Below, one piece after another: positions 1-64,000 of a stretch of 64,000 nt of DNA. Every line of letters starts with the position of its first letter. The first letter of the stretch is position 1. The DNA is taken from positions 85,161 to 149,160 of the forward strand of contig CAWCPV010000017.1 of the NCBI GenBank assembly GCA_963797555.1, in the 5' to 3' direction. The position numbers and the translations under genes are program-made. This stretch comes from an uncultured Gammaproteobacteria bacterium. Lineage in GTDB: Bacteria; Pseudomonadota; Gammaproteobacteria; CAWCPV01. The notes beneath the pieces were generated by a model. It saw only the letters and a program-made list of their open reading frames with translations, was not told the DNA's origin and did no database searches.

Positions 1-194
1 CCAGCTCATTTACCCTCATGGCGGCGACCCTCCATGCAGCAACCGCGCCTGCAGGCAGGCCCGTTTGGTGGTTTTCCCGAAGCTTCTCGTCCCATGCCTA
101 TTACCTCCGTGTCTGGTCCTGCTCCAGGGCAGGAGCCTCAGTTCGCGGAGTCGGCGACCCGACCCCGCAGACGGCAACGGGGGCTCGGAGAACG

Positions 195-695
195 CTATTC
201 CAGAAGTCTGCGGAGTCGAAGGTAGAGGCGGGTGGTAAGGTGCGGCAGTGCCCGGGTAGACAGGGGCGGACAGCGGCGGCCGAACGCCCCCTCGGGCACA
301 GGCGTCGACGGCAAGCTCGGGGCACGCGCGTCGAGCAAGGTCGAGCCGGCATCGCGCGAATCCAACATGGTGGCGGCGGCCGGCACGCGGTCGCAGTGGT
401 GGTGTTCGTCGCTTCCTGGCGGGCTCTCGGCCACCCCTCCGGCTTGGACCGGCACGAAGCGCTGCGATCCGTGGCTAGGGAGCAGAAGCCCCGCGACGCC
501 CTCGCAGCAAGGCCCGAGCGCCAACGTGAGGACCAGCAGCGACCAGCCGACTACGATCCAGCGCGCGAGGACACCGGCTCGCCGGGCAGAAGCCCTTTTC
601 GGGCGCCCTGGGTGGGGCGTGCCTCGCAGAGGCAACGTGCGCTTCTCCGCTCCCAACTCCCCGCTGAGCACTGGGGTGCCGGCGACGCGCAGCAT
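195..695 (-). CDS. Hypothetical membrane-anchored Cys/His-containing protein (leader/CzcI/DUF2946-like character)
   Basis: 3' part of ORF 195..1373: hydrophobic stretch WIVVGWSLLVLTLALG, then CC, DEHHHC and a basic C-terminus RLYLRLRRLLE; lies at the end of a copper cluster. Start codon uncertain. Confidence 0.4.
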   Translation of the reverse strand: MLRVAGTPVLSGELGAEKRTLPLRGTPHPGRPKRASARRAGVLARWIVVGWSLLVLTLALGPCCEGVAGLLLPSHGSQRFVPVQAGGVAESPPGSDEHHHCDRVPAAATMLDSRDAGSTLLDARAPSLPSTPVPEGAFGRRCPPLSTRALPHLTTRLYLRLRRLLE

Positions 696-790
696 GGAGT
701 TATCGCCGGCGGGCAACGACGAGCCACCCGACCCAGCTAATGGGCCGTTCGGTCGTCCCCCGAAAGCGTGCACGGGCATGTAACGATCCC

Positions 791-1295
791 TCAGTGAAGG
801 TGCGCCGGCCTTTGTCCGTGGCCATGCGCATGAGCGCCCGGACCTTCGGTATGGGGTAGGGACATGACGCCGAGACCATGTCGGTACACCAACTCCGCTC
901 CGTGCCACGCAGTGGCGGCCAGAAAACCGACACCGACGACAAGCACCGCGGCCAGCCAGGGACTGGCACCCGCGTTCCTGCGGTACCGCACGAGCGACCA
1001 GGTCGGCGCCGATAAAGAAGATGGCCAGCGTCATCAGGGCGAGGTCGCGGTGCTCCAGCATGACCGCGTGTGCCGCCTCGTCGTGGAGCACCGTGTTGAA
1101 CGCGCGCCAGCCGAGGAAAGCCGTGAGCAGAGTCAACGCCGTCCCGCTCCAGAGGTTCCAGCGGGCCACCGTGAGCCACTGCTCCCTCCAGAGGGGGACC
1201 GCGAGCGCCAGCAGGTAAAACACGGTTCCTGCCGTCAGCAGCCCAATGGTGAAATGGACCAGGATGGGATGCCAGTTGGGAATGATCTCGACCAT
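791..1295 (-). CDS. DUF2231-like membrane protein (one frameshift near 1000)
   Basis: MVEIIPNWHPILVHFTIGLL...HDEAAHAVMLEH continues in ORF 791..991 as TAWHGAELVYRHGLGV with a His-rich tail; HPxxVHF and GxELVYxHGxGV are typical of this family. Confidence 0.72.
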
Positions 1296-1332
1296 AGCAC
1301 TGCCTCCCGTAACTGCCGCCAGTCGGTGTGGT

Positions 1333-2670
1333 CTACGCGGACCGGATCCCGTCCCGCTGCAGGTCCTCGGCACTCGCCAGATCCGCGACCGTGCCCGGCG
1401 GGTGCCGGTACCAGCCAGGATCCTCGTAGCTCCTCAGGTGCTCGCGCACCTTGAGCACCGTGAACATCCCGCCCATGTCGATATACCCGAAGGGCCCCGG
1501 CATCCCGAGCATGGGGATGCTGTTCTCCGGAACGGCCATCCTCATTTGGACCATCTCGCCCATCCCGGCCTCTCCCATCGTCATGTAACCCGGCAGCAGC
1601 GGCTGGACCCGACGGTCGATGTCCTGCGCCTTCACTCCCACCATGTTGGGGACCCCGTGGCCCATCTGGTTCATGGTGTGATGGGTCATGTGGCAGTGGA
1701 GCGCCCAGTCCCCCGGCGCGTCGGCGATGAATTCGATCTCTCGAGTCTGGCCCACCCCGACCAGCACGGTTGCTTCAGGCCATTGGGCAGACGCTGGGAT
1801 ACGCTCGCCGTCGGTCCCCACGACCCTGAAGCGGTGGCCGTGCAGGTGGATGGGGTGGTGGTCCATGGCGGACAGATTGCCGATGCGGATGCGCACCCGG
1901 TCGTTCAGCCGCGCCACGAGCGGTTCCGTGCCCGGGAAGGCGCGGCCGTTCATGGTGAGGAGGTTGAAGTCCGTCATCTCGTTGGGGTTCGGGCGGGAGG
2001 TCCCGGGGTCGATGCGCCACTCCGAGAGCAGCAGGCAAAAGTCCCGGTCCACCCGCTCGTCGGGCGTCGGAAGCCGCGGGTGGATGACGAACATCCCCAG
2101 CAGCCCCAAACCCTCCTGGGTCATGCTGTCGTGATGGGAGTGGTACATGAAGGTGCCGCTCTGGCGCAGCGTCCACTCGTACCGGAAGGTCTTGCCCGGC
2201 GGGATGGGGCGCTGGGTGAGACCGCTCACTCCGTCCATGCCGCTCGGCAGGTACATGCCGTGCCAGTGCACGGTGGTGGGCGCGGGCAGCCTGTTGGTGA
2301 CGTAAATACGCACCCGCTCGCCCTGGACCGCCTCGATGACGGAGGCGTTCACACGGCCGCTGTAGCCCCAGCTCTTGGCCCTGAGACCCGGGGCAAATTC
2401 ATGGTCGAGCGGCTCGGCCATGAGATGGAACACCTTCACGCCGTCGACGACCTTGAAGGGCAGCGCGGCCCCGTTCGGAACGACCACCGGCTGGTAATCT
2501 TTCCCTGGCAGGCCCGGAGGCAGTGGCGGCACGTCCACTGGGCCGCCGCTGTACGAGGCGTCCCAGCCGCGGCTAGGCTCTTGCGCCGGGGCGGCCTCGG
2601 GGACCAGCGCGGAGCCGCCCACCAGGGCGGCGGCTGCGGACTTGAACAGATCGCGTCGCGTGAAATTCAT
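1333..2670 (-). CDS. Multicopper oxidase (copper resistance), Tat-exported
   Basis: Start MNFTRRDLFK (twin-arginine signal); copper motifs HWHG, MYHSH, HPIHLHGH and HCHMTHH; Met-rich C-terminal region. Confidence 0.93.
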   Translation of the reverse strand: MNFTRRDLFKSAAAALVGGSALVPEAAPAQEPSRGWDASYSGGPVDVPPLPPGLPGKDYQPVVVPNGAALPFKVVDGVKVFHLMAEPLDHEFAPGLRAKSWGYSGRVNASVIEAVQGERVRIYVTNRLPAPTTVHWHGMYLPSGMDGVSGLTQRPIPPGKTFRYEWTLRQSGTFMYHSHHDSMTQEGLGLLGMFVIHPRLPTPDERVDRDFCLLLSEWRIDPGTSRPNPNEMTDFNLLTMNGRAFPGTEPLVARLNDRVRIRIGNLSAMDHHPIHLHGHRFRVVGTDGERIPASAQWPEATVLVGVGQTREIEFIADAPGDWALHCHMTHHTMNQMGHGVPNMVGVKAQDIDRRVQPLLPGYMTMGEAGMGEMVQMRMAVPENSIPMLGMPGPFGYIDMGGMFTVLKVREHLRSYEDPGWYRHPPGTVADLASAEDLQRDGIRSA

Positions 2671-2672
2671 GG

Positions 2673-4085
2673 TCAGTGTCCTCCGGCGCCGAGATCGATC
2701 ATTTGGGCACCGCCGGCTACAGGTCCGGCGGAGGCGGTGACGCGCGGCTCGACCAGCAGCCCGTTCAGGATCTCCTCGGCGCGGGCGTGGGCCAGCCAGT
2801 AATCCCGCAGCGCCCCGATGTAGCGCTGCCCGGTCAGGATCTGCTGCTGCTGCGCCAGCAGTAGCTCGAAGACCCCCATCTGCATGGCGTTGTACTCGAG
2901 CTGGCTCCCGGCCGTGATGCGCTCCCGCAGCGGCAGGAGCACTTCGCGCAGGTGGCGCTCCCGCGCCGCTCCGTTCTGGAGCGCAACGGCAGCGGAGCGC
3001 GCAGCCGAGCGCACCCGGACCGCGGTGTCGAGGTAGCGATCTCGGAGCTGCGCCAGCTCGCCGCGCACCCTGGCGCGCCTGGCCTGCCCGAAGTCGAAGA
3101 GGGGCAGGGGTAGCCCGACGCTTCCACCGTAACGCCAGTGCCCTTCGTCCCGCTCCGAGCGCGGGCCCACCTCCAAGTCTGGAACCACCGAGGCAAGGTT
3201 GGTCAAGCCGACCCGCGCGGCCGCCCCCTGCATCTGCAGTTGCAGCATGGCGAGATCTAGGCTGCGGGCCACGGCTCGCTTCTCGACCTGTTGCAGATCG
3301 AGCGGCTCCGGAGGCACCGGCGGCAGGTGCGGCGCCATGCGCCACTGCGTCTGTTCCCCCCACAGCCCCATCAGTGCATTGAGCCGCTCACGGCTCACTT
3401 GCGCGGCCTCCTCGGCGTCCGCCAGCATCAGTCGGGACTGTTCGTACAGGACCTGCTCCTGATCCAAGGCGAGATGCGTAATGTTGCCCGCTTGCCGCAG
3501 GCGCTCCGCGGCCTGCCGGGCCGCATCGGTTGCCTGCACCACCTGGCGCATCAGCTCCACGGTCTGCTGGTCGGCCTGCGCCTCGTAGAACGCGCGCCTC
3601 ACCTCCCCCGCCAAATCCATGACCCGAGCGGTCACGCGCAGCTTGGCGGCCTCGAAGTCCTTCGCGGCCGCCTGCCTGCGCAGCGGCATGGTGAACAGGC
3701 CGAGGAAATCCCAGGCCACCGCGAAGTCCAGGTTGGGAGGCGCCCCGTTCTGGTTCTTGAGAATGGCCGCCTCGAACACGGGGTTGCGCAGCAGGCCGGC
3801 CTGGACTAGGTCGGCCTGGGCTATTCCCAGCTCCTCGTAGACCGCCTGTAGACGCGGGTTATTGAGGAGGGCGACCTGCACCGCGCCGTCGGCGGTCATC
3901 TCCTCCTTCAGCATCACGGCCACGCTCTGGGCCACTGCCTGGTCCTCCGATCCGCCGTGGCGCCAGTGGATACGCTTGCCGACGCGCTCCCGAACGGAGG
4001 TGCCCACCTGGTCGAATCCAGCCCGGGGGTCGACAGTGGTGCAGCCGGAAAGCACTACCAGGACTGCGGCGAACACCTTGATCAT
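2673..4085 (-). CDS. TolC-family outer membrane efflux protein
   Basis: Lipoprotein signal (VLVVLSGC), ALLNNPRLQA, LPLPLFDFGQ, helical repeats; directly upstream of the oxidase. Confidence 0.9.
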   Translation of the reverse strand: MIKVFAAVLVVLSGCTTVDPRAGFDQVGTSVRERVGKRIHWRHGGSEDQAVAQSVAVMLKEEMTADGAVQVALLNNPRLQAVYEELGIAQADLVQAGLLRNPVFEAAILKNQNGAPPNLDFAVAWDFLGLFTMPLRRQAAAKDFEAAKLRVTARVMDLAGEVRRAFYEAQADQQTVELMRQVVQATDAARQAAERLRQAGNITHLALDQEQVLYEQSRLMLADAEEAAQVSRERLNALMGLWGEQTQWRMAPHLPPVPPEPLDLQQVEKRAVARSLDLAMLQLQMQGAAARVGLTNLASVVPDLEVGPRSERDEGHWRYGGSVGLPLPLFDFGQARRARVRGELAQLRDRYLDTAVRVRSAARSAAVALQNGAARERHLREVLLPLRERITAGSQLEYNAMQMGVFELLLAQQQQILTGQRYIGALRDYWLAHARAEEILNGLLVEPRVTASAGPVAGGAQMIDLGAGGH

Positions 4086-4295
4086 ACCGCGGACCGCCAA
4101 TTTGTCAGGCGGCGGATTCGTCCGTATTGAGTGCGGAGACGACCTCACCGCGGGAGTTTGCATGCCACGGTACGGATACGGTGCCAGTCGTTATGCTCAG
4201 GCTTCGGTAACATTGAAACGGCCGCGGGACTGCGCCAGGCACATCGCACTCAGCGAGAAGACGGCGCCCAGAGAGTCTATAAGGAGTCCGAATCG

Positions 4296-7200
4296 TCATT
4301 CCGCGGTGGATGGGCTCCGTGTGGTGCGATGCCCTGTGAGTTCCAGGAACTCGTTTCCCGACTCGGTAGCCTCGAATCGCCCATATCGCAGCGCGAGCGT
4401 CGGCAGGACGAGGAGGTTGAGTGCCAGTGAGGTTAGGAGCCCGCCGAGAATGACCAGCGCCATTGGCCCCTCGATCTCGCGCCCCGGTGCGTCCATGCCG
4501 ATCGCGAGCGGCAGCACAGCAAGCGCCGTCACGAGCGAGGTCATGAGGATCGGCGCAAGCCGGTCGGCGGCGCCGCGGATCGCTGCCTCGGGCCCCCACC
4601 GCATCCCCTCTTCCACGGTCAGGTGCTCATAGTGCGAGATCATCAGGATGGAGTTTCTCAGGGTAATGCCGAACAGCGTAACGAAACCCACCATAGACCC
4701 CAAGGACAAGACACCGCCGAGAGCAAATACCGCCAACACGCCACCCGTTAGCGCAAAAGGCAGGTTCGCCAGGACGAGGAGCAAGTTGCGCCAGTTGCGA
4801 GTGACGATCGACAGCAGCATCACAACGCCGACGCCGGCGATCAACCCGTTTATCAGCAGGTCACGCTGTGCCCGCGCCTGGCCCTGCGCCGCACCGGCGA
4901 ATTGTATATACGTCCCGGCGGGTAGCGAAACCTTTGCGGCGAGCTGCGCCTGCGCCTGCTGCACGAAGGACGCCACGTTGCCGCCAGCCACATCCGCGGT
5001 CACTGTTTGGACGCGCTGTGCCCCTATGCGCATCACCTGGTAACGTCCGGCGGCCTCGTAAATGTCGGCGATCTGCTTGAGCAGAACGTAGGTGCCGCCC
5101 GGACTGCGCAACGGCAGATCGCCGACTTTCGTGATGCTGTTTCGACTGGCGTTGTCGAGCAGGGTGATGACGTTGAAGACCTGGTTGCCTTGATAACCCT
5201 GGCCCACAATGTCGCCCTGATAGGCCGCGCGGATCAGATCGAGCACCTCGACGGAGTCGAACCCCCAACGCTCGAGGTCAGGCTTGCGCAACCGGATCGT
5301 CAGTTGCGGCAGCCCAGGCGGCGACTGGACCTGAACTTCCGTCGCGCCCGGAACTTCACCAAGAACCCGGGCCACTTCCTGCCCCTTCTGATCGAGGGCA
5401 TCGAGATCGTTGCCGAAGATATTGACCGCCACCTGAGCGGTATATCCTGAGAGGGTCTCTTCGATCCGTTCAGTCAGGAAGGTCTTGACCGAAAAGTTCA
5501 CCCCGACGAAGCCCGCCAGCGCCTTGCGAATATCCGCTTGGGCCGCTTCGGCCTCGTCCCCCGATAGGCCTGGCTTGAGATCCACCTCGAATTCGCTGTA
5601 CTGCGTGCCGAAGGTGTCAGTGGCGAGTTCTGCTCTCCCGACCCGTTGCGCCACCGATCGCACGGCAGGCACTTTCAGGAGCGCGTCGGTTACACGTCTG
5701 CCCGTGCGCAGCGACTGCTCGATGGAGGTGCCGGGCACCATCGACATATGGATAATGAAATGCCCCTCCTTGATCTCGGGCAGAAAACTGCCGCTGAAGA
5801 AAGGCAGCGCCGCACATCCGAGAACGGTCAGCCCCACGGCCGCAGCCATGGTCGCCCGAGGCCGTCGCTCAATGCCGCGCAGCAGGGACGCGTACCGAGC
5901 TTTGGTCCAGCGCACAACGGGCGGTTCCTGGGGCTCAAGACCACGAACCAGGAGCACTACCGACAACGCCGGCGTCACTGTGAGCGCGACGAGTAGCAAC
6001 GTCAAGACTGCGAGGATGTAAGCGATCCCGAGGGACCCAAAGAGCCGGCCGGCGACGCCGGATAGTGCCATGATCGGCAACACCACCAGGATGACGGCAA
6101 AAGTGGCATAGACGACGGCCCCCCGGACTTCGAAGGAGGCGTCGAGCACCACGCGCTCGGCCGGCCGCGGCTGAGGCAGATGCCGGTTCTCTCGTAGTCG
6201 TCGCGTGATATTCTCGATGCCGATCACGGCGTCATCGACCACTACACCGAGCGCGATCGCGAGTCCGCCCAAGGTCATGGTGTTCAGCGTCGCGCCGAAA
6301 TGCTCAAGGACAATGATGGCGGCAAGCAGCGACAGCGGAATGGCAGCGACGCTGATCGCCGCAGTTCGGAAGTTGGACAGGAACAGGAAAAGGACGACAG
6401 TTACCAGTATCCCGCCCACGAAAAGCGAGGAGCGGACATTGCCAGTAGCGGTGTCGATGAAGCTGGCAGGACGGAACAGATCGGCATGCAGAGTCACACC
6501 CTCTTTCTGCAGCCCGGGCTGAAGATCCCTGAGCGCGGCTTCGACCGCCTTCGTCACCTCGACAGTGTTGGCGCCATACTGTTCCTCCACATTGAGGACC
6601 ACTCCGGTTTGGCCCATGATGGCCGCACCGCCGATGGCCGGCTCCGGCGCCTCGACAACGTCAGCCACGTTCCCCAACGTGACGCTCGCCGCCCCCTCGG
6701 TCAGCAGCACAGTGTGCGCGACGTCGTCGGGCATAAGGGACTGCCCCTCGCTCTGGAAGACGATCCGCTGGTTTTGGGTGTCGATGAAACCGGCGCCGCG
6801 CACGCCGGTTGCTCGCTGGGCCGCCGCCAGGACATCGTTGAGGGTGAGGCCGTGGCGGATGAGCTGGTCCGGATGGACCTGGACCTGGATCGACTTCACA
6901 TCGCCGCCAAACACCGAGACATTGGCCACCCCCGGGACAGCGAGAAGCCGGAGACGTAGCGTCCAATCGGCAATCGTCCGTAGGTCCATCAGCGACTGCT
7001 GTTGCGACGTGATGCCCGCCACCAATACCACGCTCGTGGAGGAGGTGAGCGGCGTCATCGTTGGCGGTTTCGCACCCTGCGGTAGCTCACCCGCAGCCGT
7101 GGCCAGACGCTCGGCGACGACTTGCCGGTCGCGGTAGATGTCACTTGATGAACTAAAGAAGACCGTGACGACCGAGAGGCCCTGGATCGAGATGGAGCGA

Positions 7201-7466
7201 AGCGTTTGCACGCCCGGCACACCGTTGATAGCATTCTCGATGGGCTGAGTGACGAGGATCTCGACCTGTTGCGGCGTGAGCCCCGGCGCCTCGGTCTGAA
7301 TGCCCACCTGCGGCGGCGCGAATTCGGGGAATACGTCGTATCTCGCTCGCTGCAGAGCATAGACGCCGTAGCCCAGGAGGACGCAGGCCAGCGCGATGAT
7401 CATGCCGCGGAAGCGGATCGAGAAGCGGATTATGGCCCCTTGAGGCCCGGACGGGACGGGAGGCAT
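4296..7466 (-). CDS. CusA/CzcA-family heavy-metal RND permease
   Basis: DVFPEFAPPQV, NTMTLGGLAIALGVVVDDA, RLAPILMT, GREIEGPMALVILGGL; about 1056 aa. Confidence 0.93.
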   Translation of the reverse strand: MPPVPSGPQGAIIRFSIRFRGMIIALACVLLGYGVYALQRARYDVFPEFAPPQVGIQTEAPGLTPQQVEILVTQPIENAINGVPGVQTLRSISIQGLSVVTVFFSSSSDIYRDRQVVAERLATAAGELPQGAKPPTMTPLTSSTSVVLVAGITSQQQSLMDLRTIADWTLRLRLLAVPGVANVSVFGGDVKSIQVQVHPDQLIRHGLTLNDVLAAAQRATGVRGAGFIDTQNQRIVFQSEGQSLMPDDVAHTVLLTEGAASVTLGNVADVVEAPEPAIGGAAIMGQTGVVLNVEEQYGANTVEVTKAVEAALRDLQPGLQKEGVTLHADLFRPASFIDTATGNVRSSLFVGGILVTVVLFLFLSNFRTAAISVAAIPLSLLAAIIVLEHFGATLNTMTLGGLAIALGVVVDDAVIGIENITRRLRENRHLPQPRPAERVVLDASFEVRGAVVYATFAVILVVLPIMALSGVAGRLFGSLGIAYILAVLTLLLVALTVTPALSVVLLVRGLEPQEPPVVRWTKARYASLLRGIERRPRATMAAAVGLTVLGCAALPFFSGSFLPEIKEGHFIIHMSMVPGTSIEQSLRTGRRVTDALLKVPAVRSVAQRVGRAELATDTFGTQYSEFEVDLKPGLSGDEAEAAQADIRKALAGFVGVNFSVKTFLTERIEETLSGYTAQVAVNIFGNDLDALDQKGQEVARVLGEVPGATEVQVQSPPGLPQLTIRLRKPDLERWGFDSVEVLDLIRAAYQGDIVGQGYQGNQVFNVITLLDNASRNSITKVGDLPLRSPGGTYVLLKQIADIYEAAGRYQVMRIGAQRVQTVTADVAGGNVASFVQQAQAQLAAKVSLPAGTYIQFAGAAQGQARAQRDLLINGLIAGVGVVMLLSIVTRNWRNLLLVLANLPFALTGGVLAVFALGGVLSLGSMVGFVTLFGITLRNSILMISHYEHLTVEEGMRWGPEAAIRGAADRLAPILMTSLVTALAVLPLAIGMDAPGREIEGPMALVILGGLLTSLALNLLVLPTLALRYGRFEATESGNEFLELTGHRTTRSPSTAE

Positions 7467-7468
7467 GG

Positions 7469-8596
7469 CTAGTCCTGACCGACCTGGAATTGCGCCCGGA
7501 ACTCTTCCGACAGCAGCGCCTGGGCACCCTGCGTGACAAGCTGGGTTTTGCTGGGCAATCCCTTGATAACGTAACCGCCATCCGGCGTCGGCAGGTCGGT
7601 CGCGATCTCGCGGCGCGTGAAAGTCTGCGGGCCGGTGCGAAGATAGACCCATGCCTTGCCTTGCACCCACACGACCGCCGATTGGGGCACCATCCCTGCG
7701 GCGACAGGCGTCCCGTCCGGCAGGAACGCCAGCACGTTGAGCCCCGGCAGCAAACCGCTCTCGGCCGGCGCGATGTAGAAGAAGCTCAGCCCCTGGATTT
7801 TGGGATCGGTCTTGGTCGCCGCCGAGACGTATTTGAGTCGGACCCTACGAGCATTGCCAAGTTGGGCCGAGGCGATCTCGGGCACCTTCTCGATGAAGAC
7901 GCCAGGCGGCAAGGTCACCTGGACAACGAAATCCTGTCGCTCGATGAGCCGGGTGACCATCGGCAACTCGGCCACAAGCGCCTGTCCGAACACCGGTCCC
8001 CAGTTCTGCTCGGCCGTCGCGGCCAAGGTTCGCAACTGGGACTGGGCCGATGCGAGGGCCGCACGGTCGGCGCGGTACGTCGCCTCGGCTGCCTGCAACT
8101 GCGCGGCCGACATGTTCTGCTGGTCCTCGTAAAGCCTTCGCGCCCGTTCGAAGGCGCCCTGCGAGGCTGCAAGCTTCGCCTGGACCGCCTGCAACTGCGC
8201 CTTCGCGTTCACATAGTTGTTGCTGAGGTCGGTAAACTGTTGGAGATCGAGAACTGTGCCATACGCGCGGATTTGCTGCTGATACGGCGCGCGCTGCAGG
8301 ATCGTCGTCTCGACGCCGCTTTGTTGCTGCGCGGCGCGATCGAGCGTAATCACCGACGCACCGTTCTCTGTCGAAACCCGGAGGGGCACCTTGACCGGAC
8401 TCTCCCGCTCGGCCTCGAGCGCCGCCTGTTTTCGGCCGGCGCTAAATCCCCAGATGACAAGAGCGCCAAGGCCAAGAACGATGACCACGGCAACGGCGAT
8501 GCGGAGAAGCGTGGTACCTCGGATCGAATGTCGATGGCTCACGAAGACGGCTCCGAAGGGGCGAGGCGGGGGCTCTGTTCCGGTACGGTGGGCCAC
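7469..8596 (-). CDS. RND efflux periplasmic adaptor (MFP)
   Basis: N-terminal TM, coiled-coil hairpin, VPQSAVVWVQGKAWVY and VTQGAQALLSEEF; sits between TolC and the RND permease. True start may be the GTG near 8545. Confidence 0.82.
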   Translation of the reverse strand: MAHRTGTEPPPRPFGAVFVSHRHSIRGTTLLRIAVAVVIVLGLGALVIWGFSAGRKQAALEAERESPVKVPLRVSTENGASVITLDRAAQQQSGVETTILQRAPYQQQIRAYGTVLDLQQFTDLSNNYVNAKAQLQAVQAKLAASQGAFERARRLYEDQQNMSAAQLQAAEATYRADRAALASAQSQLRTLAATAEQNWGPVFGQALVAELPMVTRLIERQDFVVQVTLPPGVFIEKVPEIASAQLGNARRVRLKYVSAATKTDPKIQGLSFFYIAPAESGLLPGLNVLAFLPDGTPVAAGMVPQSAVVWVQGKAWVYLRTGPQTFTRREIATDLPTPDGGYVIKGLPSKTQLVTQGAQALLSEEFRAQFQVGQD

Positions 8597-9987
8597 CGCC
8601 CCGGATCGAACAGCGGTTGCTGAAGACCATCCTCCAGGGCACCAAGAGCCTGACGCTGCTGCACCACCGCATCGAATCGAGAGAATGCGGTTGCGGCGAC
8701 TTCGAGTTCCGTCGTCACGAGCGTCGGCCGGTCGACTTGGCCGACACGAAACGAGATTTCCACTCGGCGCTCGCGGCGCTCCTCGTCGGCCAGCAGCGCA
8801 TCGCCCGTCGCGACGCTTTGGTTCGCCGCACGATACGCGGTCGCCGCCTGGTCGATGGCGCCGATGATTTGCGCCTGAAGGGCGGTAAAATTGGCCGCCG
8901 CCTGCTGCCGATTGGCGAGCGCCTGGGCGATCGAGCCCTGGTTGTGGTGGAAAATCGGAAGATCAGCACCGAGCCCGAGCATGTACTTGTTGACGCCGAA
9001 GTCGTAGTCATAGCCCGGCCCCAGCGTGACGTTCGGATACTGATTGGCGACCTCGATCCGCAGCGCCGATTGCGCCGCCTCATATTCCTGGAGGCTCGCT
9101 TGCACGTCGGTGCGCTTCGTCAGGGCCTTGCGGCGCAACTCACCAATGGCGCGGGTCGCGGTCGTAGGCGGCGGTTGATCGAAGGCGCTGAGCGACACGT
9201 CCCCGCCTTCGAGCGCGTGGACCGGAATGCCGATGGCGGTTGCGAGCTGCACTCGTGCATCGGCCGAGGCGCGTTCGAGATCGCGGATGGCGAAAGTGAT
9301 TTGGGCCCGGTTGATGCGCTCGCGCGAGACATCGAGAGACGACGCCTCCCCCATGGCAAACCGCCGTTCGAGAAGGCCAACCAGTTGGTCTTGGAGATCG
9401 AGTCGCCGATGGGTCAACGCCAATCGCTCCCGAGCCGCCCAGAGGTCAAGGAGTGCCGCGCGGACGCGCCGGCGCACTTGCCAGCCGGCCGTCGCAAGAG
9501 CCCACCGCGCCGACTCCGCGAGATGTTCGGCTTGCGCTGTGCGGTATTTGCGCTTTCCAAAGGTTTCGAGGACGAAGTCAATCACCGGGCCGACCGTGAT
9601 CGGTGCGGCGCCTGCTGGGGTGGCGGCGCCGACCACAGCGGCTTGGCCGAACACATTCGTGAGGCTGAGCGCGGGGTTCGGGCGCTCGCGTGCAGTGATG
9701 ACGCCAGCCTCGGCACCGGCCAGTTTGGCGCGGGCGATGTCGAGATCGGGATGGAAGTAAAGCGCTGCCAGGCTGAGCGTACTGAGATCCCAGAGGCCGG
9801 CGTGCACCGGCTCCCCTGAGAGCGAGAGGCTCGCTTCGATGAACTCCTGCAAGCGCCGATCGTGGAGCGTGCGTGCATCGAGCGCGCGGGCGTTCGCAGC
9901 AGCAGAAATGGGCTGCGCTTGATAAACGGCGCAAGCTGGAAGCACTCCAAGCGCGAGCAAAATGCTCGCGCGATAAACAGGCCGCAT
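8539..9987 (-). CDS. TolC-family outer membrane efflux protein
   Basis: Lipobox LGVLPAC, ALYFHPDLDIARA, NQYPNVTLGPGY and LPIFHHNQG. Confidence 0.88.
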   Translation of the reverse strand: MRPVYRASILLALGVLPACAVYQAQPISAAANARALDARTLHDRRLQEFIEASLSLSGEPVHAGLWDLSTLSLAALYFHPDLDIARAKLAGAEAGVITARERPNPALSLTNVFGQAAVVGAATPAGAAPITVGPVIDFVLETFGKRKYRTAQAEHLAESARWALATAGWQVRRRVRAALLDLWAARERLALTHRRLDLQDQLVGLLERRFAMGEASSLDVSRERINRAQITFAIRDLERASADARVQLATAIGIPVHALEGGDVSLSAFDQPPPTTATRAIGELRRKALTKRTDVQASLQEYEAAQSALRIEVANQYPNVTLGPGYDYDFGVNKYMLGLGADLPIFHHNQGSIAQALANRQQAAANFTALQAQIIGAIDQAATAYRAANQSVATGDALLADEERRERRVEISFRVGQVDRPTLVTTELEVAATAFSRFDAVVQQRQALGALEDGLQQPLFDPGRWPTVPEQSPRLAPSEPSS

Positions 9988-10122
9988 GCGGACCCCATCG
10001 TCAGAGCAACGTAGAATCAGGCTGGGCGCTCGCAAACACCCATTCTCTCAGAGACAGGGCGGAGATAACCCTCCTGAATCGCTGCAACTGCTTCAAACCG
10101 TCGGCTCTAGTTACGCTCGATT

Positions 10123-10186
10123 TACCCACAAATTCGGCTCCTCGGCAGAATTTGTGGGTAGAGCCACAAATTCTGCCGAGGAGCCG
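10123..10186. repeat. Perfect 23-bp inverted repeat with an overlapping 13-bp inverted repeat (probable ISL3-type end remnant/MITE)
   Basis: cggctcctcggcagaatttgtgg (10135-10157), 6-nt loop, ccacaaattctgccgaggagccg (10164-10186); also tacccacaaattc (10123-10135) pairing with gaatttgtgggta (10148-10160). Confidence 0.8.
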
Positions 10187-10559
10187 CACTTGAAGGAATC
10201 GTACTCCGGGGCAGGATCGCATTCCAGGCGAGCTTTTCCGGCCCCCGGAGGGCGGCCTCGCCGGGAAGCCCCGGTTATCGCACCGCCTTTAGTGGAGCCA
10301 TCCACCCCTAGGCAGGCGGCTCCTGCGCCCAATGTGGGCCAGGAAGACCCACCCAAATGCGACCTCGCGATGAACAAGTCCGTCCCGAAAGCCGTCGGTT
10401 GACAACGAGGTGGGCCGGACTGACGCGGTCAGTGGGAAACGCAACGACGTGCAGCGAGCTCCGGAGCCGCCCGTGCGCCGAGTGGCGGCGGCACGTCAGT
10501 GATCTCGCAGTCGACCTCGATAAAGCTCTGAGTCTGGCTGCCTGGACGGCAGCGTCGTC

Positions 10560-10830
10560 CTCGCTCAGGGCGACTCCAGTGAGGAACTGAACCCCGTCTG
10601 GGCCAGCGCGCCGCGGGAGAGTGTCGAGAATCCTGGGCGACTGCTTGGGGATCTCATGGGGTCCGCTAACGGAGACTGGCTTGCCGTCCTTGCCGTTGCT
10701 GCAGCGCACCGGACGGGAGCGGTCTCGATGTTCCCGAAGAGATTGACCGAATTGGCATAGTCCGGGTGAGGTGCAGCCCGAGCCGACGCGCGTAATCGAC
10801 GGCCCGGCCGACCAGCTTGCGCAGGCAGCT
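10560..10830 (-). pseudogene. Fragmented C-terminal remnant of a hypothetical protein
   Basis: Protein-like segments in three successive frames: LRKLVGRAVDYARRLGL, PHPDYANSVNLFGNIE and GKDGKPVSVSGPHE...RILDTL. Confidence 0.3.
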
Positions 10831-10959
10831 CAGCCTCCCATGCCTGCCTCCCTGGCTCAGATGACCCCCATTGTCTTTTGGGTAAGCGCAACGCACCCCC
10901 CGAGCAGGTTCACTGGCTCCAGAGTCCGGGAAGAAAGGCGTTTGCGGCCGAGTTGGCTC

Positions 10960-11349
10960 TCAGATCTCGTCGCGCCACTCATCGTCTTCGTGCCCGGCTT
11001 CATGCGCGTCGTCGGACCCCACGTCCGGCTCCTCCTCTTCCCAGGGCTCGGGTGATTGCTCGATCTCCAGCAGCGAACGGTCCAAGTCCTCATCCGGCCG
11101 ACCGGTCTCGCTATATCCCAAGTCGTCCCGCTGGACATCGTCCAATGGCCCGGTCCAATCCTCCGGAGCCTCCATGGACTCGAGGTCCATCTGATACCAC
11201 TCATCGACGTCGATCTCCTCGAGGTCGCCGTCGAAATGCTGAAGATGGACGGTCCCGCCCGCCTCGTCCAGGGCGACGACTTCGAACTTCTGGTCCTTGT
11301 CCAGGCGCTGATACCAGTCTCCGACCTTCGGGTCAATGTCGGTGCTCAT
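10960..11349 (-). CDS. Small acidic protein, DUF6763-like
   Basis: P.VGDWY...FEVVALDE...HFDGDLEEID...W...APEDWTG pattern; GGAGGAG RBS before the ATG. Confidence 0.72.
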   Translation of the reverse strand: MSTDIDPKVGDWYQRLDKDQKFEVVALDEAGGTVHLQHFDGDLEEIDVDEWYQMDLESMEAPEDWTGPLDDVQRDDLGYSETGRPDEDLDRSLLEIEQSPEPWEEEEPDVGSDDAHEAGHEDDEWRDEI

Positions 11350-11664
11350 CGCTCTCCTCCATGCTGCTGGAGCCGCAGGCACTGCTGGAAGCGCGTGCGT
11401 CCCCCCCGAGCGAATCGGAAGGGGTGCTCGGAACGAATCGATTGGCCCGATGTGCGCGCCGCCTTGCAGGCGGGGCATCGGTGTCGCGCCCGATTCGGGC
11501 GAACGGGATACCCAAGACCGCAGCCCGGGGAAATCCCCTCGTCACGGCGGCGTTACGCGGGACCGCGTGTTCCGACCGCACTGAATATTAGCGGGGAACG
11601 TTCCCGTTGGTCTAGCTGTGGGGCCGGCCAGGGCATGCGGATTCTTCGATGAGGGTTGCCGTGC

Positions 11665-11913
11665 TTAGCTCGACTGCCGCTCGTTCAGATAAGCCACACA
11701 GCCCGCCAGGGTCGACAGCTTAGGATAGTCCAGCTCCGGGACCTTGACGCCGGTCTTCTGCTCCAGAGTGAGGACGAAGTTGAGAAAGTCCACCGAGTCC
11801 ATGTCGAACTGGTCCCGGAAGCTCAGGTTGGGGTCGAGGCCATCGGGGCTTACCTCCGGAGCGATGGTCGAAAGTGCGTCTCTTATTGTGGCTTCCAAGT
11901 CTTGCTCGGTCAC
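11665..11913 (-). CDS. Acyl carrier protein
   Basis: 82 aa, acidic, DMDSVDFL phosphopantetheine-attachment motif, VKVPELDY; 4-bp overlap with the acsA stop. Confidence 0.85.
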
Positions 11914-13658
11914 GCATCGGCCTCCAGAGTGGAAAGGTCCCCTTCGGGGAGACCCAACTCCCGAGCCTTGAGAAAGCGCCGCAGGATTTTGCCGGAGCGC
12001 GTCTTCGGCAGGTCTTGCTGAAACTCGATCTCCTTGGGCGCCACCACGGCGCCGAGGCGCGAGCGCGCGTGCGCCATGAGTGCCCGGCGCAGGTCTTCGC
12101 TGGCCGTGTGGCCCGGCTTGAGGGAGACAAATGCCTTCACGATCTCGCCGGCGACGGGGTCCGGCTTGCCTATGACGCCCGCTTCGGCCACGGCAGGGTG
12201 TTCCACGAGTGCCCGTTCGACCTCCACGGGACCGATCAGATGCCCCGACGACTTGATCGCGTCGTCAGTGCGGCCCAGGAACCAGAAGTAGCCATCCTCG
12301 TCCTCGCGTGCGAGGTCGCCGCTGAGGTACCAGCCGTCGACGAAGCACTGCCGGTACCGCTCTTCATCGCCCAGATAGCCGCGGAACATGGAGGGCCACC
12401 CCGGCCGCAGCGCCAGCTCCCCCGGCGCATTGGCGTGCGCCATGGGGCTGGCACCGCCGTCCTCCGTACGCTGCACGACCGTCGCCTGCACCCCGGGTAG
12501 AGGCTTGCCCATGGACCCAGGCTTGATGTCGAGGGTCGGCATGTTGGCGATCATGATGGCGCCGGTCTCGGTCTGCCACCAGGTGTCGTGGAACGGCAGA
12601 CCGAACGCCTCCTGCCCCCACAGCACACCCCCGGGATCCAGGGGCTCGCCGACACTCGCCAGAAACCGCAGGCTGCGGGTGTCATAGCGGCGGGCTATGG
12701 TGCTGCCGAGCCGCATCAGCAGGCGTATCGCCGTCGGGGCGGTGTACCACACCGTGACCTTGTGCTCCTGGAGGATGCGATACCAGCGCTCGGGGTCGAA
12801 GGCTTCGCGATCCGCGATGACAGTGGCGCCGATGGTCAGCGGAGCGATGATGCCGTACGACGTGCCGGTCACCCAGCCCGGGTCTGCCGTGCACCAGAAA
12901 ACATCCTGCGGGTGCAGGTCCAAGGCGATGCGAGCGGTCGCATGGTGGGCGATGACCGCCCCGTGAACATGCACGGCCCCCTTCGGCCGCCCGGTGGTCC
13001 CGCTGGTGAAGTGGATGAGCGCGTCGTCCTCGGGCCGGGTCCTCTCGACATCGAAGGACTCGTTTGCCTGCTCCAAAAGTCCCCGGAAGGCCAGGGTTCC
13101 GGAAGGTCCGCGCGCCTGCGCCGGGCCGTCGACCAGGATGACGTGGCGCAGGCTTGGAAGGTCGCGCAGCAGGCACTCCACCTTGCGGCGGTACGTGGCC
13201 TGTGTCGTCACTAGGACCTTGGCCTGCCCCGTCGCGAGCCGCGCGCAAAGCGGATCGGGCCCGAAGCCCGAGAACAAGGGACAGAAGACGCTGCCGTTCT
13301 TGAGTGTGCCGAGGGCGGTGAGATACAGCTCGGGTACTTGCCCCAGGGCCGTGAAAACACGGTCTCCCTTGTTCACCTCGAGAGAGCGCAGGACGTTGGC
13401 GAACCGGTTTGTCAGCGCCTGCAGGGCACCATAGGTATATTCACGCACCTGCTCCGTGCGGTCGAGGCACCGCAGGGCGAGATGGTTGCGCCGCGGTCCG
13501 TTGGCGTGGCGGTCCACGGCCTCGTATGCGATGTTGAGACCTCCGCCGGGGAGCCCGGCCAGTTCGAGCCCTGCGGCTCCCCAGGAGAATGTCTCGCCGG
13601 TGGGGCCGGGACGCAGCGAATGCGCTGGCCGGATCCCGCTGCCTCGCGGTTTGCGCAT
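11910..13658 (-). CDS. acsA: Acetate--CoA ligase (AMP-forming)
   Basis: [31 protein letters not shown] and [11 protein letters not shown]. Confidence 0.88.
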
Positions 13659-13829
13659 TGTCGGTCAACCCACCCTTTCTCTCCCTGCCGCACACGGCGC
13701 CCAGTTGCCGGGTGAGGCGGATGCGGCCATCATTATGGCCCTGGACGGCATCCGGCTGCACGCTTCGGTGCGCCGCGTGACGCAGCCATGCGGACCCGAG
13801 GGGTGGGCTTCGGTGGTCGAGAGCCTGGC

Positions 13830-16511
13830 GTGACCGTGCGCAATTTGGAGTTCCTGTTCCGGCCGAAGTCTATCGCTCTGGTGGGGGCCGGCACGTCCCC
13901 CGCGTCCCTGAGCGCGTTGCTCGCTCGCAACCTGTTCACCGGCGGGTTCGACGGTCCGGTGATGCCGGTCGACCCGCAGCGCCGCGTCATCGAGAGCGTG
14001 CTCACCTATCCGGACATCGGAAGCCTCCCGGTGACGCCCGACCTCGCGGTGATCAGCACACCGCCCGACCTGGTGCCAGGCATCATCGCCGAGCTGGCAG
14101 CGCGGGGAACGCGGGCCGCCGTGGTCGTCAGTGCCGGCGTTGGGGAGAGCGTGGAGCGGCGCGGTCGCGAGCTGCAGCAGGCGCTGCTGGATGCTGCCAA
14201 GCCTCACCTGATGCGCATCATCGGCCCCAACTGCCTCGGCATCATGGTGCCAGGCGCGGGTCTGAATGCGAGCGTCTCGCACCTCGCCCCCGCGTCAGGG
14301 CGCTTGGCCTTCGTCGCCCAGTCCGGAACCATCGTCACCTCGGTCCTGGACTGGGCACATTCCCGATCCATCGGCTTCTCTCACTTGATCTCGTTGGGCG
14401 ACATGGCCGACGTGGACTTCGGGGACATGCTGGACTATCTGGCGAACGACGCCGCCACCCAGGCGATCCTGCTCTACATCGAGGCGGTGACCAATGCCCG
14501 CAAGTTCATGTCGGCGGCCCGGGCCGCCGCACGCATGAAGCCGGTCCTCGTGGTGAAGGCGGGGCGGCACGCGGAAGGCGCCCGTGCCGTGGCCTCCCAC
14601 ACCGGCGTTCTGGCCGGGGTCGATGCGGTCTACGGCATGGTGTTCCGGCGGGCGGGAATGCTGCGCGTGTTCAGCCTGGAGGAGCTGTTCGATGCGGTCG
14701 AGATCCTCGCCATGGTACGTAGGCCGCGCGGGGATCGGCTGGCCATCCTGACCAACGGGGGTGGGATGGGGGTGCTGGCGACGGACGCCCTCATCGACCG
14801 AGGCGGGCGTCTCGCAGACCTGTCATCAGAGACCCTGTCGAGGCTGGACCAGGTCTTGCCGGCGGGCTGGTCGCGCGGCAACCCCGTGGACCTCATGGGA
14901 GACGCGGCCAGCGAACGGTACGCGGACACGCTGCGGGCGCTGGCCGAGGACGACGGTGTGGACGCGGTGCTGGCGATCAGTTGTCCTACCGGCCTCGCGA
15001 CCGGTACCGAGGCGGCTCGGGCGGTGGTGCACGCGGCGTCCGGCCGGACTGGGCCCCCGGTGCTCACCAACTGGGTGGGCGGCCAAACCGCCGCGCCGGC
15101 GCGACGTCTGTTTGTCGAGCACCGCATCCCCACCTACGACACGCCCGAGCAGGCGGTGCGGGCCTTCATGTACATGGTGGACTACCGCCGCAGCCAGGAG
15201 ATGTTGACCGAAACGCCGCCCTCGGTGCCCCAGGACTTCTCTCCCGACCAGGATCGGGTGCGGGCGGCCCTGGAACAGGCATTGGCACAGGACCGCTGCT
15301 GGCTGAGCGAGCCTGAGGCGAAGGAGGTGCTCGCCGCCTACGGCATCGCCGTGGTGCCGACGCGTGTCGCCGCCACCCCGCACGAGGCCGCTGCGGCGGC
15401 GGCGGAGATCGGCGGGCCGGTAGCGCTCAAGATCCTCTCGCCCGACATTGGCCACAAGTCCGAGGTCGGCGGAGTTGCCGTCGACCTGTACGGGCCTGGT
15501 GCGGTGCGCGACGCGGCGGCCGGTATGCTGGAGCGCGTGGGGAAGAGCGTCCCGAACGCGCGGCTGTCGGGGTTCAGCGTCGAGCCGATGGTCCGTCGGC
15601 CCGGCGCCTACGAGCTGATCGTCGGGGTCACGGCGGACCCGCAGTTCGGGCCAGTCATCCTGTTTGGCCACGGGGGGACCGCCGTCGAGGTGGTAAACGA
15701 CAAGGCGCTAGGGATGCCTCCCCTGAACATGCACTTGGCGCAGGAGGTGATGTCGCGTACCCGCATCTATCAGCTCCTCAAGGGCTACCGCGGCATGGCC
15801 CCGGCCAACCTGGACGCCATCGCCCTAACGCTCATCCGGGTTGCTCAATTGGTGATCGATGTTGCGGAGATCGTCGAGTTGGACATCAATCCGCTGCTCG
15901 CCGATGAATACGGGGTGGTGGCGCTGGATGCACGCATGAAGGTGGCCCGGGCGACGGGCTACGCGACCGACCGGCTGGCCATCCGTCCCTATCCCAGCGA
16001 GCTGGAGGAGAACATTCCACTAGGGGATGGACGCACTCTGCTGCTGCGCCCCATCCGCCCGGAGGACGAGCCGTCTCTGCAGGCGGCCTTCGCCAAGCTC
16101 AGCGCCGAGGAGATCCGCCAGCGCTTCTTCGTGCCCATGAAGACGCTCTCCCACGTGACCGCGGCGCGTTTTACCCAGATTGACTACGACCGTGAGATGG
16201 CGCTCATCCTCACCCAGCCTGGCATCCCCGGGAAGACCGACCTCTACGGCGTTGTCCGATTGAGCGCGGATCCCGACAACGAGCGGGCCGAGTACGCCAT
16301 CATCGTGCGCGGTGACATGACGGGGATGGGACTCGGTATCGTCCTCATGCGGCGCATCATCGACTATGCCCGCAGCCGCGGGCTTCGCGAGATCTATGGC
16401 GACGTGCTGCAGGACAATGCCACGATGCTCAAGCTGTGCCGCGCATTCGGCTTTTCCCAGGCGGTGCTGCCCGATGACCCGACCATCGTCCGGGTGACTC
16501 TGAGGCTGTGA
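13830..16511 (+). CDS. Pat/PatZ-type protein lysine acetyltransferase (NDP-forming acyl-CoA ligase-like domains + GNAT)
   Basis: GPNCLG, SLGDMADVDFGD, NPVDLMGDA, DPQFGPVILFG, ELDINPLLAD and C-terminal GNAT (RPIRPEDE...IDYDREMA). Confidence 0.92.
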   Translation: MTVRNLEFLFRPKSIALVGAGTSPASLSALLARNLFTGGFDGPVMPVDPQRRVIESVLTYPDIGSLPVTPDLAVISTPPDLVPGIIAELAARGTRAAVVVSAGVGESVERRGRELQQALLDAAKPHLMRIIGPNCLGIMVPGAGLNASVSHLAPASGRLAFVAQSGTIVTSVLDWAHSRSIGFSHLISLGDMADVDFGDMLDYLANDAATQAILLYIEAVTNARKFMSAARAAARMKPVLVVKAGRHAEGARAVASHTGVLAGVDAVYGMVFRRAGMLRVFSLEELFDAVEILAMVRRPRGDRLAILTNGGGMGVLATDALIDRGGRLADLSSETLSRLDQVLPAGWSRGNPVDLMGDAASERYADTLRALAEDDGVDAVLAISCPTGLATGTEAARAVVHAASGRTGPPVLTNWVGGQTAAPARRLFVEHRIPTYDTPEQAVRAFMYMVDYRRSQEMLTETPPSVPQDFSPDQDRVRAALEQALAQDRCWLSEPEAKEVLAAYGIAVVPTRVAATPHEAAAAAAEIGGPVALKILSPDIGHKSEVGGVAVDLYGPGAVRDAAAGMLERVGKSVPNARLSGFSVEPMVRRPGAYELIVGVTADPQFGPVILFGHGGTAVEVVNDKALGMPPLNMHLAQEVMSRTRIYQLLKGYRGMAPANLDAIALTLIRVAQLVIDVAEIVELDINPLLADEYGVVALDARMKVARATGYATDRLAIRPYPSELEENIPLGDGRTLLLRPIRPEDEPSLQAAFAKLSAEEIRQRFFVPMKTLSHVTAARFTQIDYDREMALILTQPGIPGKTDLYGVVRLSADPDNERAEYAIIVRGDMTGMGLGIVLMRRIIDYARSRGLREIYGDVLQDNATMLKLCRAFGFSQAVLPDDPTIVRVTLRL

Positions 16512-16961
16512 CGCCGATCCCCGGGTGCGTGGCCCCCGAGGCTGAGGTCGCGGGACGAGTCGAGATGTAGCCTCAGCGATGCGGCCGGTCCCGCCATGCT
16601 CGCGCGGCCTTGGCCCCGTCCATATTCCGCGAAAAGGGCCGCTGGCGCTGCCTCTGTCCTGATTCGCACGCTGCCTGGATCTTCGTCCACGGCAATCTGA
16701 ACCGTGTAGCGGATCGCAGCGACGGCGAGGTCGTCTCCGGCATTGCGCCTCGCCGGCTGGAGGACCCCGTGCATCCCTGCATGGGCGGCCGCGCGCGCCC
16801 GTTCGTCGCCCAGGTTTCGAGCCACGGCGAAGTGGAAGACGGGCCGTGGAGCGCGTCAATGCTACCGCGCGTTCGTCTCGGCGCGCCGGCGGAGCGCGAC
16901 CGCGCTCGTGGCGTTCCCGTCGCAGCTTGGGAGGAACGCGGAGACCCGCGCAGCAATCCTA

Positions 16962-18046
16962 CTAGTGTAGTGCTTCATTCTGTTTAGAACTTAAACGTGC
17001 GTTGGCGCGGATGACCTTCTGCAGGATGTCCTTAGCCTTGGCGGTCCAGATGAAGGGTTTGGGATTGGCGTTGTGGGCATCGACATAGCGGTTGATGGCA
17101 GGGATCAACTCGGGGACGCTTCGAAACACGCCACGGCGCAACCGATCCACAGTCAGGTCGCGGAAGAATCGCTCGACCATGTTCAACCAGGATGCTGAGG
17201 TGGGCGTGAAATGGATGTGGAAACGCGGGTGTTTTCCCAGCCATTTCTGAACGTTGGGATGTTTGTGGGTGGCGTAGTTGTCGCAGACCAAGTGCAGTTC
17301 CTTGTCCTTGGGCGTCTCGCGGTCGATTTGGCGCAGGAAGGTGAGCCACTCCGTGTGGCGATGGTGCGGCTCGCAGCGGGCAATCACGGAACCCTCCAAG
17401 GTGTTCAGGGCAGCAAACAGTGTCGTGGTGCCATGGCGCTTGTAGTCATGGGTCATGGTCGCAGCCCGCCCCTTCTTCAGCGGCAGGCCAGGTTGGGTAC
17501 GATCCAGCGCCTGAACCTGACTCTTCTCGTCGCAGCACAACACCAAAGCATGCTCCGGGGGGACAGATACAGCCCGACGATGTCCTCCAACTTCTCGGTG
17601 AATTTCGGGTCGCGCGATACCTTGAAGGATTCGACACGATGCGGCTTCAGCCCATGGGCATGCCACACGCGCAGCACCGTGGTGTCGCTCACTCCCATTT
17701 CCTTAGCCAGGGTCCGCGTACTCCACTGTGTCGCTGCTAAGGGCTGGGTCTGAGTCGTGCGTCGCACGATCTCGGCGGCATCCACCTTGGGCTGACGACC
17801 TCCGCGCGGCAGGTCACACTCGATGGCCGCCAGCCCGCCTTGCGCATAGCGCTCCCGCCAACGCCCAACCTGCACACGCCCAATCTTGAGTTCCGCCGCG
17901 ATGGCCTTGTTCTCCATGCCCACCGCCGCCAACAGCACAATGCGCGCTCGGCGGGCCAGCCTCACACTCGTGGTGTTCGAACGCGACACACGCCTCAGGC
18001 TCCGCTGTTCTTCCGCGCTCAGTCGGACCATCGGGGCTACTCGCAT
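16962..18046 (-). CDS. IS630 transposase (frameshift in a G/C run near 17560)
   Basis: N-terminal HTH in ORF 17477..18046; [26 protein letters not shown] and [10 protein letters not shown] in ORF 16962..17666. Confidence 0.9.
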
Positions 18047-18126
18047 CAGTGCTCTCCTGTCTTGGCTTCATAGCCCTGGACAGCGATAGATCATATATGT
18101 TCCGTTAATTACCAAGCACTACACTA
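16963..18126 (-). mobile_element. IS630-family insertion sequence
   Basis: Inverted ends tagtgtagtgctt (16963-16975) and aagcactacacta (18114-18126), including the TA target dinucleotide, enclosing the transposase. Confidence 0.9.
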
Positions 18127-18172
18127 AGTATTCAGACCGCCCGCGGGACGACCAAGGGAAGACGGTGGCCTC

Positions 18173-20005
18173 ATGCGCGAACTGACTCCGACTCCTGCGA
18201 ACATGCACCCGATCTCCGCCGGGGAGGCGGGCACGCTCCCCGGCCTGTTCCGCATCCGGGTGGCCCGTACACCCGAAGCCATTGCCTACCGGCAGTACGA
18301 CGCCGGGCAGGGTGTTTGGAAATCCTACCGCTGGTCAGAGATGGAGCGTCGAGTGGCGCGGTGGCGTGGCGCTTTGGCCGAAGAACGTCTGGCAGACGGG
18401 GAGCGGGTGGCTGTCCTGATCACCAACAGCGTCGAGTGGGTGTGTCTCGACCAGGCGGCCCTGTCGCTGGGGCTAGTGGTGGTCCCCCTGTACACGACGG
18501 ACACCCCGGGCAACCTTGCCTACATCCTGGCGGACAGCGGGGCCCGGTTGCTTCTGGCGGCGACTCGCGAACAGTGGGAGGCACTCACACCCTTCAGGGA
18601 GAAGCTGGCCGCGCTGCAAAGGGTGGTCTGCCTGCAAGAGGTGAGCGGCGTGCAGGAGCCGCTCATGGGCCTGGAGACGTGGTTGCAGCGGGGTACGGGC
18701 GATGTCGCCCCGGTGCAGGGGCGGCCAAACGATTCCGCGACCATCGTCTACACCTCCGGTACCACGGGCCCGCCCAAAGGGGTGATCCAGTCTCACTATG
18801 GCATCCTGCACAACGCCGAGGCGGTGCTTCGCACCATACCCGGCTACCCGCAGGACCTGTTCCTGTCATTTCTGCCGCTCTCCCACAGCTTCGAACGCAC
18901 GGTCGGGTACTACCTTCCCATGATGGCCGGGGCCTGTGTGGCCTACGCGCGTTCCGTCAAGGACCTGCCCCAGGACCTGGTCACCGTGCGACCGACCGTA
19001 CTGCTCGCCGTCCCGCGGGTATTCGAGCGCATCTACGCCGGCTTGCAGCGACAACTGCAGGAACGAGGCTACATCGCCCGGATGCTGTTCGCCGGGGCGG
19101 TGGAGGTGGGGCACGAGCGCTTCGAGCACCTGCAGGGGCGGAGCGCACGGCCGGCCGTGCATAGGCGCTTGCTGTGGGCGATACTGCGCCGCCTCGTGGC
19201 GGCCAGGGTGATGGAACGACTGGGCGGAAGGCTGCGCCTGGTCGTGAGCGGGGGCGCGCCTCTGTCCCCCCAGGTAGCCCGCTGTTTGGTCAGCCTGGGG
19301 GTCCCCCTCATCCAGGGTTATGGGCTCACCGAGGCGTCGCCGGTGGTCTCCGCGAACCAGATCCACGACAATCTCCCGGAGTCGGTGGGCGGTCCCTTGC
19401 CTGGGGTCGAAGTGCGCCTATCGGAGGAGGGAGAGCTTCTCGTTCGGGCGCCCAGTGTGATGCTGGGCTACTGGAACAGGGCCGAAGAAACGCGGCTCAG
19501 CGTCGACGACGACGGCTGGCTGCACACTGGGGACAAGGCCGATCTCAGGGAAGGCCGCATCCACATTCACGGGCGCATCAAGGACGTCCTGGTGCTGTCC
19601 ACGGGCGAGAAGGTCTCTCTCGGGGATCTGGAGACCGCTATCACGCAACACCCGCTCTTCGAGCAAGCCATGGCCGTGGGGGAGGGGATGCCGTACGTGG
19701 GCGCGCTAGTGGTGATGGAGCGTTCCGCCTGGCGAGATCTCGCCGCCGCCCTCGGCCTGGATCCCGACGACGACTCGTCTCTCCATACCTCAACAGCTCG
19801 CGAGGCGGTGCTGGAGAGAATTCGGCTGCTCCTTGGCCATCTTCCGAGCCATGCCCAGGTCCGAGCCGTGCACTTGCTCCCGGAGCCGTGGACGGTGCAG
19901 GACGGCCTCCTGACGCCCACCATGAAGCTGAAGCGGGCCGCCATCGAGGAACGCTTCCGAGAGGCTATCCGCGGCCTGTATGCGGGCCACGACGTATCGT
20001 TCTGA
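18173..20005 (+). CDS. Long-chain fatty acid--CoA ligase (AMP-dependent synthetase)
   Basis: YTSGTTGPPKGV, LPLSHSFER, GYGLTEASP, WLHTGD and LTPTMKLKR. Confidence 0.9.
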   Translation: MRELTPTPANMHPISAGEAGTLPGLFRIRVARTPEAIAYRQYDAGQGVWKSYRWSEMERRVARWRGALAEERLADGERVAVLITNSVEWVCLDQAALSLGLVVVPLYTTDTPGNLAYILADSGARLLLAATREQWEALTPFREKLAALQRVVCLQEVSGVQEPLMGLETWLQRGTGDVAPVQGRPNDSATIVYTSGTTGPPKGVIQSHYGILHNAEAVLRTIPGYPQDLFLSFLPLSHSFERTVGYYLPMMAGACVAYARSVKDLPQDLVTVRPTVLLAVPRVFERIYAGLQRQLQERGYIARMLFAGAVEVGHERFEHLQGRSARPAVHRRLLWAILRRLVAARVMERLGGRLRLVVSGGAPLSPQVARCLVSLGVPLIQGYGLTEASPVVSANQIHDNLPESVGGPLPGVEVRLSEEGELLVRAPSVMLGYWNRAEETRLSVDDDGWLHTGDKADLREGRIHIHGRIKDVLVLSTGEKVSLGDLETAITQHPLFEQAMAVGEGMPYVGALVVMERSAWRDLAAALGLDPDDDSSLHTSTAREAVLERIRLLLGHLPSHAQVRAVHLLPEPWTVQDGLLTPTMKLKRAAIEERFREAIRGLYAGHDVSF

Positions 20006-20050
20006 ATGAGAGCCTCGGTGTCTCTCCGCCGGGCCAGCCATCCTCAGGCG

Positions 20051-20833
20051 TCAATGGCCCAAATCGAAAAGGGACGAGACGGCATCCCGCGCGCGGTCGT
20101 ACCAGCCCTTCACCGTCTCCAGTATCCCGTGGTCGGTCTCCGCTGCGGGCGTCTGGCGCGGCTCTTGCCGCTTGGTCCGCAGGGAATCGGTCTTCGCCGC
20201 CGGCGCGGCTTCCGCGGGCGTTTGCACCGCTCGCTCCCGCGTTCGTGGTGCCGCTGTGCCAGGGGCAGGGGCTGGCTGCTCAGTAGGTGGCTGGATGGAG
20301 GGGGGTGGAGTGGCAGGCTCGCCGAAGGCGGGCAGCGGCTCCCTCGGCCGGGAGGGCACAATAGGGGCCGTCGGAACGGCTGGGGCTTGAACGATTCCCC
20401 GCGGGCTCGCGGGCGCAGCGCCTGATTCGTTCTGGGTGGGAGCCGGCTGTGCGCGGGATGGTTCGGTGCCCGGCATCGGCCGGGGATAGGCTCCGGATCG
20501 ATACGGCGTATGCCAACCACCGGGCCCGGCAGCGCCCCCGTATGGCTGCTGTCCATATCCCGGGGGATAGGACCCTTGGGGATAACCCATAGGCCCTTGC
20601 GGTCCGGCCCCGTAGCCCCAGCCGCCGTATCCCTGCCAGCCCGGGCCTCCATACGGGACCCGGCCGTAGCCGGGAGCGCCATAGTACGGCGCCCCGTAGC
20701 TTCCTTGCTCCCCCGGCTGTGGGCTGCCCGTTGCCCGGCCGGCCGTCTGCCCGCACACTGCGACAGAGTGTAGCGAGATCAGAAGCCCCCCGAAAACCAG
20801 CGTTGCCACTGTCGGCATGAATGTTTTGCGCAT
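20051..20833 (-). CDS. Exported Gly/Tyr/Pro-rich low-complexity protein
   Basis: Signal-like N-terminus MRKTFMPTVATLVFGGLLISL with AAGGAG RBS; YGAPYYGAPGYG-type repeats, Pro/Ala linker, amphipathic C-terminus. Confidence 0.6.
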   Translation of the reverse strand: MRKTFMPTVATLVFGGLLISLHSVAVCGQTAGRATGSPQPGEQGSYGAPYYGAPGYGRVPYGGPGWQGYGGWGYGAGPQGPMGYPQGSYPPGYGQQPYGGAAGPGGWHTPYRSGAYPRPMPGTEPSRAQPAPTQNESGAAPASPRGIVQAPAVPTAPIVPSRPREPLPAFGEPATPPPSIQPPTEQPAPAPGTAAPRTRERAVQTPAEAAPAAKTDSLRTKRQEPRQTPAAETDHGILETVKGWYDRARDAVSSLFDLGH

Positions 20834-21009
20834 CGTCCGCTCCTTCAGCATGAGGGATGGCCAGCCGCACCATTGCCTCGCCTGGCGCGCCCCTGGAGAC
20901 GTCCCCGGCACGCCCGTCCGGCGCCGGCAGCACCGGCTCGATAGCTCGCGGCTCATTCAGTCATCCTAAATCAGATCGCGCGACGCGCGCGAGGTCTAGT
21001 CTTTTCCAA

Positions 21010-21135
21010 TGTTAGCCCCAAGTAGTAATGTCCCCTCTGTGCAAGGTAGAAATGTCCCCTTTTGGTGGCAACCGATGGGGTTAGGCGTTGGCAGAGGAGG
21101 TCTTGAGTGTGAGCAGGAAAGGAGTTGCGTCTTAA
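21010..21135 (+). mobile_element. Orphan IS left end (ISNCY/IS1202-like)
   Basis: Begins TGT, carries direct repeats gtagtaatgtcccct (21022-21036) and gtagaaatgtcccct (21046-21060), then an RBS and a few codons; no transposase follows. Confidence 0.55.
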
Positions 21136-21280
21136 CGCCTGGGCCTTGTAGAACTCCCAGTACGACTCGGATTCGCCGCTGGAGGCGAGCGAGCGCAGGG
21201 GCGCCCGTCGTGACCCCTTGCGCGGGCCGCCTGTGGGGTGGAGACTGGATCTGCGTGTGGCTGTGGCTTGGAGGTCTCCA

Positions 21281-22033
21281 ATGGTGAGTCGCCGAGGGGT
21301 GGTGTGCGGATTCCTACTGGGGGCGTGCTTGAGTTGGTCGCCGTCGCAGGGGGCGGCTGTAAGGGCTCACCCGGAGTCACCGGGCGCTTCGAAGGGGGGT
21401 AGTCCGGGCGCCGATGTCCCGATGTTTCTGGTGGCGCGCCGCAGCATGGGTGACCCACGCTTCGCTCAGACCGTGCTGCTCCTCGTAAAGCACGGCATCG
21501 AAGGGACTCTCGGGCTGGTGATCAACCGCCCCACCCAATTGCTGCTTTCTCAGGTCGCTCCTGACCTCAAGGGAGTGGGCGGGACCAAGCATGTCGTCTT
21601 TCTGGGCGGACCGGTCAACCCCGAGGTCATCCTGTACTTGGTTCGCAGTCGGAGCGCACCGGAGGACGGGGAGAAGGTCTTGGACGACGTGTATTTCGGC
21701 GTGACCCGGGAGCCGTTGGAAGGACTGCTCAGTGGCGGTACGCCCGCGAGCGCGCTGCGTGTGTACGCCGGTTACGCCGGGTGGGGCCCCGGACAGCTGG
21801 AGGCGGAGATGGCCCGCGGCGACTGGCTGCTGGTTCCGGCAGACGCCAGCAGAGTCTTCGCCAAGGACCCCGACCACCTCTGGCGGGATCTCATCGAGGA
21901 ACGAGAGCCCGCGGGGAACCTCGTACACAACGACCCCGACCGGCCGCTGGCGATTCCAGTAGGCGGCGCCGACCCGAGAGCCCGACTGGTGACGACGGCG
22001 CGTCCATGGACTCGAAATATTTGGAATAGCTAA
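21281..22033 (+). CDS. YqgE/AlgH-family protein with N-terminal signal-like extension
   Basis: DPRFAQTVLLL, GTLGLVINRP, FLGGPV and GYAGWGPGQLEAEMARGDW. Confidence 0.85.
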   Translation: MVSRRGVVCGFLLGACLSWSPSQGAAVRAHPESPGASKGGSPGADVPMFLVARRSMGDPRFAQTVLLLVKHGIEGTLGLVINRPTQLLLSQVAPDLKGVGGTKHVVFLGGPVNPEVILYLVRSRSAPEDGEKVLDDVYFGVTREPLEGLLSGGTPASALRVYAGYAGWGPGQLEAEMARGDWLLVPADASRVFAKDPDHLWRDLIEEREPAGNLVHNDPDRPLAIPVGGADPRARLVTTARPWTRNIWNS

Positions 22034-22074
22034 ATCGACTACCGGCCTCATTTTCCGAGGGCCGGAGTCGAGCA

Positions 22075-22395
22075 ATGTTTTCTTCCGTCACGGAAACGAT
22101 GCCTTCGAGTTAGCGGCGCGCTTGAAACAAGACCCGTCCGCGCGGTGCGGGTGGTCGACGTACGCCAGCCGAGGGAACACATGGCTGGCGCCATTCCCGG
22201 TGCCCAGTTGAATGCCGGGCGACGGTGCCGATACACATGCCAGGCACCGAGCGTCACAGGCCGGTAGTGTTCGTGTGCCGCAGCGGGGCACGTTCCGCCC
22301 GGGCTTGTGCCTTCCCGGGATCCAGTGGCTACGAGAATGTCTGCAATCTGCGTGGCGGCGTGATCGCCTAAGCACAGTCGGGATTGACGCTTTTC
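22075..22395 (+). pseudogene. Degraded rhodanese-domain (sulfurtransferase) gene
   Basis: Not in the ORF track. Manual reading across frameshifts gives VVDVRQPREHMAGAIPGA...PVVFVCRSGARSARAC...GYENVCNLRGGVIA, with TAA (22369-22371) at the usual Trp position. Confidence 0.75.
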
Positions 22396-22668
22396 CTTTC
22401 CAGCGCCGCAGAGCCTGGTGCCGAGTGATCTCATGCAGGGGGCGTTCCGCCGGGCCTCTGGGCGCAGTCGACCCTACCGGACAAGAGCCGCGTATCGGGG
22501 CGCCCGCCGTGACACCTCGGACATTTGCCGGGCTTGACCCCCGATCGGAGCGGCGCTTAGTCTACATCCGATCTTTGGGCGTGCCCCAAGGGCCAGGAAG
22601 GTAGGGCTGTCCTTCTTCCCGTGGCTCCACGCGACGCGCACTGGCCGGCGGGGGCATCGAGGGAGCCT

Positions 22669-25600
22669 ATGAAGCAGCCGCTGCCGGCAGGTGCGGTGCG
22701 GAAACGGGTGCTTACCCTGGGCGCGGGCGCGTTTCGCATCCGCTTTCGCCTCCTCATCCTGCTGACCTGGATCATTCCGCCCGTCTTTGGGCTGTCCTTT
22801 CTGTTGTTCATCGGTATGTTCACTCCGCGCGAGATGCTGGTCATCGTGACCAGGCCCATCGAGCCGCTCTACTGCCTCGGCAGCCTCGCTGCCGCGATCT
22901 GGTACTTGACGCGGTTCGTGCGCCCGGTTTCGGACCTGCTGGAGGGGCGGGGCGGGGCCGTCGCGGCCGCTGCGGAGGATAGGCTCCGACGGTTCCCACT
23001 GCACTTTTGGGCGGTCTTTCTCGGCTACCTCGCGTTGGCCCCAAGCAGCGTCATCCTGAGTGCCCGGATTTACGTCGATTTTGCGCCTCGGCCGGTGGAC
23101 TGGTTCCGCATCCATCTGGTGGCGCTGATCGTCTCCATCATCGTCGGCCTGCCCATATTCTTCCGTATCCTCGATCTGTTCGGGCGGGCTGCGGGAGCGC
23201 TGGATCTCCGCCGTGCGCACGTAACCATCAAGCTGAAAGTGTTTCTGATCGGGGCTCTGACGCCCCTGCTCATCGGTACGATTCTCGTCCAGTATTACTG
23301 GACGCGCACCGGGTTCTTCACGAGCGAAACCTTCCTCATCTGGGTGATGCTAGAGGTGCTGGCCATCGGCGGCAGCCTGATCTTCGTACAAAGCTTCGGA
23401 CAATCGCTGCGTCCGCTGCAAGGCGTCATCCGCGCACGCCGGGCGGGCGAGCAGGAGTTCTCCGGCCTGGTCCCGCAATCGACCGATGAGCTCGGTGTGC
23501 TGGCCGGCGATCTCCGGGATTTGCTGAGTGACCTGCGCTTACATACCGAGCTGCTGGGTGCCCGCAATCGCGTCCTGCGTAGCACAGGAGTGCTGTCGAG
23601 CCTGAGGGATGCGTTATCGACGATGTTGGACGCGTGCAAGACCGAGTTGGGTGGCGATATCTGCCTGCTGTCGCGCTACGACGAGAGCAGTGGTGACCTG
23701 TTGGCGGTGGCTTATACCGGCGTGGATTATCGCCACGAGGGGCACTTCCGGCTGCAGCGCCACGAGCCATCTTTGGCCTGGACCGCCCTGGACACGGGGA
23801 GCGTGGCTACGGTCTCGGAGACTCGGGGGGAGAAGTGCTTCCACCCAACTCTGATCGAGCGCTTCGCACCCCACTCGGCCATCGCGGCGCCATTGCGGGC
23901 CGAGGGTCGGGACATCGGTGTCCTGATGTCGCTCAGCCGCGATGGCGATCGGGACTATACGCCGCAAGACAAGAAGATGATGGAAGTGTTGGCCAACGAG
24001 GCAGCGCTCGCCATCCACACCCAGTTGCTGCATGCTCGGCGGCGCGCGGCCGAAGAACGGCTGCGCCAGGTCAACGAGCTGGCCCAGGTCAGCCTCGCGT
24101 GCATCGGCGACGGCGTCCTCATCACCAACGTCTCCGGGCGCATCGTGTTTCTCAACGCGGTGGCTTCCCAGCTCACCGGCTGGTCCCTCGGAGAGGCGCG
24201 GGGACGTCCCCTGTCGGACATCCTGGTGCTCACCGACGGATTCACGGGGGAGCGGCCAGCGGATCCCGTTCAGGGGTGCATGGGGCAACGCTCCACCTTT
24301 CGTCTCGCGGGCGATATTCGGCTCCTCCACCGGTCTCGCGAAGAGCAAACCAACGTGGAAGTGACAGCCTCGGCTATCCGTCACCGCAAGCGTGGCGTGG
24401 TGGGCGCCGTGCTGGTTCTCCACGACGTGAGCGAGCTGCGCAAGCTGGCGCGGCGCTTGTCCCACCAGGCCAGCCACGATGCCCTCACGGGACTCATCAA
24501 CCGGCGAGAGTTCGAGGCGCGCCTGCAGCGGGCGATCGACGGTGCCCGTGAGGAAGGGCGCTGCCACGTTCTGTTCTATCTGGACCTGGACCAGTTCAAG
24601 GTCGTCAACGATACGTGCGGACACATCGCGGGCGACGAGCTGCTCAAGCAGCTCGCAGCCAACCTGGAGGGCAAGCTGCGCACCACCGACACGTTGGGGC
24701 GGCTGGGCGGGGACGAATTCGGCGTGCTGCTCGAGGATTGTCCCCTGCAGAAGGCCCAAGCCATCACCGAGAAGGTCAAGGAAGCCGTGAGCGCCTTCCG
24801 ATTCGCCTGGGAAGACAAGGTCTTCAACGTCGGCGTGAGCATGGGTGTGGTCCCCATCGACGCTGCGAGCGGACGGCTCAGCGACGTGCTCGGTGCGGCC
24901 GATTCCGCATGCTACCTGGCGAAAGAGGAGGGGCGGAACCGCGTGCACGTTTACCGGCCTGACGACGCAGCGGCGGCTGCGCGTCACGGGGAGATGCAGT
25001 GGGTGCACCGTCTTCGGCGGGCGCTGGAGGAGGAGCGCTTTCAGCTCTACTTTCAACCCATCGTGCCTCCGCGCGGATCCCAGGCCAGCGCCGGCGCCTT
25101 CGGCGAAGTGCTCCTGCGCATGGTGGGCGAAACTCAGGAGACCGTTCTGCCTGGGGCGTTTCTGCCTGCTGCCGAACGCTATCACCTGATGCCGTCCATC
25201 GACCGATGGGTGGTGCACCGAGTCTTGGTGATCCTCGCTGGACTTGCCCGGAGTGGCCGGACCGCGCCCATCCTGACCGTGAACCTGTCCGGTCAGTCCC
25301 TGTCCGACGACGCCTTCCTGGAGTTCGTCGAGACGGAGCTCGTCCGCACCGCGGTGTCCCCGCGAACGCTATGCTTCGAGATTACCGAGACCGCTGCCAT
25401 CGCCAACATGGTGCGGGCGCACCGCTTCATCGAAGCGGTGCGCCAGTGCGGGTGCCGCATCGCCTTGGATGATTTCGGCACTGGCCTCAGCTCCTTCGCT
25501 TACCTGAGAAGCCTGCCCGTGGATTTCCTCAAGATCGACGGCAGTTTCGTGCGCGACATGGTCGAACGTCCCATGGACATGGCTATCGTCGAGAGCGTGC

Positions 25601-25812
25601 AGCAGATCGCGCGGGTCATGGGGGTGCGCACCATCGCGGAGTGGGTCGAGACGACAGCCACGCTCGATGCGCTGGCGGCGATCGGGGTGGACTACGTGCA
25701 AGGCTATGCTGTCGGCGAACCCGTCCCCATGGCCCCATTCCTTGGAGGCGAGGCAGTCCAGGCGCAGCCGGGACAAGCAGGCGGCGCTTCTCTGGGCATC
25801 GGTGGCGGCTGA
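22669..25812 (+). CDS. Membrane GAF-PAS-GGDEF-EAL diguanylate cyclase/phosphodiesterase
   Basis: Several N-terminal TM helices, HAMP-like DELGVLA, GAF, PAS, HDALTGLINRREF, RLGGDEF, EVLLRM and DDFGTG. Confidence 0.93.
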   Translation: MKQPLPAGAVRKRVLTLGAGAFRIRFRLLILLTWIIPPVFGLSFLLFIGMFTPREMLVIVTRPIEPLYCLGSLAAAIWYLTRFVRPVSDLLEGRGGAVAAAAEDRLRRFPLHFWAVFLGYLALAPSSVILSARIYVDFAPRPVDWFRIHLVALIVSIIVGLPIFFRILDLFGRAAGALDLRRAHVTIKLKVFLIGALTPLLIGTILVQYYWTRTGFFTSETFLIWVMLEVLAIGGSLIFVQSFGQSLRPLQGVIRARRAGEQEFSGLVPQSTDELGVLAGDLRDLLSDLRLHTELLGARNRVLRSTGVLSSLRDALSTMLDACKTELGGDICLLSRYDESSGDLLAVAYTGVDYRHEGHFRLQRHEPSLAWTALDTGSVATVSETRGEKCFHPTLIERFAPHSAIAAPLRAEGRDIGVLMSLSRDGDRDYTPQDKKMMEVLANEAALAIHTQLLHARRRAAEERLRQVNELAQVSLACIGDGVLITNVSGRIVFLNAVASQLTGWSLGEARGRPLSDILVLTDGFTGERPADPVQGCMGQRSTFRLAGDIRLLHRSREEQTNVEVTASAIRHRKRGVVGAVLVLHDVSELRKLARRLSHQASHDALTGLINRREFEARLQRAIDGAREEGRCHVLFYLDLDQFKVVNDTCGHIAGDELLKQLAANLEGKLRTTDTLGRLGGDEFGVLLEDCPLQKAQAITEKVKEAVSAFRFAWEDKVFNVGVSMGVVPIDAASGRLSDVLGAADSACYLAKEEGRNRVHVYRPDDAAAAARHGEMQWVHRLRRALEEERFQLYFQPIVPPRGSQASAGAFGEVLLRMVGETQETVLPGAFLPAAERYHLMPSIDRWVVHRVLVILAGLARSGRTAPILTVNLSGQSLSDDAFLEFVETELVRTAVSPRTLCFEITETAAIANMVRAHRFIEAVRQCGCRIALDDFGTGLSSFAYLRSLPVDFLKIDGSFVRDMVERPMDMAIVESVQQIARVMGVRTIAEWVETTATLDALAAIGVDYVQGYAVGEPVPMAPFLGGEAVQAQPGQAGGASLGIGGG

Positions 25813-25859
25813 TGCAGCGCGGCGTCTGAGCGAGAGGGGCCTGCGGTCTCACAACTTTT

Positions 25860-26035
25860 TGTGCGCGGCGAGGTCGGCGCGCGGGTCGGCTGCCCACGCC
25901 TCAGGATCTCGACCACGATCATGGCCGTGCCACAGTGCGGGCAGACGAAGAGCGGTGGGATGAAACCGGCCGGCGTCTCAGCGGCCACGGCTGCCTTCGC
26001 CTCGGGGCTGACCTGCAGCAACTCGCGCACCCATC
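25860..26035 (-). pseudogene. C-terminal fragment of an IS91-like transposase
   Basis: RELLQV...FVCPHCGTAMIVVEILRRGQPTRAP resembles the CPxCG/RAPP tail of IS91-family transposases. Confidence 0.55.
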
Positions 26036-26508
26036 CCACCCGTGGTCGATGGGAGGCATTCCATCAGCTTCCTGTCAGTGCGTACAACCTGCAGGACTAC
26101 CGGACGAAACCGGACGAAGGATAACGATTAGGGGCCTCAGCCAGCCTCATCCCCTCCGAAATAGTGCAGCCACCCCGGAAACAGGGCGAACGAAAACGGG
26201 AAAATTACCTATTGCTATCCCGCGCCGAGCATAGTATTAGGAGGCTTAAGTACTGTTAAGTGTCTGTTTGTGAGGGGTGGCGCGTCGGCTGCCGGTCCCT
26301 TGGATGTTCAACGCGATGCAACGTCCCCCTTGAACACGCGGGTGCTCTTCCCGCAGCCGTGTGCAGATTCGAGAATGGCTGACTCAAGGGTCGGTGTGCT
26401 TGTCTCCCGCGAAGTGTGCGAAATGATAAAGGTGCATACGGCCGGACGGCCGGGCCCTGCGTTTGGCCCGAGGCAAGCGGCCCACATGGATTGGGGTGGG
26501 AAGCGGTC

Positions 26509-27660
26509 ATGGCAAACGAGTTCGTGTCTACGATCCTGATCGTCGACGACGCGCCTGAAAATCTCGCAGTGCTCAGCGGCATCCTGCAGCCCGCGTACCG
26601 GGTGCGAGCCGCCACATCGGGCGAGAAAGCCTTGCGCGTCGCCGCCAGCGAGCCGCAGCCGGACCTCATCCTGTTGGACGTCATGATGCCGGGCATGGAC
26701 GGCTATGCCGTCATGCAACACCTGCGCGAGGAACCCGCCACCCGGGACACCCCGGTGATTTTCGTCACCGCCCGGGATGCCATGCAACACGAGGAACGCG
26801 GTTTCAGCCTGGGTGCCGTGGATTACATCACCAAGCCCATCAAGCCGGCCATCGTCCTGGCGCGCGTGCGTGCCCAACTGGAGCTGAAGCAGGCGCGCGA
26901 CCGGCTCAAGGACCAGAATGCTTACCTGGAGGCCGAGGTGAGCCGGCGCATGGGCGAAATCGAGCTCATCCAGGAGGTGAGCATCCATGCTCTGGCTCGC
27001 CTGGCGGAGACGCGCGACCCGGAAACCGGCAACCACCTCCGCCGCACCCAGGCATACGTCGGGGCACTGGCCAGGCAGCTCAAGTCCAATCCCCGCTTTT
27101 CGGACTTTCTCACCGACAGCACCGTCGATCTGCTGGCCAGGTCCGCGATCCTGCATGACATCGGCAAGGTGGGCATCCCCGATCACATCCTGCTCAAGAC
27201 CGGTAAGCTCACCCCCGAAGAATGGGTGATCATGAAGACCCATGCGCCGATGGGCAGCGAAGCCATCGAACAGGCCGAGCAGGATGCCGAGAAACCGGTC
27301 GCGGTCGAATTCCTGCTCCTGGCCAAGCAGATTGCCCACTGGCACCACGAGCGCTGGGACGGCAGCGGCTATCCGGACGGGTTGGCGGGCAACGCCATTC
27401 CGATCGGCGCGCGCCTGATGGCGCTGGCGGACGTGTTCGATGCCCTGGTCTCGCCGCGGGTCTACAAGGCTCCCATTCCCTTCGAGCAGGCGCGGGACAT
27501 CATCGCCGGCGAGCGGGGCCGGCATTTCGATCCGGACGTGGTAAATGCGTTCCTGGCGATCTTTGAGGAGTTCGTGGGCATCGCCACGCGCTATCGCGAC
27601 GCCGGGGCCGCCGGAGCGAACGGCGAATCCGGGCGCCCGGGCGGGGGCCCGGCCGCGTGA
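26509..27660 (+). CDS. REC-HD-GYP response regulator (RpfG-like c-di-GMP phosphodiesterase)
   Basis: ILIVDD, DLILLDVMMP, HDIGKVGIPD and HHERWDGSGYPDGL. Confidence 0.94.
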   Translation: MANEFVSTILIVDDAPENLAVLSGILQPAYRVRAATSGEKALRVAASEPQPDLILLDVMMPGMDGYAVMQHLREEPATRDTPVIFVTARDAMQHEERGFSLGAVDYITKPIKPAIVLARVRAQLELKQARDRLKDQNAYLEAEVSRRMGEIELIQEVSIHALARLAETRDPETGNHLRRTQAYVGALARQLKSNPRFSDFLTDSTVDLLARSAILHDIGKVGIPDHILLKTGKLTPEEWVIMKTHAPMGSEAIEQAEQDAEKPVAVEFLLLAKQIAHWHHERWDGSGYPDGLAGNAIPIGARLMALADVFDALVSPRVYKAPIPFEQARDIIAGERGRHFDPDVVNAFLAIFEEFVGIATRYRDAGAAGANGESGRPGGGPAA

Positions 27661-27732
27661 TCTCCCCATCCTGTCCGCGTGAGAATTCCGGGCCTGAAGC
27701 GGTTCGCTCGTCGATCCGGGTGCGGGCCTGTC

Positions 27733-33742
<6,010 letters not shown>

Positions 33743-34060
33743 CCTTCGTGGTCTGGAACGACAACCTGATGGCGACATCGACTGAATCGCCGGGTGCTCC
33801 GGCGATTCGCCGCCGAAGGCGTCGGGGGAGTGAACCATCCCGCATGCCCAGCGCCGTGTCAGGAGCGCCCTGAGTATCCGCCACGGTCCGGGACCGCGCG
33901 GCAGGCCCAAGGATCCGAGAGGACTTCGAACGTGGTCGACCTCATGCAGTGGCGCAGGAGCCGAGATCGGCCCTGACCCGGTAGGGTAAACTCCCCACCC
34001 CACACATGGGCGCAGCCGCGGCCCCACGGGGAGCACGTCATGCCATAGGAGCCGCTCATC

Positions 34061-34453
34061 CTAGCGCCATGAGCGCTTCTGACGCTTCGAGTGGCGCTCG
34101 ATGAACTCCGGGGCGAACGCCTCCACCGTGGGCATGCGGGCAGCCTTGGCCTGGCTCGCCTCCTCCTTGGCCTTCTGGGCAGCCTCGCGTGCCTCAGCGG
34201 CCGGGTCGATGCCGTCGTCCAGCTTGCTCCTGGCGGTGGCTGCTTCTGCACGGGCTTCGGCCAATCCCACCCCAGGGTAGGCGCCCAGGCGCAGGGACGC
34301 TGGTCTTGCCATCCTTGCCGAAGCGAAAGCACCATACCTTCGTGTCCCGGTGCACGCGCAGGTACAGATCGCGGGTATCATCGTCCTTGATGTCTTGGGC
34401 TGGGGACCCTTGGCTGGGTTGTACCGATGGTTTTCGAGGATCGGGTGAGCCAA
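34061..34453 (-). pseudogene. N-terminal arm-binding fragment of a tyrosine integrase
   Basis: LRLGAYPGVGLAEAR...GIDP motif; LYLRV...WCFRF lies in another frame; no catalytic domain. Confidence 0.75.
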
Positions 34454-34725
34454 GCTGAAACGCGTGGAAACGCTATGGACGCTGACGCGACACCCGACAG
34501 GCTGCTGGTCTCGGTGACCCCGTTGCGAACCCTTCAGGGCCCGAGCGCGACTCCCCGTCGCTCAAGCCGCACCCGCCTGCGCATGCACCCCATCCCCCAG
34601 GCACATGGGCCGCTCCTGCGCCGCCTTCTCGGCCCCTGGGGGCCGCGGGGCTAGGATGAGACCCCCAGAGAGGTCCACGAGAACGTCCGGCGCCTGCCGC
34701 ACAAGGCAGTAACCCCGCGTACTGG

Positions 34726-36969
34726 GTGACCAGACTCTTCTGGGTTGCCATCATCGCCATTGCAGCACTCACCGTCGCGAGCCATGCGGTGATCCAGCCG
34801 GCGCTCGAGGATCAAAAAGGCTATGGGCGCCTTATCGACTTGGCGGGAAGGCAACGGATGTTGAGCCAGCAGCTCAGCAAGGCGGCCCTGGCCATGCAGC
34901 TCGCGCCGCGCGACGGTGAGCTTCACGTTTGGGCGAAGGAGCTGAAAACCGCTCTCGATGAGTGGAGCGAGACGCACCGAGGGCTGCAGCAGGGCGACCC
35001 CGGCCTCGTGCTCCCCGCAGGGACGGTGCCGCGCACCGTGCAGCGGTTTCCGGAGCTGGAGCCGCATTTCCAGGCGATGCAGAGCGCTGCCCGTGATCTG
35101 ATCAGCGCTGCCGAGGAAGCGGCCGGCTCGGCCGTGGACCAGCGGCGTATCCAAAGGGCGGTGAGCCGGATCCTGGACCATGAGGGACCTTACCTTGGCC
35201 GGATGAACGACATCGTTTCCCTGTACCGGGTCGAGGCCAAGGCCCAGGTCCTGCGCATCCAACGTACCGAGCTGGTGCTCGTCGGGTCCATACTGGTGCT
35301 GCTGGTGCTGACCGGCCTCTTCGTACTCCGCCCGGCCGCCCGCACCATGCGCCGACAGGTCGGGCAGCTCATGGAAAGCGAAGAGAGGTTCCGTGTCATG
35401 GCCGACACGGCTCCGGTCCTCATCTGGATGTCCGGACCGGACAAGGCTTGCACGTACTTCAACAGGGGCTGGCTGGACTTCACCGGCCGCACCCTCGAGC
35501 AGGAGGTGGGGTACGGCTGGGCGCAAGGTGTCCACTCCGAGGACCTGGACCGTTGCATCAAGACCTATGAGCAGGCATTCGAAGCCCGCCTTCCGTTCCG
35601 CATGGAATACCGTCTCGCACGCCACGACGGTGAGCACCGCTGGGTGCTCGACACGGGCGCGCCGCGCAGCGACTTGGACGGGACCTTCGCGGGGTACATC
35701 GGGTCGTGCATCGACATCACCGAGCGAAAACGGGCAGAGTACGCGCTGCAGCAGGCTCGCGACGCGCTGGAAGAACGGGTCGCGGAGCGGACTGCAAACC
35801 TGGTGCAGGCCAATGCGCAGTTGCAGGGCGAGATTGCCGAGCGCCGGCGGGTTCAGCACGAGCTGGTCAGGCAGCAGGAGACCTTGCGGGCCATTCTGGA
35901 CAATGCACCCATCGGCATCTGGATGGTTGCAGCGAAGGGTCGGCTGCGCTTCTTCAACGACACCTTCCGGGAGTGGTTCGAGGTGCCTGGCCCATCGGAC
36001 CCGGAGGGGACGGACTACGCTGCTCTGTTCGATGCAGCCACCACCGCCCGCTGGTGCGCCGCGGACGCCCGGTGCTTGAAGGGCGAGAGCCCTGGCCAGG
36101 GTCGCGAACGGGTGCGATTTGCCGACGGGGAATGGCACGATCTGGAGGTCATCCGCGCCCCGCTCGCGGAGACCGAGGGTGACCTCCCGGGCTTGGTGTG
36201 TCTGGCGGTGGACCTCACCGAGCGGGAGAGCGCAGAGCGGGCAGCCAAAGAGCATCAAGCAGCCCTGGCCCATGTGTCGCGGCTGAGCACGATGGGCGAG
36301 ATGGCCAGCAGTATCGCCCACGAGCTCAATCAGCCCCTGGCTGCGATTTGCAACTATGCCCGCGGGTGCGTACGGCGCCTGGAAGCAGGCTCGGGGGCAT
36401 CGGAGGAGGTTCTGGACGCGATGCGGCGCGTGGCCGTCCAGGCGGAGCGAGCGGGAGAGATCATACGACGGATCCGCAACTTTCTGCGCAAGGAGCCTCC
36501 GCGTCGGGTTGCGGTCGATGTGAACCACTTGGTTCGGGAGGTAGCCGACCTGATTGCGCCGGCGGTGCGACAACACGGGGTGCTCTTGCGTCTCGACCTG
36601 GCGCAGGAGACACCGCGCGTGCTGGCCGACCCCATCCAACTGGAGCAGGTGGTGCTGAATCTGGCGCACAATGCCATCGAGGCGATGCTGGATGACCGTC
36701 GTGAGCTGACCATCGAAACCCGGGCCAACGGGGACGCCGTAGAAGTGGCGGTCCGGGACACCGGACACGGACTCGAACCGGACGCCTTGGGGCGGGTCTT
36801 CGACCCGTTCTATAGCACCAAGCCAGGCGGCATGGGGATGGGCCTGTCCATTAGCCGCTCCATCGTCGAAGCTCAGGATGGGCGCCTGTGGGCCGACGCC
36901 GATCCCTCGGGGGGCATGATATTCCGCCTCCGTCTGCCCACGCCGGACTGGCCTTCCGCAAGACGCTGA
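34726..36969 (+). CDS. Sensor histidine kinase: NarX/PilJ-type periplasmic domain, two PAS domains, FixL/TtrS-like kinase core
   Basis: IDLAGRQRMLSQ P-box-like motif; RLSTMGEMASSIAHELNQPL, FYSTKPGGMGMGLSI. Confidence 0.88.
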   Translation: MTRLFWVAIIAIAALTVASHAVIQPALEDQKGYGRLIDLAGRQRMLSQQLSKAALAMQLAPRDGELHVWAKELKTALDEWSETHRGLQQGDPGLVLPAGTVPRTVQRFPELEPHFQAMQSAARDLISAAEEAAGSAVDQRRIQRAVSRILDHEGPYLGRMNDIVSLYRVEAKAQVLRIQRTELVLVGSILVLLVLTGLFVLRPAARTMRRQVGQLMESEERFRVMADTAPVLIWMSGPDKACTYFNRGWLDFTGRTLEQEVGYGWAQGVHSEDLDRCIKTYEQAFEARLPFRMEYRLARHDGEHRWVLDTGAPRSDLDGTFAGYIGSCIDITERKRAEYALQQARDALEERVAERTANLVQANAQLQGEIAERRRVQHELVRQQETLRAILDNAPIGIWMVAAKGRLRFFNDTFREWFEVPGPSDPEGTDYAALFDAATTARWCAADARCLKGESPGQGRERVRFADGEWHDLEVIRAPLAETEGDLPGLVCLAVDLTERESAERAAKEHQAALAHVSRLSTMGEMASSIAHELNQPLAAICNYARGCVRRLEAGSGASEEVLDAMRRVAVQAERAGEIIRRIRNFLRKEPPRRVAVDVNHLVREVADLIAPAVRQHGVLLRLDLAQETPRVLADPIQLEQVVLNLAHNAIEAMLDDRRELTIETRANGDAVEVAVRDTGHGLEPDALGRVFDPFYSTKPGGMGMGLSISRSIVEAQDGRLWADADPSGGMIFRLRLPTPDWPSARR

Positions 36970-37417
36970 CGGGCGACCGACCTCGCCCGAGGCAGCGGCA
37001 GGGGCGCGGTGGGGCGGCGCAGTCATTCGTGCCGGGTCCAACGACGCCCGCTGCGGGAAGCGGCAGCCGCAGAAGAATGGCTCGCTGCGGTCCTTGCGCC
37101 GCCGATCCGCGGGAAAACCCTGAGACATATACGGGGAGGTCCCAATACCGCGTTCGGCCCAGGTCGCGCAAACTGGTTTTGCGGGTTGGCTGTGCTCTCA
37201 GGGATGGCGGGCAAACCAGCTCGCAGGGTTGGCCTCGGCCGGGACACCCCGGCTGAAGGAACGGCGGCCCCCGGGGCTCGATGCGCCGCGCCTTGCCGTC
37301 TCAGTGCAGTAGCATGGGGACCCGGGGCAGACGACGTTCCGCCGGTTGTTCTGACCGTTGCGCCCGCCCGTTAAGGGAGCGTCAACAGCCCTCCCTTTCC
37401 GTGTTCGCGCCAACTTT

Positions 37418-37458
37418 ACCCCCCGCCCCGGCCTCCGGCGGAGGCGGGGGTTCTTTTT
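37418..37458 (+). terminator. Intrinsic terminator-like hairpin
   Basis: cccccgcc / ggcggggg stem followed by ttcttttt, between convergent genes. Confidence 0.55.
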
Positions 37459-37650
37459 GTCCGCGCCCCCCTTTGATCGTCCCTCTAACGAGAGGGCAGC
37501 AGCGGCGACAACGCCCGGCGGAGGTCACAGCGGGTCAAGACGCGAATGCGGCGGCGCAGGGCACGCGGCGGCGAGTCCTGCCAGCACACCTGAAGGGGGC
37601 CGATGACCTGTTCAGCGCCCAACGGCGTGCCTAGGCGAGCCAGCATCCAC

Positions 37651-38343
37651 CTACGATACCAACCGGTAGCCCACACCGGTCTCGGTCAGGATGTAGCGCG
37701 GCCGGGCGGGGTCGTCCTCCAGCTTCTGCCGCAGGTGTGCAGTGTAGATCCTCAGGTAGTGGGTGCTGTCGGCGCGCGAGGGCCCCCAGACTTCCTTGAG
37801 GAGCTGGCGGTGGGTCAGGACCCGCCCGGCGTTGCGGACCAGCACGGCAAGCAGCCGGAACTCGATGGGCGTGAGGTGGATGGGCTGGTCGCCCCGGAAG
37901 ACTCGTCTGTTGGCCAAGTCCACGCGGACACCTCCGAGCTGGATCTCGGCGGGGGCCTGGAGGTTCGCCCGCGCACGCCGTCTCAAGGCCACACGGATGC
38001 GGGCCAACAGCTCCCCCACCCCGAACGGCTTGGTGAGGTAGTCGTCGGCGCCGGCGTCCAGGGCATCCACTTTATCGGTCTCGTGGGTGCGGGCGGAGAG
38101 CACGATGACCGGCAGATCGGTCCAGCTCCGCAGATCTCGAATCACCTCCACGCCGTCCCTATCGGGTAGGCCGAGGTCCAGGATGACCAAGTCGGGCTTG
38201 CGGGTCCCGGCCTCGATCAAGCCCTGCTTGCCGGTCTCGGCCTCGAACACCTGGAGTCCTTCCGACTCCAGCGCGGTCCTCAAGAAACGCCGGATCGGCT
38301 TGTCGTCCTCGATGACAACGGCCGTGAGCGCGGGCTCGCTCAC
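37651..38343 (-). CDS. kdpE: Response regulator KdpE
   Basis: DLVILDLGLPDRDG, GADDYLTKPFG and ILTETGVGYRL; 4-bp overlap with kdpD. Confidence 0.95.
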   Translation of the reverse strand: MSEPALTAVVIEDDKPIRRFLRTALESEGLQVFEAETGKQGLIEAGTRKPDLVILDLGLPDRDGVEVIRDLRSWTDLPVIVLSARTHETDKVDALDAGADDYLTKPFGVGELLARIRVALRRRARANLQAPAEIQLGGVRVDLANRRVFRGDQPIHLTPIEFRLLAVLVRNAGRVLTHRQLLKEVWGPSRADSTHYLRIYTAHLRQKLEDDPARPRYILTETGVGYRLVS

Positions 38344-41078
38344 GCGGCGGGGCCGGCCTCGGAGGCCAGGTCAGGCTCTGGAGCCTCCGTAACCTCCGGC
38401 GCCTCGGTCAGAGGCAGGGAAAAGGTGAACTTGGCGCCGCCTTCGCGACGGGTCTCGGCCCAGATCTTCCCCCCATGCGCCTCGACGATGGCGCGGCAGA
38501 TGGCGAGCCCCAGGCCGACCCCTGGCGTGGAGGACTCGGTCCTGCCGCGGGTGAACTTCTCGAAGATGCGTTCCTCCATTCCAGCGGGAAGCCCCGGACC
38601 GTCGTCCGCGACGAACACGCGCAGCTCCTTGCCCTGCACCCGCGCCCCGACCTCGACGGTGCTCCCGACCGGGGTGTACTTGGCGGCGTTCTCCAGCAGA
38701 TTGCAGAGCACGCGCTCGATCAGGACCGCGTCGAAATATGTCAGCGGCAAGCCGGGGGTCAGGTCGAGCCGGACGTGATGCTTGGACAGCGGACGCTCCT
38801 CCGCACGAAGGGCGCTGCCGACCACCTCCTCCACCATCTGCCACTGCATGTTGAGCTTCAGCCCGCCCGCGGTCAGGCGAGCCATGTCCAGAAGGTTGTT
38901 GACCAGACCTCCCATGCGCAACGCTTCCTCCTGGATCGCCGTGAGGGCGTCGCGCCGCGCGTCTTCGCCCACATCGCGGTCCAGGGAAAGGGTGCTGGCG
39001 AGCCCGACGATCGCCGTCAGCGGGGTGCGCAGGTCGTGGGAGATGGCGCTGAGCAAAGAGTTCCGCAGACGCTCCGACTCCATATGCAGCAGGGCGGCTT
39101 GAGCGACCTCCACATAATGGACGCGCTCCAGCGCGAGCCCGATTTGCGCGGCGAAGGTGTCCAGTAGGCGCTGCTGCTCGGGCAGGAAGATCTGCCTGGG
39201 GCTACCGGGAACCACCGCGGCCACGCCCCGGGTGCGCATCGGTGCCTTGAGCGGCAGGTAGTGCACGGGGCTGCCCGGGAGCGTATTCGTGCCCATGCCG
39301 GCGGGCTCCTGGTGATCGTAGACCCACTGGGCGATGCCGAGGTCGAGTTCGGGGGAGGCGTCGGGGACGTCGGGAGGCAAGACGGTGACGGCGACCTTGT
39401 CCTGTCCGTCCGGCAGCAGAAGCGCGACCTTCACCTGAAACACAGCGTACAGGTGCCGCGCGGCGATCTCGGCGATCTGCGGCATCGTAAGCGCCGCAGC
39501 CAGCTCCCTTCCCATCTCGTAGAGCGCTCGCGCGCGGCGTTCTCGGAACTGGGCGATGCGCGCCTGGTAACGCAGATTGGCGGTGAGGTGGCTGATGATC
39601 AGAGCGACCGACAGCAGGACCGCAAAGGTCAGGAGATACTGAGTGTCGGCCACCGTGAGCGAATGCTTCGGCGGCACCAGGAAGAAATCGAAGGCAGCGA
39701 CGCCCAGGAAGGAGGCGAAGACGCCGGGGCCGCGGCCGTACCGGATGGCGACCAGGACCACGCTCAGCAAGTAAAGCATGACAATGTTGGCCAGGTCGAA
39801 GAACCACAGCAGCTTCGCGCCGACGAGGGTCGTGGCCGCGCAGATGAGAGCGGTCCAGACGTAACGGCGATAGCGCAAGTCGGGCGCACCATCGTACTCG
39901 ACCAGCCGCGCGGGCGCTTGCGGCCGAGAGACGTCTTCCTTCCCCTGACCCACGACGTGGACGTCCACGTCGGTGGACCGGCTGGCGAGCCGCTCCGAGA
40001 CGCTGGGCGTGAGTCGCCGGGACAGCGCCGAGCGCCGGGAGCTGCCGACCAGGATCTTGGAGATGTTGTGGGTATGCGCGTAGTCGAGCAGGACTTGGGC
40101 GAGGTCGGTGCCGGCGAGTGTCTCGGTCTCGGCCCCCAGCTCCTGGGCCAGCCGCAGAGTCTTCAGGACCTGCCCCCGAGCGCTCGCGGAGAGCCGCTGC
40201 AGTCCGGGAGTTTCCACGTACGCCGCCCGCCAGTCGGCGCGCAGGTCGGCAGCCAGGCAGCTCGCGCTGCGCACCAAGCTCTCGGCTCCGAGCCCGGGTC
40301 CTACGCAGGCGAGCAGCCGCTCCTTTGCCTTCCAGACGCCCTGGATGGCGCGGTCCGTCCGGTACTCCCGCATCTGGGCATCCACGCGGTCGGCGGTCCG
40401 CCGCAGGGCGAGCTCGCGCAAGGCAATCAGGTTGCCCTTGCGGAAGAAATTCTCGGCGGCGTGCTCGGCCTGTCGGGGCAGATAGACCTTGCCCTCCTTG
40501 AGCCGCTGCAGCAGTTCGTCCGGAGGCAGGTCCACCAGGGCAACCTCCTCGGCCAGCTCGAATACCGTGTCGGGCAAAGTCTCGCGCACGCGTATGCCGG
40601 TGATCTGGCCGACGATGTCGTTCAGGCCCTCCAGATGCTGGACGTTGACCGTGGTGTAGACGTCGATCCCGGCGGACAGCAACTCCTCCGCGTCCTGCCA
40701 GCGCTTGGGGTGACGTGATCCGAGAACGTTGGAGTGGGCCAGCTCGTCGAGCAGAAGCACCGCCGGCTTTCGGCGCAACGCGCCGTCCAGATCGAACTCC
40801 CGCAGGGTTCGGCCTCGGTACTGGATCCTCTGGGGAGGAAGCACCTCCAGCCCCTCCAGCAGCTCGGCGGTCTCGGACCGTCCATGGGTCTCCGCCACAC
40901 CGACGACCACGTCGACCCCCTGCTGCCGGAGCGCGCGCGCCGCCGACAGCATGGCGTAGGTCTTGCCCACCCCGGCGCAGGCGCCGAAAAAGACCTTCAG
41001 ACGGCCGCGTCGGCACTTCTCGGCCTCCCGCTGGATCTTGTCCAGAAGCTGATCGGGATCGGGACGTTGGTCAGTCAT
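38340..41078 (-). CDS. kdpD: Sensor histidine kinase KdpD
   Basis: GVGKTYAML, DELAHSN, NVQHLE, USP domain, four TM helices, GAF and SHDLRTPL. Confidence 0.96.
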   Translation of the reverse strand: MTDQRPDPDQLLDKIQREAEKCRRGRLKVFFGACAGVGKTYAMLSAARALRQQGVDVVVGVAETHGRSETAELLEGLEVLPPQRIQYRGRTLREFDLDGALRRKPAVLLLDELAHSNVLGSRHPKRWQDAEELLSAGIDVYTTVNVQHLEGLNDIVGQITGIRVRETLPDTVFELAEEVALVDLPPDELLQRLKEGKVYLPRQAEHAAENFFRKGNLIALRELALRRTADRVDAQMREYRTDRAIQGVWKAKERLLACVGPGLGAESLVRSASCLAADLRADWRAAYVETPGLQRLSASARGQVLKTLRLAQELGAETETLAGTDLAQVLLDYAHTHNISKILVGSSRRSALSRRLTPSVSERLASRSTDVDVHVVGQGKEDVSRPQAPARLVEYDGAPDLRYRRYVWTALICAATTLVGAKLLWFFDLANIVMLYLLSVVLVAIRYGRGPGVFASFLGVAAFDFFLVPPKHSLTVADTQYLLTFAVLLSVALIISHLTANLRYQARIAQFRERRARALYEMGRELAAALTMPQIAEIAARHLYAVFQVKVALLLPDGQDKVAVTVLPPDVPDASPELDLGIAQWVYDHQEPAGMGTNTLPGSPVHYLPLKAPMRTRGVAAVVPGSPRQIFLPEQQRLLDTFAAQIGLALERVHYVEVAQAALLHMESERLRNSLLSAISHDLRTPLTAIVGLASTLSLDRDVGEDARRDALTAIQEEALRMGGLVNNLLDMARLTAGGLKLNMQWQMVEEVVGSALRAEERPLSKHHVRLDLTPGLPLTYFDAVLIERVLCNLLENAAKYTPVGSTVEVGARVQGKELRVFVADDGPGLPAGMEERIFEKFTRGRTESSTPGVGLGLAICRAIVEAHGGKIWAETRREGGAKFTFSLPLTEAPEVTEAPEPDLASEAGPAA

Positions 41079-41087
41079 GGCGCGGTG

Positions 41088-41663
41088 TCAGACGGCCCCG
41101 TCCAGGGCCAGATTGAGCACCAGAACGTTCACCCGTGGCTCACCGAGGATGCCGAGCTGTCGGCCCTCGGTGCAACGGTGCACGAGCGCCCGCACCCGCG
41201 CCGCCGAGAGATGCCGAGCCGCCGCGACGCGCTCCACCTGGTAAAGAGCGGCGGCCGGGCTGATGTGGGGGTCGAGGCCGCTGCCCGAGGTGGTCACGAG
41301 GTCCACCGGTACGGGCGCCTTTTGACTGGGGTCGGCCGCATGCAGCGCCGCGATCCGGGCCTTGACCTGATCCATCAGCGCCGGGTTGGTCGGGCCCAGA
41401 TTCGAGCCGCTCGATGCGGCGCCGTTGTACGCTTGTGGTGAGGTGGCGGAAGGCCGGCCCCAGAAGTATTTGGGATCGCTGAAGGGCTGGCCGATGAGCT
41501 CCGAGCCGAGAGGCTTGCCATCTTTGCCGGCGATGAGGCTCCCGTCGGCCTGATGAGGAAACAGCACCTGGGCGATCCCGGTCACCAGGAGCGGATAGGC
41601 CACGCCGGTGATCACGGTCAAAATCATGAAGAGCAGACTCGCGGTTTTCAACTGGTCCAGCAT
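41088..41663 (-). CDS. kdpC: K+-transporting ATPase subunit C
   Basis: [25 protein letters not shown] and [11 protein letters not shown]. Confidence 0.96.
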
Positions 41664-41685
41664 GACAGCAACTCCTATTGGAGAG

Positions 41686-43830
41686 TTAGACAAGGCCGAG
41701 CGTCACCAGCAAGAGATCGATGAGCTTGATGCCAACGAAGGGCACCACCACCCCACCCACACCATAGATCCAGAGATTATTGCGCAACAGCGCGGCGGCG
41801 CCGATGGGACGATAACGCACGCCGCGCAGCGCGAGCGGGATCAGGAAGACGATGATGAGCGCATTGAAAATAACCGCGGACAGAATCGCGCTGAAGGGGC
41901 TCGCGAGCGCCATGACGTTGAGCGCATTGAGCTGCGGATAGGTGGTCGCGAACGCGGCCGGGATGATGGCAAAGTATTTCGCCACGTCGTTGGCGATGCT
42001 GAAGGTGGTGAGCGCGCCCCGCGTCATCAACATCTGCTTGCCGACCTCCACGACCTCGATCAGCTTGGTGGGGTTCGAGTCGAGGTCCACCATGTTTCCC
42101 GCCTCCTTCGCTGCCTGGGTGCCGGTGTGCATGGCCACCGCGACGTCCGCCTGCGCGAGGGCGGGCGCATCGTTGGTGCCATCGCCGGTCATCGCGACCA
42201 GCCGCCCTTGCGCCTGATGTTCGCGGATGAGGTTGAGCTTGGCCTCCGGGGTCGCTTCCGCCAGGAAATCGTCGACACCCGCCTCGGCGGCGATGGCGGC
42301 GGCGGTCAGCCGGTTGTCGCCGGTGATCATGATGGTCCTGATCCCCATGCGCCGAAGCTCGGCGAAGCGCTCCTTGATGCCGCCCTTGACGATGTCCTTG
42401 AGCTCGATGACGCCCATCACCCGCGGCCCGTCCGCCACGACCAGCGCCGTGCTCCCGCGGCGCGAGACCGTATACACCGTCTTCTCCACCTCGTCGGGGA
42501 ACGCGCCGCCGAGCGATTGCACGTGGGCGCGGATAGCTTCCGGGGCACCCTTGCGGATCTGGCGCTGTCCCAAATTGACGCCGCTCATGCGGGTATGTGC
42601 GCTGAAAGGCACGAAGCTCGCGCCGAGGGTGTGAATATCACGTCCACGGATCCCGAACTTCTGCTTCGCCAGGACCACGACACTGCGCCCCTCTGGGGTT
42701 TCATCGGCGAGCGAGGCGAGTTGGGCGGCATCCGCGAGATCCTTGACCGCGACGCCGCGGGCATGCAAGAACTCCGTGGCCAGGCGGTTGCCGAGCGTGA
42801 TGGTGCCGGTCTTGTCGAGCAGCAGCACATCGACGTCCCCGGCCGCCTCCACGGCACGCCCGGAGGTGGCCATGACGTTGGCCTGCAGCATCCGCCCGAT
42901 GCCGGCGATGCCGATGGCGGATAGCAGCGCGCCGATGGTTGTGGGTATCAAGCAAACCAGGAGCGCCACCAGGACCGTGATAGTCAGCGGTTTACCGAAC
43001 TTTGCCACCTCCACGCTATAAAGCGAAAGCGGCAAGAGCGTAACCGTGGCGAAGAGAAAGACCAGCGTCAGCGCGACCAGCAGGATGGTGAGCGCTATCT
43101 CGTTGGGGGTCTTCTGGCGCTTGGCGGTCTCCACCATCGATATCATCCGGTCCAGGAACGCCTCCCCGGGATTGACGGTGATGCGCACGACCATCCAGTC
43201 GGACAATACCCGCGTGCCGCCGGTGACGGCATTGAAATCGCCGCCGCTCTCGCGGATGACCGGCGCGCTCTCCCCGGTGATCGCGCTCTCGTCCACCGAG
43301 GCCACCCCGTCGATCACCTCGCCATCGCCTGGAACATAGTCCCCCGCTTCCACCAGCACGATATCTCCTTTGCGCAATTTGGACGCCGGTAAGCGGGTGT
43401 GGGCGGCCCCGTAGCGCGGCTCCGCGAGCTTTTTCGCGACGATTTCCTTTCTGGACGCGCGCAGGGCCGCGACCGTGGCCTTGCTGCGGCCCTCGGCGAT
43501 GGCCTCGGCGAAGTTGGCAAACAGCACCGTGAACCATAGCCAAAGGGTCACCGCCAGGATGAAGCCGGCCGGGGCCTCGCCCTTTCCCGTAAGGGCCTGG
43601 ATGTACAGCACCGTGGTGAGCAGGCTCCCGATGTAGACGACGAACATCACGGGGTTGCGCCACTGGATGTGTGGCGCCAGCTTTTTCAAAGAGTCGATGA
43701 GCGCCTGCTTCAAGAGCACCGCGTTGAGGAGGGTCCTCACCGTCCCCTTGGGCGCCGGAGGCTTGAGCCTCCGGGACTCCTTACCTGGGACAAGGTCCAA
43801 GCTCGGATCTGCAGCAATCGGAGTGGTCAT
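41686..43830 (-). CDS. kdpB: K+-transporting ATPase subunit B
   Basis: TGES, DKTGT and [11 protein letters not shown]-type ATPase motifs. Confidence 0.97.
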
Positions 43831-43858
43831 GGTTTGATCTCCCCCTGTTTGGTGCAGA

Positions 43859-45670
43859 TCAGGCGGCCGGTGCGCTCATCAGGAAATGCTCGACGATGGG
43901 GCCTAGCGCGAGCGCCGGTACATAGGTCAGCGCGCCCAGCAGGAGCACCGTGCCAATCAGCAGGGCGACGAACAGCGGCGTGTGCGTCGGGAGGCTCCCG
44001 AGCCCCGCGGGTGCGCGTTTCTTGGCCGCGAGCGACCCCGCGATAGCGAGCACGGGTACCGCCAGCCAATAGCGCCCGAAAAACATGGCGATCCCTAACG
44101 CAGTGTTATAGAAAGGTGTGTTGGCGGACAGGCCCGCGAAGGCGCTGCCGTTGTTGTTGGCGGCGGAGGAGAAGGCATACAGGATCTCGCTGAAACCGTG
44201 CGCCCCGGGGTTGGCAACGCCGGCCTTGCCGGGCTCGACCAATACCGCGATGGCGGTGCCGAGGAGCACGACCAACGGGGTTATCAGGATCACCAGCGAG
44301 GCCATCTTCATCTCGAAGCTCTCGATCTTCTTGCCGAGATATTCGGGCGTGCGCCCGATCATCAAGCCAGCCACGAAGACGGCGATGATGGCGAATACCA
44401 GCATGCCGTAGAGCCCCGACCCGACCCCCCCGTAGATGACCTCGCCCAACTGGATCATCCCCATCGGTACCAGCCCGCCTAGCGGCGTGTAGGAGTCGTG
44501 CATCGAATTCACCGAGCCGTTCGAGGCCGCAGTGGTCGCCGTGGCCCAAAGGGCGGAATCCGCGATCCCAAAGCGCGTTTCCTTCCCTTCCATGTTGCCG
44601 CCGGCTTGAATGCCGCTTGCAACCTGATCGACGCCGAGCGCGCTGAGCGCCGGGTTGCTCCGCTGCTCCTCATAGACGGCTACGCATGCCATCACCACGA
44701 ACACGATGCTCATCGCCGCGAGGATCGCCCAGCCCTGGCGGGTGTCTCCGACCATCTTGCCGAAGGTGTAACAGAGCGCGGCCGGGATGAGCAGGATGGC
44801 CAGCATCTCCAGGAAGCCGCAGAGCGGCGTGGGATTCTCGAAGGGGTGCGCCGAGTTGGCGTTGAAAAACCCGCCGCCGTTGGTACCGAGCTGCTTGATG
44901 GCGACCTGCGAAGCCGCCGGCCCAAGGGGCAGGAGTTGCTCCTTCACGGTGATCGTCTCCGTAACGGGATTGCCGCCCGCGTCCTTGATGGGGCTCCCGT
45001 TCTGATCGAGCTTCGTCTGCTGGTAGCTGGTGGGCTCGACGAGCGGCACCGTCTGGTAAGAGCTGAAGGTCTGGACCATTCCCTGGCCGACCAGGATCAA
45101 GGCGAAAATCATCGAGAGCGGCAGCAGGATATAAAGGGTGGTGCGCGTGAGGTCCACCCAGAAGTTGCCGACGGAGTCCGCGGTATGGCGGGCAAACCCG
45201 CGGATCAGCGCCACCAGGACGGCCATGCCGGTCGCCGCCGAGAGGAAGTTCTGCACCGCGAGCCCGAGCATCTGGGTGAGATAGCTCATGGTGACCTCCC
45301 CCGAGTAGCCCTGCCAGTTGGTGTTGGTCGCGAAGCTCGCCGCGGTGTTGAAAGAAGAATCGGGGCTCACATTGGAGAAGCCCTGAGGGTTCAGCGGCAG
45401 GTGGGCCTGGAGCCGCTGAATGCCATAGACGGCCAGCACTCCCAGCAAATTAAAGGCCAACATCGCCAAGGCGTACTGGGTCCAGTGCATCTCCGTCGAG
45501 GCATCGACGCGACCGATCCGGTAAACGAGGCTTTCAATGGGTGCACCGAGGCGATTGAGCCCTGCCGGCTCACCCTGGTAGATGCGGGCCATATACGCGC
45601 CCAGCGGCTTGGCCGATGCCACCAGGATCGCCACATACAGCAGCAGTTGCAGAACGGCGTTCTCGGTCAT
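43859..45670 (-). CDS. kdpA: K+-transporting ATPase subunit A
   Basis: [37 protein letters not shown] and NNGSAFAG. Confidence 0.97.
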
Positions 45671-45759
45671 GAGAAAAGCTCCGGCTTCAGGAGTGCGACG
45701 ATGAGATACGCCAGCAGTCCGAGCGCGGTGATGCCGCTCAATGCATAGAGCCAGATCAT
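45667..45759 (-). CDS. kdpF: K+-transporting ATPase subunit F
   Basis: Manual translation [30 protein letters not shown]; stop overlaps the kdpA start (ATGA). Confidence 0.9.
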   Translation of the reverse strand: MIWLYALSGITALGLLAYLIVALLKPELFS

Positions 45760-45764
45760 GACGG

Positions 45765-45848
45765 TCACCTCAGACGTTCACAGCCGTAGACCAGCCCCAC
45801 CGTCACGATAAAAAAACCGATGGCCAGCCCAAGATAAGAAATGTCCAT
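45765..45848 (-). CDS. 27-aa hydrophobic peptide upstream of kdpF
   Basis: Manual translation MDISYLGLAIGFFIVTVGLVYGCERLR; GGAG RBS; ends 5 nt before kdpF. Confidence 0.7.
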   Translation of the reverse strand: MDISYLGLAIGFFIVTVGLVYGCERLR

Positions 45849-46070
45849 GGCGAGCGTCTCCCGATCGAGTCAAATTAGGCGCCGCGGATGCAGAGCCAGA
45901 TGCTTCGTTGCCGGGCCGATTGCGGGCGGCGACCCGATCGAGCGTTGCGGCCAAGAGCCTCAGGAGCAGATGGCGATAGGCTAGATCCGAGGATCTCTCC
46001 AGCCATGCCGATCGGTCGTATTAGGTTAGCGCGAAAGGGCTAAATTTCTCGCAAAGATTCGCCAGGTGCG

Positions 46071-46088
46071 CGTAAAAACCGCGTAAAT
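46071..46088 (-). promoter_or_regulatory. Putative KdpE-binding site
   Basis: Minus strand reads atttacgcggtttttacg, a TTTAC direct repeat with 11-bp period upstream of the kdp operon, resembling the T-rich E. coli KdpE site. Confidence 0.55.
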
Positions 46089-46347
46089 GGCCGTGCGGGG
46101 AAGGGATGGCTGGTGAAGGGGCGATGCGCGAAGCGGGCGGCTCCTCGCAACCAAGTCCGGAGCGAGCAGGGCTGCGGGTGTTTAGGCGGACCCGCCGCCA
46201 CGCACGCATCCGGATAGCGCGCGCGCCGGGCCGCCTTTTCGGACCAGCGGGTGTGTCCAATGCGTGAGTGAGAGAGGACATGGCTGGTCGCCGACGCGCA
46301 GCTAGGGCAAACTGCTGGTTGAACGGGCCACGCCACGGACACCGACC

Positions 46348-47946
46348 ATGCCCCAGATCCGCCTTTACGACACCACCTTGCGCGACGGCACCCAGCGCGA
46401 GGACATCTCGTTATCCTGCGATGACAAGCTCGCTATCGCCCGCCGGCTCGATCAGTTCGGTATGCACTACATCGAGGGCGGCTGGCCGGGGTCCAATCCC
46501 AAGGACGCCGAGTTCTTCGCCCGCGTCGGTCAACTCGACTTGCACCATGCGCGCATCACGGCTTTCGGGGCTACCCGGCGCAAGGGCACGCGCTGCGCCG
46601 AAGACGCCAACCTGCGCGCCCTCATCGCTGCGGGCACTGCGACCGTGACCGTGGTCGGCAAGAGCTGGGACTTTCAGGTCCACGAGGTGCTGGGCACCAC
46701 TCTGGAAGAGAACCTGGCCATGATTCGCGAGAGCGTGGCCTACCTGAAGGATCAGGCCAAGGAGGTCCTGTTCGACGCCGAGCACTTCTTCGACGGTTAC
46801 AAGGCTAACCCGGGGCACGCGCTGGCGACCCTGCAGGCCGCCGCCCGGGCCGGAGCGGACGTGCTGGTCCTCTGCGACACCAACGGCGGCAGCCTGCCCT
46901 GGGAGGTGGAGTCGAGCGTGGCGGCCGTGCGTGCGTACCTCGACACGCCCCTGGGGATCCACGTGCACGACGATGGCGGCTGCGCGGTGGCGAATTCACT
47001 GGCTGCGGTTCGCTCCGGCTGCACCCAGGTGCAGGGCACCGTCAACGGCTACGGCGAGCGGGTGGGCAACGCCGACCTGGTCTCGATCATCCCCGCCCTG
47101 CAGCTCAAGATGGGCCTGCCGGTGCTGACGGCGGAGCAACTCCAGGGGCTGACCGGCCTCTCGCGCTATGTGGCGGAGGTCGCGAACCTCAAGCACGACA
47201 ACCACAAGCCGTACGTGGGCGAGAGCGCCTTCGCCCACAAGGGCGGCATCCACGTGGCCGCCGTGCTGAAACGCGTGGAAAGCTACCAGCACGTGGACCC
47301 AGCGCTCGTCGGCAACGAGACCCGCGCCGTGGTCTCGGAACTCTCGGGACACGGCAACCTCATCTATCAGGCCCGCGCCCGCGGTTTGGACCTCAACCGG
47401 GAGGACGCCCAGCGCGTACTGCACCAGATCAAGGAGCTGGAGCACCAGGGGTTCACCTTCGAGGCCGCCGAGGCCTCGGTGGACCTGATGCTCTACCGCG
47501 CGCGCCAGGGTTACTCGCCGCCCTTCGAGCTGATCGACTTCATGGTGGTGACCGAGCACCGTCAAGGCCGCGGCCTGCTCGCCGAGGCCACCGTGAAGAT
47601 CCGCATCGCCGAGGAGGTGAAGTTCACCGCGGCCGAGGGCAACGGCCCGGTCAACGCCCTCGCGCTGGCCCTGCACCAGGCCCTGTGCCACGTCTACCCG
47701 GAGCTGCGCCCGGTGCGGCTCACCGACTACAAGGTGCGCATCCTGAGCGGCGACAAGGGCACGGCCGCCACGACGCGGGTGCTCATCGACTTTCAAGACG
47801 GCAGCCGAAGCTGGACCACGGTCGGCGCCAGCGCCAACATCATCGAGGCGAGCTGGCGTGCGCTGTCCGACAGCATGGAATACGCGCTGCTGGCCTCCCG
47901 CGGGGTGTTCGACTCCGGGTCGGGTCATCCGCCGCCCCCGATCTGA
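46348..47946 (+). CDS. cimA: Citramalate synthase
   Basis: DTTLRDG, EGGWPGSNPKD, DAEHFFDG, CDTNGG, AFAHKGGIH and WTTVGASANIIEASW. Confidence 0.9.
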   Translation: MPQIRLYDTTLRDGTQREDISLSCDDKLAIARRLDQFGMHYIEGGWPGSNPKDAEFFARVGQLDLHHARITAFGATRRKGTRCAEDANLRALIAAGTATVTVVGKSWDFQVHEVLGTTLEENLAMIRESVAYLKDQAKEVLFDAEHFFDGYKANPGHALATLQAAARAGADVLVLCDTNGGSLPWEVESSVAAVRAYLDTPLGIHVHDDGGCAVANSLAAVRSGCTQVQGTVNGYGERVGNADLVSIIPALQLKMGLPVLTAEQLQGLTGLSRYVAEVANLKHDNHKPYVGESAFAHKGGIHVAAVLKRVESYQHVDPALVGNETRAVVSELSGHGNLIYQARARGLDLNREDAQRVLHQIKELEHQGFTFEAAEASVDLMLYRARQGYSPPFELIDFMVVTEHRQGRGLLAEATVKIRIAEEVKFTAAEGNGPVNALALALHQALCHVYPELRPVRLTDYKVRILSGDKGTAATTRVLIDFQDGSRSWTTVGASANIIEASWRALSDSMEYALLASRGVFDSGSGHPPPPI

Positions 47947-48253
47947 CGCACGTTCCCGGCCGCTTTGGCTGCAGCCTGCCCGGGGACAACGCCGTCACCG
48001 CCGCGTGGTCCTGGCGTCGGGCCGAAGAGTCCTAGCCATCCGGATCTCTCCGCGTCCTCTGCGCTTCAGCGCCGGCTGGCGGGTAACCGAATGTACTTGG
48101 GAGCGGCGCTGGTGGCCGAAGAAGCTAGCGGCCGTCCCGGCAGCCGTGGGCGGGTGAACCAGATTCGATGGCGTTGTTCCAATGAACCAATGGCTGCTCC
48201 ATGGGTCATCAAGACACCTGTGGGCAGGCTTTGAACCTTTCGAAGGAGTCTGC

Positions 48254-49414
48254 ATGAAGCTACCTTTCCTGCGTCCGATGGCGCTGAGCGCCGGCACTTT
48301 GCTGCTTGCCGCGTGCGGCGAGGCGTCCGCGCCCGCCAACCCGCAAGCGCCGCCGCCCGAGGTCACTGCGGTACGGGCGCAATCGCGTTCCGTGCCCCTG
48401 ACCCGGGAGCTGGTCGGCCGCCTGGCGTCGACGCGTGTCGCCCAGGTACGTGCGCGCGTGGCCGGCATCATTTTCCAGCGTGTGTATACCGAAGGCACCG
48501 ATGTCAAGGAGGGCCAGGTCCTGTTTCAGATCGACCCTGCCCCGCTGGAAGCGACGCTGCACGCGCAGGATGCCGCCCTCGCCCAAGCCAGGGCCAATGC
48601 CACCAATGCCGAGATAACCGCCAAGCGTTACGCCGAGCTGGCGGCCAAGGGCGTACTGTCGCGCCAGGACCTCGACAACGCGCTGGCGAACGAGCGCTCC
48701 ACCGTAGCCGCGGTCAAGCAGGCGCAGGCCAACGTGGAAAGTGCACGCCTGAACTTGGGCTATGCCACGGTCACCGCCCCCATCGCCGGGCGCGCCGGCA
48801 GGGCCTTGGTCACCGAAGGCGCGCTGGTCGGCCAGGGCGACGCGACGGAATTGACCACCGTCGAGCAGATCGACCCGATCTACGTGAACTTCAGCCAGTC
48901 AACGTCGGAGCTGGAGCAGATCGAGCGCGCCGCGGCAGAGGGCCAAGCGGCGCTGACGCCCGCGCACAAGACGCAAGTCGAGGTGGTGCTGCCGGATGGG
49001 ACTCCGTACCCGCACGCCGGCACGCTCGACTTCTCCGACCTGGCCGTGGATCCGAACACTGGCACGGTGTCGCTGCGCGGCATCCTGCCCAATCCGGACC
49101 ACCGTCTGCTGCCCGGCATGTTCGTCAGCGTGCGCTTGACCGTGGGCCGGCTCGAAAACGCCTTCCTGCTGCCGCAGCCCGCGGTGCAGCGCGACGGCGA
49201 AGGCCCCTACGTGCTCGTGGTGAATCACGGCGGGCAGGTCGAGCAGCGTCGCGTGCAGAGCCAGGGCATGACCCGCACCGACTGGATCGTCACCGGCAAG
49301 CTGGCTGACGGCGACCGAGTGATCGTCTCGGGGCTTCAGAAGGTACGCCCGGGGGCCACCGCCAAGGTGGTGCCAGAGGCCGGCGCCGCCGGCCGGACAC
49401 CCGGCAAGTCCTGA
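48254..49414 (+). CDS. AcrA/MexA-type RND adaptor lipoprotein
   Basis: Lipobox LLLAAC, VRARVAGII, TAPIAG and LLPGMFV; AAGGAG RBS. Confidence 0.92.
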   Translation: MKLPFLRPMALSAGTLLLAACGEASAPANPQAPPPEVTAVRAQSRSVPLTRELVGRLASTRVAQVRARVAGIIFQRVYTEGTDVKEGQVLFQIDPAPLEATLHAQDAALAQARANATNAEITAKRYAELAAKGVLSRQDLDNALANERSTVAAVKQAQANVESARLNLGYATVTAPIAGRAGRALVTEGALVGQGDATELTTVEQIDPIYVNFSQSTSELEQIERAAAEGQAALTPAHKTQVEVVLPDGTPYPHAGTLDFSDLAVDPNTGTVSLRGILPNPDHRLLPGMFVSVRLTVGRLENAFLLPQPAVQRDGEGPYVLVVNHGGQVEQRRVQSQGMTRTDWIVTGKLADGDRVIVSGLQKVRPGATAKVVPEAGAAGRTPGKS

Positions 49415-49424
49415 GGAGCCGGCG

Positions 49425-52400
49425 ATGCCGCGATTCTTCATCGACCGGCCCATCTTCGCCTGGGTGTTGGCGATTCTCATCACGCTGGGGGGCGCCGCCG
49501 CCATCTTCAACCTGCCGGTAGCCGCCTACCCTCCGATCGCCCCGCCTCAGGTGAGCGTGAGTGCCTCCTATCCGGGCGCCAGCGCCGAGGTCATCGAGAA
49601 GACCGTGACCTCGGTGATCGAGCAACAGCTCACCGGCGTCGACAACCTGCTGTACTTCGAGTCCACCTCTCGCTCCAACGGTACGGTACAGATCACCCTG
49701 ACCTTCAGCAACGAGACCGATCCGGACATCGCCGCGGTGCAGGTACAGAACCGCCTCAGCGTGGCCGTGGCCCGGCTGCCTCAAGAAGTGGTCCAGAACG
49801 GCATCACCGTGGCCAAGGCGAACAACGACTTCCTCATGGTGGTGGCGCTGCAGTCCAGCGACCGCAGCATGGACACCTACGCCCTCAACAACCTGATCGC
49901 CTCCCAGGTGCTGGACCCCATCCAGCGCCTGCCCGGCGTGGGCGGCGCCACCCAGTTCGGCTCCAGCTACGCCATGCGCGTCTGGCTCAACCCCGACAAG
50001 CTGCGCGGCTATGGCCTCAGCGCCTCCCAGGTCCTGGCCGCGGTGCGGGCGCAGAACGTGCAGATCGCCGCCGGCTCGATCGGAGCCGAGCCCGCCCCGG
50101 CCGGCCAGGGCTTCACCGCCTCGGTCACGGCCGCCAGCCGCTTCACCAGCGCCGAGGAGTTCGGCAACATCATCCTGCGCTCCGATGCCGACGGCAGCAC
50201 GGTGCGGGTCAGGGACGTCGCCCGCATCGGGCTGGGGGCCGAGGCTTATGGCCATGATGTTCACCTAAACGGCGACCCCATCGCCGGCTTCGCCATCCAG
50301 TTGGCGCCCGAGGCCAATGCACTGCAGGTGGCCGGTGCGATACGGGCCAAGATGGACCAGCTCGCGGCCTACTTCCCGGCCGGGGTGAGCTGGATGGTGC
50401 CTTACGACAGCACCCAGTTCATCAGCATCTCCATCCGCGAGGTGCTGTTCACGCTGATCGAAGCGGTAGCGCTCGTGTTCCTGGTCATCCTGCTGTTCCT
50501 TCAGAACCTGCGCGCCACAATGATCCCGACTCTGGTGGTGCCGGTAGCGCTCACCAGCGCCTTCGCCGGGATGTATATCGCGGGCTTCTCCATCAACGTG
50601 TTGAGCCTGTTCGGCCTGGTGCTGGCCATCGGCTTGGTGGTGGACGACGCCATCGTCGTGGTGGAGAACGTCGAGCGCATCATGACCGAGGAGGGCCTTG
50701 CGCCGAAAGAGGCGGCCCGCAAGGCCATGGATCAGATTACCGGCGCGGTCATCGCCATGACCACGGTGCTGGCGGCAGTGTTCATTCCCATGGCCCTCGT
50801 GGGCGGCAGCGTGGGGGCGATTTACCGCCAGTTCTCCCTGACCATCGCCATCTCCATGGGCATCTCGGCCCTCATGGCCCTGAGCTTCACCCCGGCCCTG
50901 TGCGCCAGCCTGCTCAACACGGTCCACAAGAAGCCGAACTGGTTCCTGCGCGGCTTCAACCGCTTCTACGGCTGGGTGAGCCGCTCCTATCTGGCTCGCG
51001 TGGCCGAGGCTATCCGCCACACCCCGCGCTGGATGGCGGCGTTCGCCGTGCTGGTGGCGCTGGCGGTGTTCCTGTTCACCCGCCTGCCCGGCAGCTTCCT
51101 GCCCGAGGAAGACCAGGGCTATGCCCTGGTGATCGTCCAGTTGCCCCCCGGCGCCAACATCGAACGCACCACAGGCGTGCTGCGCCAGATGGAGCTCGTC
51201 GTCCAGAAGAACCCGGCGGTGGAAAAGGTGCTGGACGTGGCCGGCTTCAGCTTCGTCGGCCAGGGCGAGAACGTCGGTCTGGGCTTCATCCGGCTCAAGG
51301 ACTGGAGCCAGCGGACCAAGCCCAGCGAACAGATCGGCCCCTTCATGCAGTGGGCCAACGGCGCCCTGCAGAGCATCAAGGGCGCGAGCATCTTCGTCAT
51401 CAACATGCCCACCGTCCGCGGCCTGGGCCGCTTCGGCGGCTTCGACTTCCGCCTCGAGGACCGCGCCGGGCTGGGCCACGACAAGCTCATGGCGGCGCGC
51501 AACGCGCTGCTCGGGGCGGCGGCGAAGAATCCCGCGCTGTACGGCGTGCGGCCCAACCAGTTGGAGGACGCGCCCGAGCTGCACCTGTACGTGGACCGCG
51601 TCCAGGCGGAATCCATGGGCCTCTCCCTGCCGGATATCTACGGCGCCATCCAGCTCATGCTGGCCCCGGTGTATGCCAACGACTTCAACTACCAGGGCCG
51701 TGTGCTGAAGGTCCTGCTGCAGGCCGACGCCTCCTACCGCAGCCGCTCCGAAGACCTGAGCCATTACTACATTCCCAACCGCAAGGGCGGCCTCGACGAC
51801 ATGGTGCCCCTGAGCAGCGTCGTCACCCCGAGCTGGACCCTGGCGGCGCCGGCCATCGACCACTACAACGGCTATGGGGCGATCCAGGTCAACGGCGCCG
51901 CCGCCCCGGAGCACAGCTCCGGTCAGGCCATGGCGGCGATGGAGGAGATCGTCAAGAAGGACTTGCCCCAGGGCATCGGCTACGAGTGGTCGGGCCAGTC
52001 GTTCCAAGAGATCCTCTCGGGCAAGCAGGCGCCGATTCTCTTCGCCCTCTCCCTGCTGGTGGTGTTCCTGGCGTTGTCCGCCCTCTACGAGAGCTGGTCC
52101 ATTCCGGCGGCGGTGATGCTGGTGGTGCCCCTGGGCGTGCTCGGCGCCCTCACTCTGACCTGGCTGCGGGGCCTGGAGAACGACGTGTACTTCAAGGTGG
52201 GCCTGATCGCGGTGATCGGCTTGTCCGCGAAAAACGCGATCCTGATCATCGAGTTCGCCAACACGATGCGCAAACAGGGCAAAGGCGTTTTGGAAGCCAC
52301 TCAGGAGGCCTGCCGACTCCGCTTCCGGCCGATCATCATGACCTCCATCGCGTTCATCCTGGGCGTGCTGCCGCTGGCCATCTCCACCGGCGCGGGCGCC

Positions 52401-52565
52401 AACAGCCGCCACGCCATCGGCACCGGGGTGATGGGGGGCATGCTCGGCGCAACCCTGCTCGGGGTGCTGTTCGTGCCGGTGTTTTTCGTGGTCGTACGCC
52501 GCCTGCTGGGCGACCGGAGCGACGGCACGGAGGATGCGCCGCAGCGCGGCGAGCGCAGTCCCTGA
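49425..52565 (+). CDS. AcrB/MexB-type multidrug RND permease
   Basis: FFIDRPIFAWV, AIGLVVDDAIVVVENVER, SAKNAILI and RFRPIIMTS. Confidence 0.95.
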   Translation: MPRFFIDRPIFAWVLAILITLGGAAAIFNLPVAAYPPIAPPQVSVSASYPGASAEVIEKTVTSVIEQQLTGVDNLLYFESTSRSNGTVQITLTFSNETDPDIAAVQVQNRLSVAVARLPQEVVQNGITVAKANNDFLMVVALQSSDRSMDTYALNNLIASQVLDPIQRLPGVGGATQFGSSYAMRVWLNPDKLRGYGLSASQVLAAVRAQNVQIAAGSIGAEPAPAGQGFTASVTAASRFTSAEEFGNIILRSDADGSTVRVRDVARIGLGAEAYGHDVHLNGDPIAGFAIQLAPEANALQVAGAIRAKMDQLAAYFPAGVSWMVPYDSTQFISISIREVLFTLIEAVALVFLVILLFLQNLRATMIPTLVVPVALTSAFAGMYIAGFSINVLSLFGLVLAIGLVVDDAIVVVENVERIMTEEGLAPKEAARKAMDQITGAVIAMTTVLAAVFIPMALVGGSVGAIYRQFSLTIAISMGISALMALSFTPALCASLLNTVHKKPNWFLRGFNRFYGWVSRSYLARVAEAIRHTPRWMAAFAVLVALAVFLFTRLPGSFLPEEDQGYALVIVQLPPGANIERTTGVLRQMELVVQKNPAVEKVLDVAGFSFVGQGENVGLGFIRLKDWSQRTKPSEQIGPFMQWANGALQSIKGASIFVINMPTVRGLGRFGGFDFRLEDRAGLGHDKLMAARNALLGAAAKNPALYGVRPNQLEDAPELHLYVDRVQAESMGLSLPDIYGAIQLMLAPVYANDFNYQGRVLKVLLQADASYRSRSEDLSHYYIPNRKGGLDDMVPLSSVVTPSWTLAAPAIDHYNGYGAIQVNGAAAPEHSSGQAMAAMEEIVKKDLPQGIGYEWSGQSFQEILSGKQAPILFALSLLVVFLALSALYESWSIPAAVMLVVPLGVLGALTLTWLRGLENDVYFKVGLIAVIGLSAKNAILIIEFANTMRKQGKGVLEATQEACRLRFRPIIMTSIAFILGVLPLAISTGAGANSRHAIGTGVMGGMLGATLLGVLFVPVFFVVVRRLLGDRSDGTEDAPQRGERSP

Positions 52566-52646
52566 AGACCAGCCGTCACGAGTGACTGACCCTGAAGGCA
52601 TACCCGGCTCGGCCACGCCGATTGCCGTCACAAGAGGAGTCACAGC

Positions 52647-53396
52647 ATGAAACGATTCGAAGGCAAGAACGTGCTCGTCACGGGCGGCAATAGTGGGATC
52701 GGTCTGGCGGCAGCGCTCGCGTTCACGAAAGAAGGCGCCCGCGTCGTGTTCACGGGACGCGATCAATCCACCTTGGACAAGGCGGCAGCACAGCTCGGCG
52801 AAAATGCCGTCGCGGTGCGAAACGACGCCGGGAGCGTCGCGGACGGGATCGTGCTGGCAACGATGCTGCAACACCGGGGCGTGATGCTCGACGCCGTTTT
52901 TGTCAACGCGGGCGTGGCCACGCTCGCTGCGTTCGAAGCGGTCGGGGAAGAGATGTGGGATGCGGCCTTCAACACCAACGTGAAAGGTCCTTATTTCCTG
53001 ATCAAGGCGCTGATGCCACTGCTGAATCCGGGAGCCGCCATCGTGCTCAACGGCTCGATCAACGCTCACATCGGCATGCCCAATACGAGCGTGTATGCCG
53101 CCAGCAAGGCCGCATTGATCTCGCTGGCGAAGACGCTGTCCTCCGAGCTGTTGGAGAGGGGCGTCCGCGTCAATGTGGTCAGCCCCGGCCCTATCGCGAC
53201 ACCTCTCTTTGGCCGCCTGGGTCTACCCGCGGAGCAGGTCTCCGAAGTCGCGACCAGGATCCAGGCCCAGATCCCGCTCAAGCGGTTCGGTACGCCCGAG
53301 GAGATCGCGAGCGCGGTGCTTTATCTTGCGTCTGCCGAGTCGGCATACATCGTCGGCACCGAGCTGGTGGCCGACGGCGGCATGAGCCAGCTCTAG
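52647..53396 (+). CDS. SDR-family oxidoreductase
   Basis: TGGNSGIG, NAG and YAASK. Confidence 0.93.
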   Translation: MKRFEGKNVLVTGGNSGIGLAAALAFTKEGARVVFTGRDQSTLDKAAAQLGENAVAVRNDAGSVADGIVLATMLQHRGVMLDAVFVNAGVATLAAFEAVGEEMWDAAFNTNVKGPYFLIKALMPLLNPGAAIVLNGSINAHIGMPNTSVYAASKAALISLAKTLSSELLERGVRVNVVSPGPIATPLFGRLGLPAEQVSEVATRIQAQIPLKRFGTPEEIASAVLYLASAESAYIVGTELVADGGMSQL

Positions 53397-53637
53397 ATTT
53401 TCACGGGATGGCATTTCGAGGCCGACAGGAGCCTTGAAGCCGGGATAGAAATCCTGTATAGATCTCCCGCAGTCGGATCTAACACTACAAGAACTGAGGT
53501 GAGACGCGGGAAGCTTTCTCACCAGATCGGCGCGACATCACACGAAGATCTGCCCGTCCTGCCGCTACGCTCGAGCTTCCGAGCGAGCTGCGAGGCACGG
53601 CGGAGGCGGCCCTGGGGGGCCTCCAAGGGAGGAAATC

Positions 53638-55175
53638 ATGGCGAGAAAGCTGGCCAAGAAGCCGGTCGCGGCAGCCGCTGCCGAAGAGCGGCCCGTCACC
53701 GTCGTTTACATCCACGGCATCGGGCCGAAGCCCGCCCCCAACGTCCTCAAGCGCCAGTGGGATCAGGCGCTGTTCGGGGTAGACATGGGCGCCCGCACGC
53801 GCATGGCGTACTGGGCCGACATCCGCCACCCGGCCACCGAGACCAAGAGCCTGGCCGCCGGCATCCCGGAGGCTTACCGGCCCCTTTCCGACGCGGAGCG
53901 GGTGGACGAGTCTCGGCGCCTCGCCCCCTATGGGAAGGACGCCGAGGCCTTCGCCCAGGCGCTCGCCAAACGGCTGCTGCAGAAACCGGCCGCTCCTGCA
54001 AGAGCCAAGGGAGTCGAAGCCAAGGTGCTGCCGGATTGATTCGCCGGCCGGTCACCGAGTGGCTCACCAAGACCTTCATACAGGACACCGCCGCCTACTT
54101 CTACGACGCCGAGCAGCGCGCCGCCATGCAGGAGCGGCTGCGCCGGCTGCTAATCCCTGAAGGCGGCCCGTATCTCGTGGTGGCCCACAGCCAGGGCACC
54201 CTCATCGCTTACGACGTGCTGCGCGCTCTGGAGAAAGAGGGTGTCCCGGTGCCGCTGCTCGTGACCCTGGGCTCTCCCCTCGGCATCGAGGAGGTCCAGG
54301 ACCACATCACCCGGCCCCTCGCCGTCCCGAAAAATGTCACGGACTGGAAGAACTTCGCCGACCTCCTGGACCCGGTGGCTCTCAACAAGGATCTCGAAAA
54401 CGACTTCGCCCCGAAGGGGCGGATCGAGGACCAATTGGTGGAGAACGGGGAGAGCTTCCCCTTCGCCGCGGGCTTCGACCCGCATTCCTCCACCGGCTAC
54501 CTCGAAACCCCCGAGGTCCGGGCGGCCGTGCGGGACCGCGTCCCGCCGACCGCCGCCGGGCCGCTCGCCTCCTTCGTGGTGGCGCGCAACGTCGCCGCCG
54601 ACATGGACCGAAGCTTCCAACGGCTCCCGGTGCTCATCGAGCTCGCCGCCGACCTGGAAGGGGGCACCCTGGCCGAGCGGCGCGACGCGTTGGTCGAGGA
54701 GCTGAACCAGCTCACCGGCAAGGCCGAGGAGGCCGCCATCAATCCCCTCACCCGTTATGTCGCCGCCTCCCTCACCCAGGAGGAGATCGTGCGCCTAGGG
54801 GCGCGGCACCAGAACCTCAACATCACCCGCATCTGGAAGAACAGCCGCAAGCGCGCCCTGCTCGATCAGTCCGGTCAGACCGTCCAGGCCTACACCGCCC
54901 AGCTCGGCTACGGCGCCACCGGCAAGGACATCGCCTGGGCGGTGCTCGATACCGGAGTTCGGGCCGAGCATCCCCGCTTCGCCACCTTCGGTAACGTCAA
55001 GGCGCAGTTCGACTGCACCGGCGTCGGCAAACCGGTCAAAGGCAAGGCGTTGGACAGCAACGGCCACGGCACCCACGTCGGCGGCATCATCGGCGGCAGC
55101 GGCGGCGAGGCACCCAATGCCCGCTACAAGGGCATGGCGCCCGAGGTCGGGCTGTCTCCTCCCAACAAGTACTAA
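53638..55175 (+). pseudogene. Alpha/beta-hydrolase + S8 subtilase fusion, frameshift near 54035, C-terminally truncated
   Basis: YIHGIG, AHSQG, TLGSPLG, DPVA and PHS (lipase-like fold), then VLDTGV and HGTHVGG; ends at GMAPEV before the catalytic Ser motif. Confidence 0.75.
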
Positions 55176-55185
55176 GAGCCCATTC

Positions 55186-55214
55186 TTGACCAGCTTTCGC
55201 AAATAGCATATGCT
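55186..55214 (+). promoter_or_regulatory. Sigma70-like promoter
   Basis: TTGACC-N17-TATGCT; AGCATATGCT palindrome overlaps the -10; AGGAGG RBS downstream. Confidence 0.6.
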
Positions 55215-55269
55215 TTGTCCGTAACGCAACCGTTGACAAATCACATCAAATCGTGTAGGAGGACCTCAC

Positions 55270-55731
55270 ATGGCAACGCCGCAAGAGCATGCTGTCGCTG
55301 GTAGTATGCTTCATGCGCTCGCCGCCGACATGTCGTCCCTAGCGCTATATGCCGCCGCGGAGATTGACGCGTTTATGCGGGGGAAACCAACAACATTCGC
55401 TGCCGTATCAACTCTTCAGCATGAGTTCTCAACCCCTGACCTATTAGCCCAACTTGACGCCAACACTGCCGTTGCCGTGAACCAAGCCATCGCAACTTCG
55501 AGCGTAACCGATCTCGCCTCTACCCCCGCCCAGTTTACAGTCGAGACAGGTAAAATCCTTGCGATGTTGACCAGCTTAGCCTCACATCCCGCGAGATCTC
55601 TGCCGACCGACAACGGCGAACTGGCACAGCTTAAGAAACTCCGAGAGTTTTTGATTGCACTATCAACATCCGCTACCTACTGTGAACCAGCGTGGGACGA
55701 GTTAGAGGTGCAGCATCCCTTTCGGAGGTAG
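55270..55731 (+). CDS. Hypothetical protein (lower GC)
   Basis: 153-aa ORF with strong RBS and promoter; no motif recognised. Confidence 0.65.
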   Translation: MATPQEHAVAGSMLHALAADMSSLALYAAAEIDAFMRGKPTTFAAVSTLQHEFSTPDLLAQLDANTAVAVNQAIATSSVTDLASTPAQFTVETGKILAMLTSLASHPARSLPTDNGELAQLKKLREFLIALSTSATYCEPAWDELEVQHPFRR

Positions 55732-55734
55732 CTC

Positions 55735-56204
55735 GTGCTGGAGCTGGACTACGCGAAAGGTAAGGTTGCAGTCTTTTCTTTCCGAGATATCGCGCCTCCA
55801 GGACGCGGAATTTCCCTACCCCGATAGTCTTACCGCGCTCGACACGCTTCGGCGTTTTTTTGAGGAGATACGGGACCGTCTCGAACGCAGTTCTGATAGC
55901 GAACCGGGGCTGGTACGCCCGCTATGCGCCGACGCGGTAAGGAAGCTCCAGCACTATCTACCGTTACTTGGCTTCCTCCTTCGCTCCACTAACGTCCGCA
56001 ATGCGTTCGAAGTGGTCGGTCCGCTGTTGACGCTGGCCGGTCAAGTTGCTCCCTTCGGGTATCTGGCCGCACGGGAAGCACACACGTCTCATTTTGTCAT
56101 CGGAATGGGAATACTCTCCTCTCGTCTATAGCAATATTCCGGTCTTGCCTGGTTTGTGCTCATAGGGCTTCCTGCCCATGATTCTGGCAACGCGTTGCTC
56201 GTTC
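55735..56204 (+). pseudogene. Hypothetical protein, frameshifted and cut by an IS end
   Basis: GGAGG-GTG start; reads VLELDYAKGK/LQSFLSEI...LGFLLRSTNVRNAFE.../RLILSSEWEYSP.../VLIGLPAHDSGNALLV up to the IS end. Confidence 0.55.
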
Positions 56205-56715
56205 GTAACCGTTCAGACCCTCCCACCAGTTGATCGATGCGTTAAGAGCGCGTCCAGCGCAGCAGAGCCGCTCGGCTTGTCGTACACTCCCGGCTCATGG
56301 ATCAAGAGCCCTCTATTCCGCAGGCGATCACGGCGAGCGGCCGGAGCTTTACCGAAGAGGAGATCTCCGCCATCGTCCGAATGGTGTCGATGTGCGTGGG
56401 CCTGAGTCGTTTTGAGCTGGCGCAGACCATCTGTGAGCTGCTGGGGTGGAGACGGGACAACGGAGCCCTGAAGTCCCGCGAGTGTCGGGATCTACTGGAG
56501 CGGTTGGAAGCTCGGGGGGATCTGGGGCTTCCCGCCAAGCGCACGGGCAGGCCCAAGGGGCGGCGCACCTGCACTGCGCAGACCGATCGGGGCGAACGCC
56601 GCGGCGAGATTGCCGGTGCGCTGCAGGAGGTGGCCCCGGTGGAGCTTCAGTTAGTGCGCCAGGCCGAGGGACGGGCATTGTGGCGCGAGCTTCTCGCGCG
56701 CTATCACTACTTGAG
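56205..56715 (+). mobile_element. Truncated IS-like element carrying a DUF4338 gene fragment (CDS from 56297)
   Basis: Begins GTAACCGTTCAG; the ORF GRSFTEEEI...LAQTICELLGWRR...LWRELLARYHYL is homologous to the N-terminal half of ORF 63022..63894 and is cut by the RAYT element. Confidence 0.65.
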
Positions 56716-56771
56716 CGGGGGCGTGGGGTCAGTTCTCTACGTTACAGCCTCTGTTCTTGTATTCTCGCTCC

Positions 56772-57704
56772 GTGGCCCGACCCTTGCGACTCGAATTCCC
56801 CGGCGCCGTCTATCATGTCACCGCCCGCGGTGATGGGCGCGAGCCGATCTTTCTGGACGACGTGGACCGCCAGAGCTTCCTTGATCGGCTCGGCCGGGAG
56901 GTGATCCAGCAGGGCTGGCAGCTTTATGCCTTTTGCCTGATGGGAAACCACTATCACCTGCTGATGGAGACGCCCGAGGCCAATCTTGCACGGGGCATGC
57001 GGCGGCTGAACGGTGTTTACACCCAGGCGTTCAATCGCCGCCACAAACGGGTGGGGCACGTCCTACAGGGGCGCTACAAGGCTATCCTGGTGGACCGGGA
57101 CGCCTATCTGCTGGAGCTTTGCCGCTACGTCGTGCTCAACCCGGTGCGTGCGGGTCTCGTCGGCGACCCTGCCGAGTGGCCCTGGAGCAGCTACACCGCC
57201 ACCGCGGGCAATGCGCCGGTCCTGGACTGGATGGCTGCTGATGTGGTGCTTGGCCTGTTCGAGTCCGATCGCGCTGGAACTCGTCGCTCCTACGTTCGAT
57301 TCGTGGCCCAGGGGATCGGTCGGCCTGCGCCGTGGCGGAACCTCGCGGGCCAGATCTTCCTCGGCGATCAGGCATTCCTCCAACGGATGCAGGGGTTGGC
57401 TGCGCAGCGCCCTGCCGCCAACGTGCCGCGGGCTCAACGGGCACCCGCACGCCCGAGTCGAGAACGCATTCTGCGAGCCGTGGCCGATGCCTACGGCGTA
57501 GCTCCAGAGCAGGTGCTGCGACGCTCCAGTGGACGCGTCTTCAGGGTGGCCGTATACCTGCTTCGCCGAGTCGGCAACCTTCCCTTGGCAGAGGTTGCGA
57601 AACAGGCTGGCGTTTCTGCCTCTCGCGTCTCCCAGATTCAGGCCGAGCTGGAGGCGACCGAGGACGAGGAGCGGATGACGGCGATCTTGAGGACCGTAAT
57701 CTGA
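56772..57704 (+). CDS. REP-associated tyrosine transposase (RAYT, IS200-like Y1) with C-terminal HTH
   Basis: YHVTARG, HYHLL (HUH), QGRYKAILV, YVVLNPVRAG and WSSY; flanked by ggggtcagttctc and an imperfect inverse copy. Confidence 0.9.
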   Translation: MARPLRLEFPGAVYHVTARGDGREPIFLDDVDRQSFLDRLGREVIQQGWQLYAFCLMGNHYHLLMETPEANLARGMRRLNGVYTQAFNRRHKRVGHVLQGRYKAILVDRDAYLLELCRYVVLNPVRAGLVGDPAEWPWSSYTATAGNAPVLDWMAADVVLGLFESDRAGTRRSYVRFVAQGIGRPAPWRNLAGQIFLGDQAFLQRMQGLAAQRPAANVPRAQRAPARPSRERILRAVADAYGVAPEQVLRRSSGRVFRVAVYLLRRVGNLPLAEVAKQAGVSASRVSQIQAELEATEDEERMTAILRTVI

Positions 57705-57781
57705 GATACTGGCCTTTGTTGCTCTCCTGAGCGCCTCTCGTCGGCACGGGATGAGAAAACCCTCTCGCGTTGGCCAATTGT

Positions 57782-59242
57782 ATGCCGCCGAATAGCTTCA
57801 AGAGCGACGAAAGCTTTCTGCAGAAACTCGCGGTCGGCGCCGCGGGTACCAAGGCGACTCTCGCCCGACTCAAGGAGATAGGCTTCGAGCCGATCGAGCT
57901 GGAGCGCGGGTCTTCGGGTTTCAAGATATGGAAGCGTATCAAGATCAAGCGGGTACGGATGCCCGACATTCTCTGCCTGCGAAGCGGACTGAGGTTCGAG
58001 TCTCGGGGCAAGACCAAGCTTGAGATCTCGATGTCGCATTCCCGGTCGAACCCTGAAAGGGCGTGGGATGCGGGGCTTGCAGCCACTGACTATGTGGTGG
58101 TGGTCCTGTGCGAACAGGCCAGCGACTCCATAGTGGACTGGCGCCCGGCATCGCCGGTGCATTTCGTTCAGGTCAAGGGAATGCAGGACGCGTATCGGCG
58201 GGGACGGGTCAAGATACCCAGCCGAAGGGCGTCGAGGAGGGCTCGGAAATTCGGGTGATCTGGCCGTCGGCCGCTGCGAAGCAGCGGTCGGTCGTGGAAG
58301 AAGTCAGTCCCACCGCGATCCTCCTGCGCCCCCAAAGTGGCGGCCGCCCGCAACGGTGCCAGCTCGCGCGGAAGGGGCCGCTGGCTCCGCTATGCGAGGT
58401 GGGGCAGACCGTCCAACGGAACCAGATCGTGGCAGCGGTTACGCCCGTAGCGTTGAGCCTGAACACGCCGGCGGATGTGGGCGAGGCATACTTCGAGCAA
58501 CAGCTCAGAAGCACGGTTCTTACCGAGCGTTACGCCGCGGCCAAGGCGCTTCGCAACCGGGGCTTCACCCAGGCCGGTGCAGCGCTCAAAGCGCGTCTCG
58601 CCCAAGCCACCGAGAACATTTACGTCCGCCTGGAAGCGGCTGCGGCTTTGGCAGCCCACGCCGATGCCGACGGTTGGGGATTCCTGCAGCAGAGCCTCGA
58701 CAGTGAGTTCGACCAGGTCAAGCTCGAGACCGTGATCGTACTCTCGGAGGTCGACAAGCCTGAGAGCCAGGCCATGCTGATCGAAACTCTCGGAAATCGG
58801 AGTCGCCACGAAGAAATTCGAGCCGGGGCTGCGTGGGCACTGGGGCAGTTTCGGACTCCGTCCACCGCGAGGGCGCTCTCCGAAGCTCTGGACGAGATCA
58901 GTCTCGAAGTGAAGACCGAGGCGGCGCGTGCCCTGCTCCGGCTCGCTCCGGACCAAGTGCCGCTCCTTCTCGACCTTATCAAGTCCTCGCCCGTGGCGAA
59001 GAGAGACGGGCTTGCGTGGGTTCTGGCCCACCAAGGACAATTCGACCCGAAAGAGCTGCTCGCCGATGCTTCCGACGAAAATCTTCGACGCTGGGTGGCA
59101 TACAATCATCGGTTTTGGGAAGGACCGGTTCCTGGAAGCTGCGATCCGCGAGGTGGCAGCCGCCGATCCGCAGGTGTATTTCTCTGCAAGCGTGCTGTGG
59201 CAGCTACTGGCGAGTTGGATCAAAGACTTGAAGGAGTACTGA
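57782..59242 (+). CDS. Putative PD-(D/E)xK-like nuclease-HEAT-repeat protein (about 486 aa; frameshifts near 58215 and 59104)
   Basis: Joined from ORFs 57770, 58108 and 58928. N-terminal PDILC...FESRGK; HEAT-like units RYAAAKAL, RLEAAAALA, RAGAAWALG and KTEAARAL. Confidence 0.7.
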
Positions 59243-59244
59243 GG

Positions 59245-60277
59245 TTGCTGCCCGACAGGCGCGCGTTGTATCGAACAGAGCTGGGCGCGACCTACGTCGG
59301 CGATTCCCGCGCCCTGCTTGCCGGGCTGCCAGACAGCTCGATGGACCTGGTGATGACCTCCCCACCGTTCGCGCTTCGCCGGCAGAAGACCTACGGAAAC
59401 GTAGCCGAGACCGAGTACGTCGAGTGGCTGGTGCCATTTGCGCGGGACGTTCGCCGCGTCTTGAAGGACACCGGCAGCTTCGTGTTGGACCTGGGTGGGG
59501 CGTACCAGGCCGGCATGCCGGCGCGCTCGCTCTACAACTTCAGAGTGCTCATCGCGCTCTGCGACGAGGTGGGGTTCTTTCTCGCAGAGGACTTTTACTG
59601 GTTCAACCCGGCGAAGTTGCCCTCCCCGATCGAATGGGTCAACAAGCGGAAGATTCGGGCAAAGGACTCGGTGAACACGGTGTGGTGGTTCAGCAAGACG
59701 CCCGAGCCGAAGGCCGATGTGCGCAAGGTTCTGGCCCCGTACTCCGAGAGGATGAAGAAGCTCATCGCAGACCCGGACAGCTTCTACCAGCCCAGCAAGC
59801 GTCCTTCCGGCCACGACATCAGCAGGGGGTTCGGGACGGACAACGGCGGGGCCATCCCGCCAAATCTGCTGTCGATCCCGAACACGGACAGCAACTCCTT
59901 CTACCTTCGGATGTGCAAAAAGCACGGGCTCGATTGCCATCCCGCCCGGTTCCCGGAGGAGTTGCCCGCGTTTTTCATCAAGTTCTTGACCGAGCCTGGT
60001 GACCTCGTGGTCGATATCTTCGCGGGCTCGAACACCACCGGGGTCGCCGCGGAGCGCCTCGGCCGGCACTGGCTCTCCTTCGACTCGTCGTTGGAGTACC
60101 TTCGCGTCGGTGCTGCGGTTCATCGAGCGAGAGCCAGACACGACCATCGAGGAACTGCTCGCCAAGCTCCAAAACCCCGCGGCCGAGCACTTCATTCCTG
60201 CGGTGTGTCTGCCGACGCCGCCCCAACGACCGATCGAGCCGGCTGAGCCGACGCCAATGGATCTGTTCGGGCAATGA
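59245..60277 (+). CDS. Beta-class N4-cytosine DNA methyltransferase, M.PvuII-like (frameshift near 60100)
   Basis: LVMTSPPFAL, NPAKLPSPIEWVNKRKIR, HPARFP and DIFAGSNTTG; AAGGAG RBS plus TTG start 2 nt after the HEAT gene stop. Confidence 0.9.
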
Positions 60278-60540
60278 CGTTACCAGCATGGCCTGTCCCA
60301 TGTCTTCGGTTTCCTCCCGCGCTTCTCTCCTTGCGAGCCTGCGGCTACCGGTGGGGGGTGGAAGCGTTCATCGCCGGACTGCCCGAGAGCGCGCGGGGCG
60401 GCATAAGTGCCGTGCACTCCGCGAACAGATTTGGCGGCGTACCTTGGCCACCTGGGAACCGGCGCGGCGCCTCCCTAAACGTCGTTGTGGAAACGCCGGG
60501 ACGCGAATCTGTCCGGGGAACTGCGGCGAACACGTCTTCC

Positions 60541-60600
60541 AGGAAAGAGCGGGGTCAGGAAAGAGCGGGGTCAGGGAAAGACTGGGGTCAAGTCTTGCAA
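60541..60600 (+). repeat. Tandem GGGGTCA-containing repeats at the RAYT left end
   Basis: aggaaagagcggggtc twice, then agggaaagactggggtc-aagtcttgca. Confidence 0.8.
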
Positions 60601-60629
60601 TCCAGCATTATTGAGCTATGCTTGGGGGT

Positions 60630-61517
60630 ATGGCGAGACCCCTGCGGATTGAACTGGCCGGCGGGTTCTACCACGTCACTTCGCGCGGTGATCGGCGGGA
60701 AGCGATCTACCTCGATGACCACGACCGGGGGGAGTGGCTTGGCGTATTCGGCGAGGTCTGCGATCGATTCCATTGGCGCTGCCACGCCTATTGTGAGATG
60801 ACCAACCACTATCACGTCGTCGTGGAAACGCCGGACGCGAATCTGTCCAAGGGCATGCGGCAACTGAACGGCGTCTACACCCAACGGTTCAACCGTCGCC
60901 GCGGGCTCGCCGGACACCTCTTCCAGGGGCGGTTCAAGGCGATCCTAGTCGAACGCGACGCCTACCTGCTGGAGCTGGCACGCTATGTGGTCCTCAATCC
61001 GGTGCGCGCGGGCATGGTTCGAGATGTCTCGGCCTGGGAGTGGAGCAGCTACCAGGCAATGGTTGGTCTCGCGTCTTCTCCTCCCTGGTTAGAGACCGAC
61101 TGGGTACTCGGGCAGTTCGGCCAGGAACGCTCCCAGGCCCGAGTGCAGTACGCGGCCTTCGTCGGCGCTGGAGTGGCCGAGCCGAGCGTGTGGGAAGGGC
61201 TGCGCCACCAGATTTTCCTGGGCAGCGAGGCGTTCGCCGAGCGCTTCGCCGGCGCTGCCAAGAAACTGGAGGCACTGCGCGAAGTCCCCCGCGCGCAACG
61301 CAAACCCCTGGCCAAGCCACTCGCCGAGTTCGAGCGGGACTACGGGATTCGCCGCGAAGCCATGGCACGGGCGTTCCTCACGGGCGTTTACACCATGCAA
61401 GAGATCGCCGATCATTTCCACGTTCATTACGCGACGGTTAGCCGCGCGGTGCGTCGGCTTGAGGAGGGCTCGCGAGAGGTCCACGACATCTCCAAAACCG
61501 ACCGCGAGAATGCGTGA
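60630..61517 (+). CDS. REP-associated tyrosine transposase (second, diverged copy)
   Basis: YHVTSRG, NHYHVV, LFQGRFKAILVE, YVVLNPVRAG, WSSY and C-terminal HTH (EIADHFHVHYATVSR). Confidence 0.9.
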   Translation: MARPLRIELAGGFYHVTSRGDRREAIYLDDHDRGEWLGVFGEVCDRFHWRCHAYCEMTNHYHVVVETPDANLSKGMRQLNGVYTQRFNRRRGLAGHLFQGRFKAILVERDAYLLELARYVVLNPVRAGMVRDVSAWEWSSYQAMVGLASSPPWLETDWVLGQFGQERSQARVQYAAFVGAGVAEPSVWEGLRHQIFLGSEAFAERFAGAAKKLEALREVPRAQRKPLAKPLAEFERDYGIRREAMARAFLTGVYTMQEIADHFHVHYATVSRAVRRLEEGSREVHDISKTDRENA

Positions 61518-61690
61518 TTGCAATGCCTGACTCAAATTGGTCGCTGTCGGTGGACCATGCTTGCCGCACTCTAACTGGTCGTCGATGCGACAATCTACTT
61601 GGGAGCAAGGTCAAGGAAGTGTCCGTATCGCCATCCGATAGGTTTCCCCAGTGCCTATTTCCTGAGGAGTACCGGCTCTTGCCCATGTCG

Positions 61691-63025
61691 TTATACACAT
61701 CTCGGGCTCTGTGAGGCCCGTTGTGCGTCCATGGCGAGCACGAAGTCGCGGGTTCGCTGCAGCCCGATCCACAGGCTTTGCGGACCCGGGAAGCCGTCGC
61801 CCTTGCGATTGAGGAGGCCGCCGAAGCTCGCCACCATACGCACCATCGCATCGAGCGAGGGGGGTGTCTCAGGCGGGGGCTGGCGCTTGGTGACGATATA
61901 CACCGCGCGCCATTCCTCCTCGGCGAACACCACGTTGCAGGGCATCTGCGGGCAGTCGCGCCCGAGCAGGGTGAGGTAGAGCACCCGCCAGGCGATGATG
62001 AGGTAGAAGGCGAGCGCGGGCTCCAGGCGTTCGAGGGTCTCGAGCTGCAGCTTCTCGATGCGGCAGCCGCTTTTGAGGATCTTGAAGAACACCTCGATTT
62101 GCCACCGGCAGAGGTACCATTGGAGCTTCTCCAGGGCCTGCTCGGCGGTCTCGACGGGGAGGCTGGTGAGGAGCAGCCACTCGATGGGCTCCTCGCCCTG
62201 GGGCGGGTCCACCTCGCGGGCCAGCACGGCGCTCACCTCGATGTCCGCCAGGGTGCGGTCCGAGCGATGCGGGGCCTTGAAAGTGAGGCGTGCGACGCGC
62301 AGTTGCTGGTGGATGCGCCGCGCCGGACGCCTAGCGGTGGCGGGCAGGTCGAATTCGGCCTCGGCCAGCACCGGCGCGCTTGCGAGCCGGGCGCGCTCGG
62401 CGCGGATGAGCCACTCGGCGCAGGGCTGCGTGGCGGCGCGTTCCGCGAGCACCTCGTAGATGTCGGCCTCGCGGTCGGCGACATAGACCAACTGGGTCTC
62501 GGGCAGGGACTCGATGAGCTCCGAGACGCGTCGATAACCCTCCAGCCAGCGCAGGCTCTCTTTTTCCTCGATGGGCCGGCGGCCCTGCTCCTTGCCCAGA
62601 CTGCCCGCCTCGCGGGTCCAGCTCCATAGATCCAATAGCCCCAAGGGCACCCGCTCGGGGGTCACGGCGAGGGTGGGGTGCAGGTACAATCCACGGCGGG
62701 TCTCGTAGTTGAGCGGGCCCAGCCCGACGATGTCGTTCTTGCCGCTATAGTCCCCTTCCGTGGTGTCTTGGATGCACAGCACCACCGAGTATTCGCGCAT
62801 ACGCTGCTCGGTGCAGGCGTAATGGGGCTCGAGCACCGCCTGGGCGGTGACCTGGGGATGGTCGAACAGCCGATAAGCCGCCAAGGTCTCGGCCCAGCCG
62901 CCACAGGCGGTGGGAATGCTCTGCATGGGATGGGCTCCCAGCTTCTCCAGGGTGCGTCGCGCCCGGCGGTTGAGGCGCGCATCACCCAAGTCGATGGCGG
63001 CCAGCTCCTTGGCCAGGGCATTCAT
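61691..63025 (-). CDS. IS4-family transposase
   Basis: LGDARLNRR, IQDTTE, KESLRWL, ADREADIYE and YLCRWQIEVFFKILKSGC (YREK). Confidence 0.93.
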   Translation of the reverse strand: MNALAKELAAIDLGDARLNRRARRTLEKLGAHPMQSIPTACGGWAETLAAYRLFDHPQVTAQAVLEPHYACTEQRMREYSVVLCIQDTTEGDYSGKNDIVGLGPLNYETRRGLYLHPTLAVTPERVPLGLLDLWSWTREAGSLGKEQGRRPIEEKESLRWLEGYRRVSELIESLPETQLVYVADREADIYEVLAERAATQPCAEWLIRAERARLASAPVLAEAEFDLPATARRPARRIHQQLRVARLTFKAPHRSDRTLADIEVSAVLAREVDPPQGEEPIEWLLLTSLPVETAEQALEKLQWYLCRWQIEVFFKILKSGCRIEKLQLETLERLEPALAFYLIIAWRVLYLTLLGRDCPQMPCNVVFAEEEWRAVYIVTKRQPPPETPPSLDAMVRMVASFGGLLNRKGDGFPGPQSLWIGLQRTRDFVLAMDAQRASQSPRCV

Positions 63026-63894
63026 GCGGCTCCCCCGAGCGCCCGGCGAAAGCGGCCATCGAGCGGATACACATAGACATCCTTGATGGGCAGCGCCTCA
63101 CGGTCGAGCTTGCCCCGCCCGGTGGTCTGCCCCAGATGATGCCAGTTGGCCGCCCGGTAGCAGGTGCCCGCGAACCGGCCGGCCTCGACAAAGGTCTCCA
63201 GCAGCACCGGGCGTACCCCGTAGCGCTCTTCGAACTCGCCCGGCACCTGCCGCGCGGCCCGCCCGAGGACCTTGGAGGCCAGGTTCGCCACCCGCACCCA
63301 CGGCAGAATGAGAAACCGCGCATGGTTCAGCACCTGCCCCAGGTGCTGCGCACGGCTTGGCGCATCCCAGCCAATCCAGCGGTCGCGCACGCCCACCTTC
63401 CAGGCCGCGGCCCCGAAGCCCATGGCCCCCACCACACCCGCGTCCCAGCGAATCAGATAGCGCAGCTGGGCACCGGGCAGCGGCCGGTAGCCCAAATAAT
63501 GGTACCGGTCGATGAGCCCATTCCACAGCGCCGAGTCCGCCGGGTCAGCAACCGGCGCCAAGTGCAGACCCTGCAAATCCCGCACTGCGCCCACCACCGG
63601 TACCTCAGCGGGCCAATCTTGCGGCTCGCGCGACAGCCCCTTCCCATTGCCGTTACCGTTGCGCGGCGCCGGCAGCTCGATCCAGCCTGCCCGATGCAGC
63701 CGCAGCAGCCCGACTCGACAGCTCATCAGCTTGGGCCTACCGGCTGCATCGGTCCACCCCAGCACCCGACACACCCGCCGCGCCACCTCGGCTCGCACTC
63801 GGGGCTCCGCCAGCCGAGCCTCCCGCCGTATGCTCTCAAGCTCCCCCGCGCTCAGCACGCGCCCACCCAACCACCTCGGCAACCCCTTCTCCAT
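63022..63894 (-). CDS. DUF4338 (DruA-like) protein
   Basis: RYHYLGY, GAQLRY, RFLILPWV, NLASKVL, LETFVE and GTCYRAANW; 4-bp overlap with the transposase. Confidence 0.85.
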   Translation of the reverse strand: MEKGLPRWLGGRVLSAGELESIRREARLAEPRVRAEVARRVCRVLGWTDAAGRPKLMSCRVGLLRLHRAGWIELPAPRNGNGNGKGLSREPQDWPAEVPVVGAVRDLQGLHLAPVADPADSALWNGLIDRYHYLGYRPLPGAQLRYLIRWDAGVVGAMGFGAAAWKVGVRDRWIGWDAPSRAQHLGQVLNHARFLILPWVRVANLASKVLGRAARQVPGEFEERYGVRPVLLETFVEAGRFAGTCYRAANWHHLGQTTGRGKLDREALPIKDVYVYPLDGRFRRALGGAA

Positions 63895-64000
63895 CTGCTC
63901 CCCCTCGTCACCTGGTGAACGATGGGGGCATTGAATCAGCTTCCGGGGGCTGTGTCCAGAGGGGCAGCAGCCCTAGCTACGGGGAGATGTGTATAACGCC

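Follow-up and report, generated by a model that had tools for sequence, protein, structure and literature searches.

The PvuII restriction-modification (R-M) system is composed of R.PvuII, M.PvuII, and C.PvuII, with CAG^CTG as its site and N4-methylcytosine (m4C) as the modification. The usual partners of M.PvuII are a small endonuclease and a C controller protein. C proteins typically accompany restriction genes that need delayed timing, as in the PvuII, AhdI, and Esp1396I systems, and in the PvuII gene layout M is divergent from a C-R operon. The abstract of PMC2997769 is consistent with this arrangement.

A cassette of two genes in tandem, interrupted by three frameshifts, is located on the plus strand at positions 57782-60277 of the window, which is the whole stretch of 64,000 nucleotides that was analyzed. 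The upstream gene very probably encodes a Type II restriction endonuclease and represents a so far unnamed family, and the methyltransferase encoded downstream is a close homologue of M.PvuII. The likeness to the PvuII system extends to PD-(D/E)xK cores in both endonucleases, as predicted by modeling in the case of the family, to the depletion of CAGCTG in carriers, and to five related loci, among the matches listed, with a PvuII-like methyltransferase divergent from a C-R operon. R.PvuII itself is matched by the family neither in Pfam (PF09225) nor among the PDB sequences and resembles it in structure only generically (Z 5.6-6.0); the endonuclease of the family is three times longer, with a barrel-sandwich domain and HEAT repeats. 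The clade of the window also differs in the lack of a C gene and in the tandem order R then M.

Other described proteins resemble parts of this system. The best structural matches of the N-terminal domain are Hjc, I-Ssp6803I, and D212 (Z 8.0, 8.2, and 7.8, respectively; Foldseek probability 0.99), with most of each target covered. These, however, function as junction resolvases or are homing or viral nucleases; they have no methyltransferase partner, share no sequence similarity with the family (12-16% identity in the structural alignments), and dimerize via the nuclease core, whereas the interface predicted for the family is at the HEAT end. The C-terminal half resembles HEAT proteins of the PBS-lyase type (PF13646/PF03130; alphaRep designs, CpcE/F, NblB, and MTH187), with an E value of 2.4e-62 for alphaRep, but these proteins possess neither a nuclease domain nor a link to DNA methyltransferases, and the matches of the family to NCBIfam NblB and CpcE are far under the cut-offs (24-29 bits versus 300-330). 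Because this half matches PBS-type repeats strongly, databases name the family “HEAT repeat protein.” In a sister clade, the product of a C gene ending a few bases before the endonuclease gene matches C.AhdI and C.BclI; the AhdI, BclI, and Esp1396I systems use another endonuclease family, and they differ also from the window's own clade, which is devoid of a C gene.

Gene layout and state of the cassette

The endonuclease gene starts with the ATG at 57782 and is, across three frames, collinear with intact homologues of 484-491 aa. Segment 1 (57782-58215, frame of 57782) encodes the predicted PD-(D/E)xK nuclease domain up to about residue 145; residues 2-142 of the homologue L076 matched 57794-58216 by tblastn with 84% identity. 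The catalytic motif is found at 57962-58012, with P-D at 57962-57967 and E-S-R-G-K at 57998-58012 (pattern match 57947-58012). At frameshift 1 (58215/58216), one base is missing, CCC versus CCCC in related contigs; the frames abut at 58216, and contigs from runs X1, X2, and X3 contain the extra C after 58215. Segment 2 (58216-59103; L076 residues 143-439, 65% identity) comprises the last part of the nuclease domain, in which PKG.EEGSE...W is invariant, as well as the barrel-sandwich beta domain and the majority of the HEAT repeats, with a Pfam HEAT_2 match at about 58684-58935 (E = 2.7e-15). Frameshift 2 is one extra base, an A at 59104, with a frame switch at 59103/59105; this base is absent in one contig from run X1. 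Segment 3 (59105-59242; L076 residues 440-484, 71% identity) encodes the last 45 residues, which are the conserved C-terminal helices of the predicted dimer interface and end with K-E-Y before the TGA stop codon at 59240-59242. The earlier note, made from the letters of the DNA, had described an upstream protein of roughly 486 aa with an N-terminal PD...ExR/K pattern, a beta-rich middle, and HEAT-like repeats, and such a protein of about 485 aa was indeed recovered.

An AAGGAG ribosome-binding site of the methyltransferase gene is located at 59230-59235, within the K-E codons of the C-terminal K-E-Y of the endonuclease and 9 nt ahead of the TTG start codon at 59245, which agrees with the two-gene operon proposed before. 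The main part of the methyltransferase gene (59245-60103) encodes an M.PvuII-like N4-cytosine DNA methyltransferase. Residues 8-292 aligned with residues 6-290 of M.PvuII (PDB 1BOO) without a gap (E = 1.2e-130, 438 bits); the matches to Pfam N6_N4_Mtase (PF01555) and to PADLOC MTase_II (PDLC03323) had E values of 3.6e-42 and 1.1e-147, respectively. The catalytic TSPPF, from which the closeness to M.PvuII had been recognized in the first place together with longer stretches, is at 59356-59370. With its catalytic and SAM motifs, the protein belongs to the DNA amino-methyltransferase class, the gene in the window being frameshifted near its 3' end. It is a close relative of M.PvuII and most likely N4-methylates a cytosine in CAGCTG. 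At frameshift 3 (60100-60106), two bases are missing: the homologues contain EYL-x-ASxxRF, and contigs from runs X1, X2, and X4 have CC inserted after 60106. The C-terminal tail follows from translation of the shifted frame (60104-60277, stop codon 60275-60277), and four homologues (L015, L020, L029, and L058) go on with ASAFRF at this point.

The usual partners of a PvuII-type methyltransferase had been reported as not visible, and this was still the case in the wider search. No C-protein-like open reading frame was found in the window within 2 kb on either side of the cassette. The R.PvuII family PF09225 had no match in the own genome, which is 84.6% complete and in which the control was also matchless, or in five other genomes, where the control was likewise matchless. 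The cassette is flanked on the same strand by an intact gene for an IS200-like Y1 transposase domain with a C-terminal HTH (56757-57704; Pfam Y1_Tnp, 4.3e-09) and by an intact paralogue with a Y1 transposase domain plus HTH (60618-61517; 7.3e-11). These genes are a mobile-element setting outside the R-M system.

All three frameshifts suspected earlier were located. Neither protein can be produced from the window copy as assembled since two frameshifts are in R and one is in M. A real and recent inactivation of this copy is somewhat favored. Alternatively, and with a lower but still considerable probability, a long-read-type assembly may have introduced the frameshifts of this window as consensus errors, the organism itself having a working system. 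Each of the three sites is a length change of one or two bases in a short run, nonsense substitutions are absent, most substitutions relative to the related contigs are synonymous when read in the true frames, and the contigs of related strains are in frame at all three sites, which speaks for errors of the assembly. The genome, moreover, is 84.6% complete in only 20 contigs and has a background of broken genes, with one frameshift in 3 of 9 otherwise whole AcrB paralogues, which served as the gauge because the rpoB family was not found. With 3 frameshifts in the roughly 27 kb of AcrB genes, or about 0.1 per kb, however, this background would predict about 0.25 in the 2.5 kb of the cassette and not the 3 that were found, and the flanking mobile genes, about 4 kb in all, are intact. 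The in-frame contigs come from related strains and not from the strain's own reads, with no contig of at least 99% identity spanning the three sites.

Also against errors of the assembly, other loci of the genome are clearly decayed, such as AcrB genes in 6 and at least 12 pieces, and a 5'-truncated second copy of the same methyltransferase gene is present. This genome is therefore one in which R-M modules do get lost. Among the 39 listed coding differences between the window and the related contigs, 30 were at third codon positions of the ancestral frames (222 further differences lie outside this count), on both sides of the frameshifts; this bias supports recent selection on the window copy. 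The cassette of this genome is probably a relic, disabled recently and situated in a region rich in transposase genes.

The upstream protein and its predicted fold

The upstream protein begins with a predicted PD-(D/E)xK core of about 150 aa with the pattern E..PD..ExRxK, which is followed by about 60 aa of a barrel-sandwich-hybrid beta domain and then by PBS-type HEAT repeats of about 250 aa. In alignments of 40, 64, and 78 members, the P, D, E, and last K of the motif are invariant and the R is nearly so (R or K); in L076, the D, E, and K are residues 59, 70, and 74, respectively. The motif is atypical in that the classical K position is occupied by R, or by K in a few members, with the invariant K two residues later. 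The catalytic-type residues are conserved: neither these P, D, E, and K nor further acidic residues vary between clades with an overall identity of 25-30%.

An AF2 model of the first 240 aa had a pLDDT of 88.1 and a pTM of 0.87. The order of the secondary-structure elements in the model (helix 6-29, strands 34-36, 60-62 with PD, 68-74 with ExRxK, 79-83, and 101-109, and helix 128-136) corresponds to the alpha-beta-beta-beta-alpha-beta core of the PD-(D/E)xK superfamily, with the D predicted on the second and the (D/E)xK on the third strand. The best Foldseek match of the N-terminal model was Hjc (2wcw; probability 0.99, with an E value of only 3.6e-3). The Z scores of VIA-align were 8.2 for I-Ssp6803I, 8.0 for Hjc, 7.8 for D212, 7.3 for NhoI, 6.5 for MspI, and 6.0 for PvuII, all of them PD-(D/E)xK nucleases, as were all the top structural matches (Z 8.2-5.5), with Z values of 6-8 in a range that the alignment tool grades as ambiguous. 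The nuclease fold that had been supposed for the N terminus is thus supported, at the level of prediction, by the model and its structural neighbors. The ESM Atlas yielded leads only, PDDEXK_16 and a DpnI domain, both at 0.86.

The PvuII chains in the structural search had Z scores of 6.0 and 5.6, below several unrelated PD-(D/E)xK nucleases. In Pfam, the R.PvuII family was not matched by any window piece at E ≤ 0.1 or by 10 homologues at E ≤ 0.01, and a search of the PDB sequences with a single sequence or a profile gave no PvuII match at E ≤ 10. HEAT_2 (PF13646), in contrast to these null results, scored 56.9 bits in the window piece versus a cut-off of 27.7 and 37.9-92.5 bits in 10 of 10 homologues, with E values down to 2.1e-26. 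An NTPase or other signaling domain was not found in the Pfam search of the window pieces and the homologues.

An ESMFold2 homodimer prediction reached an ipSAE of 0.68, versus 0.00 for the best control, with a pLDDT of 87-88 and at least 87% of the contacts shared between runs. In calibration, 20 of 30 homodimers with solved structures reached this ipSAE mark, as did 1 of 23 monomers; the calibration holds only roughly, as an own alignment was used here. The interface in the model is formed by residues 373-484, with residues 431-484 at its C-terminal end, so that the protein is predicted to be a symmetric homodimer via its C-terminal HEAT helices; the model describes a contact of the HEAT ends and not the meeting of two nuclease cores at one site.

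Family distribution, linkage, and CAGCTG depletion

With the segment 1 piece as query, 304 family clusters at 50% identity were obtained (E ≤ 1e-3), most of 485-520 aa; at 90% identity, there were at least 1476 clusters (E ≤ 1e-10), carrying only “HEAT repeat” or “hypothetical” as names. The family occurs in many bacterial phyla and in one archaeal MAG, and near-identical endonuclease proteins are found in different phyla. Bradyrhizobium sp. STM 3562, Streptomyces sp. WAC05374, and Pseudogemmobacter sonorensis are among its cultured carriers. An intact member had no tblastn match in 72,556 plasmids and 50,697 phage records. Longer, fused forms were not found, which is weak evidence by the search tool's own grading, and the lack of a match between the N-terminal piece and 40 relatives of the same class says little because all of these were from other families. 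As a restriction enzyme, the family is not named in Pfam, NCBIfam, PADLOC, the PDB sequences, or the source annotations, nor is it described in the accessible portions of the literature on HEAT-repeat restriction enzymes and PvuII-type R-M, including PMC5647855.

To sample loci, the catalytic motif was rendered as a degenerate DNA pattern, and the scan with it returned at least 120 loci; 119 of the 120 listed contained family members. Neighbors were counted in 80 loci from many phyla with 2-kb flanks, among the matches listed. Within this set, the linkage to methyltransferases was near obligate: a methyltransferase gene adjoined the family gene in 74 of the 80 loci, and the 6 remaining loci were either cut by a contig edge (5 loci) or an internally deleted remnant (1 locus). 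The methyltransferase was PvuII-like in 46 loci, directly downstream on the same strand in 41 and divergent upstream in 5, and a large N6_N4 methyltransferase was divergent upstream in 28. The check on linkage that the earlier note had proposed thus gave a methyltransferase as the regular neighbor, PvuII-like in one part of the family. The type of methyltransferase tracks the endonuclease tree with its two clades, and label shuffles never matched the observed clustering. Endonuclease and methyltransferase are separate, adjacent, and co-inherited genes, as in Type II R-M systems.

The linkage includes controllers. In 25 of the 33 divergent loci among the matches listed, an HTH_3 open reading frame ends 2-83 nt ahead of the nuclease gene. 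All 17 controller reading frames tested belonged to Pfam HTH_3, with C.AhdI (1.2e-15), C.BclI (3.9e-14), and C.Esp1396I entries as best PDB matches. The 25 loci, with M divergent from a C-R operon and a bona fide controller, have the PvuII gene layout with another endonuclease.

Site avoidance was calculated as the ratio of observed to expected counts by a maximal-order Markov model for the 64 palindromic hexamers in 7 carriers and 4 controls, chosen for long contigs and sampled at 100-400 kb. In the own genome, CAGCTG was the most depleted palindromic hexamer (392/2176 = 0.18, rank 1). It was also strongly depleted in 4 of the 6 other carriers, with ratios of 0.10 and 0.07 (both rank 1), 0.13 (rank 2), and none observed versus 22.4 expected. 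Two carriers deviate from this pattern: G042 displayed no depletion (0.96, rank 37), and G045 a ratio of only 0.42, with 0.13 for CTGCAG. The controls without the family had ratios of 0.98, 0.70, 1.06, and 0.23, the last one in a genome that also contains no close PvuII-like methyltransferase. A ratio of 0.18 or lower was thus reached in 5 of 7 carriers versus 0 of 4 controls, and CAGCTG is probably also the site of the endonuclease.

These data bear on the possibility that the upstream protein is no active nuclease but assists the methyltransferase by DNA binding or regulation, for instance, through a degenerate nuclease fold that binds the site, which would make the module a methyltransferase plus an accessory factor. 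The atypical ExRxK instead of ExK and the middling scores of the fold matches would agree with this explanation. It is nevertheless improbable: invariance of P, D, E, K, and the further acidic residues across such divergent clades is what a catalytic site would show, restriction genes in need of delayed timing typically come with controller proteins, and strong site avoidance in carriers needs cutting activity.

Reading of the system and its meaning

The upstream gene probably encodes the restriction endonuclease cognate to the M.PvuII-like methyltransferase. Unmethylated CAGCTG in incoming DNA would be cut by the endonuclease, and the methyltransferase would protect the DNA of the host. The last HEAT helices, if the model is correct, may join two subunits into a symmetric dimer, which would fit a palindromic site. 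The cleavage activity, its specificity for CAGCTG, and the functions of the HEAT and beta domains are inferences.

The earlier note had left the choice between an atypical R-M system and a sensor-gated nuclease, with the HEAT scaffold sensing phage proteins. The R-M module and its unusual endonuclease stand, with the predicted nuclease fold and the linkage in 74 of 80 loci, but the sensor gating does not: the context is that of an ordinary Type II system because R and M are either in tandem with translational coupling or M is divergent from a C-R operon with a controller. It is very unlikely that the HEAT solenoid binds a phage protein or another trigger and releases a nuclease of the sensor-gated or abortive-infection type, with a methyltransferase that is incidental or a safeguard. 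HEAT/ARM solenoids do occur in candidate defense proteins, and PADLOC HEAT-ARM_XIII was weakly and partially matched by the window piece (2.5e-08) and by L076 (4.7e-10). This match, however, is a generic repeat match; with about 200 of 1972 profile positions at 15-35 bits, it is a resemblance at the level of repeats and does not place the protein in HEAT-ARM_XIII. The adjacent methyltransferase, the classical R-M controller directly upstream in 25 of the 33 divergent loci listed, the lack of an NTPase or other signaling domain in the Pfam search, and the depletion of CAGCTG in carriers all argue against a sensor and point to site-specific restriction, and the HEAT end, which found no support as a phage sensor, is predicted to be a homodimer interface instead. 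A chance origin of the open reading frames of the gene pair is out, as 119 of the 120 pattern-selected loci listed elsewhere encode the same protein family.

Beyond the preferred reading as a Type II restriction endonuclease, the barrel-sandwich domain and the HEAT solenoid might clamp and read CAGCTG, with a small nuclease core that does not read the site itself, which is an unlikely possibility. If true, this would be the first restriction-enzyme family on a helical-repeat scaffold that both dimerizes and recognizes DNA, two unrelated classes of methyltransferase would guard one and the same site against a single endonuclease family, and a non-homologous isoschizomer of PvuII would be common in environmental bacteria.

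Restriction enzymes are usually found only through resemblance to known ones. Because the Pfam, NCBIfam, and PADLOC models miss the endonuclease, loci of this family are scored as orphan methyltransferases and not as complete R-M systems, and recognition of a HEAT-repeat endonuclease family would correct censuses of defense systems. With its unusual combination of domains, the family is a candidate counterpart of PvuII without homology to it, and it offers a tractable case for asking how a HEAT solenoid serves a site-specific nuclease.

The two-gene cassette and PvuII-like methyltransferases in the genome

The cassette occupies positions 57782 to 60277 on the plus strand in five frame segments, and its description in the earlier note as two genes, with the ribosome-binding site of the second inside the last codons of the first, agrees with the sequence. 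The upstream gene, which encodes the probable endonuclease, starts with the ATG at 57782 and is collinear with intact proteins of 484 to 491 aa from other genomes, the closest genome copy being L076, an intact homologue from a deltaproteobacterial MAG. Its plus-strand segments are 57794 to 58216 (residues 2 to 142 of L076, 84% identity), 58216 to 59103 in a different frame (residues 143 to 439, 65% identity), and 59105 to 59239 back in the first frame (residues 440 to 484, 71% identity), followed by the stop codon at 59240 to 59242. The AAGGAG motif of the methyltransferase gene (59230 to 59235) is located within the final codons K-E-Y of the endonuclease gene, the TTG start codon at 59245 lies 9 nt past AAGGAG, and the gene ends at 60277. 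Near 60100 to 60106, the frame changes again, being two bases short compared to the homologues, which read EYL-x-ASxxRF. Together with the two shifts visible in the comparison with L076, these are the three frameshifts that had been counted from the sequence.

The methyltransferase contains the TSPPF motif and matched M.PvuII (PDB 1BOO) without gaps from residues 8 to 292 against 6 to 290 (E 1.2e-130, 438 bits), Pfam N6_N4_Mtase (3.6e-42), and a single, specific Type II methyltransferase model of PADLOC (1.1e-147). It belongs to the M.PvuII group, as had been recognized before. M.PvuII generates N4-methylcytosine in CAGCTG, and because the similarity is so high, the most economical inference from the sequence would be the same specificity for the window enzyme.

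The genome of the window, G000, contained two other PvuII-like methyltransferase genes. A 5'-truncated copy on contig C13 (109263 to 110003, locus L123) was 90% identical at the nucleotide level to window positions 59478 to 60328; its neighbors were an IS66-family transposase and an AcrB gene split into six frame pieces. An intact gene on contig C3 (560988 to 561881; locus L122, 4483 to 5448, minus strand) encoded a product about 52% identical to the partner methyltransferases of the family and was not accompanied by a nuclease-HEAT gene; upstream of it lay an ORF containing a HEPN_AbiU2 domain (7.6e-23), and unannotated downstream ORFs could encode another endonuclease.

The probable endonuclease family and its predicted structure

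The N-terminal 151 aa of the endonuclease retrieved 304 clusters at 50% identity with E ≤ 1e-3, or 237 with E ≤ 1e-10, mostly of proteins with 485 to 520 aa, and a full-length member retrieved 1476 clusters at 90% identity (E ≤ 1e-10). These proteins were named only "HEAT repeat (domain-containing) protein," "PBS lyase HEAT-like repeat-containing protein," or "hypothetical protein" in their sources, and their Pfam matches were HEAT repeats only. No endonuclease model in NCBIfam or in PADLOC, the latter search having been proposed in the earlier note, matched the window pieces or intact members; plasmid and phage collections contained no match, and the accessible portion of the literature covered by full-text searches yielded no paper describing the family. 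Alignments of 40, 64, and 78 members contained the invariant residues K..F......G ... ELER ... W..K.KR.R.PD...C...G.R.E.R.K ... S ... R.W ... D ... PKG..EG.E....W, which confirms the suspected N-terminal PD...ExR/K pattern as PD...ExRxK with additional conserved acidic residues.

No significant match emerged from PDB sequence searches, whether started from a single sequence or from a 64-member profile covering the first 240 aa. An AlphaFold2 model of these 240 aa, built from a 64-sequence alignment with L076 as first row (mean pLDDT 88.1, pTM 0.87), displayed the helix-strand order of a PD-(D/E)xK core; strand 60-62 begins with PD, and strand 68-74 carries ExRxK. Foldseek against the PDB, the comparison suggested from the sequence alone, placed archaeal Hjc resolvases first (E 3.6e-3, probability 0.99, TM 0.46 to 0.52 on the target). 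An independent structure search listed I-Ssp6803I (Z 8.2), Hjc (8.0), D212 (7.8), NhoI (7.3), and MspI (6.5), followed by PvuII (6.0/5.6) and DpnI (5.5), where a Z under 8 can reflect a common arrangement according to the guidance of the tool. Because the matches were uniformly PD-(D/E)xK nucleases and the motif is invariant, the N-terminus can be assigned at the level of prediction to the PD-(D/E)xK superfamily.

The proposed beta-rich middle and HEAT-like repeats were also recovered. Residues 159 to 216 matched barrel-sandwich hybrid domains of biotinyl carriers, LytM, and RNA polymerase inserts (Z up to 7.7, rmsd 1.4 to 2.0 Å over 53 to 60 residues), and the C-terminal 250 aa or so matched PBS-type HEAT repeats (alphaRep, E 2.4e-62). 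Prediction of two copies of the full protein resulted in an ipSAE of 0.68 versus 0.00 for the best control, with at least 87% contact agreement between runs and a pLDDT of 87 to 88; in the calibration of the tool, 20 of 30 solved homodimers and 1 of 23 monomers attained the ipSAE mark, counts that are only rough for a custom alignment. The predicted symmetric interface comprises residues 373 to 484, which are the conserved last helices, and a few contacts at 10, 44, and 113 to 115. Such a predicted dimer would fit a palindromic target.

Genomic partners, controller genes, and CAGCTG avoidance

A degenerate DNA pattern for the catalytic motif, checked on the window and scanned over one genome per species, identified at least 120 loci, and an HMM from an alignment of family members confirmed the family at 119 of the 120 listed. 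The hosts were Pseudomonadota, Planctomycetota, Actinomycetota, Acidobacteriota, Chlorobiota, Bacillota, Cyanobacteriota, Chloroflexota, others, and one Bathyarchaeota MAG. Near-identical proteins occurred in different phyla, as expected for mobile restriction-modification (R-M) modules.

Neighbors were determined by tblastn over 80 whole loci with 2-kb flanks. A PvuII-like methyltransferase gene was directly downstream on the same strand in 41 of them, mostly after a gap of 2 to 53 nt, and upstream in divergent orientation in 5, while 28 possessed instead a divergent upstream gene for a large N6_N4 methyltransferase of 510 to 640 aa (PF01555, 1e-10 to 1e-19; PADLOC MTase_II PDLC03312, 8.8e-99). 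In all, 74 of the 80 loci had a methyltransferase neighbor, a PvuII-like one in 46, which is the linkage that the earlier note had proposed to test. Six loci had no methyltransferase neighbor: five (L002, L042, L045, L055, L066) lie on contigs that break off within or at the gene on the side in question, and the sixth, L069, is a remnant with an internal deletion. In a quick maximum-likelihood tree, 64 full-length members fell into two main clades. One had PvuII-like partners only and the other the large methyltransferase, with the four divergent PvuII-like cases on the basal branches of this second clade.

In the divergent arrangement, a small ORF on the same strand directly preceded the nuclease gene. 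An HMM from 17 of these ORFs located a controller ORF in 25 of 33 divergent loci, ending 2 to 83 nt before the nuclease gene; the remaining eight formed one actinobacterial subclade. The HMM had no hit in any of the 41 tandem loci, nor in the window, in agreement with the initial impression that no C gene is visible there. All 17 ORFs tested contained Pfam HTH_3, and the best solved relatives of the Bradyrhizobium controller were C.AhdI (1.2e-15), C.BclI (3.9e-14), and C.Esp1396I entries, all of them R-M controller proteins. In the PvuII system, M is divergent from C-R, so that the five divergent PvuII-like loci differ from it in the endonuclease only. The C/R overlap of the PvuII system is the subject of PMC2997769. 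This layout, with its controller and PvuII-type gene order, is regarded as the strongest argument for the family being a restriction endonuclease.

Site avoidance was evaluated against a maximal-order Markov expectation for the 64 palindromic hexamers. CAGCTG was the most depleted of these (rank 1) in the whole genome of the window (observed/expected 392/2176 = 0.18) and in 400 kb each of a betaproteobacterium (G041, 0.10) and a deltaproteobacterium (G043, 0.07), both carriers with PvuII-like partners. Among carriers with the large methyltransferase, it had rank 2 in 400 kb of Bradyrhizobium (0.13), where the rank-1 hexamer was expected only 3.7 times, and was tied for lowest in 100 kb of a gammaproteobacterium (G051, 0 of 22.4) as the only ratio-0 hexamer with an expected count above 1. 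The ratio was 0.42 (rank 5) in 400 kb of G045, a carrier from the actinobacterial subclade without C (locus L038), where CTGCAG was lowest at 0.13, and 0.96 (rank 37) in 400 kb of the carrier Velamenicoccus. In 200 kb each of four controls without a family gene, it was 0.98 (G018, rank 46), 0.70 (G025, rank 17), 1.06 (G029, rank 51), and 0.23 (G012, rank 3); G012 had no close PvuII-like methyltransferase, the best match being 33% identical. A ratio of 0.18 or less was thus found in five of seven carriers versus none of four controls, in a small sample picked for long contigs and not controlled for kinship. A search without positive control found no R.PvuII-family gene in the window's own genome and the four other depleted carriers. 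The site counts support CAGCTG as the endonuclease target, short of proof, and hint that this site is also the one protected by the large methyltransferase; in G045 and G012, either other systems are at work or specificity varies within the family.

State of the window copy and nature of the system

The cassette is bracketed by two intact paralogous genes in the same orientation, 56757 to 57704 and 60618 to 61517, each encoding an IS200-like Y1 transposase domain and a C-terminal HTH. From 61682 to the contig end at 64000 extends a multi-copy IS with at least eight near-full genome copies (99.7 to 99.9% identity), which encodes on the minus strand a Tn5-like DDE transposase (61691 to 63025) and a 290-aa ORF (63022 to 63894) with a Pfam "Druantia protein DruA" domain (2.6e-44), an unexpected cargo for an IS. 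A repeat of about 510 nt at 56204 to 56716, found at 15 other places in the genome (98 to 100% identity), overlaps a truncated ORF (56297 to 56833) resembling the N-terminus of the DruA-domain ORF and is probably the end of this IS, cut by the Y1-transposase gene. At the edge of this transposase-rich region, an apparently truncated ORF (53499 to 55175) combines a thioesterase-like region with a subtilase (Peptidase_S8) domain of which just the first 83 of 288 positions are present.

Contigs of related strains from four marsh-metagenome runs (X1 to X4), 90 to 99% identical to this stretch, differed from the window at all three shift sites: an extra C was present behind 58215 (X1, X2, X3), base 59104 was absent (X1), and CC was present behind 60106 (X1, X2, X4), each difference restoring the frame. 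They departed from the window sequence at about 57726 and 60269, and the 2.5-kb cassette therefore has other surroundings in those strains. Since 30 of the 39 listed coding differences, with 222 more outside this list, fell on third codon positions when read in the true frames, both before and after the shifts, the genes were under purifying selection until recently. One X1 contig ran from 58010 directly into 58870, leaving out 859 bases of the endonuclease gene; it could point, weakly, to a related strain whose R gene has an internal deletion, the junction being represented by one contig with 30 letters on its shorter side.

A recent, real inactivation of the window copy appears moderately probable. 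Alternatively, the three frameshifts may be consensus errors of the assembly (20 contigs, 84.6% complete, rpoB not found in it). The genome has a background of single frameshifts, which affected 3 of 9 AcrB paralogues that were otherwise whole, or about 0.1 per kb; three shifts in 2.5 kb, flanked by about 4 kb of intact transposase genes, exceed this background. IS copies in the genome differed by 0 to 2 gaps per 2.3 kb. Two AcrB genes were shredded, C4:574684-577737 into at least 12 and C13:105716-108817 into 6 frame pieces, one of them with in-frame stops, whereas six paralogues are intact, which indicates that either pseudogenes decayed locally or the assembly consensus is poor in patches.

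The earlier note had considered an atypical R-M system or a sensor-gated nuclease. The M.PvuII-like partner, the controllers, and the methyltransferase linkage speak for R-M; a HEAT scaffold acting as phage-protein sensor found no support in the analysis. The cassette is most probably a functionally ordinary Type II R-M system. By sequence, its endonuclease falls outside the R.PvuII family; in the structure search, PvuII ranked below several unrelated PD-(D/E)xK nucleases. REBASE may already list predicted family members. New are the endonuclease family, which annotation and defense-finder libraries miss, and its predicted build, in which a nuclease core is followed by a barrel-sandwich domain and by a HEAT solenoid that would dimerize the enzyme.
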